Shown here in pieces: positions 1 to 63,037 of a stretch of 63,037 nt of DNA. The first letter of the stretch is position 1, and each line of letters opens with the position of its first letter. A program made the position numbers and the translations under genes. The DNA comes from an uncultured Phycisphaeraceae bacterium (GTDB lineage Bacteria; Planctomycetota; Phycisphaerae; UBA1845), in the NCBI GenBank assembly GCA_964648365.1, contig CAZYLK010000008.1, positions 1-63,037 of the forward strand, in the 5' to 3' direction. The notes under the pieces are model-generated. The model searched no databases and had not been told where the DNA came from. It saw nothing but the letters and a program-made list of their open reading frames with translations.

Positions 1-473
1 TGCGGGCTTACGTGGGTGGCGCGTTTGCGGATGTCCTGGATCTCATCGACGCACTCTTCCACCGAACTGTACTTCCGGTAGACGCTCATGAAACGCACGT
101 AGGCGACCGGGTTGACGCCGCGCAGGTGCCGGGCGACGAAGCGGCCGATCTGCTCCGAGGTCACCTCGCGATCATGCTCGCGGAACAGATCCTCCTCCAC
201 CCGATCGACCAGCCCGATGATTTCCTCGTCGGACACCGGCAGCTTGTAGCAGGCCCGCTCGATCCCGTCGCGGACCTTTTCGCGCTTGTAGAGCACGCCC
301 GAGCCGTCCGACTTGATGACGGTCAGCCGCAGCTCCTCCTCGATGCGCTCCTTGGTGGTGAAGCGTCGCCCGCACTCCAGGCACATCCGCCGCCGCCGGA
401 TCGCCCGCCCGCCGTCGGTCGTGCGCGAGTCGATCACCTTGTCGCTGTCCGTTCGGCAAGAAGGGCATCGCAT
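1..473 (-). CDS. nrdR: Transcriptional repressor NrdR, C-terminus cut by the window edge
   Basis: Reverse-strand translation from the ATG at 473-471 reads MRCPSCRTDSDKVIDSRTTDGGRAIRRRRMCLECGRRFTTKERIEEELRLTVIKSDG...VAYVRFMSVYRKY. This is a CxxC...CxxC zinc ribbon followed by an ATP-cone. The frame stays open to position 1, so it is absent from the ORF track. Confidence 0.85.
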   Translation of the reverse strand, partial: MRCPSCRTDSDKVIDSRTTDGGRAIRRRRMCLECGRRFTTKERIEEELRLTVIKSDGSGVLYKREKVRDGIERACYKLPVSDEEIIGLVDRVEEDLFREHDREVTSEQIGRFVARHLRGVNPVAYVRFMSVYRKYSSVEECVDEIQDIRKRATHVSP

Positions 474-845
474 GGATCAGACTCCTGAGGGTCGGCGCAC
501 ACACCCGGCGCGTGGCGCAGGATGCGGATTCCGTCAGTACGCCACACTATTTCGGGCCGTGTGAACGTAACACCGCAACATGTTGGATGTCAAATGCGTT
601 CGTGGCTCTGTACGCGCAGGCGTTCGTCACCGGTTCGCCTGGTGGACGCAGACGCGCGGCGAACGCGGTACCCGCAAGAACCCCGGCTTGAAAGTTGAAA
701 ATCCGCGTGCGGCGGGCCGGGGCTCTGAGGGGGCCGGGGCTCTGAGTGACCCGTGCCCTCTTCCCCTTCGTGCCTCCGCGCCTATGTGCCTCCGTGCCTG
801 CTCGCCCACTGGACGCGCGCCCGCCGTCGCCCGTAAGGTTCCTTT

Positions 846-1751
846 GTGGGTCGCTTGGTCTACAAAACGATCGCGGGGATCAAACTCCAGGCCTTCTCGG
901 TAGCGGGCGAGGAGTCCGTCATCGTCCTGCCCGAGCACAACGTCTGCTTCGACCCCGGCCGGGCACCGCGGGAGACCATCCCGATCGACAACATGTGCCT
1001 GACCCACGGCCACATGGATCACGCGGCCGGCGTCGCCTACTACCTGTCGCAGCGGACGTTCGTCGGCATCGCCCCCGGCCGCGTCATCTGTCATCGGGAG
1101 ATCGCCCAGCATATCCAGCGGCTGATGGCCGTCTGGGCCGACATCGAGCGGCACCCGTCGCCCGGAACGGTCTACGGTGTCGCGCCGCTGGAGGACGTGG
1201 AGATCCGCCGGGGGATGCTCCTGCGACCGTTCGAGGTCAACCACACGGCCGGGGCGCTCGGGTATTCCCTGATCGAGGTCCGCCGCAAGCTCAAACCGGA
1301 ACTGCTGGGCAAGACGGGGCCGGAGCTGGTCGCATTCAAGAAGCAGGGGATCGAAATCGAAAACGTCGTCGAGGTGCCGGTCGTCACGTGCAGCGGCGAC
1401 ACCGCCCTGGGCCGCTGGCTGGATCTGGAGTTCGTGCGCCGCAGCGAGGTACTGCTGGTGGAATGCACGTTTTTCGAGCCGGACCACCGGGAGCGCGCCC
1501 GTGCGGGGCGGCACATCCACGTCAACGACGTCCCTGCGATCCTGGAGGCCGTACCCGATGCCCGAGTCGTGCTGACCCACATGACCCGGCGAACCGACCC
1601 GCGGTGGGCGCGGCAGACGCTCGAACGTATCGTCAAGCCCGGCGACATGGAGCGACTCTCGTTCCTCATGGAGCGCGACCGCGACTCGACCAGCCGCAGA
1701 CCGCGCAGGCCCGGCCGCCACGAAGACGCAACGACGGAACCGGTCCCATGA
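846..1751 (+). CDS. MBL-fold metallo-hydrolase (RNase Z/ElaC-like)
   Basis: 301-aa ORF with the metallo-beta-lactamase motif LTHGHMDHAAG. GTG start. Its stop overlaps the next gene's ATG (ATGA at 1748-1751). Confidence 0.8.
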   Translation: MGRLVYKTIAGIKLQAFSVAGEESVIVLPEHNVCFDPGRAPRETIPIDNMCLTHGHMDHAAGVAYYLSQRTFVGIAPGRVICHREIAQHIQRLMAVWADIERHPSPGTVYGVAPLEDVEIRRGMLLRPFEVNHTAGALGYSLIEVRRKLKPELLGKTGPELVAFKKQGIEIENVVEVPVVTCSGDTALGRWLDLEFVRRSEVLLVECTFFEPDHRERARAGRHIHVNDVPAILEAVPDARVVLTHMTRRTDPRWARQTLERIVKPGDMERLSFLMERDRDSTSRRPRRPGRHEDATTEPVP

Positions 1752-2107
1752 ACGATCACAACACGACGCTGGCCGATCTGCGCCGCATCATGGACGAGTT
1801 CGTCACCGCGCGCGACTGGCGGCCGTTCCATGACCCCAAGAATCTCGCCTGCTCCATCCTCATCGAAGCGGGCGAACTCATGGAGCACTTCCAGTGGCTG
1901 CGAACCGACGAACTCGCGGCCGTGCGCGACGACCCGGCCCAGATGGCCGCGATCCGGGAGGAACTCGCCGACGTCTTCGCGTACGTACTCTCGTTTGCCG
2001 AGACGATGGGCATCGACCTGACCCAGGCGCTCGTCGAGAAGATGAAGAAAAACGAGCTAAAGTACCCGGCCGAGCGTTATCGCGGGCGCTTCCGCGCGGA
2101 TGACTGA
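1748..2107 (+). CDS. MazG-like nucleotide pyrophosphohydrolase (small all-alpha NTP-PPase)
   Basis: 119-aa product MNDHNTTLADLRRIMDEFVTARDWRPFHDPKNLACSILIEAGELMEHFQW...REELADVFAYVLSFA carries the EAGEL..E and EELADV helices typical of the MazG/dCTPase family. It starts at an internal ATG of track ORF 746..2107, whose upstream part is an out-of-frame overlap of the MBL gene. Confidence 0.8.
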   Translation: MNDHNTTLADLRRIMDEFVTARDWRPFHDPKNLACSILIEAGELMEHFQWLRTDELAAVRDDPAQMAAIREELADVFAYVLSFAETMGIDLTQALVEKMKKNELKYPAERYRGRFRADD

Positions 2108-2232
2108 CGCGCCGGCCGGAATCGTGCTACGATCCGACCCACCGTCCGCGGCGGAATGCGCGTGCGTCCAGCCCGGCGGGACACGGTTCATCCGGACCGG
2201 ACGTCCGCTCACGCCCCAGGTGATCACCCGCC

Positions 2233-3729
2233 ATGAACGAAGCCTACACCGACCTCGTCACCCGCCTTCGCGAAATCAGCCGGCTCAACGCCATTTCGTC
2301 GCTGCTCGACTGGGACCAGGAAACGTACATGCCGCCCCGTGGCGCCGTCGCCCGGGCCGACCAGCAGGCGCTGGTGGCGGGCCTGGCGCACGAACGGCTC
2401 GTCTCGGACGAGTTCGCCGCCAGCCTGGACGGGGCGCGGTTCGATGAGGCCGACTTCGCCGCGACGGCGAACGTCCGCGAGGCGCGGCGCGTCTTCGAGC
2501 GGCAGCGGAAGCTCCCCACGTCGCTGGTCGAGCAGATCGCTCACGCCGCCTCCAGCGCCAAGTCCGCCTGGATGAAAGCACGCGCGGATGCGAACTTCGC
2601 CCAGTTCGCCCCGGCCCTGACCCGGCTTCTCGACCTCAAACGGGAAGCGGCGGGCCTGATCGGCTACGCCAATGAACCCTACGAGGCGCTGATGGACGAG
2701 TATGAGCCGGGTGCTTCCGTGCCCGCGCTCGAACCGGTCTTCAGGCAGCTTCGCGAGTTCACCGTGGAACTGCTGGACCGCATCCGCGCCTCCAGCCGCC
2801 AGCCGGATGAGTCCATCCTGACGCGGCACTACCCGCGGGCCAAGCAGGAGCAGCTTTCCGCCCGCATGGCGACGCTGCTGCATTACGACTTCGAGGCCGG
2901 CCGCATCGACGTATCGACCCATCCGTTCTGCACCACCATCGGCGGACCGACCGACGTACGGATCACCACGCGCTACAACGAGTCGTTCGTCGCGCCCGCG
3001 CTGTTCGGCACGCTCCATGAAGCCGGACACGCGCTCTATGAGCAGGGTCTCCAAGTCGAGCATGCCGGCACGCCGATGGGCGAAGCGGTTTCGCTGGGTA
3101 TTCATGAGTCACAGTCGCGCCTGTGGGAAAACCTCGTCGGTCGTGGGCGGCCCTTCTGGGAAGGTCAGTACGCCTACACTCAGGGCCTCTTCCCCGACGC
3201 CCTCGGAAACGTCACGCTGGATGCTTTCTGGCGCGCGATCAACGCGGTAAAGCCTTCGATGATTCGCGTCGAGGCGGACGAGCTGACGTACAACCTGCAC
3301 ATCATTCTGCGCTTCGAGCTGGAGCGCGGGATGTTGCGCGGCGACGTAGGGGTCAACGACGTACCGGCGGCGTGGAACGAGAGCATGAAGTCCCAACTGG
3401 GAATCGAGCCGTCCAACGACCGGGAAGGCTGCCTGCAGGATATTCACTGGTCGCTGGGCGCCTTCGGCTACTTCCCGACGTACACGCTGGGCAACCTGTA
3501 CGCGGCGCAATTCTACCAGGCCGCACGGACCCAGATCGGAAACCTCGACGACGCGATTCGCCAGGGAAACACGCGGCCTCTGCTCGACTGGCTGCGGGAG
3601 AAGATTCACCGTCACGGCCAGCGATACCGCGCGCACGAACTGGTGCAGGCCGTCACCGGCAAGCCGCTCTCCATCGAACCGTTCTGCGAGTACGCACGGG
3701 CGAAGTTCGGCGCGGTATACGGCGTCTGA
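2233..3729 (+). CDS. Carboxypeptidase, peptidase family M32 (Taq-type)
   Basis: 498 aa with the HEAGHALYEQG zinc motif plus HESQSRLWEN, DIHW and GYFPTYTLGN motifs. Confidence 0.9.
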   Translation: MNEAYTDLVTRLREISRLNAISSLLDWDQETYMPPRGAVARADQQALVAGLAHERLVSDEFAASLDGARFDEADFAATANVREARRVFERQRKLPTSLVEQIAHAASSAKSAWMKARADANFAQFAPALTRLLDLKREAAGLIGYANEPYEALMDEYEPGASVPALEPVFRQLREFTVELLDRIRASSRQPDESILTRHYPRAKQEQLSARMATLLHYDFEAGRIDVSTHPFCTTIGGPTDVRITTRYNESFVAPALFGTLHEAGHALYEQGLQVEHAGTPMGEAVSLGIHESQSRLWENLVGRGRPFWEGQYAYTQGLFPDALGNVTLDAFWRAINAVKPSMIRVEADELTYNLHIILRFELERGMLRGDVGVNDVPAAWNESMKSQLGIEPSNDREGCLQDIHWSLGAFGYFPTYTLGNLYAAQFYQAARTQIGNLDDAIRQGNTRPLLDWLREKIHRHGQRYRAHELVQAVTGKPLSIEPFCEYARAKFGAVYGV

Positions 3730-3747
3730 TCGGCTGTCCGTAGGATC

Positions 3748-3765
3748 GCCAGGCTCCAGCCTGGC
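3748..3765. terminator. GC-rich hairpin GCCAGGCT-CC-AGCCTGGC, 19 nt after the M32 stop, with no T-tract
   Basis: Perfect 8-bp inverted repeat read directly. It lies in the convergent gap between the stops at 3729 and 3966. Confidence 0.3.
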
Positions 3766-3888
3766 AACACGGGATACGATGGGCGCGACTCGTGAACCCT
3801 CACGTTGCATGAATCGTCGCTGTCGAGGCCGTGCTTACCCGGTTTCTCCGCAGAATCCGGGAGCCGATGCAATGTGCGTCCTTTCTGC

Positions 3889-3930
3889 ATTCGTTATTCG
3901 CCCTTCGCTATTCGCCATTCGCGATTCTCC
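3889..3930. repeat. Degenerate heptanucleotide tandem array (ATTCGCC-like), 6 units
   Basis: attcgtt attcgcc cttcgct attcgcc attcgcg attctcc. The array ends 36 nt downstream of the comF stop (minus strand). Confidence 0.85.
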
Positions 3931-3965
3931 GCGCCGGCAACAGCCCGCGGCTCGCGCCATGACGC

Positions 3966-4745
3966 TCACACGCCGAGCATCGCTTCCATGTTCGTGGCCG
4001 CGCGGGCAAGCACTGCGGCACCTACAAACTCGGCGCCGCCCCGTCGGAGCACCCGGGCACATTCCGCCAGCGTCGCGCCCGTGGTGGACACGTCGTCCAC
4101 CAGCAACAGCCTTGCGCCCTCGAGCCGCGTACCCCGAGTCAGCGCGAACGCGCCGCGGACGTTGTCGATCCGCTGCTGCGCGGTCAGACCGATCTGGTGC
4201 GGCCCGCCTCGCACCCGCCGCAGCGCCGGCACAACCGGGCGATGGAGCCGTCGCGCCAGCCCTCGGCTCAGTTCGCTCGGCACGTGCAGCTTCGCCTTGA
4301 CACGCCGCCACGCTGTAGTGGGTACGGGCACGATCGCGTCGACGTCGCTCAGCGGCGGCAGGTCAGGCCGCTGTGACGCCACTTCGACAACGTCCGCGAG
4401 CCACCCGCCGAGGATCGCCCCGGCCGCGGGATCGCCGTCGTACTTGAAGGCCAGCACGAGAGGACCGAGCGCGTGGCCATACGAACCGACGCGAACGACG
4501 CGCGACACCGCCGGCCGCTTGTCTCGACACCGCTTGCAGTCGCCCTCGTCGATCGCCGATCCAGGCGCGTCCGCGGCACAGCGCGGGCATGAGGGCGCCG
4601 TGCGATCCTGGTTGACGCGCGTCGAGCAGTCCGGGCAGACATGGGCCGCACCCGGCAGGTCGAATCTCCGGCACAAAAGGCAGCGGGGCGGGAGAACGGC
4701 GCATCGAAACGCCTGGCTCGCGCGTAACAGGAGCGAGTGTGCCAT
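3966..4745 (-). CDS. comF: ComF-family protein (zinc-finger N-terminus + phosphoribosyltransferase domain)
   Basis: N-terminal CLLCRR...CPDC...CPRC...CKRC cysteine pairs and a C-terminal PRTase loop LLLVDDVSTTGATL. Start moved to the ATG at 4745 (MAHSLLL); the track ORF extends to 4886. Confidence 0.75.
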   Translation of the reverse strand: MAHSLLLRASQAFRCAVLPPRCLLCRRFDLPGAAHVCPDCSTRVNQDRTAPSCPRCAADAPGSAIDEGDCKRCRDKRPAVSRVVRVGSYGHALGPLVLAFKYDGDPAAGAILGGWLADVVEVASQRPDLPPLSDVDAIVPVPTTAWRRVKAKLHVPSELSRGLARRLHRPVVPALRRVRGGPHQIGLTAQQRIDNVRGAFALTRGTRLEGARLLLVDDVSTTGATLAECARVLRRGGAEFVGAAVLARAATNMEAMLGV

Positions 4746-5108
4746 TTCAGACGCTCTCTCGTCGCCAGTGGGCGGCTGCGATGCCCACATCCTGGCGACG
4801 ATCGTCGGGTCGCGAGAACGGCACGCGACGGGAACCTGCAACGGCAAGTGGACGCCCGCCCAGGCGCCGTCACCGGCCGACGACACAATCTGACACTTCG
4901 ACCCGCCCGTGAGGCTTTCGTTCGGGTCAAGCGCGTAGTATAGTGGAGAACGCCGTGTGAGCGAGCCGCCGAAAGGACGATTTTCACCCGGGGCATCCTG
5001 TCACGAGCGCAATGTGGAGCATCCGCCGGGCGGATCGCTCCCTGACGGACACTCCGCAACTCGGCAGACTCGGCGGCGACCCTTCGACTGACTACGATCT
5101 GGATAACT

Positions 5109-6509
5109 ATGGAAGCAGCGAATCGACAGCGAGGGCGTCGGTCTGGACCCACGCCCGGTAGACGACCCCGCGTCACGTCCCGTTCCCAACCGGTGCGCCG
5201 CATCAGGCTGCGCGCGACCGCCGGCGGCGTCGCGGCCGCGATGTGCGTCGCCTGGTTGACGCCGTCCCCGGCCCGCGCACAGGGCCGCGGGCCGACCCGC
5301 GTCGTCGTAGCGGAAACCCAAGTCCGCGACATGCCCGCCACGGCCACGCTGGTCGGCAGCGTGGACGCCGTGCGGCGCAGCCGCGTCGGCGCGGAGGTCG
5401 GCGGCATCGTGGTGGAAATGCCGGTTCGCCAGGGCGACGCCGTCACCGCCGGCGACCTGATCTGCCGCCTCGACGACGAACTGGTGCGCTTCCAACTCGA
5501 TGAGGCGCGGGCCCGGCTGGGATCGTTGAAAGCCGTTCACGAGGAACTCGTCACCGGCACGCGCCCGGAAGTTCTGGCGCGGCTCGAAGCGATCGTCGCC
5601 GAGGCCGAGGCGCGGCGACAACGCTGGGCCTACGAAGTCGAACGCGTCCGACGGCTCTACTCGGACAAAGAGGCCGGATCGCAGAAGGAAGTGTACGACG
5701 CAGAGGCGGAACTGGCGTCCGCGGTACACCTGAAAGCCGCCGCCGAGGCGAACTACGAAGAAGCCAAGAACGGCCCGCGTCGCGAGGAAATCGCACGAGC
5801 GGCCTACGACGTCGCGGAGCAGGAATCCGTCGTCCAGCGCCTGGAGCGCGAACTGCGGAAGACGCGCATCCTGGCCCCGTTCGACGGATACGTCGTACGA
5901 CGCGCGGTGGAAGTCGGCGAGTGGGTCGCCAGCGGCGATGAAGTCGTCGAGATCGCCGACCTCAGCACCGTGCTCGTGCGCGTCTATGTGCCAGAGTTCG
6001 CACTCGCCTACTGCACGGAAGGGACGGAAGCCGGCGTGCGCATCGACGCGCTCCAGCGCACGTACGCCGGGCACATCAAGCATCGCATTCCCCTTGCGGA
6101 TGCGACGGCGCGGACGTTTCCCGTCGAGATCGAAGTCGACAACGCCGACCGGCACCTGGCCGCGGGCATGTTCGCCCGCGCCACGGTTCCGTCAGGGCCG
6201 GACACGAAGTCCGTCGCGGTCCCGCGCGACGCCGTCACCGACCGGCAGGGAACGTCGTACATCGCCCTGGTCATGCCCGGTGAGCGCGGGCTGACCGCCA
6301 TGCCGACGCCGGTGGCGATCGGCGCCGACGCGGGCGGCTGGGTCGCCATCAAGTCGGACAACGTGCCGCCCGGCGCGCAGGTGGTGATCCGGGGCAACGA
6401 GCGCATCATGTTCCCGGAACCGGTGGCCCTGGTCGACGAACTCGGCAGACCGATCGAAAAAGGCAATGAGGGAGTGAAGGAACAGGGCAGCGAGGGAACA
6501 AAGGAGTGA
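5109..6509 (+). CDS. Efflux RND transporter periplasmic adaptor (membrane-fusion protein, HlyD family)
   Basis: 466 aa with the lipoyl/hairpin/beta-barrel pattern (VGSVDAVRRSRVGAEVGGIVVEMPVRQGDAVTAGDLICRLDD ... coiled-coil ... ILAPFDGYVV). It lies directly upstream of an RND permease. The exact start is uncertain. Confidence 0.85.
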   Translation: MEAANRQRGRRSGPTPGRRPRVTSRSQPVRRIRLRATAGGVAAAMCVAWLTPSPARAQGRGPTRVVVAETQVRDMPATATLVGSVDAVRRSRVGAEVGGIVVEMPVRQGDAVTAGDLICRLDDELVRFQLDEARARLGSLKAVHEELVTGTRPEVLARLEAIVAEAEARRQRWAYEVERVRRLYSDKEAGSQKEVYDAEAELASAVHLKAAAEANYEEAKNGPRREEIARAAYDVAEQESVVQRLERELRKTRILAPFDGYVVRRAVEVGEWVASGDEVVEIADLSTVLVRVYVPEFALAYCTEGTEAGVRIDALQRTYAGHIKHRIPLADATARTFPVEIEVDNADRHLAAGMFARATVPSGPDTKSVAVPRDAVTDRQGTSYIALVMPGERGLTAMPTPVAIGADAGGWVAIKSDNVPPGAQVVIRGNERIMFPEPVALVDELGRPIEKGNEGVKEQGSEGTKE

Positions 6510-6656
6510 GGGTGTGAGGGAATCAGGAAGGAAGCCGCGCCGCGTCACGCCGATCGAACCGGCCGCTGGCAGGTCTACCGCTATCGTCGTTGAGGGCGTT
6601 CGATCGGTAAAGCACCCGCGCAGAACCCGAACCGCCCAAGCCATGAGGACTACCCC

Positions 6657-10139
<3,483 letters not shown>

Positions 10140-10204
10140 ACGCAGCTTCGACGCGAGCGTGTGCGTCTCTTGGCGGCCTGCCGTGCGCGACGTCCCGGCG
10201 GGCC

Positions 10205-10669
10205 TTATCGACCGCCAAGGGTCCGCTCGCGGCGGAGCACCTCCCGCAGTGCGTCCTCCATGATGCCGGTCTTCAACACGCGCCCGCCACACGGTCGGAC
10301 CTCCAGCCGGTCCTGTATCCACATCAAGATATGGCTGCCGTTGTCGAATGTCACTTCAACGTACCAGAGCGGGATCAGGGCCACCTTCTGCACAGGCCGG
10401 CGCTCCCGTGGCTGATACGACCTCCGGGAACGGACGATGGCCTTGGCGAGGATCGCGCGCGATTTGGCGTCCGTCCGAACCTCGTCCAGAAACTGCGGAT
10501 CGTCCCCGCACCGGATCCTCGTCACCACAGGTTGAGGAGCGCCTCGGGCGAATACGACGCACGGGTCGGGCGGCGCGGGCGGTCGATGGCGCATCAGCCA
10601 CAGATGCACCAGCGGCGGCGCCGCCAGACCGGCCACAAAGGCGGCGAGCGCCAGCAGTCGGATGAGCAT
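10205..10669 (-). CDS. Hypothetical membrane-anchored protein
   Basis: ATG at 10669 gives MLIRLLALAAFVAGLAAPPLVHLWL (an N-terminal TM helix) followed by a soluble domain of about 125 aa. I recognise no motif. Confidence 0.45.
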   Translation of the reverse strand: MLIRLLALAAFVAGLAAPPLVHLWLMRHRPPAPPDPCVVFARGAPQPVVTRIRCGDDPQFLDEVRTDAKSRAILAKAIVRSRRSYQPRERRPVQKVALIPLWYVEVTFDNGSHILMWIQDRLEVRPCGGRVLKTGIMEDALREVLRRERTLGGR

Positions 10670-10867
10670 GGGCCACGACTCCAATCAGCCGAAAGGGACC
10701 GTTCCATATTCGAGTCACGACCCCGTCCCAGCGGTCCCGGTTCGACGCAAGCCGACGGCCACCGAACGCTCCCCGCTCGGATGGCCAACCTGCGCCCACT
10801 TCGATAGTATAATGGCAGGGTTCCGTCTCCGCACCGGACCCGCCGATCGAACATAGAGCGCACCAGA

Positions 10868-11977
10868 ATGAGCCGAAGCATTGATCGCATCACCCTTCGC
10901 GGTTTCAAGTCCGTCCAGTCAATGGACGGACTGCAGATGCACAACCTGAACGTGCTCATCGGCCCGAACGGCGCAGGCAAGAGCAACTTCATTGATTTCT
11001 TCCGCATGGTGCGGGCGATGGCGAGCGGCGGTCTGCAGGCGTTCGTCAACGAGCAGGGCGGCGCCGACGGCCTCTTTCATCTTGGCCCCAAAGCGACGCC
11101 GACCATCCACGCGCGGATCGAGTTCGGGCCAGGCGCTTACGAGTTCGGCCTGAAGGCGACCGCTGCTTCCGGGCTGATGATTGACGCAGAGCGGACTCAG
11201 CTCATCGGCGGTGCCAAGCGGACGATCAGTCACGGCGTCATGGAATCCCAATTGGAAGCCATAAGCGCCGGGTCTGAGCGGGCGGGCGGCAATGGCGCCG
11301 GCGTCGACGCGAGCGTCCATGACGCGATTTTCTCCTGGGTCGTCTACCACTTTCACGACACCAGCATGCTGGCGCCCATGCGCCGCGAGCAGTCGGCTCG
11401 GGACTACGAGCGGCTGCGTCCGGACGCATCCAACATCGCGGCGTTCCTCTTGCGATTGAGAGACAAAGACGCGGGCCGCTACGCGATGATCCGCGACACG
11501 GTGCGATTGATCGCGCCCTTCTTCGACGACTTCCTGCTGCGGCCGGAAGAAAAGGCCGGCGACCAGAAGCTGCGACTTGAATGGCGGCAGAAAGGCACCG
11601 ACTTTCCCTTTCAACCGGGACAACTGTCCGACGGTACGCTGCGCTTCATCTGTCTGGCCACCGCGCTTTCACAACCAGCGCTGCCGACCACGGTCGTGAT
11701 CGACGAGCCGGAACTCGGACTGCACCCGTTCGCGATTACACTGCTGGCGGACCTGATCAAATCGGCTTCGCAGCAGACGCAGGTCGTCATCTCGACGCAG
11801 TCGCCGGCGCTACTGGACCATTTCGCGCCGGAAGACGTGATCGTGGTCAACCGCACCAACGGCCGGTCGCAGTTCCAGCGGCTCGACGCGGCGGAACTGG
11901 CGGAGTGGCTGGAAGACTACTCCGTCGGCGATCTGTGGCAAAAGAACGTCGTTCGGGGGGGGCCGGAGGGTGCCTGA
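10868..11977 (+). CDS. AAA_21/SMC-RecF-OLD-type ABC ATPase (soluble)
   Basis: Walker A GPNGAGKSN, signature-like QLSDGTLRF, Walker B VVIDEPELGLHP and ISTQSP, with a long insert between Walker A and the signature. No TM segments. Confidence 0.85.
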   Translation: MSRSIDRITLRGFKSVQSMDGLQMHNLNVLIGPNGAGKSNFIDFFRMVRAMASGGLQAFVNEQGGADGLFHLGPKATPTIHARIEFGPGAYEFGLKATAASGLMIDAERTQLIGGAKRTISHGVMESQLEAISAGSERAGGNGAGVDASVHDAIFSWVVYHFHDTSMLAPMRREQSARDYERLRPDASNIAAFLLRLRDKDAGRYAMIRDTVRLIAPFFDDFLLRPEEKAGDQKLRLEWRQKGTDFPFQPGQLSDGTLRFICLATALSQPALPTTVVIDEPELGLHPFAITLLADLIKSASQQTQVVISTQSPALLDHFAPEDVIVVNRTNGRSQFQRLDAAELAEWLEDYSVGDLWQKNVVRGGPEGA

Positions 11978-12662
11978 GATCGTCGTGCTCGTGGAGGGTC
12001 AGACCGAGCAGACGTTTGTGCGCGACCAGTTGGCCGCGCGCTTCGGCGCCGTTGGTATCGCCGTATGGCCGGTGCTGTCGGGCAAGGCTGGAAAGCAGGG
12101 CGGGGCACCCCGGTGGCACGTGGCGCGCAAGGACATCCAGCGCGTGCTCAAGCGGGGCCACTATTGTACAACCATGTTTGACTTCTACGGCTTGCCGCTC
12201 GACTGGCCGGGACGTGCTGAGGCGTCCGGCCTGCCGTGGCAGGATCGGGCCGAACACGTGGAGAGGGCGCTCGCGGACGACATCTCAACCCGCATGGGCT
12301 CGAGCTTCAACCCCGCGCGGTTTGTTCCGTACGTCCAGTTGCATGAGTTCGAGGCCCTGCTGTTCGCCGACCTTGAAGCGCTGGTCGCCGTGACCGGCAT
12401 GCTGAGTCAGACTCCGCCGGCAAGGCTTCGCGAAGCGTTTGGCGCCATTCTGACGGAGGCTCACGGCCAGCCGGAAGCCATCGACGACGGCTTCGACACA
12501 TGCCCGTCGCACCGCATCGCATCACTGGTGCCGGCTTACCGCAAGCGGCTGCACGGGTCGATTCTGGTTGCGCGGATCGGCCTGAACGCCATGATCGCGA
12601 ACTGCCCGCACTTCGGGGAGTGGGTCGGCGCGCTTGAAGCCCTCGGTAAACACGCAGAGTAG
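11970..12662 (+). CDS. DUF4276-family protein
   Basis: IVVLVEGQTEQTF, DFYGLP, HEFEALLFAD and CPSHRI motifs match my recollection of DUF4276. The GTG at 11970 overlaps the upstream stop (11975-11977). The start is uncertain by a few codons. Confidence 0.75.
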   Translation: MPEIVVLVEGQTEQTFVRDQLAARFGAVGIAVWPVLSGKAGKQGGAPRWHVARKDIQRVLKRGHYCTTMFDFYGLPLDWPGRAEASGLPWQDRAEHVERALADDISTRMGSSFNPARFVPYVQLHEFEALLFADLEALVAVTGMLSQTPPARLREAFGAILTEAHGQPEAIDDGFDTCPSHRIASLVPAYRKRLHGSILVARIGLNAMIANCPHFGEWVGALEALGKHAE

Positions 12663-12794
12663 CCTCCCGAGCCGCTGTCGATTACCCACACCCCCTCCCC
12701 TTTCTAATGGCCAACCGGCCCGTCTTGAGGTAGATTGCAATAGCGTGGACGCGGGTCTGCGCGGGCCGGGGCGGCGGGACGGGAGGTTGCGGCG

Positions 12795-13586
12795 ATGGAC
12801 ATGGCGGCAGTGGCGACGATACCGATCGCAGCGTTGGATCCGGCGGGCGTGCTGGCCCAGGCGTCTGGCTGGGCTTCGGCGTATCTTTTCTGCCTGATCG
12901 TCGGCGGAGGCTTTCTGCTTTTCTCGCTCGTTTTCGGCGGCCAGGGCGAGGCGGGCGACGTCGACTTCGACGGCGCCGCGGGCGTGGACGTTGATGCCGG
13001 CGGCGGCGAGTTCGACATGGACGCCTCCGGAGGCGACGTGGACCTCGATGCCGGCGGCGACCTGGGCGCGGACGGGGCGGCCGACGCCCACGAGGTCGCC
13101 GGCCACGCGACCGACATCCACCACGGACCCGAGTGGCTGTCGCTGTCGAGTTGGCTGTCCTTCCGATTCCTGATCTACTTCATGGCCACCTTCGGCGCGG
13201 TAGGAACGGTCCTGACGTACCTGTCCGACCTGGGCGTCGCCACAAAGGCGGTCGCATCGATCGGGTCGGGGCTGGTGGTCGGCCAGGCCGTGCAGCAGCT
13301 TTTTCGCCGGCTCCAGCGCGGGCCGGATTCGTCGGTCAGCCGGGCGGACTATGTGCGCCGGATTGGCCGGGTGACCGTGGCGATCGCACCGGGCCGAAAG
13401 GGCGAGGTGGCGGTCGAGGTGGCGGATTCGCAGCGGTTCGTTCCCGCGCGAGCCCAGCGGGATACGGACGGCTTTGCGGTGGGTGAACAGGTCGTGCTGA
13501 CGGCCTACGACGCAGGAACGGCGACGGTCGTGTCGCGAAAAGAATATGAGTTCCTCCACGAGGAGGACAAGGGAGCTGAGGCATGA
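12795..13586 (+). CDS. NfeD/YqiJ-like membrane protein
   Basis: Two TM regions flank an acidic G/D-rich linker. The C-terminal beta-barrel-like segment is GRVTVAIAPGRKGEVAVEV...GEQVVLTAYDAGTATV. Its stop overlaps the flotillin start (ATGA at 13583-13586), matching the classic NfeD-SPFH pairing. Confidence 0.65.
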   Translation: MDMAAVATIPIAALDPAGVLAQASGWASAYLFCLIVGGGFLLFSLVFGGQGEAGDVDFDGAAGVDVDAGGGEFDMDASGGDVDLDAGGDLGADGAADAHEVAGHATDIHHGPEWLSLSSWLSFRFLIYFMATFGAVGTVLTYLSDLGVATKAVASIGSGLVVGQAVQQLFRRLQRGPDSSVSRADYVRRIGRVTVAIAPGRKGEVAVEVADSQRFVPARAQRDTDGFAVGEQVVLTAYDAGTATVVSRKEYEFLHEEDKGAEA

Positions 13587-14947
13587 ACGCGTTGATTCTC
13601 GCGCAGGTTCCGACGTGGGTGTACGGTCTGGCGGGGCTCGTGCTGGTGGGAGGCACGTTCCTGGTCGTCATCATTTCCCGCTTCATCGTTGTCGGGAACC
13701 CGAGCGAACTGCTGGTGATCAGCGGTAAGAAGACGGAAGGTCGCGGCTATCGAACGCTGATCGGCGGGCGCACGCTGCGCATTCCGGTCATCGAAAAGGT
13801 CGATCGGCTCAGCCTGCGCAACATGCAGGTGGGGCTGGAGGTCAAGGCCCAGGCCGGCGGCGGCACGATGATCCCGATCAGCGTCACCGGCGTGGCCAAC
13901 GTCAAGATATCGTCCGAACCGGACACGCGCGGCAACGCCATTGAGCGCTTCCTCGGCCATCCGCCCACGGCCATGCAGCTTGTCGCCCGCGAGACGCTGG
14001 AAGGCGGCCTGCGCGCGGTCATCGGCAAGATGACGCCGGAAGAAATCGTCGAAGACCGCGACAAGTTCGTCGCTACGGTGATGAACGAAGTCAACGACGA
14101 CTTCCGCAAGCTGGGCATGATCATCGACAGCGTCAACATTCAAAACGTCCACGACGAGGATCAATATCTGGAGTCCATCGCCCGCAAGGCGTCGGCCCAG
14201 GTTCGCGCCAGCGCACGCCAGTACGAAGCAGAGCGCAAGTCAGAGGCGGACATCAAGGAAGCCCAGGCCCAGGCGCAGGCGCGCCAGGCCCAGGCCGAGC
14301 GCGACGCCGAAGCCCGCACGGCCGAGGCCGCCAGCCATCAGAAGTCCGAGCAGGCGCGTCTGGCCGCGGAAAAGGCCATCGCCGACGCCGATACGGCACT
14401 GCGCATCCGCAAAGCCGAACTGGCCGCCCAGGCGGAACTGAAGGAAGCCGACTGGCAAAAGGCCGCGGCGGAGGCGGAAGAGGCGCGGCTCATCGCAACC
14501 AAGATCAAGCAGGCCAACGTCGCCCGCGACGTTGCCAAGGCCGAGGCCGAAGGCGCCGCGGCCAGGGTGCTCGAAGAGGGCAAGGCCCGCGCCGCCGCCA
14601 TCGAGCAGATCGGCCGCGCCATCGAGGCGCACCCGGACGCGCTGAAAGTCATGCTGGCGGAAATGATGCCCGAGGTCGTGCGCGAGCTGACCAAGACGCT
14701 CAGCGGCGTCAATCTCGGCGACGTAACCGTCATCGACAGCGGCAACGGCCAGGCCGTAGCCGGCGCCGCCCTGAGCCGGGCGCGTATGCTGTCCGAATCC
14801 CTGGCGACGCTGGAAGGCGTGCTCGGGATCGATATGCGCGCGTTGACCAAGTCGATTGCGAGCAACATCGCCGGGGGGAATGGCGGCGGGAGCGACGCGG
14901 CAGCGGCTGCGAAGACCGCGCGGCCGAAGCCGCCTGCGGGCCAGTGA
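13583..14947 (+). CDS. Flotillin-like SPFH/band-7 protein (YqiK/FloT type)
   Basis: N-terminal TM, an SPFH core (VISGKK...RTLRIPVIEKVDRLSLRNMQV...VNIQNV), then a long Ala/Glu/Lys/Gln coiled-coil (AQAQAQARQAQAERDAEART...). Confidence 0.9.
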   Translation: MNALILAQVPTWVYGLAGLVLVGGTFLVVIISRFIVVGNPSELLVISGKKTEGRGYRTLIGGRTLRIPVIEKVDRLSLRNMQVGLEVKAQAGGGTMIPISVTGVANVKISSEPDTRGNAIERFLGHPPTAMQLVARETLEGGLRAVIGKMTPEEIVEDRDKFVATVMNEVNDDFRKLGMIIDSVNIQNVHDEDQYLESIARKASAQVRASARQYEAERKSEADIKEAQAQAQARQAQAERDAEARTAEAASHQKSEQARLAAEKAIADADTALRIRKAELAAQAELKEADWQKAAAEAEEARLIATKIKQANVARDVAKAEAEGAAARVLEEGKARAAAIEQIGRAIEAHPDALKVMLAEMMPEVVRELTKTLSGVNLGDVTVIDSGNGQAVAGAALSRARMLSESLATLEGVLGIDMRALTKSIASNIAGGNGGGSDAAAAAKTARPKPPAGQ

Positions 14948-15372
14948 CTCGCCAACTACACATGACAACGCCGAGCGCCGACAACTCCTCCAGCCGGGAC
15001 GCCTGCCCTCACTGCGGCGGCGCATCCCGGCGGACGCGCTGGAAGCGCGGCGAAGCGCCGTTCTTCACCATCCGCGGGCCGCGACGCTGCGATTCTTGTG
15101 CGTGCGTCTTCGTTCCCCCGGCGGGCGTTGGGCTGTCGCTGGGGACCGTGGCGTTTGCGCTGTGTTTCGGCCTGCTCCTGATCCCGTCCGCGGGTGAGGT
15201 GTTCCGGGATCTTAGGGACGGGCGGATACTGGGCGGCCTCGTCAACCTCACGCTTCTGGTCGTCACTCTCCCGTGGCTGTGCGTCATCGGCTGGATGGGG
15301 TTTACGCAGTTGCGGGCCGCTCTCCGCAGCCGCGCCGACCAGGCTATGCTCGGCACGGAGGAACTGCGGTAG
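14944..15372 (+). CDS. Zinc-ribbon membrane protein, hypothetical
   Basis: CPHCGG...CDSCAC followed by three predicted TM helices. The GTG at 14944 overlaps the flotillin stop (GTGA). An alternative ATG lies at 14962. Confidence 0.55.
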   Translation: MTRQLHMTTPSADNSSSRDACPHCGGASRRTRWKRGEAPFFTIRGPRRCDSCACVFVPPAGVGLSLGTVAFALCFGLLLIPSAGEVFRDLRDGRILGGLVNLTLLVVTLPWLCVIGWMGFTQLRAALRSRADQAMLGTEELR

Positions 15373-15496
15373 AGCGGCACAGGCACTGTGGCGACTGATC
15401 GTCCATGCCCGGACGTGTGGACGAAAACGGACTGCTGGCGACCAGGTTGCTGCATCTTTGTAGTTGCTGCACTCACGACGAGGCTTCCCAGACCTC

Positions 15497-16381
15497 ATGG
15501 AATCTGTTGCTTCTGTCGCTGATTTGTTCTGCCCGAATTGCGGATACAACCTCCGCGGCGTCTTAGGCGACTGTTGCCCGGAATGCGGTTACGCCCTCGC
15601 GGGGATGCGTTCGGCGGAGCCGGCAATCCCTTGGGTGCGGCGACGGGAGAATGGGCGAGTTCGCACGTTTTGGCAGACCGTGTGGCTGGTGACCTTCAAC
15701 ACGAAGCGTTTCTGCGAGGAATCGGCCCGGACCGTCAGCTTCGCGGATGCGCGGGCGTTTCTGTGGGTGACGCTGCTGCACGTTCATGTATCGCTGCTGG
15801 CGGCGACAGCTTGCTTATATCTGACTGTTCCAGTCGTCCCGGAACCTGATAATCCCATGGCAGCGTCGATGGCAGCAATGATGGGCGCCCCGGCGCAGGC
15901 CTTGTCTACGATGCTCGACCGCGCCTATGGCGAGGTGTGGCCGGTCGCGATTCTCCTGGCCTGCCTGATGCTCTACCTCGCCTGCGCGGCCGTGGCGCCC
16001 AGCTACCTGTTCCATCCGCGCGCCCTCTCAGCGCGGCAGCAGGACAACGGGATCGCAATGAGCTACTACGCTTGCGGACCGCTCGCGCTGTGGCCATTGA
16101 TGATGCTCGCGCTTGTGCCAGCGACGAATGCCGCGTACGTGTTCCCGACGGTTGGACATGGTGTGCTGGTGGCTGCGGCGATCGCCACAGGCGCGGTGGT
16201 CGTCGGATGGTGGGTGACCCTCATGTCCCTCGCGCGGCGCACGATGCCTCAACTCAAGCGGCAACGGTTGACGGTCGCGATCGGCCTGCCAGTGCTATGG
16301 CTTACCCTGGCCGGCCTCATTCTCGTCGGCCTGCCGTTTATCGTCCTCTCCATCCTCGTTGTTCTCGATAGTCTGCGCTGA
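15497..16381 (+). CDS. Zinc-ribbon (CPNCGYNLRG...CPECGY) multi-pass membrane protein, hypothetical
   Basis: ATG at 15497 (MESVASVADLFCPNCGYNLRGVLGDCCPECGYAL) followed by about 6 hydrophobic helices. The track ORF starts at a TTG at 15464. Confidence 0.6.
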   Translation: MESVASVADLFCPNCGYNLRGVLGDCCPECGYALAGMRSAEPAIPWVRRRENGRVRTFWQTVWLVTFNTKRFCEESARTVSFADARAFLWVTLLHVHVSLLAATACLYLTVPVVPEPDNPMAASMAAMMGAPAQALSTMLDRAYGEVWPVAILLACLMLYLACAAVAPSYLFHPRALSARQQDNGIAMSYYACGPLALWPLMMLALVPATNAAYVFPTVGHGVLVAAAIATGAVVVGWWVTLMSLARRTMPQLKRQRLTVAIGLPVLWLTLAGLILVGLPFIVLSILVVLDSLR

Positions 16382-17842
16382 CGAGTCACCCGCTCCATCG
16401 TCGTCCTTGGGTTTGCCGTCGAGGTAGAACAGGATATCGCTTCGGTCGAAGTCGATCCGGTGTTCGGGCCTTATGCTCTGCCGACCGCCGTCATCGACGC
16501 CGTTCCGGCCGACGCTGTAGACCAGGGGATGCACCGCGGCCGGGTTGTATCGAATGAGTTCAGCCGCCTGCGACAATGGATCAGCGGGAACCACTGACAG
16601 GTACGCTGGCACGAGCGCATCCAACCGCTCAGGACGGTGTCCCTGGTCGAGTTCGAAGAGCCGTATGGCCAGCGCCGTCGCCGCCAGCCGGCGCTGAGCC
16701 ATCCGAGCGTAGTACGTGCGCACACTTGCGCTTATCGTGTCATCTGTGGTTCCGCCGAGTGCGGATTGCGAGACGGGCCGTGTCAATAATCGAAGCAGAG
16801 ATCGAGATTGTTCCTGCCCGGGAAAGTGCGCCGCCGCCCGCGGCCAATTCCGCTCACGGACGGCATCCGCCGCCAGCGAACAGGGCTGGAGCGCGCGAAT
16901 GGTATCAAGAACGATGATCGGCCTTTCGAGGAAAGCCACCACGCGGTCCCAGCCGGACAATCCTGGAACCGTGTCGAGCATGGCAAGATAGGTCGCTCGG
17001 TCGCCATAGTACATTCGCACCGCCGCCTCTCGGGCGTCGTCCTCGGCCAGCAGTCGGTTGATGAGCGCCTCGACTTGTGCCCGGCTCGCGGGGTGTACGC
17101 CTTCCCCCGCGCCGACTGCGGGTTCGATGACGAGTCGAGCACCAAACTCCTCTACCGTGGACAACCCCAAGTCCTCGCACGCCCAGCCGACCAGCGACGA
17201 GATCAGGACGGGATGGGCATTCACCGTTTCACTGAACGCCGCCAGATCGTGGGTGGTTTCGATGGCGCCGGCGTGATCTCCCGTGCGGTATTGGTGATTG
17301 ATGGCAAACCAGAGCAGCTTGGCGAGCGACCGCTGCTGGGAAACCGGAGGCACGACGAAGGACGCACCCTGCAGGCGATGCTTCCAGGCGACCTGCGGCA
17401 TCGCTCGTGCCCGACGGACGAGTTGGAAGACGTTAGCGTTGCTTTGGTAGAGTTGTTCCGCTTCGACGGGATGGGCATCAAAGGCGTCGGGCTCACTCAG
17501 AAACTGATCATAGGAGACACCTGACGGAGTCGCGAACGTGATGCCCGCGAATGCGGACTCCAGCAGCAACGCCGCGTTCTGGTCATCCCGCACGGCATCC
17601 AGTTCCGCGTCGAACTCGGCGGCATACACCGGCTGGCCCGCGGCGCGATAGCGGTCGAGTTCCGCCTGCAATCGACGGTCCGCCTCCCAACCCCACCACA
17701 ATCGTAACACCACCAGGAAGACGAGCATCCCGCCCGCGATGATGCCGAACCAGCGCAGCCGTCGATGCTGACCGGCCACCAGTCGCCCGCGGCCGGACGC
17801 CGGAGACTCGATACCTGCAATCGTCCCGAGGTTTGAGTTCAC
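16295..17842 (-). CDS. Hypothetical membrane-anchored protein with a pseudopilin-like C-terminal motif
   Basis: GTG at 17842 sits 7 nt after GGAGGAG. It has one TM helix (WFGIIAGGMLVFLVVLRLWW), a helical ectodomain and a C-terminal PLVYSVGRNGVDDGG motif. The first 207 codons of the 722-aa track ORF are Arg-rich and not protein-like. Confidence 0.6.
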   Translation of the reverse strand: MNSNLGTIAGIESPASGRGRLVAGQHRRLRWFGIIAGGMLVFLVVLRLWWGWEADRRLQAELDRYRAAGQPVYAAEFDAELDAVRDDQNAALLLESAFAGITFATPSGVSYDQFLSEPDAFDAHPVEAEQLYQSNANVFQLVRRARAMPQVAWKHRLQGASFVVPPVSQQRSLAKLLWFAINHQYRTGDHAGAIETTHDLAAFSETVNAHPVLISSLVGWACEDLGLSTVEEFGARLVIEPAVGAGEGVHPASRAQVEALINRLLAEDDAREAAVRMYYGDRATYLAMLDTVPGLSGWDRVVAFLERPIIVLDTIRALQPCSLAADAVRERNWPRAAAHFPGQEQSRSLLRLLTRPVSQSALGGTTDDTISASVRTYYARMAQRRLAATALAIRLFELDQGHRPERLDALVPAYLSVVPADPLSQAAELIRYNPAAVHPLVYSVGRNGVDDGGRQSIRPEHRIDFDRSDILFYLDGKPKDDDGAGDSSAQTIENNEDGEDDKRQADENEAGQGKP

Positions 17843-18648
17843 GTTGGACTCCTCCGTTCGTCGGCCCAACCAGTCTACGTCGGCCGCGTACTTGGGTTCA
17901 ACGTCCGGACTCGATCCGTGCGCAAGCTTCGCGGACGATCCGGCAGGATCGCTCGAGCCGATCTCCACCCGCCGCCGGGGAGGGATCCGTCCGCCGACCG
18001 GCCCCCCACGCCCAAGTCGCCACTTGACCGCCCGCCAGTCGACCCGCCAGGTGTCCACCCCCCGGCACCGGCCGTAACGTTCTGTCGCAGCCTTATTTAG
18101 CCGCGCCACTAGACGTCGCTGATCCGTGCGCGAACAATAGCTCGCTTCGGCGGTCGGCGTCTTCGCTGGGATGGCGGCCGAGCCGGGCAGGACGGGATCG
18201 AGTGGGACCGTGCGGCACTGTCTTTGCGGCAAGTGCGCACGCATCCAGGTCGATCGCGTCGCGTCTTTGCGTCCGAACCCGCGGCGATCGTCATCGCCGC
18301 GGCGTGAAGGGTCGTTCGACCGGTGCTCGTGCCGGTCGAAGTCAGGGAGATCTCGCCAGCGAGCGGCACAACGTCCAACCATTGATCTGCAATCGCACCG
18401 GGCGGCCCCTGCGCCCTTACACCTGGGTGCGACTGCCTTTGGCGCGAGTACGAGGCGCCGCACCGGCCGTCCATCGACGCCGGTCGCCGCCGAAACGTCC
18501 TCATTGTCTGCAGGAAGTTACGCGCCAACAGGGTCCGGCGCGGGGTTAATGTCCGATCGATCCCGTGTCCGGACCCGAATTTTTTGGCGGCCATCCGCGC
18601 CCGGTTCCTGGCGTCGTAGCCTCAAGCCCTTCGACGCCTCGTCGCGCT

Positions 18649-18700
18649 CGTGACGTCGTGACGTTTGTACTTCGTGACGTTTGTACTTCGTGACGTTTAC
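18649..18700. repeat. 16-bp tandem repeat CGTGACGTTTGTACTT (2 full units plus 2 partial)
   Basis: cgtgacgt cgtgacgtttgtactt cgtgacgtttgtactt cgtgacgtttac, read directly. One of the more AT-rich spots in the window. Confidence 0.9.
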
Positions 18701-18710
18701 GCCCGAAGTC

Positions 18711-18745
18711 GCGCGGGCTGAAGCCTGGCTGAAGCCCACGGCTCG
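18711..18745. repeat. REP-like element, family B (GC stem with TGAA/TTCA loop)
   Basis: gcgcgggctgaagcctggctgaagcccacggctcg. It is related, in reverse-complement orientation, to the elements at 41813, 41855 and 52888, and more loosely to the hairpin at 49547. Confidence 0.7.
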
Positions 18746-18763
18746 GCGATGCCGCCCAGAAGA

Positions 18764-19336
18764 CTACTGACACAGCGCCCGCCGGTTCACCTGGGCGACG
18801 AACCGGTCCGCGTCCTCCCGCTGCGGGAAAAGGGAGGTAGCCATGCCGACCCAGGTATAGGCGTCGAGCAGCCGCAGTTCCACGACGCACGGCGGGCCGC
18901 CTTCCTGCACCGCCGCCCCGCGGACGCGCTCCCACGGCACCCACTGCCCGCCGAATCCCCACGGACGCAGCAGCAGTCCGTCGCCGGTGACGAACACCTC
19001 CGCCCCCCTCCGCGAGTATCGCCACACCAGCCACACCCCCAGCACTTCGATGCCGATCCACCCGGCGATAATCACGCCGGCCCACAGCCTCATTCCCGAC
19101 GGACCCCAGAACAGGTGGACGGTCTGGCTGAACAGCATCCCGCTTGAACCAAGCAGCGACGGCCACAGCCCTGCCAGCATGGCCCTGTTCGAGGCGCGAT
19201 AGTACAGGCAGTCCTGGTCGTACCGCAGCCCGCATTCCGGACAGGCGTGCTCCGCCGGCAAACCGCGCAGCGGATATCGGCAGCGCGGGCACCGTTCGAA
19301 GACGGGCAGTTCCCCATTCTCGGTGGTTGCGGCCAC
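18764..19336 (-). CDS. Zinc-ribbon (CPRCRYPLRG...CPECGL) membrane protein, hypothetical
   Basis: 190 aa with a GTG start. The N-terminal zinc ribbon resembles that of the 15497 gene. It has two TM helices and a C-terminal soluble domain. Confidence 0.6.
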   Translation of the reverse strand: MAATTENGELPVFERCPRCRYPLRGLPAEHACPECGLRYDQDCLYYRASNRAMLAGLWPSLLGSSGMLFSQTVHLFWGPSGMRLWAGVIIAGWIGIEVLGVWLVWRYSRRGAEVFVTGDGLLLRPWGFGGQWVPWERVRGAAVQEGGPPCVVELRLLDAYTWVGMATSLFPQREDADRFVAQVNRRALCQ

Positions 19337-19648
19337 GCAGTGATCCTACCGCAACCAGTGGGACGAAGCAGCGGCGTCATGCCGGCCGGCGCTTCCCGGC
19401 GCCTCGCGCCATCCTCCCGGCCGGGCGCGCCGAGCCCGCGATGTACATCCGCAAGGTGGACCTTGTCGATGACCCCGGGGATGTGTGAACCATCGTGGTG
19501 GATTTCGGTGACGCCGACTTCGGCGGCAACGTGAGCCTCGCAAACGCGGCGGGGGAAACCGGCAGGCTGCGGAGGCAGCCACGCGGACACGCTCCCTGAC
19601 GGTCGCGGCTCTGCGACGATGCGGACCGAGCGACGAGGTAACCTGATG

Positions 19649-20551
19649 CTACCGCGGCCCGGTAATCCGCTCGGTCATCGCGCCGTGGTCCGCCAGGTCG
19701 ATGCGCCCGTCGCCGTTGAAGTCATACGCGGCGCACGCCCGCCCGACGCTGCCGCCCTCTTCCCCGGTGAAACACGCCGAAAACCCAGCCAGATCCGCGA
19801 GGTCGACGTCGCCGTCCGCATCCGCGTCGCCGAAATCGACCACCATGATCCACGCCCCCCCCGGGCCGTCGACGTAATCCACTTCGTAGCCGGCGGGCGG
19901 AACCGGGATGGGCCGATCGCCGTCGACGCCGGCCACGGTCGGCGTGCCGTCGGGCACGGCGTCGCCCCCGGTGTCGAGCGTCCGCGCGGCCGCGACTGAA
20001 AAGGCGCCGTGCCCCGGCGCCCAGACCGTGACCATGTCGCCGACGTAGAGCGCAAACACGTCCCCCGCGCGTGCATCGGCGAGGGAAGCGTCTGCCTCGA
20101 AAATCGCCACCGGCGTCTTCGGGATCACCACCGGACCCGGCTGGTCGAAGCCGCCTTCGGCGTACTGAACTTCCGGCCCGGCGAAGAGCGGATCGAAGCC
20201 GGGGTCCAGCCAGCCGACGTTATGCGGATGAACGGCCTGCAGCGCCCGGCCTCCCAGAGCAGTAAGCCGCCCACGATGGGTCTCGCCGGGCACGTGGCCC
20301 AGTGCGATCCCGCGGTTGATCCCGCCGAGATAGCCGATGTCCCACAGCGTCCGCGTCTGAAGCGGGTCGAACACGCAGACGCGGATGCCGTCCACGCGCA
20401 CCGTGCCGCGCTCGACCGCCACGAAATCCTGAAACCCGGCGATCCGCGGGTTCATATCCACGGCCACGGTGACGCGATCATTCGTCGCCGCATCGGCCGA
20501 CAGCGCGGCGAACGACGCCACCCATCCGAAGATCATCACATATTCCGCCAT
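19649..20551 (-). CDS. Secreted hypothetical protein with a C-terminal dockerin/EF-hand-like module
   Basis: ATG at 20551 is preceded by GGAGGGAGG. Signal-like N-terminus MAEYVMIFGWVASFAALSADA. C-terminus is DADADGDVDLADLAGFSACFTG...YDFNGDGRIDLADH. Confidence 0.65.
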   Translation of the reverse strand: MAEYVMIFGWVASFAALSADAATNDRVTVAVDMNPRIAGFQDFVAVERGTVRVDGIRVCVFDPLQTRTLWDIGYLGGINRGIALGHVPGETHRGRLTALGGRALQAVHPHNVGWLDPGFDPLFAGPEVQYAEGGFDQPGPVVIPKTPVAIFEADASLADARAGDVFALYVGDMVTVWAPGHGAFSVAAARTLDTGGDAVPDGTPTVAGVDGDRPIPVPPAGYEVDYVDGPGGAWIMVVDFGDADADGDVDLADLAGFSACFTGEEGGSVGRACAAYDFNGDGRIDLADHGAMTERITGPR

Positions 20552-20756
20552 CAGGCCACCTCCCTCCTGCGTATGGTACCAGATCTCGACCGTTGTGGCG
20601 CACGGCTTGGAAGCTGCACGCTCAGGCTGCCGCCCCCGTAGATCCCCGCCGACCAGAGTCACCGCGCGTCGCCGGAATTTCGCCGGCACGCCCCGGATCC
20701 GATAAACTGCCGGCAGTGATCGGCGCCCCTGCCTGGCCGCGCAGGCGGCAGGCACC

Positions 20757-20785
20757 CTTGGGGGTCAGGAATTCGCAGGCTACAA
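20757..20785 (+). promoter_or_regulatory. Possible sigma-70-type promoter TTGGGG-17-TACAAT
   Basis: Hexamers and the 17-nt spacer were read directly, about 58 nt upstream of the 20843 ORF. No other support. Confidence 0.3.
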
Positions 20786-20842
20786 TGTCTGGCGTAATCC
20801 GGTCGCACAACAATCCGGACATGTGCAGCCCAGGACACGACC

Positions 20843-21124
20843 ATGCTCGACGCGCAGTCTACATCCAGTATCGAAGAGAACCTGTCCAAGTGGCGCAGGG
20901 AAGCGCGTTCTTTCGACGCCATGCGGGAGCGACTCTGGCAGAATCCTCACTTGCGGGATCGCTTCGTCGCCATCCACCACGGCGCCGTCGTCGATGATGA
21001 CGCCGACCGGATGACACTGGCGCGTCGAACGCAGCAGACCTTCCCGGAGACCGCCATTCTCATCGAGCAAGTGCGGCCGCACCCCCGATCCGCTGACGTT
21101 CCGTCACCCGAGGTCTGCGGATGA
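20843..21124 (+). CDS. Small hypothetical protein (93 aa)
   Basis: ATG with AGGA about 10 nt upstream. The composition looks protein-like (WRREARSFDAMRERLWQNPHLRDRFVAIHHGAVVDDDAD). Family not recognised with confidence. Confidence 0.4.
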   Translation: MLDAQSTSSIEENLSKWRREARSFDAMRERLWQNPHLRDRFVAIHHGAVVDDDADRMTLARRTQQTFPETAILIEQVRPHPRSADVPSPEVCG

Positions 21125-21331
21125 AGCATAGCTACAGCGAGGCGTCGAGTCCGCCAGCACTGGTCCAGGCCTCCGATCCCGCCGCACTTCAGTCTCCCCT
21201 GAGAGGTGCCGATATTCCTGCCACTGGAAGAGCCAAAACCGTCGAGGCCGTCGGGAGCGGCCCTCGTACGGACCGACGCAACCGCGGAGCCGGTTGCGAC
21301 GGACATGCCTCGGGACACCCTTCGCGTCTCT

Positions 21332-23866
<2,535 letters not shown>

Positions 23867-24137
23867 TCCGCTACGCTGAGCACGACCCCGCCTGCGATGC
23901 CGGCGCATCTTTCCGGACCTGCCACGGTCGCCCCGGCGGGACGATCTGTGCGATCTTGCAGCCGCGTGAATCCCCGCAAACAGCCGTCGCCTACCCAACT
24001 CCAGCGGATCCAACGCCGCTGGAGCGGCCGGCCGCGTAACGCCGCCGCGATAACGAGGCCGACACCGGTCGGGCCGGCCCGGCCGACGGCACATGCCGCG
24101 TCGGCCTGAGATTGTTCCTCTGACGCTGGAGACAGAT

Positions 24138-24944
24138 ATGCGAACCGCCATTCTCGCTTACGGAGCGATCGTCTATGCGTACTTCCTTGCGACCTTCCTC
24201 TACATGTTCGGTTTCGTCGAGAACCTCTGGGTTCCCAAGTCGATCGACACCGGCGCGACGACGGCCTGGCCGCTGGCCGTGATCATCAATGCCGCCCTGC
24301 TGGGCCTGTTCGCCGTTCAGCACGCCATCATGGCCCGGCCGTGGTTCAAGCGCTGGTGGACGCAGTACATCCCGCAGGCCGCCGAGCGCAGCACGTTTGT
24401 CCTTGTCACGTGTCTCATTCTGACGCTGCTGGTCTGGCAGTGGCGTCCGCTCACGGCCGTGGTGTGGACCATCGACAACCCCATCGCGCATGCCCTGTTG
24501 ACCACGCTGTCGCTCGCGGGATGGGCGCTGGCCCTCTACAGCTCGTGCCTGATCGACCATTTCGACCTGTTCGGCCTGCGGCAGGTGTGGCTGCACTATC
24601 GTGGGCGGGACTACACGGAGCACCCGTTCGTCGAGAAGGCTGCTTACCGCTTCGTGCGGCACCCGCTCATGCTCGGGTTCCTCATGGCGTTCTGGTTCAC
24701 CCCGCACATGACCGCCGGCCACCTGTTGTTCGCGCTGCTGACGACCGGCTACATCATGGTCGGAACCTGGATGGAAGAGCGCGATCTGCTCGCCAAGCTG
24801 GGCGGAGCCTATGCGGCCTATCGGCGCCGTACGCCGTCGCTCATTCCCTCGGTCCGCCGGTGGTGGGACCGCGGCAATGCGCCTCCGGCGGAGCAGGCCG
24901 TAGACCTGACTACGGTCGCCTGTCGTTCATCGGTGGGGAGTTGA
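24138..24944 (+). CDS. Membrane methyltransferase of the ICMT/PEMT superfamily (MddA-like)
   Basis: Polytopic membrane protein with LFAVQHAIMARPWFKRWW and the C-terminal YRFVRHPLMLGFL motif (RHPxYxG-like). Start at the ATG at 24138. Confidence 0.7.
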   Translation: MRTAILAYGAIVYAYFLATFLYMFGFVENLWVPKSIDTGATTAWPLAVIINAALLGLFAVQHAIMARPWFKRWWTQYIPQAAERSTFVLVTCLILTLLVWQWRPLTAVVWTIDNPIAHALLTTLSLAGWALALYSSCLIDHFDLFGLRQVWLHYRGRDYTEHPFVEKAAYRFVRHPLMLGFLMAFWFTPHMTAGHLLFALLTTGYIMVGTWMEERDLLAKLGGAYAAYRRRTPSLIPSVRRWWDRGNAPPAEQAVDLTTVACRSSVGS

Positions 24945-25017
24945 AGCTGTCGAAGTAAAGTGAGAGCGTTCGCGGATTGGTACACGCCGCAAGACGCGCG
25001 CTGCTCACCGCGACAAC

Positions 25018-25052
25018 AAAGGCGCCGGCGGCACGCACCGCCGGCGCCCTTT
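25018..25052. terminator. Bidirectional intrinsic terminator-like hairpin
   Basis: AAAGGCGCCGGCGG-cacgca-CCGCCGGCGCCCTTT has a 14-bp GC stem (one bulged C) flanked by AAA and TTT. It lies between the convergent stops at 24944 and 25101. Confidence 0.7.
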
Positions 25053-25100
25053 CATTGCGCCCGACCGGGTGCGGAGCGGGGCAGGTGAACGTGCCGCGGA

Positions 25101-26378
25101 TCACATGTTGCCGAACGCCCGGACGCCCTGTGCCATGACACCGCAGGGACCGACTTCAGACTCGAAGACATTTTCAAGCGGATCCGACGAGCCCCGCGGG
25201 TCAAGCGGCCATGCGACCATATCCGCAGAGGCGCCCGATCGAATCCAACCGCGCGTCATTTCGGCGCCGAGCGCCGTCGCGCCGCTGCCCGTTCCCAGTC
25301 GCAGCAGTTCGCTCGGCGACAGGCCCGCGCCCCGGCCGTGAAGGAACCGCAGTTCGTCCATCACGGAAAGCGACGGGTTCGACGCCAGGCTGTCGGTTCC
25401 GATGCACACGTTGACGCCGGCCGCACGCATCTCGCGGCAGCGGTGCGGCGCATGGCCGAAGGCGGCGTGCGTGCGCGGGCAGTAGGCGACGTGCGTGCCG
25501 GTGGCCGCGAGCCGCGCGAGCTGCGCATCGGTGACGTAGTTGACGTGCGCCGCAATGGTTCGCGGCCCAAGCAGACCGGCGCGTTCGCAGACCTCGATCG
25601 GATCGCCCCCCCCCGACGGCACGCCATCGTCCCAGACGCCCAGTTGCTGGAGGTACTCGCGGAACGGTCCGGCGGCGTCCCGGGTAAACGCCTCCTCGTG
25701 CGGCGATTCCAACAGGTGAATGCACAGCGGAAGCTCGTGAGCCCGCGCTCGCCGCCCGCACTCCCGCAGCGCGTCAACTTCTACCGTATAGGGAGCATGA
25801 GGAGAGACGCCGATGGTCCATCGGGGGGGGGAGAACGATGCGTCCGACCCGCCCCCACCGCGACCGGCCAACGCCTCGGCTCCGGCCGCGCACGCCGCGT
25901 TCAAACGCTCCTCAAGCAGTCCTCGACGCGTCCCGATCGACACCACTTCGCCGAACGACACGCCAGACAGCCTGGAGTCGGTCAGCACAGGACGGACCAC
26001 GCCCGGACGGCGCGAAATGTCCCCCACGAACGTCACCCCCGCCGCCAGCGAAGCCGCCACGCCGTCACGGACCGAAGCAACCACCGCCGCGTCATCGACG
26101 GGCGACTGCACAGCCAACTCAAACACGCGCCGCAACCAGTCGATCAGATCATCGCCCGGCGGCACGCGCCCGTGAAGGTAAGACAATTCCAGATGTGTGT
26201 GCGCATTGACCAGCCCCGGCGTCAGCACAACCTCGCCAAGGTCCGTCACCCCCCCGCCCGCTGCATCCGACGAACCCCATCGTCCCACGTCGACAACACG
26301 CCCCCCCTCAGTCGCAACGAACCCGTCCTCAATGACAGGCCCATCGACAGGCGCGATGTACTTGGCACGGAGGATCAT
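25101..26378 (-). CDS. Amidohydrolase-family deaminase (chlorohydrolase / MTA-SAH / aminofutalosine deaminase-like)
   Basis: MILRAKYIAPVDGPVIEDGFV...LTPGLVNAHTHLELS metal motif, with later HLLES and GTDS motifs. Start at the ATG at 26378. The track extension upstream only translates the octamer repeat. Confidence 0.85.
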   Translation of the reverse strand: MILRAKYIAPVDGPVIEDGFVATEGGRVVDVGRWGSSDAAGGGVTDLGEVVLTPGLVNAHTHLELSYLHGRVPPGDDLIDWLRRVFELAVQSPVDDAAVVASVRDGVAASLAAGVTFVGDISRRPGVVRPVLTDSRLSGVSFGEVVSIGTRRGLLEERLNAACAAGAEALAGRGGGGSDASFSPPRWTIGVSPHAPYTVEVDALRECGRRARAHELPLCIHLLESPHEEAFTRDAAGPFREYLQQLGVWDDGVPSGGGDPIEVCERAGLLGPRTIAAHVNYVTDAQLARLAATGTHVAYCPRTHAAFGHAPHRCREMRAAGVNVCIGTDSLASNPSLSVMDELRFLHGRGAGLSPSELLRLGTGSGATALGAEMTRGWIRSGASADMVAWPLDPRGSSDPLENVFESEVGPCGVMAQGVRAFGNM

Positions 26379-26384
26379 GACGGA

Positions 26385-26435
26385 GGGAGTAAGGGAGTAA
26401 GGGAGTAAGGGAGTAAGGGAGTAAGGGAGTAAGGG
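26385..26435. repeat. Octanucleotide tandem array (GGGAGTAA) x6
   Basis: Six perfect units plus a partial one, read directly. The array begins 7 nt upstream of the amidohydrolase ATG and reads CUUACUCC on that mRNA. Confidence 0.95.
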
Positions 26436-26513
26436 CGACGATAAGCAAAGGGAAACTTGCAACCAAACCGCCACGCAACGTACTCCACGCAGACGGCACC
26501 ACCTCTTATCTTA

Positions 26514-26586
26514 ATTCGTTATTCGCTATTCGCCATTCGCTATTCGCCATTCGCCATTCGCCATTCGCTATTCGCCATTCGCCATT
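26514..26586. repeat. Heptanucleotide tandem array (ATTCGCC/ATTCGCT), about 10 units
   Basis: Read directly. The array abuts and includes the SNF2 stop codon (26585-26587). Confidence 0.95.
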
Positions 26587-29500
26587 AGTCCGCCACCGCG
26601 TCGTCCGACAACGTAAACAGCGATCGCAGCTTGTCGGTCGACAGTTCCGTCAGCCAGTGTTCGCCGGAGCCGATGATGTTCTCGGCCAGGTCGCGCTTGG
26701 CCTCCAGCATGGCGTCGATGCGCTCTTCGAGCGTGCCGACGCAGATAAACTTGTGAACCTGAATGCGGCGCGTCTGGCCGATACGGTAGGCGCGGTCGGT
26801 CGCCTGCTGCTCCACGGCCGGGTTCCACCAGCGATCAAAGTGAAACACATGGTTGGCCGCCGTCAGGTTCAGGCCCACGCCGCCCGCTTTCAGGGACAGG
26901 ATGAACACCGGCGTCTCGTCCCGCCGGGCCTGAAAGCGCTCGACCAGTTCGGTGCGCATGTGGTTGGGTGTACCGCCGTGCAGGAAGAGGATTTCGCGAT
27001 CGAGCGTGCGCTGCAGCAGTTCCTGCAATCGCTTGCCCATCTCGCGAAACTGCGTAAATACCAGGGCGAAATCTCCTTCCGCCACCACTTCCTCGAGCAT
27101 CTCGCGCAGCCGGTCGCACTTGCCGCTGCGTTCGGGCAGCGGACCCTCCTCACCGAGGAACTGCGCCGGATGATTGCAGATCTGCTTGAGTTTGACGATC
27201 GCCGCCAGGATCAGCCCGCGCCGCTGGATGCCGTCCGCGCCATCAATGCTGCCGAGCATCTCGCTCGTCACCGCCTGATACAAACCCGCCTGCTCGCGCG
27301 TCAGGTTGCAGTAGACGTTCATCTCCATCTTCTCCGGCAGATCGGAGATGATGTCCGGGTCGGTCTTGACGCGGCGCAGAATGAACGGGTGGATCAGACG
27401 ACGCAACCGGCGCGACTGCTCGCTGTCCTTGTGCCGCTCGATGGGCACCGCGAAGCGGCGGCGAAACTCGGTGGCCGGACCCAGCAGGTTGGGATTGAGG
27501 AAGTCCATGATGGACCACAGCTCCGTCAGCCGGTTCTCGATGGGCGTACCCGTCAGCGCCACGCGCCGACTCGTCTGGAGCGTGCGCACCGCTCGCGCCT
27601 GCTTGGCCGCGGGGTTCTTGATGTTCTGGGCTTCGTCGAGCACGACGCGATGCCACCGGACCGCGCCGAGGTGGTCATAGTCACGAAATGCCAGGCCGTA
27701 CGTGCTGACGACGATGTCGTACTCGCCGACCTGTTCCACGAAGGCCCGCCCCGACAACCGCTCCACCCCGTGATGCACCATCACCCTCAGCGACGGGGCG
27801 AACCGCTCGACTTCGCGCTGCCAGTTCCCAACCACCGACATGGGAACAATGATCAGCGTCGGCCCCGGACGTTCGCCGTTGCGCCGCTCATGCAGCAGCA
27901 GGCAGAGCAATTGAACCGTCTTGCCCAGGCCCATGTCATCCGCCAGGCACGCGCCCAGCCCATGCTGATCCAGAAACTCCAGCCATGACAGACCGTTGAG
28001 CTGGTAAGGCCGGAGCACGCCGTGCAGCCGTTCGGGGGGGGCAACCTCCGTGTACCGCACGTTCTGTCCGCCCGACAGCAGCCGGTCCACCCAACCGTCC
28101 GCCTGCACGCTGACGACCGGCAGCCCGGCGTCTGCCGCGCCGGGCATGTTGGCACGCCGCAGGATGTCGAAGACCGTCGCCTGGCCGTGCTCGTGCTCCC
28201 GCACGAACTCCACCGCCTGCTTCAGCGACGCGGAGTCCAACTCCATCCACCGCCCCCGCAGGCGAACCAGCGGCACGCTGAGCTGAGCCAGTCGCTCCAG
28301 TTCCTCGGAACTGAGCGTCTCCTCGCCGCAGGCCACCGACCATTGAAAGTCGACCAGCGCATCCAGACCGATGCCGCGCGGCAGTTCTTCTCCCACCGAG
28401 CGTGACGGCCGCAGGTCGAGCCGCAGCCCGATCCCCGCCTCCCGCGCCGTCCACCAGACCGGCTTCCAGACGCCGAAGCCCTCCAGTTCCAGCACCGGCG
28501 CCGCGTGTCGCAGGAACGCATGCGCCTCCGCCCGCGTCAACTTCAACGGATGCCGGCCGGCCGACTCGATGCATCGCTCGATGGGCGAAAAGTGTCGCGC
28601 CGCCCGCGGCAGATCCTCCCGCACCAGCCGGGCGGCATCCTGAAAGGGCCGACCGAGCACCGCCGGTCCGTGACGGCCGGGCTGAGTCGCCTGGTGCGCG
28701 TCGATGACCAGTTCGGGATTCTGAACCGACTGAACGTGAACAGTGAGTTTCCAATCTTCGCGCTCGTCGCGCGAACCCTCGCTCGTGTCCGGGGGGGGGT
28801 GAAGGCAGAAGCAGGTTCGGCACTCGTGAAACGCCGGGTCGATGTCCAGCCGCGCAATCCATGAGTGGACCCGCTCGGCCAGCACGGCCGCGGCTTCACC
28901 ATGAACGGGCACCGCGGTCCGGTCCGCCCGGACCAGCGCCGCCAGCCATTGCGTCTGCGCCGGCGCGCGATCCCCCGTCTGCGCCAGGATCGCATCCACC
29001 AGTTCCTCGTCATCCAGACAGCGGCGCACCGATGCATCCACCGTGCGCCACAGGAACGATTCGACAAGGTCGGCTGCGTCCAGCGGCGGCGCCGCGGAAG
29101 CATCCGCCGCCAGACAAACGCCCTCAACGGACGTGCCGGACTCGCGCCCGGGCGCAGGCGGGCCGGTGTGCGGCGAGAGTTCGCCACCGGCCGCAGGGAC
29201 GAATGACCGGCACACCGGCGGCATGGTTCCGATTGCCCGCTCAATCCACGCCCGCGTGCCCGCCTCACCCGCGATCGCGCGCCAGGCGGCACGCATCACC
29301 CCACGCGCATCAGTGTAGAGGTCCGGGACGAACTGCTCGGACGCCAGCAACCGCAACACGAATCGCGCGACGCGGACCCAGAACTCGAAGTCGGCCCCCA
29401 TGCGGGCGACCCGGTGGTCCGCAGCGCGGATCCCGCTGAGGATGTCCATCGCGTCGCCGGGCGAGAACGCCAGCGTCGGCACGCGACACGCCTCCAGCGT

Positions 29501-29845
29501 CACCGACGCCGGGACGACCGAAGTGGCGTCGTCTGCGCCTTCCGCCGGGTCGATCGATCCCCGCCCGGAAGCCGCCGGCGGGCGCCCGGCCATCGTGCTG
29601 GGCAAGGCTCGCCCGTCGGACGCAGGCAAACGCAGCACGATCTCGCATGACTCTGCCCCCATCACCAGCAGACTGTCGACCGCATCGCCGGCAATGTCGC
29701 GAAGCTCGGCCTCGTCGAAGGCGAAGGGGTGCTCGGCCGGAGCATCGCCCCTGACGTCAGTGCGGCCGGACATCTCGGACGCACCTTCAGCCTCGGCAAA
29801 GATGTGGAACCGATCGCCCGTCCATAGGCCGTGCAGAATCGTCAT
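26585..29845 (-). CDS. SNF2-family DEAD/DEAH-box helicase with a large N-terminal domain of unknown function
   Basis: C-terminal half: LRPYQLNGLSWL, DDMGLGKTVQ, VLDEAQNIKN, LTGTPIENRL, then the helicase-C motifs (GGVGLNLTAANHVFHFDRWWNPAVEQQATDRAYRIGQ). N-terminal about 560 aa not recognised. Start at the ATG at 29845 (MTILHGLW). Confidence 0.9.
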   Translation of the reverse strand: MTILHGLWTGDRFHIFAEAEGASEMSGRTDVRGDAPAEHPFAFDEAELRDIAGDAVDSLLVMGAESCEIVLRLPASDGRALPSTMAGRPPAASGRGSIDPAEGADDATSVVPASVTLEACRVPTLAFSPGDAMDILSGIRAADHRVARMGADFEFWVRVARFVLRLLASEQFVPDLYTDARGVMRAAWRAIAGEAGTRAWIERAIGTMPPVCRSFVPAAGGELSPHTGPPAPGRESGTSVEGVCLAADASAAPPLDAADLVESFLWRTVDASVRRCLDDEELVDAILAQTGDRAPAQTQWLAALVRADRTAVPVHGEAAAVLAERVHSWIARLDIDPAFHECRTCFCLHPPPDTSEGSRDEREDWKLTVHVQSVQNPELVIDAHQATQPGRHGPAVLGRPFQDAARLVREDLPRAARHFSPIERCIESAGRHPLKLTRAEAHAFLRHAAPVLELEGFGVWKPVWWTAREAGIGLRLDLRPSRSVGEELPRGIGLDALVDFQWSVACGEETLSSEELERLAQLSVPLVRLRGRWMELDSASLKQAVEFVREHEHGQATVFDILRRANMPGAADAGLPVVSVQADGWVDRLLSGGQNVRYTEVAPPERLHGVLRPYQLNGLSWLEFLDQHGLGACLADDMGLGKTVQLLCLLLHERRNGERPGPTLIIVPMSVVGNWQREVERFAPSLRVMVHHGVERLSGRAFVEQVGEYDIVVSTYGLAFRDYDHLGAVRWHRVVLDEAQNIKNPAAKQARAVRTLQTSRRVALTGTPIENRLTELWSIMDFLNPNLLGPATEFRRRFAVPIERHKDSEQSRRLRRLIHPFILRRVKTDPDIISDLPEKMEMNVYCNLTREQAGLYQAVTSEMLGSIDGADGIQRRGLILAAIVKLKQICNHPAQFLGEEGPLPERSGKCDRLREMLEEVVAEGDFALVFTQFREMGKRLQELLQRTLDREILFLHGGTPNHMRTELVERFQARRDETPVFILSLKAGGVGLNLTAANHVFHFDRWWNPAVEQQATDRAYRIGQTRRIQVHKFICVGTLEERIDAMLEAKRDLAENIIGSGEHWLTELSTDKLRSLFTLSDDAVAD

Positions 29846-30077
29846 GGCTGCGCGCGCTTCTCCGTCTCCGGCCGTCCGCCGGTCCCGGCCGCAACGCCCA
29901 CGGATCGCGGCGCTGTCGCCTCCGGGCGTCCGAGCGGAAGTCAACCCTGTTGTCGCGTTTCATCGCCCGAGGTCAAGCGCGGTCGAATTGTGCTCGCGAG
30001 AACGCCGTTCGCGGGTGGGAAGACGCGCGACGAACCCGGATGTGCGTCACTGCTCCGGGGCGGGGTGCCACGACTCC

Positions 30078-30177
30078 CGAACAGGGCGCCACTTGGTGGC
30101 CCTGAAAAGGGCGTCACTTGCTGCCACTGAACAGGGCCCCACGTGGTGCCCCTGAACAGGGCGCAGTCGGTGCCACT
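30078..30177. repeat. Four direct repeats with an exact 25-bp period (TGAACAGGGCnnCACnTGGTGCCnC)
   Basis: Units start at 30078, 30103, 30128 and 30153, with a weaker fifth copy around 30055-30077. They lie in the 460-bp gap between the lexA stop and the SNF2 start. Confidence 0.85.
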
Positions 30178-30305
30178 GCTCTTGAGCAGTGCGTGCGTCC
30201 TGCGGACCGGACCTGGATCACCCTAGGGACGTCCCGCCGCGAGCAGCCAGTGCCGGAAACGAAAGCGGCACGCGCCGCGCGCCAAAACGCTTCAGCCGCA
30301 GGCCG

Positions 30306-30947
30306 CTACCGCCGACGGCGGGACGGCGCGTACTGCCGCACGACGCCGATGACGACGCCCTGCACCTGGCATTCCTTGGGGTAGATCGGCGGATAATTGC
30401 CGTTGGCGGGCTGGAGGCGAATGCGGCCCCGCTCGCGGAAGATGGCCTTCAGCGTATTCTCGCCATCCGCCAGCGCCACCACGATGTCCCCGTCGCGCAC
30501 GTCGTTGCGCTGCTCGACGATGACCACGTCGCCGTCGCAAATGTGCTCGTCGATCATGCTGTCGCCCTTCACACGGATGGCGATGCGTTGATGCGGCGTG
30601 ACGAACGTGGTTTCCAGGTCGAACGTATCCCGATCCTCATACGCTTCGACCGGCATGCCGGCGGCGATCCGGCCCACCAGTGGGATCACCGTCGGCCGGT
30701 CCTCGGGAAACTTCGCCGACGCCGTCAATTCCAAAGAGCGTGCCTTGTTCGAGCGGCGCGTGACGAGCCCTTTTCGCAGCAGGGCCTCGACGTGCTCGAA
30801 CACGGTGATCTTTGAGATGCCCATGTGGTCCGCGATCTCCTGCAAGGTCGGGGAATAACCATTCGCCCGCCGGCCGTCGCGGATGCAGCGCATCACTTCC
30901 ATCTGCCGCGGGGTCAACGTCCGTTCGTCCGAGTCTGTCTTCACCAT
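30306..30947 (-). CDS. lexA: LexA repressor (S24 peptidase)
   Basis: Winged-helix N-terminus (TLTPRQMEVMRCIRD...SPTLQEIADHMGISKITVFEHVEALLRKGLV), the cleavage region PLVGRIAAGMP, the catalytic GDSM, and a downstream Lys (ENTLKAIF). Confidence 0.92.
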   Translation of the reverse strand: MVKTDSDERTLTPRQMEVMRCIRDGRRANGYSPTLQEIADHMGISKITVFEHVEALLRKGLVTRRSNKARSLELTASAKFPEDRPTVIPLVGRIAAGMPVEAYEDRDTFDLETTFVTPHQRIAIRVKGDSMIDEHICDGDVVIVEQRNDVRDGDIVVALADGENTLKAIFRERGRIRLQPANGNYPPIYPKECQVQGVVIGVVRQYAPSRRRR

Positions 30948-31356
30948 GCTTCGTCTCCACGAAACCCGCCAGGCCCGCGGGCCCGGTCACCACCGGCGGC
31001 AGCACACCCAGCCCGAGGACGAGGCGAAGCGCCCGAATCCGGCGCGCGGCGGCAAGCAACTCGCGCAGTTCACGAGCGGCCAACCGCACCACCCCCCGCC
31101 CGGCCCTGGCGCGGGCAGCGCCGCGCGCCGCAGGCCACGCCACGCGCTGAAGCCCCACGCGACCGTCCTCGCCCTCGCGCGCACACAAGGCAACCCGGTA
31201 CGACCCGCCCGGGCCGAAGAGGCACACCGGCCCCGCATCGCATTCCGAAACCGGTTCGCCACCCGCCGCGCCATCCCTGACGTGCTCCATCGCCGTCGTC
31301 CCACAAAGCTCATCGGGACCGACGCCGGTTCTCGTTTGAGCTTTGTTTGGTGTAGA

Positions 31357-31385
31357 AGTGTAGCCTAACATCGGACTAACGTCAA
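31357..31385 (-). promoter_or_regulatory. Sigma-70-type promoter TTGACG-17-TACACT pointing toward lexA
   Basis: Minus-strand reading TTGACGttagtccgatgttaggcTACACT. It lies about 400 nt upstream of the lexA ATG. Confidence 0.45.
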
Positions 31386-31605
31386 TCCTGACTTTCGCCC
31401 TTTTCTCGTCGATTCACGGCAAAAAACTCGCAGGATTCTGGCGCAATTTCCGCGCGTTCGCGGTTGTTGCGGCTGAGACCGCGGGTCGACTTCCCCGGAG
31501 TCGCGTCAGGGAACCCGCATCTCGGGGCGCCACCCCGGCGACCCCCAACCCATCGTGCGATCGGCTGCGTACGACCGACCCGCAGCCACCCTGCCCAGCC
31601 CATGC

Positions 31606-31622
31606 AGCAATAAATTATTGCT
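31606..31622. promoter_or_regulatory. Perfect palindrome AGCAATAA-A-TTATTGCT (candidate operator)
   Basis: An 8+1+8 inverted repeat in the most AT-rich patch I noticed in the window. It ends 8 nt before the -35 hexamer at 31630. Confidence 0.55.
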
Positions 31623-31629
31623 ACAACCA

Positions 31630-31658
31630 TTGACGAACGGCCGATCAGTGGCAATACT
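31630..31658 (+). promoter_or_regulatory. Sigma-70-type promoter TTGACG-17-AATACT
   Basis: Hexamers and the 17-nt spacer were read directly. Candidate start codons for the downstream gene are at 31660, 31684 and 31696. Confidence 0.45.
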
Positions 31659-31683
31659 CATGGATGTTCGTAATGTGTTTGGT

Positions 31684-33369
31684 ATGGAGCAAACCATGTT
31701 TCAGCCTCAGGAGCGGAGCGGCGTGGTTCTCGATCGGCACCGGCCATTTCCTGCGCCGACGACGCGGATGGAGGATGTGACGAGCTCACGCCAACGAAGG
31801 CGAAACCGAGCCGATGATGCGACCCCCGATCATGCGTCGCCACGTCCGGCGCGACGGCGTCAGGATCCACGGCCGCCGGCGCGGCGGCAGACGCGCCCGA
31901 TCGCTCAGACGCCCGCGGCGTCGCCCACCACGACGGTCACGGTCCGGGCCGATGTCGCGCTGCCGCCGGTTCGACGGACCGAGCGTACGATCCGGGTCGC
32001 GACGACCTTCGGACTGGCGCTCGATCGGGTCACACGCCGCCTGATCGAGCGCGTCAGCCTGTGCCTTTCCGCGGGGCGGATCGTCCTGCTCCACGGTCCC
32101 TCCGGCACTGGCAAGACCACCGTCATGAAGGCACTGGCGGAATCGCTGCCCCATCGCATCGTGGTCGACGTGGTCAACTTCCCCCGCGACAAGGCGATCA
32201 TCGACGCGGTCGGCGACTGCCTGCCCTTCGATGAATCGCTGGCGCTGCTGAGCCGTTGCGCCCTGGGCGAAGCGCCGCTCTGGTTGCGCAGCATCGACGA
32301 GTTGTCCTGCGGTCAGCGGTCGCGGGCGGCGCTGGCCCGCGCGCTGGCGGTCGCGCTCGCGGCTCGCCCGCGGCCGGTCGTGCTGTGCGACGAGTTCGCC
32401 GCCGGGCTGCACCGCCGCGCGGCGCGGGGACTGAGCTACAACCTGCGGCGGCTCGTCTCGCGGCACGGCTATTGCGCCGTTGTCGCCACGTGCTCCGAGG
32501 ATCCGGCCGTCGACCTGTCCCCGGATGTCGTCATCCAGTTCGCGGACGGCGGGCGATGCACGGTTGACGAACGGTCGCCGCGAGCGGCGCGGCCATTCAG
32601 CCTGCGCCGCACGCTGACGATCGAGGCGGGTCGCAAGCAGGACTACGAGCACTTCGCCGCCATGCACTATCGTTCGGCGGACGAACTCGGCTTCGTCGAT
32701 AAGGTCTACCTTCTCCGCGAACGTGGCATCGGACGAAGCACCCGCGCGACCGCAGGTGCTGCCCGCGGTCGCCGCTCGGGAACCACATCGCTGACGACCG
32801 GGCGGCGCGACGACATCCTCGGCATCATCGTGTACGCGCACGGGCCGCGCGAACTGGCGCTGCGCAACGAAGCAACCGGGGGGCGCTTCCTCCGGAATCT
32901 CGAGCGCCTCAACCGCGAGTGCCGCATCATCCGCCGACTGGTCATCCATCCCGACGTGCGCGGCTGCGGGCTGGGCCGGATGCTGGTGCGGCGAACCCTC
33001 TCGATGGTCGGCACGCGGTTCGTCGAGTGCCTGGCTACGATGGGCGACGTCAACCCCGTCTTCGAGCGGGCCGGGATGCGCCGCATCGGCCGCTGCGTTC
33101 ATCCGCAGTGCGTCCGCGCGTCGCTGGACCGTCTGAGGGCGCTGGGCGTTGATCCTTGCGACGGCGCCTTCACCGCCCGAGTCTGCCGCAGCCGCGAGGT
33201 GCGCGACGTCGTCGCCGACGCCGTCGCGACGTGGTACTGGTCCACCGTCGGCAACGGCGACCGGCGCGTCGCCCGGCAGTCACCCGAGATGCTGGCCCAG
33301 CTCTTCCGAAACCTGATGTCGAGCCGGCCGGTGTACTACTTGTGGGAGGGGAGAACGTCGAAAACGTGA
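31684..33369 (+). CDS. ABC-type ATPase fused to a GNAT-like acetyltransferase domain (uncharacterised)
   Basis: Arg/Pro-rich N-terminus. Walker A GPSGTGKTT, signature variant LSCGQRSRAALARAL, Walker B VVLCDEFAAGLH, then IIRRLVIHPDVRGCGLGRMLV (GNAT motif A-like). Start uncertain (31660, 31684 or 31696). Confidence 0.7.
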   Translation: MEQTMFQPQERSGVVLDRHRPFPAPTTRMEDVTSSRQRRRNRADDATPDHASPRPARRRQDPRPPARRQTRPIAQTPAASPTTTVTVRADVALPPVRRTERTIRVATTFGLALDRVTRRLIERVSLCLSAGRIVLLHGPSGTGKTTVMKALAESLPHRIVVDVVNFPRDKAIIDAVGDCLPFDESLALLSRCALGEAPLWLRSIDELSCGQRSRAALARALAVALAARPRPVVLCDEFAAGLHRRAARGLSYNLRRLVSRHGYCAVVATCSEDPAVDLSPDVVIQFADGGRCTVDERSPRAARPFSLRRTLTIEAGRKQDYEHFAAMHYRSADELGFVDKVYLLRERGIGRSTRATAGAARGRRSGTTSLTTGRRDDILGIIVYAHGPRELALRNEATGGRFLRNLERLNRECRIIRRLVIHPDVRGCGLGRMLVRRTLSMVGTRFVECLATMGDVNPVFERAGMRRIGRCVHPQCVRASLDRLRALGVDPCDGAFTARVCRSREVRDVVADAVATWYWSTVGNGDRRVARQSPEMLAQLFRNLMSSRPVYYLWEGRTSKT

Positions 33370-33534
33370 CGCGCCGGGCGAGACTGACGCAGCCCACCCG
33401 TAACGTGTGTGGCGCTGGTGGAAATGCTCGCTCCGGACCGATGATAACCTCGGGTGGGCGCCCGGCAGATCCAACTGGGCCGTCGCCGAGTTGGAGGAAC
33501 CACGGGAGTCTTCGAGAGTCTGGAGGACTGCAGA

Positions 33535-35616
33535 ATGGCAGGTCGGAAGGTACGCGGTCCGCGGTGGGCTACCGTCGCGATGACAGGTGCGCTGGTCTGT
33601 CATGCGCATGCACAGGGTCGTCCCGACGTCACCTGGATGGCCGGTGGACACGGAGACTGGGTTACCGACGTAGCCTATTCTCAGGATGGTCGGTTGCTGA
33701 TCACCTGCGGCAGCGAAGCAAAGCTCTGGCGCGTGTCGGACGGCACGTTGTTGCGTACGCTTCCGCGATCGTCACAAATCGCGGCGTTCTCACCGGACGG
33801 CGAATGCGTCGTAACGATGGCTGCCGGGGGGCGCGATCTGCAACTCTGGCGCGTCGCGGACGGACGCCTGCTCTGGAAACGCGACACCGCGTATTTCAAC
33901 GATTTCTGCTTTGCACCGGACGGTCAGACGCTTTTCGTCGCGCAGGACGACGGAAGGCTCACGCTCTGGAAGATGCCGGCCGGCGAACTGATCGAAACGC
34001 GAACCGCACATCAAGACGGCATCTCCTCTGTCGCGATTTCACCCGATGGCGAACTGCTGGCCACCGGCAGCCGAGACTTGACGTTGAAGCTATGGCGATC
34101 GTTGGATGGTGAACTCATCCGGACGTTTGACGACGACGACGAGGTGCTGGGTGTGGAGTTCTCGCCTGACCAACGCACGCTCGCGTCGGCCGGGAAGGAG
34201 TTCGGGGCAAGGCTCAAGCTCTGGCGCATCGCGGACGGTCAGTTGCTGCGTACCTTTGATGAGCAACTCGAGTTCGCCAGCGACATCACGTTCTCCCCGG
34301 ACGCCCGGACGCTGGCCGCATGTGGATCCTCCGGCGTCGTTCGGTTGTGGCACGTCGATGACGGCGGATTTCTGGGGACGTTGACGGGACATCGGGGCAC
34401 GGTTCGCGCCATTGCCTTCTCTCCGGATGGACGCCTGCTTGCGTCGGGCGGCAATGATCACATGCTTCGGCTTTGGCGCGTGGCACGACTCAGGCAGGTC
34501 GGCACCCTCACCCAGCATACGGAGGCGGTGCATGGCTTTGCGTTTTCGCCGGACGGCCAGTGGGTCGCGACCGGCAGCCACGACGGCACGGTGCGGCTCA
34601 TCCAGGCGCTCGACGGCGCGCCGGTGCGAACGCTCGCGCAAGGCAAGGGCGAAGTCTGGCGGCTCGCCTTTTCACCGGACAGCCGGATTCTCGCCGTTGG
34701 CAGCGAGTCGGGCGCGCTCGAATTGTACGAATTACCGAACGGCGAGCTGGTTCGAAGCTTCGCCTTCGGAGGCGTGCGTTCGCTCGACTTCTCTTCTGAC
34801 GGCACGCTGCTGGGGGCGGGGTCCATCGGTGGTCAGGGACAGGTTTGGCGCGTTTCCGACGGTTCGATCGTTCACACCATCAGCGACGGCGCCGTCGGCG
34901 TCTCGTTCGGACCGGACGGGAAAACGCTGGCCTCGTGCGGCGGGACGGGGCGCGACCGGATGCAGGTGTGGAGCATCCCCGGCGGCGAACTGATCCAGTC
35001 GATAGTCGCGAATATCTACTTCCGATCAATCGCGTACTCCCCGGACGGCCGTACGATCGCCGCCGGGGGCATCTGGGGCAGGATCACGCTGTGGCGCATT
35101 TCTGACGGTGCGATGCTGTGGGAGCAATGGACCCCCGGACACGCGGCCGCGGTGGACGCCATCAGCTTCTCCCCCGACGGTCGGACAGTCATCTCCTCCG
35201 CAGAGGCGTTCAGCAGCGTCTGTATCTGGCGGGTCGCGGACGGCGCACTTCTTGATGGCTTCAATGAGGAAACGCGCACCGCCTACTCAGCCCAATACTC
35301 GGCCGACGGCCGCGCGGTGGGTTGGGGACGGTCTGACGCATCCGCCGTGGTCGCGGGAAGTCCCTACCAGGGAGAGGTCGATTGCGGTGGCGGTACGCGG
35401 CTGGTCGTGCGCTGCCCTCGCAGCGGCGCGAAGGTCGTCGCGCGAGTCAAGGCAGCCACGCCTGGCATGGAGGTCACGTTCACGCTCGACAGCCAGATGT
35501 CGCGGACGATCGAAACGGACGACCGGGGAACGGCGCGCGTCCGCTATTCAGCCAACGAACAAGGCGACCACACCGTTCGAGCCTGCGGCCTGAAGACGGC
35601 CTGTGCTGGGCCTTGA
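33535..35616 (+). CDS. Secreted WD40-repeat beta-propeller protein with a C-terminal Cys-bounded module
   Basis: GGAGGA lies 8 nt before the ATG at 33535. Signal peptide MAGRKVRGPRWATVAMTGALVCHAHAQG. At least 14 repeats of the type H...V..[IV]AFSPDG..LA[ST]G..D..L+LWR..DG.L[IL]RT. Confidence 0.9.
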   Translation: MAGRKVRGPRWATVAMTGALVCHAHAQGRPDVTWMAGGHGDWVTDVAYSQDGRLLITCGSEAKLWRVSDGTLLRTLPRSSQIAAFSPDGECVVTMAAGGRDLQLWRVADGRLLWKRDTAYFNDFCFAPDGQTLFVAQDDGRLTLWKMPAGELIETRTAHQDGISSVAISPDGELLATGSRDLTLKLWRSLDGELIRTFDDDDEVLGVEFSPDQRTLASAGKEFGARLKLWRIADGQLLRTFDEQLEFASDITFSPDARTLAACGSSGVVRLWHVDDGGFLGTLTGHRGTVRAIAFSPDGRLLASGGNDHMLRLWRVARLRQVGTLTQHTEAVHGFAFSPDGQWVATGSHDGTVRLIQALDGAPVRTLAQGKGEVWRLAFSPDSRILAVGSESGALELYELPNGELVRSFAFGGVRSLDFSSDGTLLGAGSIGGQGQVWRVSDGSIVHTISDGAVGVSFGPDGKTLASCGGTGRDRMQVWSIPGGELIQSIVANIYFRSIAYSPDGRTIAAGGIWGRITLWRISDGAMLWEQWTPGHAAAVDAISFSPDGRTVISSAEAFSSVCIWRVADGALLDGFNEETRTAYSAQYSADGRAVGWGRSDASAVVAGSPYQGEVDCGGGTRLVVRCPRSGAKVVARVKAATPGMEVTFTLDSQMSRTIETDDRGTARVRYSANEQGDHTVRACGLKTACAGP

Positions 35617-35975
35617 CGGGCAGACTCTCGGCGACCCTCGTCGGTCCCGGGTCGTCGGTGCCGGACCGCCGGGACGCAGGTTGGCCGCATAATCCCGCAC
35701 TCCCGTACTCAATGGTCTTCTTGGTCCGCCCGCGTGTCCGCTTCAAGGCGTGACGCCGGCCGTCGAGCCGCTACCATAGCGGTGTGCAGCAACTCAAGGA
35801 TTACTTCCGCTTCTGTCCCGACCAGCCCAAGGTGCTGATCTCCGACGCCGTCTGCTTCGGCCGCCGGCGCGGGCACTACCCGTACTGCGGCGGCTGCCAG
35901 TTCAACGACGACGAGGTCAAACCCGGCACGACGCGGGACGAAGGCGTACAGCGAAAGCACCAGGAGACTGTGCAG

Positions 35976-37352
35976 ATGCTCGGCAAGGTGTTCAAGGCGT
36001 ACGACGTCCGCGGAACCTACCCGGACCAGCTCAACGAGGAACTGGCGTACAAGATCGGCCACGCGACGGCGACGTACCTGCGGATGGGCCTGCGCGGCGT
36101 CGAGCGGGGTCAGGACGCGGCCGGGGCGATCATCGTCGGACGGGACATGCGCAAGAGCAGCCCGTCCATGTCGGCCGCGTTCATCGACGGCGCCCGCGAC
36201 GCCGGCTCGCCGGTGTACGACATCGGCATGGTCGACACCCCGCAGGTCTGCTTCGCCATCAATCACCTCAAGACGTGCGGCGGCACGCAGGTCACCGCCA
36301 GCCACAACCCGGGGCATTACAACGGCTTCAAGATATCCGGCGCGGCCGGGGCGCCCATCGGCGGCGACACGGGCCTGGCCAACATCCGCCAGCTTGCCCA
36401 GTCGGTCACGCACATGCCGTCCGACAAGCCGGCGTGGGTCGAGCAGAAGGATCTGTCGGAGGAGTATCGCAAATTCGTCCTGTCGTTCCTCAAAAAGCCC
36501 AAGCGCCTGCGGATCGTGGTCGATGCGTCCAACGGGATGGCCGGGCGCTGGGTGCCGATCATCTTCGGGCAGACGGACGAGCTGGAACTGATCTGCCTGA
36601 ACCTCAAGCACGACGGCGACTTCGTGCATGAGCCGAACCCGCTGGTGGATGCGAATCTCGATCAGTTGCGCGCCGAGGTGAAGTCAAGCGGGGCGGACTT
36701 CGGCGTGTGCTTCGACGGCGACGCCGATCGGCTGATTCTGGTCGACGAGAACGCCGACATCATCCGTTGCGACATGACCACGGCGCTGTTGGCGAAGGAG
36801 TTCCTGCGCCGCGAGCCGGGTTCGACCATCGTCTACGATCTGCGCTCCAGCCGCGTCGTGGCCGAGGAAGTCCGCGCGGCCGGCGGGCATCCGCGCCGCG
36901 AGCGCGTCGGGCACGCCTTCATGAAGACCGCCCTGGCCAAGTCCAAGGGCGTCTTCGGCGGGGAGCTGTCGGGGCACTTCTACTTCAAGGACAACTTCTA
37001 CTGCGATTCCGGCATGTTGGCGCTGGTCCACATGGTGAACGTGCTGACCCGCGAAGACAAGCCGCTCTCCGACTTGATCCGCCCGCTCAAGCGCTACACC
37101 AGCAGCGGCGAGCGCAACTTCGTTAACGAGCATAAGGACGAGACGATTCAGCGCCTGGCGGAGATGTTCAAAGACGCCAAGGTAGACTTCCTCGACGGCG
37201 TGACGGTGCAGTACGACAAGTGGTGGTTCAACGTCCGCAAGTCGAACACGGAACCGCTGCTTCGCCTCAACCTGGAGGCGGAGTCGAAGGCGCTGATGGA
37301 AGAGAAGGTGGCGCTGGTGGGGAGGGAACTCGGTGAGGCGTCGGCGCATTGA
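35976..37352 (+). CDS. Phosphomannomutase/phosphoglucomutase (alpha-D-phosphohexomutase)
   Basis: KAYDVRG, the active-site TASHNPGHYNGFK, the Mg loop FDGDADRL and GELSGHF. AGGAG lies 9 nt before the ATG at 35976. The frame is open upstream to a GTG at 35784 (see findings). Confidence 0.9.
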   Translation: MLGKVFKAYDVRGTYPDQLNEELAYKIGHATATYLRMGLRGVERGQDAAGAIIVGRDMRKSSPSMSAAFIDGARDAGSPVYDIGMVDTPQVCFAINHLKTCGGTQVTASHNPGHYNGFKISGAAGAPIGGDTGLANIRQLAQSVTHMPSDKPAWVEQKDLSEEYRKFVLSFLKKPKRLRIVVDASNGMAGRWVPIIFGQTDELELICLNLKHDGDFVHEPNPLVDANLDQLRAEVKSSGADFGVCFDGDADRLILVDENADIIRCDMTTALLAKEFLRREPGSTIVYDLRSSRVVAEEVRAAGGHPRRERVGHAFMKTALAKSKGVFGGELSGHFYFKDNFYCDSGMLALVHMVNVLTREDKPLSDLIRPLKRYTSSGERNFVNEHKDETIQRLAEMFKDAKVDFLDGVTVQYDKWWFNVRKSNTEPLLRLNLEAESKALMEEKVALVGRELGEASAH

Positions 37353-37400
37353 TAAGAGGGTAAGAACGTAAGAAGGGTGTGAAGGTAGGAAGCCCCCATC

Positions 37401-37793
37401 TCAAAACGTCATCAACGGCCAGTCCTGCTTGATGTATATCAGATTTCCCCCCGGATCGCGGACGCCGAGGCGGCGGTCGGTCCAGGCCAGGCCGCGCATC
37501 ACGACGTAGGGGATGCGGTTTTTGGCCAGCAGTTCGCGTACCTGCCGCAGCGACGGCGCGCCGATTTCGATGCGGTAGGCGTTGTCCTCGATCTTCGGCG
37601 GGTCGCAGAGCGTGACGACGAGGTCCGTGTTGCCGCTGCGGAACCGCAGCCGGTCGCCAATGGGCGTCTCCGGCGTCGGCTCGATGCACTCCAGCCCGGC
37701 GACCTGCGTGTAGAACCACTGCACCTGCTCGGCGACGGCGGGCGACGCTTGCAGGTTTACGGTGGCGATGGCTTTGATGCGGGAATCGCTCAC
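37401..37793 (-). CDS. VOC-superfamily (glyoxalase/bleomycin-resistance-like) protein
   Basis: 130 aa with a GTG start. Beta-alpha-beta-beta-beta style sequence ending GVRDPGGNLIYI, typical of VOC domains. Assignment is moderate. Confidence 0.6.
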   Translation of the reverse strand: MSDSRIKAIATVNLQASPAVAEQVQWFYTQVAGLECIEPTPETPIGDRLRFRSGNTDLVVTLCDPPKIEDNAYRIEIGAPSLRQVRELLAKNRIPYVVMRGLAWTDRRLGVRDPGGNLIYIKQDWPLMTF

Positions 37794-37822
37794 GTACGAG
37801 TATCAGACGATCGGCCGCAAAC

Positions 37823-37861
37823 GTGGCACGGGCTTCCAGCCCGTGATTCCTCCGGCTGGAA
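37823..37861. repeat. REP-like element, family A (GTGGCACGGGC-TTCCA-GCCCGTGATTC)
   Basis: gtggcacgggcttccagcccgtgattcctccggctggaa has a 7-bp stem hairpin. It is related to the elements at 40796, 40888 and 45900, and more loosely to 47674. Confidence 0.75.
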
Positions 37862-37924
37862 CTCGACGATCCGCCCACGGCGGGCCGGCGCCCCACAGGC
37901 GCGAAACGGCTCTTCAACCAGCTC

Positions 37925-38515
37925 CTACGGCACCAGTTGCCGGCGATCCGAAAAAACTTCGGCTGAAAACAGCCAGACTTCGGCCCCCTCCCGGCGCCAC
38001 GCGTCGGCCGGCAGGCCGGCTTTCATTGTACAGCAGTTGGCCAGAAACTCCTCGGCCGTCCAGCGCCGCTGGCTCGCCACCTTGGGCAGAAAACACCCGC
38101 CCTGCTCGCCACAGCGAACCACGATCCCGTGCGTGCCGATCTGCAACTGCTCCGGTCGCTGCATGGGCTCGCGCGGGGACAGAAGCGATATCTCGATCGT
38201 CAACTGCGGCAGTTCCGCCAGCGTGATCGGGTTGTGCCGGAAGCGCGGATCGGTCAGCGAGGCCTCGGCCGCGTCGCGCGTCGCTTCGACCAGTTCGCCG
38301 ATATCCCGAAAGCTGCCGATGCAGCCGCGCAGCTCGCCGCGCCGGTCGAGCGTGACGAAGATGCCGCTGTAGTCGGCGTGGATCGGCTCGACGGGATCGC
38401 CCGTGTACGGCGACACCCCGGCTCCGCCACCGCTCTGTGACGCATCGCTCAGCGCGTCGGTAAGGGACGCGCGTGCCACGGCGAGCAGGGCATCGCGTTG
38501 ACGGTCGTCGAGCAT
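37925..38515 (-). CDS. AMMECR1-domain protein (AmmeMemoRadiSam system protein A-like)
   Basis: GIFVTLDRRGELRGCIGSF, DPRF and LTIEISLLS motifs. Confidence 0.85.
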   Translation of the reverse strand: MLDDRQRDALLAVARASLTDALSDASQSGGGAGVSPYTGDPVEPIHADYSGIFVTLDRRGELRGCIGSFRDIGELVEATRDAAEASLTDPRFRHNPITLAELPQLTIEISLLSPREPMQRPEQLQIGTHGIVVRCGEQGGCFLPKVASQRRWTAEEFLANCCTMKAGLPADAWRREGAEVWLFSAEVFSDRRQLVP

Positions 38516-38556
38516 GGGCGGTTCCCGTCACGGAGTCGGGCCGCGGAGGCGTGTCT

Positions 38557-39111
38557 CTAACGACCGGCCGCGCCAAGGCGGGCGAGGATCGCATCCGCGA
38601 CCTGCTCCGGATCGCATTCGTCGGTATCCATCGTAACGTCCGCGGCCGCGGCGTACAGAGGGGTTCGACGTTGCAGCAGTTCGTCGATCTCCGCCAGCGT
38701 GTCGCGCCCCCCCAGCAGCGGCGGGCGCATGCTCGCGGACGCCGGGTCGGCGGCGATACGGGCGCTGAGCGCGGCGGCCCCGGCCCGCAACCAGACAACC
38801 ATCGCCGTGGCGCGAGCGCGCCGCACGATCACATCGCTCTCCACCGCCCCCCCCCCAAGCGCCAGGATGCACGCGGCGCCGGCGCAGGCACGTTCGACGG
38901 CCTCTGCCTCCAGCGCGCGAAATGCCGCCTCGCCGCCTTCGTTGAAGATCTCGGAAATGGTTCGACCCGCCCGCTCTGTGATGGCTTCGTCCGTATCGAT
39001 CAGCGGCAGGCCGGTCCGGGCCGCGAGGATGCGCCCGACGGTGCTCTTGCCGCTGCCGCGAAAGCCGATCAGGGCGATCGAACGCTTTCCTTGGGGATCA
39101 TCCGTCGCCAT
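38557..39111 (-). CDS. aroK: Shikimate kinase
   Basis: IALIGFRGSGKSTVGRILAARTGLPLIDTD (P-loop plus the DTD shikimate site), followed by FRALE. The ATG at 39111 overlaps the upstream gene's stop (39098) by 14 nt. Confidence 0.85.
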   Translation of the reverse strand: MATDDPQGKRSIALIGFRGSGKSTVGRILAARTGLPLIDTDEAITERAGRTISEIFNEGGEAAFRALEAEAVERACAGAACILALGGGAVESDVIVRRARATAMVVWLRAGAAALSARIAADPASASMRPPLLGGRDTLAEIDELLQRRTPLYAAAADVTMDTDECDPEQVADAILARLGAAGR

Positions 39112-40660
39112 CGCGCTCCGCCTGCCGCCGCGCGAGTTCCGCCAGCACCACTCGACGCATCTCGTCACTGCCGGCGTTAAGCCCGGTCCAGATCGCGAAC
39201 TGGAACGCCGCCTGATAAACGAACATCTCGACGCCGCTGACCGTTCGGCAGCCGACCTCCCTGGCTTCGCGAAGGAGGCGGGTCTCGGGCGGGTTGTACA
39301 CCGCGTCGAAGACCACGGTGTAACGGCGCAGCGCGATGCGCGGCATCGGCGTTTCATCGACGTTCGGCCACATGCCGATCGGCGTCGCGTTGATCAGGAT
39401 GCCGCCGCTGGAGTCAAGGCGATCCTCCCACGGCCTGACCTTGGAGCCACCGGACAGTGCGGGAGCGCACTTCGCCGGATCGCGGGCGAAGAGCGTGGCG
39501 CGCTCGCCGCCGAGGGGCGGCCAGTTTGCCAGCGCGCACGCCGTCCCGCCGCCGCCCAGGATGTCGACGCGCGTTTCTTGAGCCTCCTTTAAGGGCATGA
39601 CGGCATTCAGTGCCCCGGACGCCGCCCAGGTGTCGGTGTTGTGTCGGGTCCAAAGGTCGTCATCGGTCGGCGTGAGCGTGTTGGCCGTGCCGACCAGTAC
39701 GAACCCGGGTCCACCGAGCCGGCCTGCCGCGATCTTGTGCGGCATCGTCACGCTGAAGCCGCCGAGGTCGAACCGCCCGGACGACCGCAGCGCGTCAAGA
39801 CAGGGCCGAAGTTCGCCCGCCGGCACGCGACAGGGAAGATAGACCGCGTCGAGGCCGTGACGCTTGAACAGCGGGTTGAACACGACCGGGCTCATCGAGT
39901 GCGCCACCGGGTCGCCGATGACGCCGAAGACGCGGGTGTCCGGCGTGATCGACTTCACACGGTAGAGATTGACCATCTCGTCGAGCGTCAGTTGGCCCGG
40001 CGCCGTCCGGCTCGACGCATCGAGGCAGCAGTAGGTCACATACCCCCTCCACTTCGGCGCCAGGACGCGCGACGGGATGCCGTCCTCCTCCATGCAGATG
40101 GCGGATGCACGTCCTCCGCCGGCGATCATGGCTTCCGCGGCGACGACGTTGTCGCGGATGTCGTGCGGGCGCCAGGCGATCTTAGCGATCGCGGTGGCAT
40201 CCGTCGCGAGCACCTGCCTGACCCACGCAACGGCGTCAGGCGTCACGCCGTCGAAACGGTGGGACGAGAGAATCAGTCGCGGAAAGTCGGCCTCCGCGCG
40301 TGGGTGGCGCCAGTTGGCCTCTGCGCGGGTATGGCGCCAGTCGGCCTCTGCGCGAACAGCGGGCCAGTCCGCCCATTCAAAGTCGATGCACACATCGCAG
40401 CCACCTGCCGCGCGACGGATCGCCGCCAGTCGCTCCGCCGGCGCGTCATCCGACAGCCCGCCCTCCGCCCGGCCGCGGCAGGTCAGGATGAACTCAAACT
40501 CCGTGTTTTCCGCGATGACCGCCGCGATCCACGACGGATCGCCCGCCAGCCCGTCGATGCGCACCTCGACCGCATCCGCCCCCCCCCGCCGTGCACGGAC
40601 GACATCCTCCCGCAGGCGTACATCGTCAGATGCAAAAATGGAGCACACCAGCCGCGTCAT
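39098..40660 (-). CDS. aroDE: Bifunctional 3-dehydroquinate dehydratase (type I) / shikimate 5-dehydrogenase
   Basis: N-terminal AroD-like region (VCSIFASD...DAVEVRIDGL...ILSSHRFDG). The C-terminal AroE region has VFGVIGDPVAHSMSPVVFNPLF and the ILGGGGTA Rossmann motif. Start at the ATG at 40660. Confidence 0.85.
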   Translation of the reverse strand: MTRLVCSIFASDDVRLREDVVRARRGGADAVEVRIDGLAGDPSWIAAVIAENTEFEFILTCRGRAEGGLSDDAPAERLAAIRRAAGGCDVCIDFEWADWPAVRAEADWRHTRAEANWRHPRAEADFPRLILSSHRFDGVTPDAVAWVRQVLATDATAIAKIAWRPHDIRDNVVAAEAMIAGGGRASAICMEEDGIPSRVLAPKWRGYVTYCCLDASSRTAPGQLTLDEMVNLYRVKSITPDTRVFGVIGDPVAHSMSPVVFNPLFKRHGLDAVYLPCRVPAGELRPCLDALRSSGRFDLGGFSVTMPHKIAAGRLGGPGFVLVGTANTLTPTDDDLWTRHNTDTWAASGALNAVMPLKEAQETRVDILGGGGTACALANWPPLGGERATLFARDPAKCAPALSGGSKVRPWEDRLDSSGGILINATPIGMWPNVDETPMPRIALRRYTVVFDAVYNPPETRLLREAREVGCRTVSGVEMFVYQAAFQFAIWTGLNAGSDEMRRVVLAELARRQAERDGDG

Positions 40661-40795
40661 GGCACCGGAGCGTACCGGTCGCAACCGATGGCGGCAACGA
40701 ACCGCGCGCCGCCCCGCGCGCCGCCCGCGCGAGGTGCGTGTCGCAATCCACGGAGCTATCAAGCGTCGGCGGCGCGCAAGCCGTCGGCGGCGCGC

Positions 40796-40914
40796 GTGGC
40801 ACGGGCATCTTGCCCGTGATTGCGACTCGGTATTTGACCCGCCCCGAGGGATACTGCATCACGACAGGCAGGCGCCTGCCGCCCTTCGAATCACGGCCTG
40901 GAAGGCCGTGCCAC
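40796..40914. repeat. MITE-like composite of two inverted family-A REP arms flanking about 64 bp
   Basis: Left arm gtggcacgggcatcttgcccgtgattgc (40796-40823). Right arm gaatcacggcctggaaggccgtgccac (40888-40914) is its approximate reverse complement. An extra gtgccac follows, ending at 40925. It lies in the divergent aroDE/nadE gap. Confidence 0.6.
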
Positions 40915-41009
40915 GCGCGTGCCACGTTCGAGCGTGCCCGCCGGGTCTGTCACGCACCCGCCCGCGGCGCCGGCGACAGCAACATCCCTCCCACCTACAA
41001 TCTCAACCC

Positions 41010-42833
41010 ATGCGGATCGCCCTGGCGCAGCTCAACCCCACCGTCGCCGACGTGTCCGGCAACACCGCCCTCGTCCTCGACGCCCTCCGCCGCGCCGAGG
41101 CCGATGGGGCCGACCTGGTGCTCTTCCCGGAACTGATCACGGTCGGCTATCCGCCCAAGGATCTGGTCAACCGGCGCGACCTGGTGGCGGCCAACCTGGC
41201 GGCGCTGGATCGCATCGCCGCCGCCACGACGCGCACCGCGGCCGTGGTGGGATACGTCGGCGATGACGTGTTCCCCGGCAGCGGTCGGGTGCAGAACTGC
41301 GCCGCCCTGTGCGTCGGCGGCAAGATCACGGCGCGTTATGCCAAGCGCCTGCTGCCCGTCTACGACGTATTCGACGAATCCCGCTACTTCACGCACGGCA
41401 GTACGGTCTGCGTCTGCCGCGTACCCGTCGCGAGCGCGCCCGGCGGACACACCCGTGACGTAGCCATCGGCCTGACCATCTGCGAAGACCTGTGGCACGA
41501 CCGGCAGTTCAGCGGCCGGCGGATGTACGGCGTCGATCCGATCGCCGAAACCGTCGCGGCCGGGGCCGAGCTGATCGTCAACATCTCCGCCTCGCCGTTT
41601 ACCGCTTCCAAGCCGGAGTTCCGCGAGGCACTGTTCGGCGTGCAGGCCCGCGAGCATGACGTGATCGTCGCGTACTGCGGGCAGGTCGGCGGCAACGACG
41701 ATCTCGTGTTCGACGGATGCAGCACCGTGTTCGGTGCGGACGGCTCGATCCTCGCCCGGGCGAAATCGTTCGAGCCGGATCTACTGATCGTCGATCTGCC
41801 GGAACCCGCACCCGAGCCGCGGGCTTCAGCCCGCGCGAACGCTGCGGTCCCAAGCGAGCCGCGGGCTTCAGCCCGCGCGGAGTCTGCGACTTCGGATACA
41901 TCCCCCGCCGAAAACCGCATCCTCCACCACGCCGCGCCGGCCGCTACGCCAACCCAACGGATCGAGCCGCGCGGCGACTACCTCGACCGCATCTGGTCGG
42001 CCCTCGTGCTCGGCGCGCGGGATTACACCCGCAAATGCGGCTTCCGCGGCGTGGTCATCGGCCTGTCCGGCGGCATCGACTCGGCACTGACCGCCGCGCT
42101 GGCGGTCGACGCGCTGGGCGCCGCCAACGTGCTCGGCGTGGCCATGCCGTCGCGATACAGCAGCACACACAGCGTCGAGGACGCCCGACTGCTGGCGGAG
42201 AATCTCGGCATCGAGTTTCACCTCGTCTCCATCGAAGCGGCACACGCCGCCATGGAGCAGAGCCTGGCCCCGTGCTTCGCCGGGCGCGAATCCGACGTGA
42301 CCGAAGAGAACATCCAGGCCCGCCTGCGCGGCGCGGTGGCCATGGCGCTGGCCAACAAGTTCGGTCGGCTGGTCTTCAGCACGGGCAACAAGAGCGAACT
42401 GGCCGTCGGGTACTGCACGCTCTACGGCGACATGTGCGGCGGGCTGGCGCTGATCAGCGACGTACCCAAGACGACGGTCTATGAACTGTCGAAACGCCAC
42501 AACGCCCGCTGCGGCGCGGCCGTGATCCCCGAACGCACGCTGGCGAAACCCCCCTCCGCCGAGTTGCGCCCCGACCAGTGCGACCAGGACACGCTGCCGC
42601 CCTATGACGTGCTGGATGCGATTCTGGTCCGCTACATCGAGCACGATCTGCCCATCGACGAGATCATCCGCGAAGGCTTCGACCCGGCCACGGTCTGCTG
42701 GGTCGCCACGGCCGTGGACCGCAATGAATACAAACGTCAGCAGGCGGCCGTGGGCATCAAGGTCACCTCGCGGGCCTTCGGCACCGGCCGGCGCATGCCG
42801 ATCGCCGCGCGGTGGCGGCTGGAGGAAGCGTAG
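41010..42833 (+). CDS. nadE: Glutamine-dependent NAD+ synthetase
   Basis: CN-hydrolase half (MRIALAQLNP..., LVLFPEL, GLTICEDLWH) and synthetase half (GLSGGIDSAL, SELAVGYCTLYGD). Start at the ATG at 41010. The upstream 311 codons of the track ORF run antisense to aroDE. Confidence 0.9.
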   Translation: MRIALAQLNPTVADVSGNTALVLDALRRAEADGADLVLFPELITVGYPPKDLVNRRDLVAANLAALDRIAAATTRTAAVVGYVGDDVFPGSGRVQNCAALCVGGKITARYAKRLLPVYDVFDESRYFTHGSTVCVCRVPVASAPGGHTRDVAIGLTICEDLWHDRQFSGRRMYGVDPIAETVAAGAELIVNISASPFTASKPEFREALFGVQAREHDVIVAYCGQVGGNDDLVFDGCSTVFGADGSILARAKSFEPDLLIVDLPEPAPEPRASARANAAVPSEPRASARAESATSDTSPAENRILHHAAPAATPTQRIEPRGDYLDRIWSALVLGARDYTRKCGFRGVVIGLSGGIDSALTAALAVDALGAANVLGVAMPSRYSSTHSVEDARLLAENLGIEFHLVSIEAAHAAMEQSLAPCFAGRESDVTEENIQARLRGAVAMALANKFGRLVFSTGNKSELAVGYCTLYGDMCGGLALISDVPKTTVYELSKRHNARCGAAVIPERTLAKPPSAELRPDQCDQDTLPPYDVLDAILVRYIEHDLPIDEIIREGFDPATVCWVATAVDRNEYKRQQAAVGIKVTSRAFGTGRRMPIAARWRLEEA

Positions 42834-42862
42834 CCGTTCGGCGGCTCGACCTCTGCGCAGGT

Positions 42863-44056
42863 TCAGCGCGCTCCCGCTTCCACCGCCGCAATCAGCGCGG
42901 CATGGTCGACGAAGTCGACGTCGTCGTCGCAATCGACGTCGAATACGCGGCACGGCTCAGCGAGCGGACCACGGCCGGGGCCGGTGAAGCAGGTCTGAAA
43001 CGCGGCTGCGTCGGCCAGATCTGCGTCGCCGTCACCGTCGCGATCGGCGTGGGAGCCTTCCCTGCGTGGCACGACCAGATCGGCGAAGACGATCAGATGG
43101 TCGGACGCGGCCGCGCTGATGCCGGGCGGGAGCGGATCGCCGTACTTCGGCAGCCCCCCCCCGCGCTGCTCATCGGCCGAATCGTAAACCTCCGCCGGCG
43201 CGCAGGCCCCGGAAAGGCGGTGGCTGGCCAGGATGTAGTCGATGCGTCGCCCGCTGACGTGCGTGCCCTGAAAGCCGTCCATCTGCCGGGCGTCGAGCAC
43301 CGTCGTGGCAGGGCCGTTCCAGCGACCCATGTAATGAAACGGATCGTTGATGATCCCGCCCTCTCGATACAGCACTTCGCGCAGATCGAGGCCCAGACGG
43401 AACGACTGCGGCAGGCCCGTGGGCAACTCGACAAACGGATTGGGCACACCCGGCGGACCGGTCACGACGGCGTTCATGTCGCCGAGGATGACGAACGCCT
43501 CGCGCGAGCCGGCCAGGTCCGCAACGACCTGTTCAAACCGCGCCGCTTCGCACGCCCGGCGGAACTCGTCGGCGTTGGTGGTGCTGGCCTTCAGGTGATT
43601 GGTCACCAGCGTCAGGTCGATCGGTGTATCGGGCACGTCGACGACCACCTCGATGATCAGGCGCGTCAGATCGTTGGCGCTGCCGTCGCCGGAAATCGAC
43701 CCAGACGTGTGGATCACGGTCTCGCGCAGCGGCAGCCGGCTGATGAATCCGTTGCGCAGGCTTCCGAACGGGTTGGTCGTGGGCACGACGACGTGCTCGT
43801 AGCCGGTTTCGCTCGCCAGCGTCTCGAGGTAGCCGGCTTCGACGTTGCCGTTGACTTCGTTGATCGCCACCACGTCCGCCCCGACGCGGTTGAGCACCAG
43901 GGCCGCGGCGCGGTATTGGCCGCTGCCGGGTTCACCGACGGATTCAATGTTCCACGTCGCGACGCGCACGGGCGACTGCGCGACGGCGGTCGAGACCGAC
44001 GCCGCCAAGGCGACGAGGATACGGATGGCGTGAAGGATCGACGATGGCAACGGCAT
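42863..44056 (-). CDS. Secreted endonuclease/exonuclease/phosphatase (EEP)-family protein with a dockerin/EF-hand-like tail
   Basis: Signal peptide MPLPSSILHAIRILVALAASVSTAVAQ, then VATWNIES, INEV, LGDMN and SDHL EEP motifs. C-terminus is DRDGDGDADLADAAAFQTCFTG...FDVDCDDDVDFVD. Confidence 0.8.
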   Translation of the reverse strand: MPLPSSILHAIRILVALAASVSTAVAQSPVRVATWNIESVGEPGSGQYRAAALVLNRVGADVVAINEVNGNVEAGYLETLASETGYEHVVVPTTNPFGSLRNGFISRLPLRETVIHTSGSISGDGSANDLTRLIIEVVVDVPDTPIDLTLVTNHLKASTTNADEFRRACEAARFEQVVADLAGSREAFVILGDMNAVVTGPPGVPNPFVELPTGLPQSFRLGLDLREVLYREGGIINDPFHYMGRWNGPATTVLDARQMDGFQGTHVSGRRIDYILASHRLSGACAPAEVYDSADEQRGGGLPKYGDPLPPGISAAASDHLIVFADLVVPRREGSHADRDGDGDADLADAAAFQTCFTGPGRGPLAEPCRVFDVDCDDDVDFVDHAALIAAVEAGAR

Positions 44057-44302
44057 CGCGGTTTCGGCTCCAAAGCGGATCGGCCATGCACCGCGCGACC
44101 CGGGCCAGCGCAAGCCCCCGCGGCGCAACGTGAGTCATTGTACCCGGACACGTTAAGATGCCGTTAAGACCGCCGCGAGACGTCGGCCATCCAAACCGTC
44201 CGCCGCGTGCGGATCAGGAAGCCGCCACACGAACACTATTCCGCCAACGCAGCCATTGGTCTGCGGATTACCGCCGCCCTACTCCACCCACCCGGAGCAA
44301 GC

Positions 44303-45847
44303 CTACTTCCGCGCCGCCGCCTCCGCGATGCGCCGCGCCAGCGCTTCGACCTCGTCCGCCTGGTTCATCATGACGACAATCGCCTGATCGCTTTCGGGCA
44401 GCAGGCTGACGAGCGTGTAGAACGTGCCGGCCGAGCCGTTGTGCCAGTGCATCGGCTTGCCCTCGAACTCGGCCACCACCCAGCCGCCGGCGTAGTCGTC
44501 GCCCGGGGCGGGCGTGTGCAGCCGCTTGATCGTGGCGGCTTTGAGCGGGCCGTCCTTGCCGCGCAGGCCGGCCAGGTGATACGCAGCGTAGCGGGCCAGG
44601 TCATTGACGGACATGTTCACGTCGCCGGCCGGGGCGAGGAACTCACCCAGTTCATACTCGCCGATCGGCTGCACCTGGATCGCGTCGCCGCTGCCTCCGT
44701 GGCCGTGGGGCTGGTACGGCCGCTCGTGCGTGGCCGGCCAGCCGAACCCGGCGGACTTCAGGCCCATCGGCTCAAACACGTACTCGCGCACGAGCTGCGC
44801 CCACGGCTTGCCCGCCGCGACTTCGGCGATGTAGCCCACCAGCGCGTAGCCCGCGTTGGAATACTCGCTTTTCGTGCCCGGCGTGTGGACCGGCGGCATC
44901 ATGAGAATGTCGGCAAGAAACGCCTTGCGCTGCTCCGTCGGCGAGCCGCCCAGCGCCGTGAGCCGGTCCAGTTGCTCCTGATCGAAGGTCAGCGCCGGCG
45001 TGATGCCGCCGCGATGCTGCATGAGCTGCGTCAGCGTGACTTCGCGATAGGCGTCGTGCATCTTCATGTCGGGCAGCGCCTTGGCCAGCGTGATGTCCCA
45101 GTCGAGCTTGCCCTCCTCGATCAGCCGGCCGACCATCGTGGCTGTGACGGACTTGGTGACCGAACCGATGTGAAACAGGTCGCCCGGTTCGACCGCCTCC
45201 TGCGAGCCATGCCGCCGCACGCCCACCACGGCGACATCGACGACTTTGTCTCCCTTGACATGTGCGGCCGCGATCGCCGGCACGCCGTGCAGCTTGCAGA
45301 GCTTCGTGAGCAAATCCTTCAAATCGGTGAACGACTTGAACGCGTCATCGTCGTTGACCGGCGCCGTACCCGGCTGAAGCAGCAGCCCGTCGATCAGGTG
45401 CGGCTTGACACTCTCGACCGAGATGGACATCTTCAGCCACTCGCCCTTGCTGGTGACAGCGTGGACCACCATGCCGTAGTCCTGCCCGCCTTCATAGCGC
45501 TTGATCTCGGCGATGCGCAGCGGCCCGGTCGCGGTGCCCATGAGCACCTCGTAAGTCGGCCAGCGCACCTGCTTGCGAAACGCTTCCGTGAAGGTGGCCT
45601 CGTAGTGCTTCTTCATCTCCTCGGACTCGCCCTTGCGGACGACCTTGAGCCATTCTGCAAAGGCCTTGCCGACCGGCGAATCCGGCGGCGGCAGGTCGTC
45701 AGCCCGCGCGGCCGGCGCGAGCGCCGCCAGGCCCGAAAGAGCCAGGCTCGCAACCATGAGGATCTTGCGTCGCCTGCATCGCGAGGCAACGGAGGAATGA
45801 GGATGAATGAGCGACGCAACGGCCGAGAATCGGGATGAACTTGTCAT
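44303..45847 (-). CDS. Serine hydrolase, beta-lactamase/PBP (class C-like) family
   Basis: Signal-like KILMVASLALSGLAALAPAARA. SxxK motif in FHIGSVTKSVTATMVG, and a YSN motif (EYSNAGY). Start uncertain (45847 or 45877). Confidence 0.85.
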   Translation of the reverse strand: MTSSSRFSAVASLIHPHSSVASRCRRRKILMVASLALSGLAALAPAARADDLPPPDSPVGKAFAEWLKVVRKGESEEMKKHYEATFTEAFRKQVRWPTYEVLMGTATGPLRIAEIKRYEGGQDYGMVVHAVTSKGEWLKMSISVESVKPHLIDGLLLQPGTAPVNDDDAFKSFTDLKDLLTKLCKLHGVPAIAAAHVKGDKVVDVAVVGVRRHGSQEAVEPGDLFHIGSVTKSVTATMVGRLIEEGKLDWDITLAKALPDMKMHDAYREVTLTQLMQHRGGITPALTFDQEQLDRLTALGGSPTEQRKAFLADILMMPPVHTPGTKSEYSNAGYALVGYIAEVAAGKPWAQLVREYVFEPMGLKSAGFGWPATHERPYQPHGHGGSGDAIQVQPIGEYELGEFLAPAGDVNMSVNDLARYAAYHLAGLRGKDGPLKAATIKRLHTPAPGDDYAGGWVVAEFEGKPMHWHNGSAGTFYTLVSLLPESDQAIVVMMNQADEVEALARRIAEAAARK

Positions 45848-45899
45848 GGCAATAGGCACGGCAAAGCAGGCTATCATTCGTACCGACTCGCGCCGGCGC

Positions 45900-45949
45900 G
45901 TGGCACCGGCTTCCAGCCGGTGGAATCACGGCCTGGAAGGCCGTGCCAC
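45900..45949. repeat. REP-like family-A double hairpin (palindromic unit)
   Basis: gtggcaccggcttccagccggtggaatcacggcctggaaggccgtgccac is two 7-bp stem hairpins enclosed by GTGGCA...TGCCAC. It lies between the hydrolase start and the PQQ-propeller stop. Confidence 0.8.
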
Positions 45950-45965
45950 ACAATCCTCGGGCAGC

Positions 45966-47195
45966 TTAGCCCAGGTCGAAGGCCATGATGTCCTTCCGGT
46001 CGCGAATGTAAAGGCGCTTGCCCACCAGGGTCGGCGCCGCCCACGCCCACTTCTCCGTCGCCACCTTGGCCTGCGACAGGACTTTCAACCCCTCGGACGA
46101 TGCCTGGGCCAGGGCCAGATTCCCGTCCTCGTCCAGGATAATCAGTTTGTCGCCGGTCCAGAGGCAGGTCGCCTTGGTGAAGCCGCGCTCGCGCCACAGC
46201 ACTTCACCGTCTTCGAGCCGCAGCCCCTGGAAGAACGCCGGCCCGAAGTCGCCGCTCGACCCGTACACCATGTCGCCGACGATCACCGGGTTGGCGTGGT
46301 GCAGGCGCATCTTGCGGTGGAACCAGAGTTCCTCGGTGGTCGTCTTGTCGCCGTCCGCCTTCAGCCGGATCACCCGGCTGCCGGAGTCGTACGCGGCCGA
46401 GCAGAACAGCAGATCCTTGCCGTTCCACACCGGCGTGGAGAGGTTCGCGCCGTACTGCGTCGGGTGTTCGTGCCGCCAGAGCAGCTTGCCGTCGATCGGG
46501 CTGACACCGGCGATCTCCGCCGCCATGAAGCAGACGAGCTGATCCTGGTTGTTGAAGCGAATCAGGATGGGCGACGAGTGCGTGGGCTGAAAGTCGAGCG
46601 CTTTCCACGCGACCTTGCCGTCCGCCTGGTTGAACGCCATCAGCGCCTGACCCTCGCCGCCGCCGACAAAGGTGATGATCGTATCCTTGTAGGCCACCGG
46701 GCTGGTGGAGTACCCGCGCCCGGGAACCTCCGCGCCGAACTCTTTCGGCATGTCGTGCGTCCACACGAGCTTGCCTGACTTTTTGTCGAAGCAGTACAGC
46801 ACCGAGTTGGTGCCGATCGAATAGAGCCGGTCGCCGACGACGAGCGGCGTGGCCGCCGGCCCCGGGCCGAACTGGGCCATCAGTTCCGTAAACGGCGACG
46901 CCTGCTTGTGCTCCCAGCGCGTCTTGCCGGTGGCCGCGTCGAGACACACGGTGAACTCGTCGTCGCCGGTGCGATACATCGTGTACAGCGCGTCGCCGTC
47001 AACGAGCACCGTCGAATAGCCGTCGCCCAGCGCCCGCTTCCACACCTGCTTCGGCCCGGCCTCCTCCCACTTGTCGGCCAGGCTGGCAGGCTGCGTGGTA
47101 AAGTCCCGATTCGGCCCGCCCCACTGCGTCCACTGGGCCGAAGCCGCGGCCGTCAATGCGAGTGCGACCCCGGCCGTCCGCGCCAGCGTGTACAT
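45966..47195 (-). CDS. Secreted PQQ-like (BamB-type) beta-propeller repeat protein
   Basis: Signal peptide MYTLARTAGVALALTAAASAQ. Repeated ...GD.[LV]Y......... [LV].[AC][LF]D...GK..W motifs. An alternative start lies at 47246. Confidence 0.8.
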   Translation of the reverse strand: MYTLARTAGVALALTAAASAQWTQWGGPNRDFTTQPASLADKWEEAGPKQVWKRALGDGYSTVLVDGDALYTMYRTGDDEFTVCLDAATGKTRWEHKQASPFTELMAQFGPGPAATPLVVGDRLYSIGTNSVLYCFDKKSGKLVWTHDMPKEFGAEVPGRGYSTSPVAYKDTIITFVGGGEGQALMAFNQADGKVAWKALDFQPTHSSPILIRFNNQDQLVCFMAAEIAGVSPIDGKLLWRHEHPTQYGANLSTPVWNGKDLLFCSAAYDSGSRVIRLKADGDKTTTEELWFHRKMRLHHANPVIVGDMVYGSSGDFGPAFFQGLRLEDGEVLWRERGFTKATCLWTGDKLIILDEDGNLALAQASSEGLKVLSQAKVATEKWAWAAPTLVGKRLYIRDRKDIMAFDLG

Positions 47196-47673
47196 GCGGC
47201 CGAACCCGCGCCCGCAAGAGGCGGGTCGACGGTCATCAGCGCTCATGCATCCACCCGGTGTGTCGGTCGTCCGGCGTCGGGTTCCAGTGTGCGGCCGCAT
47301 CGAGGGGAAAGTCATTGATCGCAATCTCCGGAGGAAAGGGCTTAAGAAACGACAGCGGGCTCGCCGTGAGGGGGCGAGCCCGCATCATCCGGGTTCACCT
47401 CCTCCCGAAGCCCCGAATGGCCGCACAATCCGGCGTGGGGTCGTGTCGTCAACGGCACCGACGCCTCCTGGCGACACAGCGCTGCGGCGAGCAATGCACT
47501 GACGAACCCCGGCCGGCAAGCGGCATGGGCCATTGTGCCGAATCGATCACACCGGTTCAACCACGGCGGCGGGATCCGACAAGGCCGGACACGATTTGAC
47601 GAGCCCCGCCACGCCGGCGATCAGCAAGCAGCAGCAAGGAAGGATACGTGACAGTTTCGGCGCGAGGCACATC

Positions 47674-47714
47674 GTGGCATGGTCTCGCCTTCGAGGCCGT
47701 GGCCTTCGTGCCAC
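47674..47714. repeat. REP-like family-A variant
   Basis: gtggcatggtctcgccttcgaggccgtggccttcgtgccac has GTGGCA/TGCCAC ends with an internal GC hairpin. Confidence 0.55.
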
Positions 47715-48071
47715 CCAAGGTATCACGCCCCCAGCAAGAAAATTGTCCAGGATTTGGCTTGAACTCGCTCCCCGTCATGGGGTACAATCCGGAGTGCGGT
47801 CGACGGTGCCGATCTCCGGCATGTTTTCTCGGGTAGCGTCCGGCCGCATCGCTGGGGGGCGGACCGGGTCATCGATGCGCGCAATCAAGATCGTGGCTGG
47901 TGTGGATGCGAGGCAGGCGCCCAATGTCGCGGCATCGCCGGCTGCACAGCGGTCGAAGACGTACAGTCGATTCTCGATCCGGAACCGTGACGTAAACCGT
48001 CGGTGCGATTCCCATGTCGCATCGTCGTGTTGCTCTGGTCGTACGTGTGGTTGAAGTACAAGGAGACCAAG

Positions 48072-49502
48072 ATGAGTTCTTCGATGCCCGCCCATGTCGC
48101 GATAGCTATCCTGATCGGATGCGTGACGGCCTGCGCCCAGAACTGTGGCCAGGAACTGCTAAAGCTCGTCGCGGACGACGGCGCGAGAAAGGACAGCTTC
48201 GGCGCCCCCTTGGCGATAGACGGGTCGATCGGCGTCGTCGGCGCTCGCCTTAATGACGACCACGGAGAAGACTCCGGATCCGCCTACCTGTTCGATATGA
48301 TCACGGGCGAACAACTCTACAAGCTGCTGCCCGACGACGGCGCCGCCGCGGACGTATTCGGACAGGCCGTTGCGATCCACGGAACGACCGTCATTGCGGG
48401 CGCCCCCGATGACGACGACCGGGGCGCCGGCTCCGGGTCCGCCTACCTCTTCGACGCCGCTACCGGCGAGCAGCTTTTCAAGCTCCTGGCCGCCGACGGC
48501 GACAGGGACGATCGCTTCGGCGCTGCCGTGGCAATCAGCGGCACGCGCGCCATCGTCGCGGCCGTGTGGGACGAACCGAACGGCAGCTACTCTGGCTCCG
48601 CGTACGTTTTTGATACCACCACGGGCGAGCAGTTGTTCAAGCTGCTGCCGGACGACGGCGCACCGAGCGATTTCTTCGGTGGCTCCGTGGCCATCAGCGG
48701 GACGCTGGCCATCGTGGGGGCGTTTCGCGACGACGACAACGGCGCCGATTCCGGCGCGGTGTACGTCTTCGATATCACCACCGGCGAGCAACTCTCGAAG
48801 CTCCTGCCCGACGACGGCGCCGCGGGCGACAGATTCGGCCACTCCGTAGCGCTCAGCGGCGACGTGGCCGTCATCGCGGCGGATTACGACAGTGATCTGG
48901 GCGAACACTCGGGGGCCGTCTACGTATTCGACGTGACCACCGGCCAGCAGTTGCACAAGCTGCTGCCCGATGAGGGTGCTGCGGCTGACCGATTCGGTGT
49001 TTCGGTTGCGTTGAGCGGCGCTACGGCCGTCATCGGATCGCTCCGCGGTCGTACCGGTACGGCCTATCTGTTTGATGTCGAATCCGGCACACAGATTCGC
49101 ACCCTGGTGCCGAGCCGTGGAAGGAAGCCGGCGTTTGGCGTATCGGTCTCGATCAGCGGCGACAGCGCCTTCATCGGAGCACCTGCTGACAATACGAACG
49201 GCAAGCGGTCCGGGGCGGCTCACGTCATGAATGCGGCATGCGTGTGCGGCGGCCATGAGAAGATCAAAAAGGCATCGTGCCAGGACCAGAATGGAGCCAA
49301 TCAACTGAAGGTCTTGCTGGCCAACGGGCTGGAAGGAGACGAGTTTGCGGTCACCCTTCCCGACGGATCGAAGAAGTCCGGCATTATTAACGCTGACGGC
49401 AAGGGCAAGATAAAGTTCAAGAACCGTCCATCCGGCGCCGGGGATGCGACGGCCGCCTGGGGCTGCGGGGCGGCGGATGAAAAGGCGTACGCCTGTCCCT
49501 GA
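48072..49502 (+). CDS. Secreted FG-GAP (integrin-alpha-like) repeat beta-propeller with a C-terminal Cys-bounded module
   Basis: AAGGAG lies before the ATG at 48072. Signal/lipobox-like MSSSMPAHVAIAILIGCVTACAQ. Seven repeats of FG..VAI.G...[IV].GA..DD....SGSAY[LV]FD..TGEQL.KLLP.DGA..D. Confidence 0.85.
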   Translation: MSSSMPAHVAIAILIGCVTACAQNCGQELLKLVADDGARKDSFGAPLAIDGSIGVVGARLNDDHGEDSGSAYLFDMITGEQLYKLLPDDGAAADVFGQAVAIHGTTVIAGAPDDDDRGAGSGSAYLFDAATGEQLFKLLAADGDRDDRFGAAVAISGTRAIVAAVWDEPNGSYSGSAYVFDTTTGEQLFKLLPDDGAPSDFFGGSVAISGTLAIVGAFRDDDNGADSGAVYVFDITTGEQLSKLLPDDGAAGDRFGHSVALSGDVAVIAADYDSDLGEHSGAVYVFDVTTGQQLHKLLPDEGAAADRFGVSVALSGATAVIGSLRGRTGTAYLFDVESGTQIRTLVPSRGRKPAFGVSVSISGDSAFIGAPADNTNGKRSGAAHVMNAACVCGGHEKIKKASCQDQNGANQLKVLLANGLEGDEFAVTLPDGSKKSGIINADGKGKIKFKNRPSGAGDATAAWGCGAADEKAYACP

Positions 49503-49546
49503 ATTGGCTTGGGCGATGCGTAGCCGCTTCCCTTCCGGCGGAGAGT

Positions 49547-49566
49547 GCGCAGGCTGAAGCCTGCGC
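49547..49566. repeat. Family-B-like hairpin GCGCAGGC-TGAA-GCCTGCGC
   Basis: Perfect 8-bp stem, 45 nt after the FG-GAP stop. It may act as a terminator, but no T-tract follows. Confidence 0.5.
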
Positions 49567-49630
49567 CGCGGCGTCGGCGTGTGAATGCGTGCGCTGAATC
49601 AGTGAGGCATTGACGATCAGGAGCGCGACC

Positions 49631-50866
49631 ATGCCTCGAACCCGCGTTGCCCTGCCAGTTGCGATCCTTCTCGGCCTTTTTCTCACGACGCTCCAGGCCC
49701 TCGGCGGCGACCCGCTGTGGTCGTTGCGGGCGACGGAGGAACCGCCTAGCCGTTCCGGCCATGCAATGGCCTACGACAGCGCTCGGGGCGTGACCGTGCT
49801 CTTTGGAGGCGGCTATCAGATTTACCACCACCCGCGTTACTTCGGTGATACCTGGGAGTGGGACGGATCGAATTGGTGGCTTCGGTCTACGACTGGACCC
49901 AGTCCACGCTCCTCCGTCGCGATGGCCTACGACGATGGCCGCGGCGTGACCGTGCTCTTCGGGGGAAACGACGGGCGGCGCAGCCGCGAGACGTGGGAAT
50001 GGGATGGCCGGGAATGGTCGCTCCGATCGACGCGGGGGCCCCGTCGGCGGAATAGTCACGCGATGGTCTATGACAGTGCGCGCGGTGTCACCGTGCTGTA
50101 TGGAGGGTGGGACGGGTGGCTCGACGGTGAAACCTGGGAGTGGAACGGGCGGAAGTGGTCGCTGCGAAGCAGGAGCGGCCCAACCGCGCGTCCGGCGACT
50201 GCCATGGCGTATGACCGCGATCGGGAAGTCACGGTGCTTTTCGGCGGCGGCTGGAACTGGGGCGACAGCGAGACCTGGGAGTGGGACGGGATGACTTGGG
50301 TGCTCCGCTCCACCGAAGGCCCGAGCCCGCGCCTCGGCCACGCGATGGTGTACGACACCGCCCGCCGTGTAACGCGCCTCTTTGGCGGGAGCATCACGGG
50401 AGGACGGGACGGCCAGACCTGGGAATGGGATGGGAATATCTGGTCTCAGCAGCCTGCGTATGGACCCAACCCGCGCTCCGGACACGCCATGGCCTACGAC
50501 AGCGCAGCGAACAGGACGGTCCTCTTCGGCGGCTACACCGGGCAGACCTGGCTCCGCGACACATGGGAGTATGGTTCGGACGTCGATTGCCGGCTCGTCA
50601 CGAAACTGAAGACGCTGTGCGATTCCGATGAGGGGCGCATCGAGCTGCGCGGCACGGTCTCAACAACACTGCGGAGGGGGACGCAGATCGGCCTCTGCAC
50701 TGATCCCGAGGACTGTACGCTGGATGGGAATGAAACCTGTCGGGCCGCCACCGTAAACGCAAAGGGCAAGGCGAAAGCCCTCTGGTCCAATCTCGAACCG
50801 GGCGAGTATTGCGTGATTGCAAGCGATTGCCCGCTGACCTATCGCAAGGTGGAGTGCCACCCGTGA
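49631..50866 (+). CDS. Secreted Kelch-like repeat beta-propeller with a C-terminal Cys-rich module
   Basis: AGGAG lies before the ATG at 49631. Signal peptide MPRTRVALPVAILLGLFLTTLQALG. Six repeats of P..R.GHAMAYD..R.VTVLFGG.......DTWEWDG..W. Confidence 0.8.
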   Translation: MPRTRVALPVAILLGLFLTTLQALGGDPLWSLRATEEPPSRSGHAMAYDSARGVTVLFGGGYQIYHHPRYFGDTWEWDGSNWWLRSTTGPSPRSSVAMAYDDGRGVTVLFGGNDGRRSRETWEWDGREWSLRSTRGPRRRNSHAMVYDSARGVTVLYGGWDGWLDGETWEWNGRKWSLRSRSGPTARPATAMAYDRDREVTVLFGGGWNWGDSETWEWDGMTWVLRSTEGPSPRLGHAMVYDTARRVTRLFGGSITGGRDGQTWEWDGNIWSQQPAYGPNPRSGHAMAYDSAANRTVLFGGYTGQTWLRDTWEYGSDVDCRLVTKLKTLCDSDEGRIELRGTVSTTLRRGTQIGLCTDPEDCTLDGNETCRAATVNAKGKAKALWSNLEPGEYCVIASDCPLTYRKVECHP

Positions 50867-50941
50867 CCGCGGACTGACAAACGAGGAGCCTTCCGGCTGT
50901 CTCGGCCGCTTGTGCGCACCCGGACGAGCGGGAGACGCAAG

Positions 50942-51793
50942 CTATTCCACCCGGACCGCGCTGACGCTGCTGCGGCTGCCGCTGCAAACGTCGCTGCCGC
51001 TGCGCCAGCTCCAGTACTCGGTTCCAGAGATCTCGGTGGGTGAGTCAAGGTTCAGGACGTGACGCGTCGTCGTGGTGCCGCCGTCCTCGCTGTACTCGCC
51101 GGAAAACGTGATGAAGCCGCCGCGCGTGCGGCCGGTCAGCGCGAGGTTCGGGTCGCCCAGCCAGCCGGACGCCGTGATGTCGCAGCCGGACTGAACGATC
51201 GTGATGCGGGTGACCACAGTGCCATCATCCTCTTCTCCCTCCGACGCGCACCTGCCGGACGTGGCGATCACATCGATGCTGAAATCCCAGTCACCCGACA
51301 GATCCTGAGCCACGCAGGCGCCCGTCGCCGCGTCGCAGGCGAAGCCGCAACAGCACAGGTCGTCGCCACCGTCGCAGGCGCCGCCGTCGGCAACGCACGG
51401 CTCGACGGCGATCATGACGTCGTCGTCGTCGAGTCCGTATCCAGCGCTGGGGTCGCTGCACTCCGCGGACACGTGTACCGTAATATCTTCGCCGCCCTGG
51501 ACCGTCAGGATCGCATCGCTGCTGTTGATCGTCCTGCTGATGACCTCGACCTGTCCCGATCCCGCGGTGACGCTCCAGTCGACGTTCGCCGATTTGCACC
51601 TGGTGGTGACCCCCGCGACCGTGGCGCGCAGAAGTGTGGAATCACCATCGACGGCGCTCAGGTGCGTGCCAGGCGATAGGGTCAGAAAGAGCTGGCTCGG
51701 CCCGGCGCAGGTGAACCCGTCCGTGCCACAGGACTGGCTCCCGCCGTCTTGACCCACGGTCAGCGTCAGCAGGGCGAGCGTCAGCACCGTCAT
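50942..51793 (-). CDS. Secreted Cys-rich hypothetical protein
   Basis: ATG at 51793 gives a signal-like MTVLTLALLTLTV. Ig-like and Cys-knot-like segments (CVADGGACDGGDDLCCCGFACDAATGACV). Family not recognised. Confidence 0.5.
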   Translation of the reverse strand: MTVLTLALLTLTVGQDGGSQSCGTDGFTCAGPSQLFLTLSPGTHLSAVDGDSTLLRATVAGVTTRCKSANVDWSVTAGSGQVEVISRTINSSDAILTVQGGEDITVHVSAECSDPSAGYGLDDDDVMIAVEPCVADGGACDGGDDLCCCGFACDAATGACVAQDLSGDWDFSIDVIATSGRCASEGEEDDGTVVTRITIVQSGCDITASGWLGDPNLALTGRTRGGFITFSGEYSEDGGTTTTRHVLNLDSPTEISGTEYWSWRSGSDVCSGSRSSVSAVRVE

Positions 51794-51963
51794 GCGGCCG
51801 CGCCGTAACGCGAATCGGGAAGGGGCCGGGGTAGTGGATGGCATTCTCGTCACTCCTGGTCCATGAGAGAGTCAAAGATGTACGCGGCAGCGACCCGTGG
51901 CGCCGTCATCGGCGCCGCAGACCGGGAGTGTGGCAGATTTCGGTCCCGGCTGTCAAATCCACG

Positions 51964-52191
51964 AGGGGGCGAGGCGCCGCCGACGCCGCCTACGTCTTTG
52001 ACGTGAGCACGGCGGATCTGCGTTTCAAGTTGCTGCCCGGCCATGGTAAACCCGGCGCCCGCTTTGGCGGCGCGGTCGCCATCGGCGCGGCGCTGGACCG
52101 GTTTGGCGGTTCGGTCGCGATCAGCGGCGACGGCGCAGCCAGCGCGATCGTGGGGGCCATTCACCCCAAAAGAGCCTACGACTGCCCGTGA
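51964..52191 (+). pseudogene. Remnant of an FG-GAP repeat gene (one to two repeats plus the extreme C-terminus)
   Basis: AADAAYVFDVSTADLRFKLLPGHGKPGARFGGAVAIG...FGGSVAISGDG matches the repeat of the 48072 gene. It ends KRAYDCP*, compared with EKAYACP* in the full gene. There is no signal peptide or credible start. Confidence 0.45.
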
Positions 52192-52299
52192 TATGGGCGG
52201 CGCGCGTCCGTGAACCCCGGCGCGCGTGCCGCTGCTGGAGCCTGCGCGACCTGCGCCCGAGGATTGAGGCTGCGCTGACAGTATCCCCTCTGCGGTGAG

Positions 52300-53652
52300 T
52301 CAGTATGTGATCAGCTTCCGCCGCAGCGCATCATCGCAGCGCAGCTCTGCAAGGACATCCGCAACGCGCTCGCCCGCGCGGCCGTCGCCGTAGACGGTGC
52401 GGCCGCCAGTCCTCGGGCGCAGGCGCAGCGCCGCGCCGATGGCGGCGCGGATCGCATCGGGCGACTCCGCCGCGTCGATTACGCTGCGACCCGCCTTCTC
52501 CCGCCCGCGCTGGCGGTCGCCCACGTTGACCGACGGCGTGCCGGCCGATGCGGCTTCGATGATTCCGCTCGAGGAGTTGCCGATGACCAGGCTCGCGCCG
52601 ATCAGTGCGCGCAGGAAGGCGTCACGCGGCAATGAGCGATGGACGTCGACGCTTCCAGCCGGTGATCGACGCAGGTGTGCTTCGATCGCATCGATGACGC
52701 CGGTGTGACCGCGGTCGCTGTTGGGAAAGACGATGACGCGCCGCAGGCCGGCCGCGGCCGCGGCGTCGAGGACCATGGCCGTTACCCGACGCTCCACCGC
52801 CGCCGAACGGCCGTAGGCATGCTGCATCACCACCGCATACGGTTCGTCGCTGCCAAGCCCCTGCGTCAATTCTGCGGCCGTCTGAAGCGAGCCGCGTGGC
52901 TTCAGCCCGCGCGGAGTCTGCTTTCGGGATGGAACCAAACGAGTGGATGTGCCCCCCCCCGCCGCCAGGCTGAAGCCAGGTTGTCCCAAGGGCGTGGTTG
53001 CTGCCACATTCGCCGCTCGCGGGCGCAGCGCCAAGTCAACGAGATCATCGAGCCCGGGCGCGCCGACGAGGTGAACACGCGACGGATCCTCACCCATGCG
53101 GATGATCCGCCGCGCCGACGTCTTTGTTGCCGCGAAGTGCACGTGCGCGAGCTTGGTGATCGCGTGCCGCTGCGGGTCGTCGACGTCGCCGGGGGCGACG
53201 TCGCCGCCGTGAATGTGCGCGACGATGCGCCCCGTTGTCACGCCCGCCAGCGCGCCCGCGAGCGCTTCGATCCGATCGCCCAGCACCAGCACCACGTCGG
53301 CGTCCCACGCATGCAGCGCTTCCGCGACTCCCGCGACGCCGCGCGACAGCCCGCGGGCCTGATCCAGCGGACCGTCATCTCCCTGCTGCATGCGCACGTT
53401 CGCCACGATCGGCCATCCGTCTGCCTCCACCTGCCGCACCGTCCGGCCGAACTTCTTAAGCAAGTGCATACCCGTCACGATCACGCCCAGTTCGAGTTCG
53501 CGCCGCCGCGAGATCGCCCGCATGACAGGAGTCAGCAGGCCGTACTCCGCCCGCGTCCCCGTCACCACCGCCACGCGGGTCGCGCGGCGCCGCCTTCGCG
53601 GCTTGCGCGAGGGAGTAAGGGAGTGAGGGAGTAAGGGCGTGAGGGAAGACAT
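52300..53652 (-). CDS. neuC: UDP-N-acetylglucosamine 2-epimerase (hydrolysing), NeuC family
   Basis: VAVVTGTRAEYGLL, LVLGDRIE and HIHGGDV motifs. About 60 extra residues sit between the two Rossmann halves. Start uncertain: the ATG at 53652 includes translated octamer repeats, and a GTG near 53580 is also possible. Confidence 0.85.
   Translation of the reverse strand: MSSLTPLLPHSLTPSRKPRRRRRATRVAVVTGTRAEYGLLTPVMRAISRRRELELGVIVTGMHLLKKFGRTVRQVEADGWPIVANVRMQQGDDGPLDQARGLSRGVAGVAEALHAWDADVVLVLGDRIEALAGALAGVTTGRIVAHIHGGDVAPGDVDDPQRHAITKLAHVHFAATKTSARRIIRMGEDPSRVHLVGAPGLDDLVDLALRPRAANVAATTPLGQPGFSLAAGGGTSTRLVPSRKQTPRGLKPRGSLQTAAELTQGLGSDEPYAVVMQHAYGRSAAVERRVTAMVLDAAAAAGLRRVIVFPNSDRGHTGVIDAIEAHLRRSPAGSVDVHRSLPRDAFLRALIGASLVIGNSSSGIIEAASAGTPSVNVGDRQRGREKAGRSVIDAAESPDAIRAAIGAALRLRPRTGGRTVYGDGRAGERVADVLAELRCDDALRRKLITY
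53611..53648. repeat. Octamer array GGGAGTAA/GGGAGTGA (about 4.5 units)
   Basis: gggagtaa gggagtga gggagtaa gggcgtga gggaag, read directly. It covers codons 2-14 of the longest neuC reading. Confidence 0.9.
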
Positions 53653-53919
53653 CGGGATGTTGTACAGGTTCCCGCGGCCTGTAAGCATCAAGGCCGCTGC
53701 GTCATGAGTTTCCTTTGAGACCGGGGCCGCGCCCCTTGCTTTCTGTTTCGTTGACACCCTTTCTGCGGCCGCCAGCATTTCCACCGACCTGTGTCGCACT
53801 TTCAGGCATCCCGTGGATCCCGGTGTCGACCACCCGGCGCCTTGCCCTGGACTGACATGTCCGGCCCCGTCGCGGCGTTCGTTGCGGCGAGCCGCGTGCG
53901 GATTGTGTCCCGGTCTTCT

Positions 53920-53957
53920 CTTCCCTTACTCCCTCACTCCCTTACTCCCTCACTCCC
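53920..53957. repeat. Octamer array in inverted orientation (TTACTCCC/TCACTCCC)
   Basis: cttccc ttactccc tcactccc ttactccc tcactccc is the reverse complement of the 53611 array. It spans the neuB stop (53934). Confidence 0.9.
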
Positions 53958-55088
53958 CGAGCCGCGCAGCGGCTCCACCACCTGCCATGAAAGCGGCGCA
54001 TCCGCAGTCAGTGGAGTGGTCAATCGCCGGCCGATCAATTGCTCCAGGTCGGCCGGTTCGATGCCCCCCCCCGGGCGCTTGACGGTCAGCATCTCCGCCG
54101 TCAGCACCGTTCCGGCGGGCAGGTCCACCGCCGCCACCACGCTGCGCCGCGCGACCTCGCGCACGTCGCGCTCGACCTCCGACATTCCGGGCGCACCGTT
54201 CCCCAGCGCCTGCTCCGCTTCGCGGGCGTGGCTGACGTAGTCACGAAACCCGTCCGGGTCGAGCGACATGGCGTGGTCCGGCCCGTCGGCCGCGCGGTTG
54301 AGCGTCAGGTGTTTTTCGATGACGCACGCGCCGCACGCGACCGCCCAGCCACCGGTCCGAGTGGAAACGGTATGATCGCTGTAGCCGGTCAAGACGCCGA
54401 ATCGCTGCCGCAAGCCTCGCACCGCGGCGATGTTGGCTTCGCTCAGCGGCGTCGGATAGGCGCTGACGCAGTGCATCAGCACGGCTCGATCCAGCGCACG
54501 CCACTCGACCAGCCAGCGAACCGTCCGCGCAATTTCGTCGAGCGTGGACGCACCCGTGGACAGCAGCAGCGGCAGGCCCGTGGCGGCCGCGCGCTGCAAC
54601 AGGGGACGGTTCACGAGATCCGTCGAGGCGATCTTCACCGCCGGCGGGCGAGAAGCGGCATAGGCATCGAGCGATTCAATCGAGAACGGTGTCGCCAGAA
54701 AGTCGATCCCGCGCCCCCGGCAGTGCTGCGCAATCGCGGCGAAGGCGTCGGCGGCAAGTTCCAACCTGCGCAGCATGTCCCGCTGACCGCCGCCCGTTTC
54801 GACGGCCGGCGCTCGGCCGCGCTGATACTCCGCCAGCGGAGCAGCGTCGCAGACCAGTGCGTCTGCGGTAAACCACTGGAACTTCACCGCATCCGCCCCG
54901 CCCGCAGCCGCCGCGTCCACCAGCGCCAAGGCCTGGTCCAGTGCTCCGTCGTGGTTGACGCCGGCCTCGGCAATGATGTACGCGGGGCAGCCGTCGCCGA
55001 TCGCGCGTCTGCCAAGGTCGATGCGCCTGTCGCCGTCTCGCCCGGGGGGGGGCGGCTGCGCGCTGGTGCTCGTGGGCGGCGCCGTCAT
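53934..55088 (-). CDS. neuB: N-acetylneuraminate (nonulosonate) synthase, NeuB family, with a SAF domain
   Basis: YIIAEAGVNHDG and DAVKFQ motifs, then a C-terminal SAF-like region (LTVKRPGGGIEP). NeuB, LegI and PseI cannot be distinguished by eye. Confidence 0.9.
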   Translation of the reverse strand: MTAPPTSTSAQPPPPGRDGDRRIDLGRRAIGDGCPAYIIAEAGVNHDGALDQALALVDAAAAGGADAVKFQWFTADALVCDAAPLAEYQRGRAPAVETGGGQRDMLRRLELAADAFAAIAQHCRGRGIDFLATPFSIESLDAYAASRPPAVKIASTDLVNRPLLQRAAATGLPLLLSTGASTLDEIARTVRWLVEWRALDRAVLMHCVSAYPTPLSEANIAAVRGLRQRFGVLTGYSDHTVSTRTGGWAVACGACVIEKHLTLNRAADGPDHAMSLDPDGFRDYVSHAREAEQALGNGAPGMSEVERDVREVARRSVVAAVDLPAGTVLTAEMLTVKRPGGGIEPADLEQLIGRRLTTPLTADAPLSWQVVEPLRGSGSEGVRE

Positions 55089-55819
55089 GTCAGCGCCGCC
55101 ATCGGCTCGGCCGCGCCGCGCGAGCGCAGCACCGCCTCCGCCAGCAGCAGATCGAGCGGCTCGTCTACGTCCACCGCATCGTCGGCGCGGCAGACGATCG
55201 CCCGCCGATCGCTGCCCAGAAAGGCCTGGCCGTTCTCGGGAAATCTCTCCGCCTCAAACAGCGGCTCCCGCCGCACCACCACGCCGGCGCCGTCGTGATA
55301 GTAGAGCGGTTCGAGATCCTGCCGGCGGAAGATGCCGTTGGCGCGGTATTGCGACATTCGGTCGCCGTCGAGTCGGTGCAGCCAGTCGGGATGCTGCTTG
55401 GACACCGGCGCCACGGTACGGACCGAATCCGCCCCGGTCTTGATCAGGTGCTCGATGACCCGATCGAGAAGCCCCGGCGCCCGGACGGGGATGTTCGCAT
55501 AGAGCAGCACCACCGCATCGACGTGAAACGCGGCAGCCGACTTCTCCCACGCCAGCACCGCGTGCCGCGCGGCCGCATCCACCGTGGCGGTGTCGGTGGC
55601 CAGTTCCGCCGGCCGGTCAATCGTCGCGACGCCACGCGCCGCCGCCACCGTGCGGGCAGCCTCGGAATCCGTCGTCAGCACCGCCGCGCGAAGCTGAGTA
55701 GCCGCGAGCGCGTGATCTAACGTGTAGTCCATGAGCGGCCGCCCCAGAAGCGGAGCGACGCACTTGTTAGGCAGCCCCTTGCTGCCCGCCCGCGCCAGGA
55801 TGATCCCCAGGACGTTCAC
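55085..55819 (-). CDS. neuA: Acylneuraminate cytidylyltransferase (CMP-NulO synthetase)
   Basis: MNVLGIILARAGSKGLPNKC N-terminal motif. Its stop overlaps the neuB start by 4 nt. Confidence 0.85.
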   Translation of the reverse strand: MNVLGIILARAGSKGLPNKCVAPLLGRPLMDYTLDHALAATQLRAAVLTTDSEAARTVAAARGVATIDRPAELATDTATVDAAARHAVLAWEKSAAAFHVDAVVLLYANIPVRAPGLLDRVIEHLIKTGADSVRTVAPVSKQHPDWLHRLDGDRMSQYRANGIFRRQDLEPLYYHDGAGVVVRREPLFEAERFPENGQAFLGSDRRAIVCRADDAVDVDEPLDLLLAEAVLRSRGAAEPMAALT

Positions 55820-56059
55820 ACTGGCATTTTATCGACCTGCGGAATGCAGCGACTTGACAGGACCGACCGTCCGCCCGTCGGGGGCAGTGGCAGATCCGAG
55901 TTCAGGCGGGGAAAGCCGCGTTGGCCCCGTCGCGAGCGGCACAGCCTGCTCAGGCATCCTGAACACAGCCACTCGGCGCGACAAACGATCCAGGCAGGTT
56001 CGCGGAACCCCGGTTCACACCCGATTCTCCGCGCTCTCTGCGCTCTCCGCGGTGAGCTT

Positions 56060-57727
56060 TCACGCAGCGACGATGTCCGCCAGCGACGGCGACAAGACGG
56101 CCTTCAGCTTCTTGATGGCGCGGCGTTCGATCTGGCGGATGCGCTCCTTGGTGACGCCGTAGCGGTCGCCGATTTCCTGGAGCGTTTTGGCCTCTTTCTC
56201 TTCGAACAGGCCGAAGCGGGCGGAGACGACCTCGCGCTCGCGATCGCTGAGGCCGGCGAGGCCCTCCTTGAGCATTTCGCGCACCTGCTCCGCGTCGGGT
56301 TGTGGATGCTCGGGCTCGCGATGATCCGGCGCGGCCGCGAGAACCTCGTCCTGACCGGTGACGCAGCGGGACAGGCGGAAGTGCTGCTCGGGGATCGTGC
56401 GGGCGTAGTTTTTCATGATCGCCCACGACGCGTAGGTGCTGAAGCGGAAGCCGCGGCTGTAGTCGAACTTCTCGACGGCGCGCATCAGCGACATGTTGCC
56501 GTCACTGACGACCTCAAAGAACTGGTTCGTCCAGCCGACGTGCTTTTTGGCGACGCTGATGACCAGCCGCAGGTTGGCCCGGATGATCCGCTGGCGCAGC
56601 GTTTCCTGTTGCGTCATCAGCGCCTGCACCTCTTCGATATCGCCGGCCGTGGCGGTGCAGGGATCAAGCGACTTGACCCGCCGCGCGGCCAGATACTTGA
56701 CGAAGTTGTAGCGGCGGAAGAGATCCTGCTCCTGCTCGGCTGTCAGCAGCGGCACGTCGTACAAAGCACGGATATAGGCGGGAAGCTCGGGAGGGGCGCG
56801 ATGCGGCTCGGCGGACTCGCCCTCGGGCTCGGGTGCGCCAAGGATGATCGACCGGGCGCCGGGCGCCTCAAAAATCTCGTTATGCACGTGCAGGAGCGGC
56901 TGTTCCCGCCACCGGCGGACCTGAACCTCGCGCAGGACGCGCTCAATCTCGTCGACCGACGTCTCGAACGCGGACGCAAGCGTCACCACCGAATCGCCGG
57001 ACGCGTGGGCGTTCCAGATCGCGTCCTCGCGCCGCGTCAGGCGAGGCTGGCCTTTCACGCCGAACAGTGCCCGGCCCTTGTTGGCGCGGTCAAAGCGGCG
57101 GAGGGTGTATCGGATGGTCTCGATGGCGCGGCCGGTCTCAGCGGAGATGACGCGGGCCGTCTCGTGCAGCTTCATCCGCTTCTGCGAGAGCAGCGACTGT
57201 GCCCGCTCGATGATGTGCCGCCGCTCGTCGTCGGAAAGCTGCTTGAACGACGCCGCCTTCTCGACCAGGGCACGATTCTGCCCGACAAAGCGCTCCACGA
57301 ACCGCCGCGGCATCATCAGGCGGCTCACGCCGTCCTCGCCCAGAATGCGAATCCCGAGCAGCCCGCGGCAGCGCCAGCGGCGCACGGTCTTGGGACTGAC
57401 CTGCAGTTCCTGAGCGACTTCATCCTGCGTCAGGCAGGGCTCGACCACCTCAGCGGCAGTCAGGTTCGCCTTACGGCTGATGCGCTCGACCATGCGCACC
57501 AGGTCGGAAATCAGCGCACGTCCCGGAATCGCGGCGCCGGTGTCCGGGCCGCGCTTCTGAAACTTCGTAATGTGGTAACAGACCCAGTCGTAGGGGTAGG
57601 CTCTATCCTCTTGCACCAGGGCGAGCAGACGCTCGATGTTGTCAATCTGCTCAAGCCGCAGTCGCCGAGGCGAAAGCGTCAATTGGTGGGCGAGTTGGTC
57701 GAGGTCAGCGTTGTAGAATCCGGGCAT
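56060..57727 (-). CDS. RNA polymerase sigma-70 family factor with an N-terminal extension of about 320 aa
   Basis: Region 2 VVSDGNMSLMRAVEKFDYSRGFRFSTYASWAIMKNY, and region 4 LSDREREVVSARFGL...TLQEIGDRYGVTKERIRQIERRAIKKLK. The N-terminal part holds an extra HTH-like LTQDEVAQELQVSPKTVRRWR. Confidence 0.9.
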   Translation of the reverse strand: MPGFYNADLDQLAHQLTLSPRRLRLEQIDNIERLLALVQEDRAYPYDWVCYHITKFQKRGPDTGAAIPGRALISDLVRMVERISRKANLTAAEVVEPCLTQDEVAQELQVSPKTVRRWRCRGLLGIRILGEDGVSRLMMPRRFVERFVGQNRALVEKAASFKQLSDDERRHIIERAQSLLSQKRMKLHETARVISAETGRAIETIRYTLRRFDRANKGRALFGVKGQPRLTRREDAIWNAHASGDSVVTLASAFETSVDEIERVLREVQVRRWREQPLLHVHNEIFEAPGARSIILGAPEPEGESAEPHRAPPELPAYIRALYDVPLLTAEQEQDLFRRYNFVKYLAARRVKSLDPCTATAGDIEEVQALMTQQETLRQRIIRANLRLVISVAKKHVGWTNQFFEVVSDGNMSLMRAVEKFDYSRGFRFSTYASWAIMKNYARTIPEQHFRLSRCVTGQDEVLAAAPDHREPEHPQPDAEQVREMLKEGLAGLSDREREVVSARFGLFEEKEAKTLQEIGDRYGVTKERIRQIERRAIKKLKAVLSPSLADIVAA

Positions 57728-58015
57728 ACGATCCCTGCTCTTCTTCGCGCCAGCGCCGGCATCGCGCGCAGTTCAGCCGCGTGCGATGTGATCAGTTGCG
57801 ATTTACCGCCGTGAGTGCCGTTCCCCTGTAGATTTCACGCAGCCAAATCGAACGACGACGATCCGGAAGAAAAACGATCTATGATACCCGGAGTCTCTAT
57901 AGAGATTATCGTCCTGACGACCCCCGCCGTCAAGACCAAAGCGCCGCGAGACCCTGCCACCCCGCATTCCCTGACAAACTCTTACAGCACGACCACCAGC
58001 GACCGAGCGCCAGTG

Positions 58016-59854
58016 TCACTGCATTTTTTCCAGCTTGGACAGACGCTCCTTAAACGGCGCCGCCGCAGGGGTCGCCTCGCGGCCGGCGATCGCGTTCCGA
58101 TAATTCGCGATCACGTCCTTGAGGTGCTGCCGCTCCCCGAAGAGCACCAGCAGGTACGCCGTGCCGGCGTACTCGGCGACCACGGTCCAGTTTCGGCCGA
58201 GTTTGCCGTGGGACCGCTGAAAGATCTGCCCAGCCGAGCGTGCCAGTCCCAGCCCGGCCGTCCTGGCCTGCTCAGCCAGGGCGCGGCGGGCCTCCGCCGT
58301 CGCGTCGGATGCGCCGAGGGCAGGAGCGGCCGACGCCAGCAACTCCGCATTGGCCGTTTCGTGCTGGTACTGCTGGTAGTGCTGCCAGGCCGCAGCCGTT
58401 TCCGCGGCGGCCTGCTCCGTGGCGATGTGTGCGCCGATCCACGAATCGTCCTTGACGATCGAGACGGATGACACCGCTTCCGCCTCGGTAGTGACACTTC
58501 GAGATGCCTCCGCCGCGTCGCGGACGGCGGCATCGGCCGAGGACTCGGCCGTACGGTAAGCGCCCGCGGCCTGTGTGAACTTGCGGATCGCCTCGCCTTC
58601 GATGCGACCCGCCTCGTCCGAGGCGCGGATCAGCTCCTCAATCGCAGCGGTACCGGCAGCCCGGTCGGACTGAATCGAACTTGCGGCCGTCGTCTGCTGT
58701 TGTTGATAAGTCGCCAGAATGCCTTTGAGGCGGCCGATTCGCTCCTGGTAGCGCGACACGGCCTCATCGGCTGACGCGACAGCGGCCGCAACCCGTTCGC
58801 GTTCGGCGCGATAGTGCGAAAGACCGGGCGCAGCGGTCAGATTCTCGCTGCGGCCATTCTCCTGATAAGCGCCGCGGAGATAGTCGCCGGACGCATCAAT
58901 CGTCGCGTTGGGCAACGTTCCGTGATTGATCGCGTGAATGCGGCTCAGCGCCCGGCGGTACGTCTCGGCCGCGGCGGAATAGTCACGATCGTACATCGCG
59001 TAGCCGTCCTGGCGGGACAGATCCATGCCTTTGCGTGACATCTCCTCCATCCGGGCACGGGCCGCATCCGCCTCAGCCGTCGCGGCTGCCAGCTCGCCTT
59101 CGAGCCGCGCGATGTTCGTCTCCAGCCCTGCGAGTTCCCGCTTGACTTCACCGGCCGCGGCCTGGTGCGTCGCGAGCTGGGACTCCATCGAGGTCAGTTC
59201 CTCGTTGATCCCGCTGTTGGACACCAGCGTCGTCCGCGGCTGCACGGCTGCGACCGCGGCCGCGGCGGCAGCCACGCGATCCCGCGCGGCGAGCGCTTCG
59301 ACGCGTGCGGCCGCGGACTTCCGCGCCAGTGACTGGCCCTGGAAATAGAGAATGGCGCCCTTGAGACGATTGGCGGGCGCATGCTCCGGCGCCAGCGAGA
59401 TCGCCGCGCTCACGGCGGTCAGTGCGTCGGCCAGGAGCCGGTCGTTTTCCGCTACGAGCGCCGCTAGACTGCCGGCGCCGTCACGGAGTTGTTTGTCGAT
59501 GGGACCGGTGGGTCGGCGGCTGCGGTCCAGGCCGAAGGCATCGACCGTGGCATCCACCTCGTCCTGATAAAGCGTCGCGAATGCTTCGTCCCGCGCTTTC
59601 TCGACCGCCTGCTCCGCGCCGGTGGCAGCACCCGCGGTCAGGCTGGCGACACGCTCCACGCCAGCGTTGTAGAGCGACAACAGGCGCCGCGCCTCCTCAA
59701 CCTTGCGCGAGGCTTCCTCGTGATTGGTGCGGGCGGAATTCTGGAGCGCGGGAGCGAACAGATACCCCGCCCCGCCCACGACCAGACAGACCACCAACGC
59801 GAAACCGGCAACTCCTTGGTTCTTCACGGGCTGCTCCGAAAACTCCCCCGGCAA
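58016..59854 (-). CDS. Membrane-anchored coiled-coil protein, hypothetical
   Basis: 612 aa with one TM helix (GFALVVCLVVGGAGYLF) and then Ala/Glu/Arg-rich heptad-like sequence throughout. TTG start; the start is uncertain. Confidence 0.6.
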   Translation of the reverse strand: MPGEFSEQPVKNQGVAGFALVVCLVVGGAGYLFAPALQNSARTNHEEASRKVEEARRLLSLYNAGVERVASLTAGAATGAEQAVEKARDEAFATLYQDEVDATVDAFGLDRSRRPTGPIDKQLRDGAGSLAALVAENDRLLADALTAVSAAISLAPEHAPANRLKGAILYFQGQSLARKSAAARVEALAARDRVAAAAAAVAAVQPRTTLVSNSGINEELTSMESQLATHQAAAGEVKRELAGLETNIARLEGELAAATAEADAARARMEEMSRKGMDLSRQDGYAMYDRDYSAAAETYRRALSRIHAINHGTLPNATIDASGDYLRGAYQENGRSENLTAAPGLSHYRAERERVAAAVASADEAVSRYQERIGRLKGILATYQQQQTTAASSIQSDRAAGTAAIEELIRASDEAGRIEGEAIRKFTQAAGAYRTAESSADAAVRDAAEASRSVTTEAEAVSSVSIVKDDSWIGAHIATEQAAAETAAAWQHYQQYQHETANAELLASAAPALGASDATAEARRALAEQARTAGLGLARSAGQIFQRSHGKLGRNWTVVAEYAGTAYLLVLFGERQHLKDVIANYRNAIAGREATPAAAPFKERLSKLEKMQ

Positions 59855-59975
59855 GCGATTTACCGCGACCGGGCGTACCGCGGCCGGTCGGAAGCCGGGA
59901 GTCTAGAACCTCACCCCCCGGACGTCCAGCCCCGATTTCAGGTTGGCACGACCGCAGGCGGACGCGCGGGTGGGG

Positions 59976-60785
59976 TCAGCAACTGGTGTCTGCTGCCGCG
60001 CCGCACTCCACCACCTCGACCGTGTGGTCGCCCTCGCCGACCGGGCAGAACTTCGCCTTGGCCTTGCCGCGACCGTTGGTTCCGGCGCGGCGTTCGACGT
60101 CTCCGTCCAGGCGGAAGGTGACGGCGCTGTCGGGCGGCCCCTTCTTGAGCTTGGCGACGATCCGCAGGCCGCAGCCGGCGCGAACGCACTTGGCCTTGAC
60201 CTTCGCCTTACCGGGACATTCCTCGCCCGCGGTGAATACCAGATCGTCCGCGACGAAGATCGGAGGGCTGGCGCGACCGCGCTCCTCCAGCACGGCCCGG
60301 GCGATGCCCGCGCCCTGAACGCTGAGTTGCATCCACGTCTCCGCCGCGACCTCGTCGCTGGCGATCAGATTGCCCCCCGCGTCATAGGCATCCAGCGCGA
60401 ACAAGCCCTCGCTCAGCGCGCCGGCGACCCAGATCGACACCTCGAAGGCGGGCGGATCGAAGTTCATGATCGACGGATCGGTCGCCACGCCGCCGCCGGG
60501 ATAGGGCGCGGTGCGGTGGAACGCGAGGAAGTTCTTGCCGCTGTGCGGCTGGATGTTGAAGTTCCCACACGTGTCGAGGATGGCGGGCCCATCCAGCGGG
60601 CTGCGACCCTCGAAGGTCACGCCGAGTTCGGCATACCGATCGCGCAGGGGCAGCGTCTGGATGAAGGCGCACGGCTCGACACGGTCATCGAAGTTGATCT
60701 CGACCGGTTGCGCCCGAAGCGCGGACGGCGCCCCTGCCAGCGCGACGAGAAGAACGGTCCAACGGTGCGACGTGCGTAGGCTCAT
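59976..60785 (-). CDS. Secreted hypothetical protein with a C-terminal Cys-bounded module
   Basis: GGGGAG lies 7 nt before the ATG at 60785. Signal peptide MSLRTSHRWTVLLVALAGAPSALRAQ. C-terminal 81 aa resemble the tails of the WD40, FG-GAP and Kelch proteins. Confidence 0.6.
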   Translation of the reverse strand: MSLRTSHRWTVLLVALAGAPSALRAQPVEINFDDRVEPCAFIQTLPLRDRYAELGVTFEGRSPLDGPAILDTCGNFNIQPHSGKNFLAFHRTAPYPGGGVATDPSIMNFDPPAFEVSIWVAGALSEGLFALDAYDAGGNLIASDEVAAETWMQLSVQGAGIARAVLEERGRASPPIFVADDLVFTAGEECPGKAKVKAKCVRAGCGLRIVAKLKKGPPDSAVTFRLDGDVERRAGTNGRGKAKAKFCPVGEGDHTVEVVECGAAADTSC

Positions 60786-60932
60786 GCTCAACTCCCCAAC
60801 TTGGCGCAGAACTCATCTGAATCCAGGCTCGCGAACCCATTCTAGAGAATTCGGCAGTCGATTTGAAGCCGACGCATCGGGATTCGCCCGCGGCTTGACC
60901 CCGCACGGCCCCCCTCTGACCATGCAGCGACC

Positions 60933-62135
60933 ATGAGGATATGTCATGTCATCACGCGGCTGATCATCGGCGGAGCGCAGGAAAACACCGTGCTCACCTG
61001 CCGCGGGCTGGTTGAGCGGAACCATGATGTCCTCCTGGCGGCCGGGGCTGAGACCGGGCCGGAAGGCTCGCTGTGGCCGCAGGCCCACGCTTCCGGGGCC
61101 GAACTGGTCCAACTCGAGCACATGCAACGGGCGGTGGAGCTATCCGAGGACCGGAAAGCCGTCGGTGAACTGGTGGAGCTGTTCCGCGACTGGGCGCCGG
61201 ACGTTGTGCATACGCACAGCAGCAAGGCGGGGATCATCGGTCGCAAGGCCGCCGCCCGCGCCGGGGTGCCGATCGTCGTTCACACCATCCACGGCATGAG
61301 CTTCAACCGAACTCAGCCGGCGCCGGTGCGGTGGCTCTACCGTGCCCTGGAGAAGGTGGCGGCGCGGCGCACGCACCGGATCGTCTGTGTCGCCGACGCG
61401 ATGACCAACCAGGCGCTGGCCGCGCGCCTGGCGCCGAAGGACCGCTTCGTCACCATCCGGTCGGGCATGGATACCGACCAGTTCCGCCCCGACCCGCACA
61501 TGCGCGCCCAGGTACGAACCGGCTGGGGCGTGGGCGAATCCGGGCTTGTCATCGGCACGGTCGCACGGCTCTTCGACAACAAGGGTTACGACGAGATCAT
61601 CCAGGCGATGCCTGCGATCGTGCGGGCGGCGCCAAGGGCGAAGTTCATCTGGATCGGCCACGGCCCCCACCGCGAGCGGTACGCGAAGCGGCTTGACAAG
61701 CTGGGCTTGCGCGACCGGGTGACGTTCGTGGGCCTGGTGCCGCCGGACGAGGTGGCCCGGTTGATCAACAGCTTCGACATCCTGTTGCACGCATCCCGCT
61801 GGGAGGGCTTGCCGCGCGCGGTAGTGCAGGCGCTGCTCACGGAGGTGCCGGTCGTCAGCTTCGACAACGACGGCGCCTCTGAGGTCGTGATCAACGACGA
61901 AACGGGGGTCTGCGTTCCCTACGGCGACGTCGCGCGGCTGGCGGAGGGAGTCGCCCTGCTGGCGTCGGACCCCAAGCGGCGGGCGGAACTCGGTCGAAAC
62001 GGCCGTGAGCGATGCCTGAGCGACTTCGACTGGCGGACGATGGTGGATCGGCTGGATGCGCTCTACGCGAAGTTGGCGGTCGAGCGCGGGCTGGCGGAAC
62101 CAGTCGATGACGAGTGCGAGGAACCGGAGGAATAG
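60933..62135 (+). CDS. Glycosyltransferase family 4 (GT-B)
   Basis: MRICHVITRLIIGGAQE N-terminus and the C-terminal EGLPRAVVQALLTEVPVVS (E-x7-E) motif. Confidence 0.85.
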   Translation: MRICHVITRLIIGGAQENTVLTCRGLVERNHDVLLAAGAETGPEGSLWPQAHASGAELVQLEHMQRAVELSEDRKAVGELVELFRDWAPDVVHTHSSKAGIIGRKAAARAGVPIVVHTIHGMSFNRTQPAPVRWLYRALEKVAARRTHRIVCVADAMTNQALAARLAPKDRFVTIRSGMDTDQFRPDPHMRAQVRTGWGVGESGLVIGTVARLFDNKGYDEIIQAMPAIVRAAPRAKFIWIGHGPHRERYAKRLDKLGLRDRVTFVGLVPPDEVARLINSFDILLHASRWEGLPRAVVQALLTEVPVVSFDNDGASEVVINDETGVCVPYGDVARLAEGVALLASDPKRRAELGRNGRERCLSDFDWRTMVDRLDALYAKLAVERGLAEPVDDECEEPEE

Positions 62136-62205
62136 CCGACGGAGGGATTCGAACCCTCAACCCCGGCTTTACGAAAGCCGTGCTCTACCGTTGAGCTACG
62201 TCGGC
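62134..62205 (-). tRNA. tRNA-Thr (anticodon CGU)
   Basis: Reverse complement GCCGACGTAGCTCAACGGTAGAGCACGGCTTTCGTAAAGCCGGGGTTGAGGGTTCGAATCCCTCCGTCGGCT folds as a cloverleaf. Acceptor GCCGACG/CGTCGGC, D stem GCTC/GAGC, anticodon stem CGGCT/AGCCG with loop TTCGTAA, and T arm GAGGG-TTCGAAT-CCCTC. No encoded CCA. Confidence 0.9.
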
Positions 62206-62424
62206 GGGCTGTCACGTCCGGGAGATATTCCAGCCTGGCGCGGAGACTGTCAACGGGACACGCTCGCGCCCCGCCGCACACCGATCCCCGGCACATGCCC
62301 GGATCCGCCAGGCTCCGGCCTGCCCTCCGACGGAGGCAGGCTGTGCTTCGTGCAGACGGGAGGCAGACCCGCGAGCCTGCGTATGGCAGCGGGCGCTCAA
62401 CTTTTCGCCATAGGGCGTGCGGGC

Positions 62425-62826
62425 TCAGTCTTCCAGCAGGCGATTCGCCTCGCCGATGAGCTTGTCCATCCGGAAGGGCTTGTTGATGTAGGCATCCACG
62501 CCGAGGCTCTCGGCCCAGGTCTGGTGCCGGCGGCCCTGGTTGCCGGTGATCATGATGATCCGCGGCCGGTCGCCCTTTTTCTTGCCCTTGCGCAGCGCCT
62601 CGAGCACCAGAAACCCGCTGCGTTTCGGCAGCATGGCATCCAGGATGATCAGGTCCGGATCGAGCTTGCCCGCCTCGTCAATGGCGGAATCGCCATCGCC
62701 GACGGTGACCACCTCCGCGCCCGCGTCGCCCAGCACGGCCTTGATCGCCGCGATGATGTCCGGATCGTCATCGACAACGAGAATCGTTTTTCCGTCTATG
62801 GCAGTCGTCAAGGTGCAAGCTCCCAA
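62425..62826 (-). CDS. Single-domain response regulator (CheY-like receiver)
   Basis: KTILVVDDDPD, LIILDAMLP (phospho-acceptor Asp), IIMITG and the AYINKPF Lys. TTG start; the start is uncertain. Confidence 0.85.
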   Translation of the reverse strand: MGACTLTTAIDGKTILVVDDDPDIIAAIKAVLGDAGAEVVTVGDGDSAIDEAGKLDPDLIILDAMLPKRSGFLVLEALRKGKKKGDRPRIIMITGNQGRRHQTWAESLGVDAYINKPFRMDKLIGEANRLLED

Positions 62827-63037
62827 CGGCGCAGCGGCCCGCGGCTGCGAGCCGGCCGTCAGGAATCATATCTGGCCGGCGCCGGCCGTTCAACATGGGT
62901 TGGCCCGGTCGATCCGTCGCGGCCAGTCGCGGCTACGTGGCAGGATCGGCGGGTGGCACGTAGCGCGAGTTGGCACGCCGCACGGGTGGCACGCAACGCC
63001 GTTCACTATGCGGCTGTCTTTTCTTCACGAATCGCCT

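Follow-up and report, generated by a model that had tools for sequence, protein, structure and literature searches.

What does a protein that joins an ABC-type ATPase to a GNAT-like domain do, and what holds its gene in check? This question is raised by a locus in 63,037 nucleotides from an uncultured Phycisphaeraceae bacterium (the whole stretch of DNA that was analysed, hereafter the window). We know of no function for COG2401-type ABC-ATPase/GNAT proteins, either in cells or in phages. The original prediction, made from the letters of the window, proposed an ATP-gated acetyltransferase under the control of a dimeric repressor. Our analysis sustained the fusion of the two domains, made control through a palindrome a good reading, and revealed a second, candidate operator that the prediction had missed. 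On balance, we favour an acyl transferase that descends from phages, is gated by ATP and is induced in the SOS response, under two-operator control.

The open reading frame at 31555-33369 on the plus strand was confirmed, and the supported gene occupies 31696-33369. The following features were assigned to it:

31686-31689, plus strand: Shine-Dalgarno sequence GGAG, 6 nt before the ATG at 31696, read from the sequence
31696-33369, plus strand: coding sequence of the ABC ATPase-GNAT fusion, 557 aa plus stop
31696-31920, plus strand: disordered Arg/Pro-rich N-terminal tail, aa 1 to ~75, differing between homologues
31930-32580, plus strand: compact ABC-type ATPase domain, aa ~79-295, lacking the H-loop His
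32095-32118, plus strand: Walker A, GPSGTGKT, with K140
32302-32316, plus strand: ABC signature LSCGQ, with S204 and G206
32377-32394, plus strand: Walker B and catalytic Glu, LCDEF, with D232 and E233
32593-33366, plus strand: GNAT-fold domain spanning aa 300-557; helical insert at aa ~471-545 ahead of the last strand

A called gene of identical length (P0001, 557 aa) is present on the window's own contig, and the layout of Shine-Dalgarno sequence and ATG is kept in the related loci L001 and L058 (GAGGA/GGAGG with ATG equivalents). The mRNA had been expected to be leaderless or nearly so, but the leader would be about 30 nt long, with GGAG ahead of the ATG at 31696. All of the protein motifs quoted in the original prediction are present (GPSGTGKTT, LSCGQRSRAALARAL, VVLCDEFAAGLH, VVATCSED and IIRRLVIHPDVRGCGLGRMLV). 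Its Arg/Pro-rich N-terminus exists as well, at about 75 aa instead of about 150, since the disorder covers residues 1-66 (pLDDT below 50 in the AF2 model) and the alignment of homologues begins only near residue 79-90, the start of the conserved core. The longer estimate had included 47 codons 5′ of the real start. The only stretch of the tail common to the window protein and L001 is a short DRHxPF motif. In general, the prediction of a product in three parts, a disordered tail, a compact ABC ATPase and a GNAT-fold domain, holds (whole-protein AF2 model: pLDDT 84, pTM 0.79).

The ATPase part belongs to the ABC superfamily, as Walker A, the signature, Walker B with the catalytic Glu and the fold are all in place. 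The Pfam ABC_tran model scores above its cut-off (E 4e-10), PDB profile matches are to ABC nucleotide-binding domains (NBDs) and UvrA, and Foldseek places the domain next to the NBDs HrtA and LptB (E 1e-10, TM ~0.66 on the target). The motifs carrying K140, S204, G206, D232 and E233 are invariant across 66 sequences. The H-loop His is replaced, as had been suspected, both in the window (VVATCSED) and in the lineage consensus (VLAxSxDD). In the shortened stretch where a Q-loop would be expected, an Asp (D170) is invariant and Gln is not conserved, and only ~63 residues separate Walker A from the signature. Because the lineage lacks both the H-loop His and the Q-loop Gln, its members may turn over ATP slowly or not at all.

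The C-terminal GNAT-like core of the original prediction is borne out at the level of the fold. In a search of the PDB with the AF2 model of this domain (pLDDT 86), Foldseek returned SpeG, YhbS, AtaT, AAC(6') and Mom with a probability of 1.0 and E ~1e-4; viral GNATs were matched by Foldseek too. RGCGLG (aa 422-427) corresponds to the CoA-binding motif, in which R422-G-C-G425-L-G427 are invariant or nearly so; the alpha/beta fold and the beta4-alpha3 CoA pyrophosphate motif Q/R-x-x-G-x-G/A of the GNAT superfamily were thus both found. Membership is read from fold and motif because the Pfam models stay below their cut-offs (Acetyltransf_7 is weak at E 0.0035). It is likewise only the fold and RGCGLG that point to acyl transfer, since no Pfam GNAT cut-off was reached and Foldseek against solved GNATs indicated no closeness to any functionally defined subfamily.

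At least 382 homologues were collected, with relatives in 156 species-level genomes. All named ones are MAGs of Phycisphaerae/Planctomycetota, and nearly all related sequences come from MAGs or metagenomes. One homologue (P0095) carries the IMG name 'ABC-type ATPase with predicted acetyltransferase domain', and the phage homologue CYRAN_122 bears the annotation 'MK0520 protein, ABC-type ATPase fused to a predicted acetyltransferase domain'. By these names the family can be likened to the COG2401 / 'MK0520' proteins, in which an ABC ATPase likewise makes up the N-terminal side and a GNAT-like domain the C-terminal side. The window lineage differs in the lost H-loop His, the variable basic tail and the predicted SOS-type control.

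A relationship to phages, unsuspected in the original prediction, emerged when the halves were compared separately. Stand-alone ABC proteins of phages and islands align with the ABC half at an hhalign probability of 100% (E 3e-42), and stand-alone GNAT-like proteins align with the GNAT half at the same probability (E 2e-44). The window protein also matches the PHROG families phrog_11143 (1.5e-26), phrog_293 (5.7e-22) and phrog_886 (4.9e-8). Homologous to the ABC half are the phage and prophage proteins of PHROG 293/11143 (SSU5_127, nickie gp157, CYRAN_121), and to the GNAT half those of PHROG 886 (SSU5_129, nickie gp155, CYRAN_122). The pair and the window protein have in common FGL before Walker A, LSDGQ/E-RxR, DEF and HYR, and further RN-AT, RGxGL, NPFFEKAGM and PVYYLW.

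Many phage-plasmids and large tailed phages encode the pair (SSU5-like, Nickievirus, Rhizobium phages). In SSU5, Cyrano and nickie the pair is flanked by ParB-like genes on one side and by a terminase gene, small or large, on the other. Three independent prophage-like islands (L093, L094, L095/096) also carry the split pair, in the order [HTH_3+S24 repressor] divergent from [sigma-r4-like][ABC][GNAT-like][ParB_N][TerS][TerL]. In phages and prophages, the two genes are separate, stand beside ParB-like and terminase genes, and retain the H-loop His in the ABC part, whereas the window gene is a fusion with a LexA-type box, set among ordinary chromosomal genes and with neither ParB nor terminase genes as neighbours. 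As judged from these alignments, the window gene is the fused chromosomal form of a two-gene phage module consisting of an ABC ATPase and a GNAT-like protein. The packaging-gene context in phages, beside the terminase, could also mean a role apart from DNA damage.

How the gene is controlled can be read from the region upstream of its ATG:

31606-31622, no strand assigned: perfect palindrome AGCAATAA-A-TTATTGCT, core GCAATA-N3-TATTGC, candidate XRE-S24 operator
31630-31658, plus strand: sigma-70-type promoter TTGACG-17-AATACT, from a consensus scan
31651-31656, no strand assigned: third GCAATA half-site, overlapping the -10 and forming an inverted repeat over the -35 with the palindrome's right arm
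31666-31682, plus strand: direct repeat GTTCGT-N5-GTTTGG with an 11-nt period, just past the -10, candidate LexA (SOS) box

The proposed promoter appears to be real: two sigma-70-like sites were found in 30900-33700 against 0.2 expected by chance, the other being the lexA promoter, and an equivalent architecture is kept in L001 and ~60 orthologous loci. The AT-rich patch noted earlier, at 31602-31703, is the window's AT-richest stretch at both 60 and 100 nt (GC 0.40-0.41 versus 0.668 window-wide). The 8+1+8 palindrome is exact (0.01 matches expected by chance) and is the window's only AT-rich 8+8 palindrome. Its core is kept in L001, as is the inverted repeat I3 (31616-31624 / 31648-31656). 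Conservation in orthologous loci was the check that the original prediction had set for the palindrome, and it was observed, with TATTGC/GCAATA half-sites or palindromes in 34 of 60 orthologous promoters.

The likely protein partner of these sites is found next to the orthologues. In 33 of the 65 loci with enough flank, the next gene upstream, transcribed in the same direction, is an XRE + S24 gene. Its product matches Pfam HTH_3 (8.8e-11) and Peptidase_S24 (2e-12) and carries the Ala-Gly, the DSMEP Ser and the TLKR Lys. The TATTGC/GCAATA half-sites also occur in the promoters of this neighbour, which makes tight control by a dimeric repressor, as originally predicted, a good reading. The neighbour appears, from the placement of its palindromic sites, to autoregulate. 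It is worth stressing that the XRE-S24 gene is absent from the window and from the L001 contig, despite the window's palindrome. The assignment of TATTGC to the XRE-S24 repressor and of the direct repeat to LexA both presuppose that these repressors regulate themselves.

The direct repeat GTTNGG-N5-GTTNGG, spanning the -10/+1 region, had gone unnoticed. Of 74 orthologous promoters, 47 have it in its exact form, where chance would give 0.06, and it is absent from the promoters of the upstream XRE-S24 gene. The window's own GTTCGT-N5-GTTTGG is a degenerate copy. With a position weight matrix (PWM) trained on the promoters of the ABC-GNAT genes themselves, it is the best match in the 63-kb window, at 16.8, with the best shuffle barely lower at 15.5. 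Its credibility as a candidate box is a matter of its position and of its conservation in L001 and other loci. The window's three top matches all fall in the intergenic region between this gene and lexA, where the following features lie:

30306-30947, minus strand: lexA, 213 aa, LexA_DNA_bind and Peptidase_S24 (Pfam 9e-15 and 2.6e-30)
31334-31350, plus strand: GTTTGA-N5-GTTTGG, in opposite orientation just downstream of the lexA -10, third-best PWM match, half-sites 3 and 4 of the lexA operator
31380-31364, minus strand: GTTAGT-N5-GTTAGG in the lexA -35/spacer, second-best PWM match, 11.8
31357-31385, minus strand: lexA promoter TTGACG-17-TACACT, from a consensus scan

The window's LexA is 95% identical to an NCBI 'transcriptional repressor LexA' from a Phycisphaerales MAG. 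All nine lexA promoters examined (the window's and eight others) follow the pattern TTGACGTTCGG-N5-GTTAGG-[-10]-CCGAAC-N6-CGAAC with an 11-nt period, and the third and fourth half-sites are kept at the other promoters as CCGAAC-N6-CGAAC. A metagenome scan with this lexA-type pattern gave 120 matches; lexA was the next gene in 74 of the ~89 with at least 1 kb downstream, and two matches each preceded recA, a Y-family polymerase gene and the gene of a radical-SAM DNA-repair protein. Occurrence upstream of such genes suggests that the direct repeat is the likely SOS box. At the sequence level, then, the gene and lexA/SOS genes have a conserved operator in common, as expected of an SOS-regulon motif.

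The divergent orientation from lexA that had been pointed out is true of the window, but it is not a general link. The arrangement is confined to the window and its closest relative (one other contig), and among 79 distinct related loci just 2 have a canonical lexA within the retrieved flanks. What ties the gene to LexA is likely the second predicted operator, not gene adjacency.

Direct-repeat LexA motifs are known: Alphaproteobacteria use GTTC-N7-GTTC (PMC8565304). The Phycisphaerae repeat resembles it in being direct, in its 11-nt period, in its GTT core and in its place at lexA, recA and error-prone polymerase promoters. It differs in its half-site, GTTNGG (GTTAGG/GTTCGG), and in the four half-sites at lexA, two direct and two inverted. 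For Planctomycetota, the literature searched says only that the E. coli motif is not the one used by LexA (PMC3108266), and we found in it no definition of an SOS box for Phycisphaerae and relatives. XRE-type LexA proteins occur in Bacteroidetes (PMC8565304). With these and with CI-like phage S24 repressors (PMC8565304; PMC13148647) the neighbour shares an XRE HTH and a Peptidase_S24 domain with Ala-Gly, Ser and Lys. Unlike them, it coexists with a canonical LexA and seems dedicated to the ABC-GNAT gene.

These observations can be joined in one model. The product would be a cytoplasmic ABC-type ATPase free of membrane partners and joined to a GNAT-fold acyl-CoA transferase domain. It would derive from the ABC and GNAT-like pair that stands behind a CI-type S24 repressor in islands and is fused across Phycisphaerae. 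One operator system would be the TATTGC/GCAATA inverted repeats (the palindrome and the half-site on the -10), read by the XRE-HTH + S24 repressor. The other would be GTTNGG-N5-GTTNGG over -10/+1, the putative LexA (SOS) box of the lineage. From these two systems on a sigma-70 promoter we infer that one or two RecA-cleavable repressors hold the gene off until DNA damage switches it on. ATP binding would bring two ABC domains together in the head-to-tail closure known from other ABC ATPases, and so position the two GNAT domains to pass an acyl group from acyl-CoA to a target that is probably associated with nucleic acid.

NTPase and GNAT domains are also combined in TmcA and NAT10 (Kre33), which acetylate RNA cytidines in a reaction dependent on NTP hydrolysis. 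The likeness lies in the coupling of the NTPase to a GNAT and in a macromolecular substrate, and it is an analogy only. TmcA, unlike the window protein, has a RecD-like helicase domain and tRNA-binding domains, and neither a sequence nor a Pfam match to GNAT_acetyltr_2 or Helicase_RecD was found in the window protein.

Other readings of the protein and its promoter have to be weighed. An ordinary ABC transporter ATPase subunit, with its permease elsewhere and the GNAT-like region as a regulatory appendage, is highly improbable. Databases do name several homologues 'ABC-type ... transport system ATPase subunit', ABC_tran is over its cut-off, and the NCBIfam and PDB matches are mostly transporter NBDs, but every NCBIfam score is far below the family cut-off (47 bits versus 131-550), the permease-contacting helical subdomain is shortened, and phage and prophage homologues sit in packaging gene clusters. 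The features of a transporter's nucleotide-binding subunit (Gln, His, helical subdomain, permease) are not assembled here; as first noted, no permease or binding protein lies nearby, and none was seen among the recurrent neighbours of 80 related loci, in the three islands or in the phages. We also consider it unlikely that the protein is a GNAT toxin, acetylating for example aminoacyl-tRNA like TacT/AtaT, or an abortive-infection or defence effector, kept silent by repressors and freed on DNA damage or prophage induction, with a small hydrophobic protein as its membrane-acting partner. Two repressors acting on a single promoter would suit a product that does harm when made at the wrong time, the S24 repressor accompanies fused and split forms alike, the module is of phage or prophage origin, and in 30 of 76 loci the next gene downstream encodes a conserved small hydrophobic protein. 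The Foldseek matches include AtaT and KacT, but these are no better than SpeG, YhbS or AAC(6'). TacT, AtaT and KacT share with the window protein the GNAT fold and tight repression (predicted for the window gene), whereas they are single-domain proteins of ~170 aa paired with RHH antitoxins (TacAT/AtaRT/KacAT). The window protein differs from them in its fused ATPase and in a helical insert of 75 residues, and it is no closer to them than to any other GNAT; no RHH or other antitoxin-like gene is found among the recurrent neighbours of related loci. The weak PADLOC matches, mad3 (1e-12, residues 210-266) and mad8 (1.6e-7, residues 119-166), are partial and limited to generic ABC motifs, and PADLOC found neither a full-length match nor partner genes. 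Moreover, the gene looks vertically inherited class-wide in ordinary chromosomal contexts, unlike defence islands, and lytic phages keep the pair beside packaging genes.

It is this last context that suggests a role in phage DNA handling, which we regard as possible but doubtful. The pair would either carry out a Mom-like, acyl-CoA-dependent base modification before packaging, with the ABC part as a DNA clamp, or serve as an accessory to ParB-like/terminase packaging; what Phycisphaerae carry would be its domesticated remnant, acting on chromosomal DNA, or a DNA-bound protein, in damaged cells. The gene order ParB-like / ParB-nuclease or methyltransferase / ABC / GNAT-like / TerS / TerL is kept in unrelated phages and in the three islands, UvrA is among the best profile matches of the ABC part, the protein is Arg-rich with a basic tail, and the predicted regulation is of SOS type. 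Mom (8bv8) has the highest query TM-score, 0.41, but the match cannot be told apart from the likeness among GNATs in general (E 7e-4, 13% identity). The analysis detected no DNA-binding domain in the protein, proximity to the terminase may only reflect late-gene co-expression, and the literature searched yielded nothing on these phage genes. As for the promoter, a protein other than LexA might occupy the direct repeat, for example the XRE-S24 repressor or an activator of the response-regulator type, which would leave the gene outside the SOS regulon and the palindrome as its only repressor site, as originally proposed. Direct repeats spaced by 11 nt are also typical of OmpR/PhoB-type regulators, the window copy is degenerate, and the islands with the split pair have an inverted GTTAGA...TAAC repeat after the -10, not a direct one. 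We find this quite unlikely, as the same repeat and period underlie every lexA promoter examined and recur before the repair genes of the metagenome scan, as the XRE-S24 gene's own promoters lack it, and as its placement over -10/+1 is that of a repressor site.

The SOS-inducible, ATP-gated acyl transferase can also be cast in a bolder form, which we think improbable. The protein would be an ATP-driven clamp of phage origin that sits on DNA and, by means of acyl-CoA, modifies the DNA itself (Mom-like) or a DNA-bound protein. It would have been fused and domesticated in Phycisphaerae and would be induced by damage under two RecA-cleavable repressors, with GTTNGG-N5-GTTNGG as an SOS box, new to the literature, of this Planctomycetota branch.

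For the COG2401-type family, the analysis supplies a probable inducing signal, DNA damage, and probable regulators, LexA and a dedicated XRE-S24 repressor. It also ties the fusion evolutionarily to a phage gene pair that stands beside packaging genes. The candidate LexA-binding motif for Phycisphaerae and relatives would make their SOS regulon predictable from sequence. If ATP gating is true, nucleotide binding would be coupled to acyl transfer in a new way, by an acetyltransferase with an ABC dimer as its base.

The long open reading frame that diverges from lexA opens with a GTG at 31555, and the ATG at 31696 is the start that fits all the evidence. With the stop codon at 33367-33369 it gives a product of 557 aa, exactly the length of P0001, the product on the window's own contig. 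A GGAG (31686-31689) lies 6 nt 5′ of this ATG, and GAGGA or GGAGG followed by an ATG stands at the equivalent place in the closest related locus, L001, and in others, such as L058. Two other starts were rejected: ATG 31660 lies 5′ of any transcription start that the -10 at 31653-31658 could set, and ATG 31684 has no counterpart in L001 or other compared loci (e.g. L058). The original prediction of a leaderless or nearly leaderless mRNA was therefore not borne out; the transcript is predicted to carry a leader of about 30 nt with GGAG as the ribosome-binding site. All protein motifs quoted in that prediction were found in the translated ORF. Its Arg/Pro-rich N-terminal tail is disordered, with a length of about 75 residues rather than 150. 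An Rfam scan of 30800-33700 gave no credible RNA family.

Pfam recognised the anticipated ABC-type ATPase domain (ABC_tran above cut-off, E 4e-10) and also matched many generic P-loop families, while matches to NCBIfam transporter models were fragmentary and far below cut-offs. In the PDB, the profile of the 66-member family matched ABC domains of transporters and of UvrA. Walker A K140, signature S204 and G206, and Walker B/catalytic Glu residues D232 and E233 are invariant. The family alignment agrees with the original prediction that the H-loop His is missing, and this loss suggests slow ATP turnover, as in a switch, not a motor. The stretch from Walker A to the signature is shortened, with an invariant Asp (D170), not Gln, at the expected Q-loop position, and the D-loop Asp is replaced by an invariant His (H239). 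No recurrent permease or binding protein appeared among the clustered ORFs of related loci, and the reading as an ordinary transporter subunit is rejected.

From the 66-sequence alignment, AlphaFold2 gave a model that was confident (pLDDT 84, pTM 0.79) except for residues 1-66 and a lineage-specific loop. Because Foldseek with this whole-protein model returned ABC nucleotide-binding domains only, the GNAT half was modelled separately. At the sequence level, GNAT families gave weak Pfam matches below cut-off (E 0.0035-0.017). At the fold level the GNAT-like character held: the separate model (pLDDT 86) matched solved GNATs with probability 1.0 (SpeG, YhbS, ArsN, AtaT, KacT, AAC(6')-Ib and phage Mu Mom) and also viral GNATs in BFVD. 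A search for the subfamily in PDB and BFVD gave generic matches and pointed to no particular subfamily. Across the family, the CoA-binding motif R-x-x-G-x-G (RGCGLG, residues 422-427) shows little or no variation, and the last strand (PVYYLW) comes after a helical insert of about 75 residues. These comparisons of sequences and predicted folds show that an ABC ATPase of a non-transporter kind is joined to a GNAT fold. Judged by the names of two homologues, the protein is probably of the COG2401 type; to our knowledge, that type has been described solely as an uncharacterised fusion of domains.

When 1.84 billion representative proteins were searched with the GNAT half (phmmer), 1096 relatives emerged, 337 of them below 1e-10, including stand-alone proteins of 250-280 aa and fusions of 450-500 aa. 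The stand-alone form was seen in three independent contexts that are laid out alike: an HTH_3 plus S24 repressor is divergent from an operon whose products are a small sigma-70-region-4-like protein, an ABC ATPase of 226-250 aa, the GNAT-like protein, ParB_N, and then a small terminase-like and a large terminase protein. The genes form compact islands:

L093, 2808-8771: seven-gene island
L094, 4830-10414: seven-gene island
L095 (the same as L096), 4400-10520: seven-gene island

These islands may be satellite-like or degraded prophage elements. The L094 island is surrounded by ordinary chromosomal genes, and neither a portal nor a capsid gene is in view there. Only L095 has a GC-rich gap of 415 nt (6585-7001) between the ABC and GNAT-like genes; within it, the Rfam family Acido-Lenti-1 RNA scored 26 bits on the - strand (E 0.001), short of the gathering score of 37.

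Profile-profile comparison with the separate proteins covered both the ABC part (residues 89-295; probability 100%, E 3e-42) and the GNAT part (residues 293-557; probability 100%, E 2e-44). The window protein also matched phrog_11143 (1.5e-26), phrog_293 (5.7e-22) and phrog_886 (4.9e-8, GNAT part). A tblastn search of phage genomes with the window GNAT half gave no match, and the phage link was made via profiles and the more distant stand-alone homologue P0295. With the latter, tblastn matched 28 records, which belong to Rhizobium phages, Pseudomonas Nickievirus, and the SSU5-like phage-plasmids of Salmonella, E. coli and Klebsiella. In each of SSU5, Cyrano and nickie, a ParB-like gene is followed by one for a ParB-like nuclease or methyltransferase, and then come the ABC ATPase and GNAT-like genes. 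In nickie a DNA-binding (small-terminase-like) protein, terminase, portal and capsid follow; the SSU5 and Cyrano records stop shortly past the GNAT-like gene. Split phage and island proteins keep the H-loop His (VATTHxDL), whereas the window lineage lacks it. The COG2401 name is annotated on one phage homologue and, in IMG, on a Phycisphaerae homologue; a literature search on COG2401/MK0520 proteins and phage ABC and GNAT-like proteins found no paper. By these profile matches, both halves of the window protein are shown to be homologous to a phage or prophage gene pair.

At E below 1e-3 the window protein has no fewer than 382 homologues, and those that carry names come from Phycisphaerae/Planctomycetota MAGs. 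Identity is 45-52% over a core of about 460 residues, and 72% for the closest. A one-genome-per-species scan found relatives in 156 stretches, from which 80 loci were fetched and their ORFs clustered. Of the 65 loci whose flank is long enough, 33 encode a protein of about 220 aa directly upstream on the same strand; it combines an XRE-type HTH with Peptidase_S24 (Pfam), and the Ala-Gly, DSMEP Ser and TLKR Lys are present. Judged by domain content, the association with an S24 repressor thus persists in the fused and the split forms. Directly downstream on the same strand, 30 of 76 loci encode a small hydrophobic protein (…PLRSRKVRVALATV..AFAAEFGL.VSEELVLTILGVGVSLILGIAHEDAG…) with a core of about 60 aa and no Pfam match (e.g. 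L049 7711-7926 and L068 7303-7584, among loci L003-L081), which may act as a membrane partner or else be a small membrane protein induced by the SOS response. Neither of these two neighbours was found in the window.

The gene is divergent from lexA in the window, as originally described; conserved adjacency was rejected, since tblastn of the window LexA against the 80 loci placed a canonical lexA near the gene only in L001 (the same as L002, also divergent) and in L070, where it lies 1.4 kb upstream on the same strand. A SNF2-family helicase-like ORF of 1119 aa (26585-29944, - strand) follows lexA on the same strand after a gap of 360 nt.

The promoter features of the original prediction stood up well. 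The stretch 31602-31703 contains the AT-richest 60 and 100 nt of the 63-kb window (GC 0.40-0.41 against 0.668). Between 30900 and 33700 only two sigma-70-like sites occur, against 0.2 expected by chance: TTGACG-17-AATACT (31630-31658) and, on the opposite strand, the lexA promoter. The promoter is conserved in L001 and in about 60 loci as TTGACA, 17 nt, TATAGT/TATGTT. The 8+1+8 palindrome (31606-31622) is perfect (chance expectation, 0.01 matches), and no further copy occurs in the window at up to 3 mismatches. It proved to be one arrangement of TATTGC/GCAATA half-sites; others overlap the -35, e.g. TATTGACAAGCAATA. A third half-site in the window, on the -10 (31651-31656), pairs across the -35 with the palindrome's right arm. 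Promoters of the XRE-S24 genes carry these half-sites too, often as palindromes (TATTGCTATATAGCAATA in L034). In several of them (L022, L028, L034, L041, L060, L068, L069 and others) a -10-like TAATAT/TATTAT/GATAAT abuts the repressor ATG, so these mRNAs look leaderless, like those of many CI-type repressors.

The original prediction overlooked a second element, a direct repeat GTTNGG-N5-GTTNGG on and just past the -10 (consensus TATAGTTAGGTATATGTTAGGGT). It is present in 47 of 74 loci as an exact match, against 0.06 exact matches expected, and in 72 of 74 with one mismatch; the window's own copy is GTTCGT-N5-GTTTGG (31666-31682). A weight matrix built from the orthologous sites was scanned over the entire window, and its top three matches all fall in the intergenic region between lexA and the ABC-GNAT gene:

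31661-31688, + strand: matrix match, score 16.8
31358-31385, - strand: matrix match within the lexA promoter, score 11.8
31329-31356, + strand: matrix match, score 7.5

Outside this region the window holds no more matches scoring 6 or above, and motif expressions for RecA, UvrA, DinB, RuvB and RecN found no other SOS genes in it. Matches elsewhere in the 80 loci (L043, L078 and others) gave nothing interpretable, and the repeat is not present in the XRE-S24 repressor's own promoters.

Canonical LexA is widespread in Phycisphaerae, and we compared the lexA promoter of the window with those of eight further loci. The nine promoters, 410-780 nt upstream of lexA, align as TTGACGTTCGG-N5-GTTAGG-nTAnACT-N4-6-CCGAAC-N6-CGAAC, so that a direct pair of half-sites spans the -35 and spacer and an inverted pair follows the -10. 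Seven of the nine score 11-20, values equalled by 0-4 of 300 shuffles. Scanning a metagenome collection for TTGACGTTNGGNNNNNGTTMGGNTA gave 120 matches, about 89 with at least 1 kb of downstream sequence. In 74 of the 120, lexA lies downstream on the same strand (median distance 459 nt); others include recA (L164, L195), Y-family polymerases (L196, L104) and a radical-SAM DNA-repair protein (L149, L153). This gene set has the composition of an SOS regulon.

Since the promoters of lexA, recA, Y-family polymerase and radical-SAM repair genes carry the repeat, we regard it as a candidate LexA (SOS) box. Binding by a factor other than LexA is unlikely, as that same repeat precedes recA and the polymerase and repair genes in the metagenome matches. 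The TATTGC sites are read as putative operators of the XRE-S24 repressor, an assignment that presupposes autoregulation by both proteins. Both candidate repressors are S24 proteins predicted to cleave themselves, and DNA-damage induction would therefore be expected whichever binds which site. Taken together, the comparisons show a conserved promoter with two putative operator types, one of them common to SOS genes. Direct-repeat LexA motifs are already known, namely GTTC-N7-GTTC in Alphaproteobacteria (PMC8565304), and LexA of Planctomycetes does not use the E. coli motif (PMC3108266); our literature search on the Planctomycetes motif yielded nothing beyond the latter statement.

The lexA-type promoter also precedes further ORFs in metagenome contigs: in L118 and L160 (first ORFs), L154 and L177. 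They encode a small protein (…EEFICEALTPVPGTGDV…RFTWRGDEYRI…), with a larger ORF behind it, as well as a RecA-like/AAA_25-type ATPase and an NYN-like protein, and these genes are candidate new members of the SOS regulon.

Every lexA examined has a 410-780-nt leader between the SOS-box promoter and its ATG. Inside these leaders (window 30950-31290, - strand; L082, L084, L085, L087, L089-L092, L133) lies an uncalled ORF with the conserved peptide motif PLC(V/L)FGPGG(S/E/D)(Y/F), which in the window starts MEHVRD...PVCLFGPGGSYRV. It keeps the same frame relative to lexA in 9 of 9 loci, has no stop across the lexA start (..CATGG..) and in the window would overlap lexA by about 310 nt. Alignment of the window leader with L001 gave an ambiguous coding signal, with indels that are not multiples of three; the peptide motif was later seen across nine loci. 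A perfect 10-nt inverted repeat, ACAAAGCTCA / TGAGCTTTGT (31303-31312 / 31337-31346, 24-nt loop), lies right where the predicted lexA transcript begins; it shares positions with the downstream SOS half-sites and is only partly kept in L001 (7 nt).

As to function, the protein could be a repressed toxin or abortive effector; against this, no neighbouring gene looks like an antitoxin and inheritance looks vertical. It is also possible that it serves a Mom-like DNA-modifying or packaging accessory function, which the phage context favours.

Our conclusions draw on sequence comparison among uncultured genomes. Within the reach of the searches, three points appear to be new: the probable derivation of the fusion from a phage ABC and GNAT-like pair, its predicted inclusion in an SOS-type regulon, where a dedicated S24 repressor would act as the second one, and the candidate SOS box itself. 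We propose that LexA and the XRE-S24 protein would repress the gene until RecA is activated. ATP drives head-to-tail dimerisation of ABC domains in general, and here it would gate or position two GNAT domains, a working mode likened to that of TmcA/NAT10 (NTPase plus GNAT) by analogy only. An acyl group would then be passed from acyl-CoA to the target, which is probably associated with nucleic acid, to judge by the basic tail, the Arg-rich surface, the UvrA-like matches and the company of ParB and terminase in phages.
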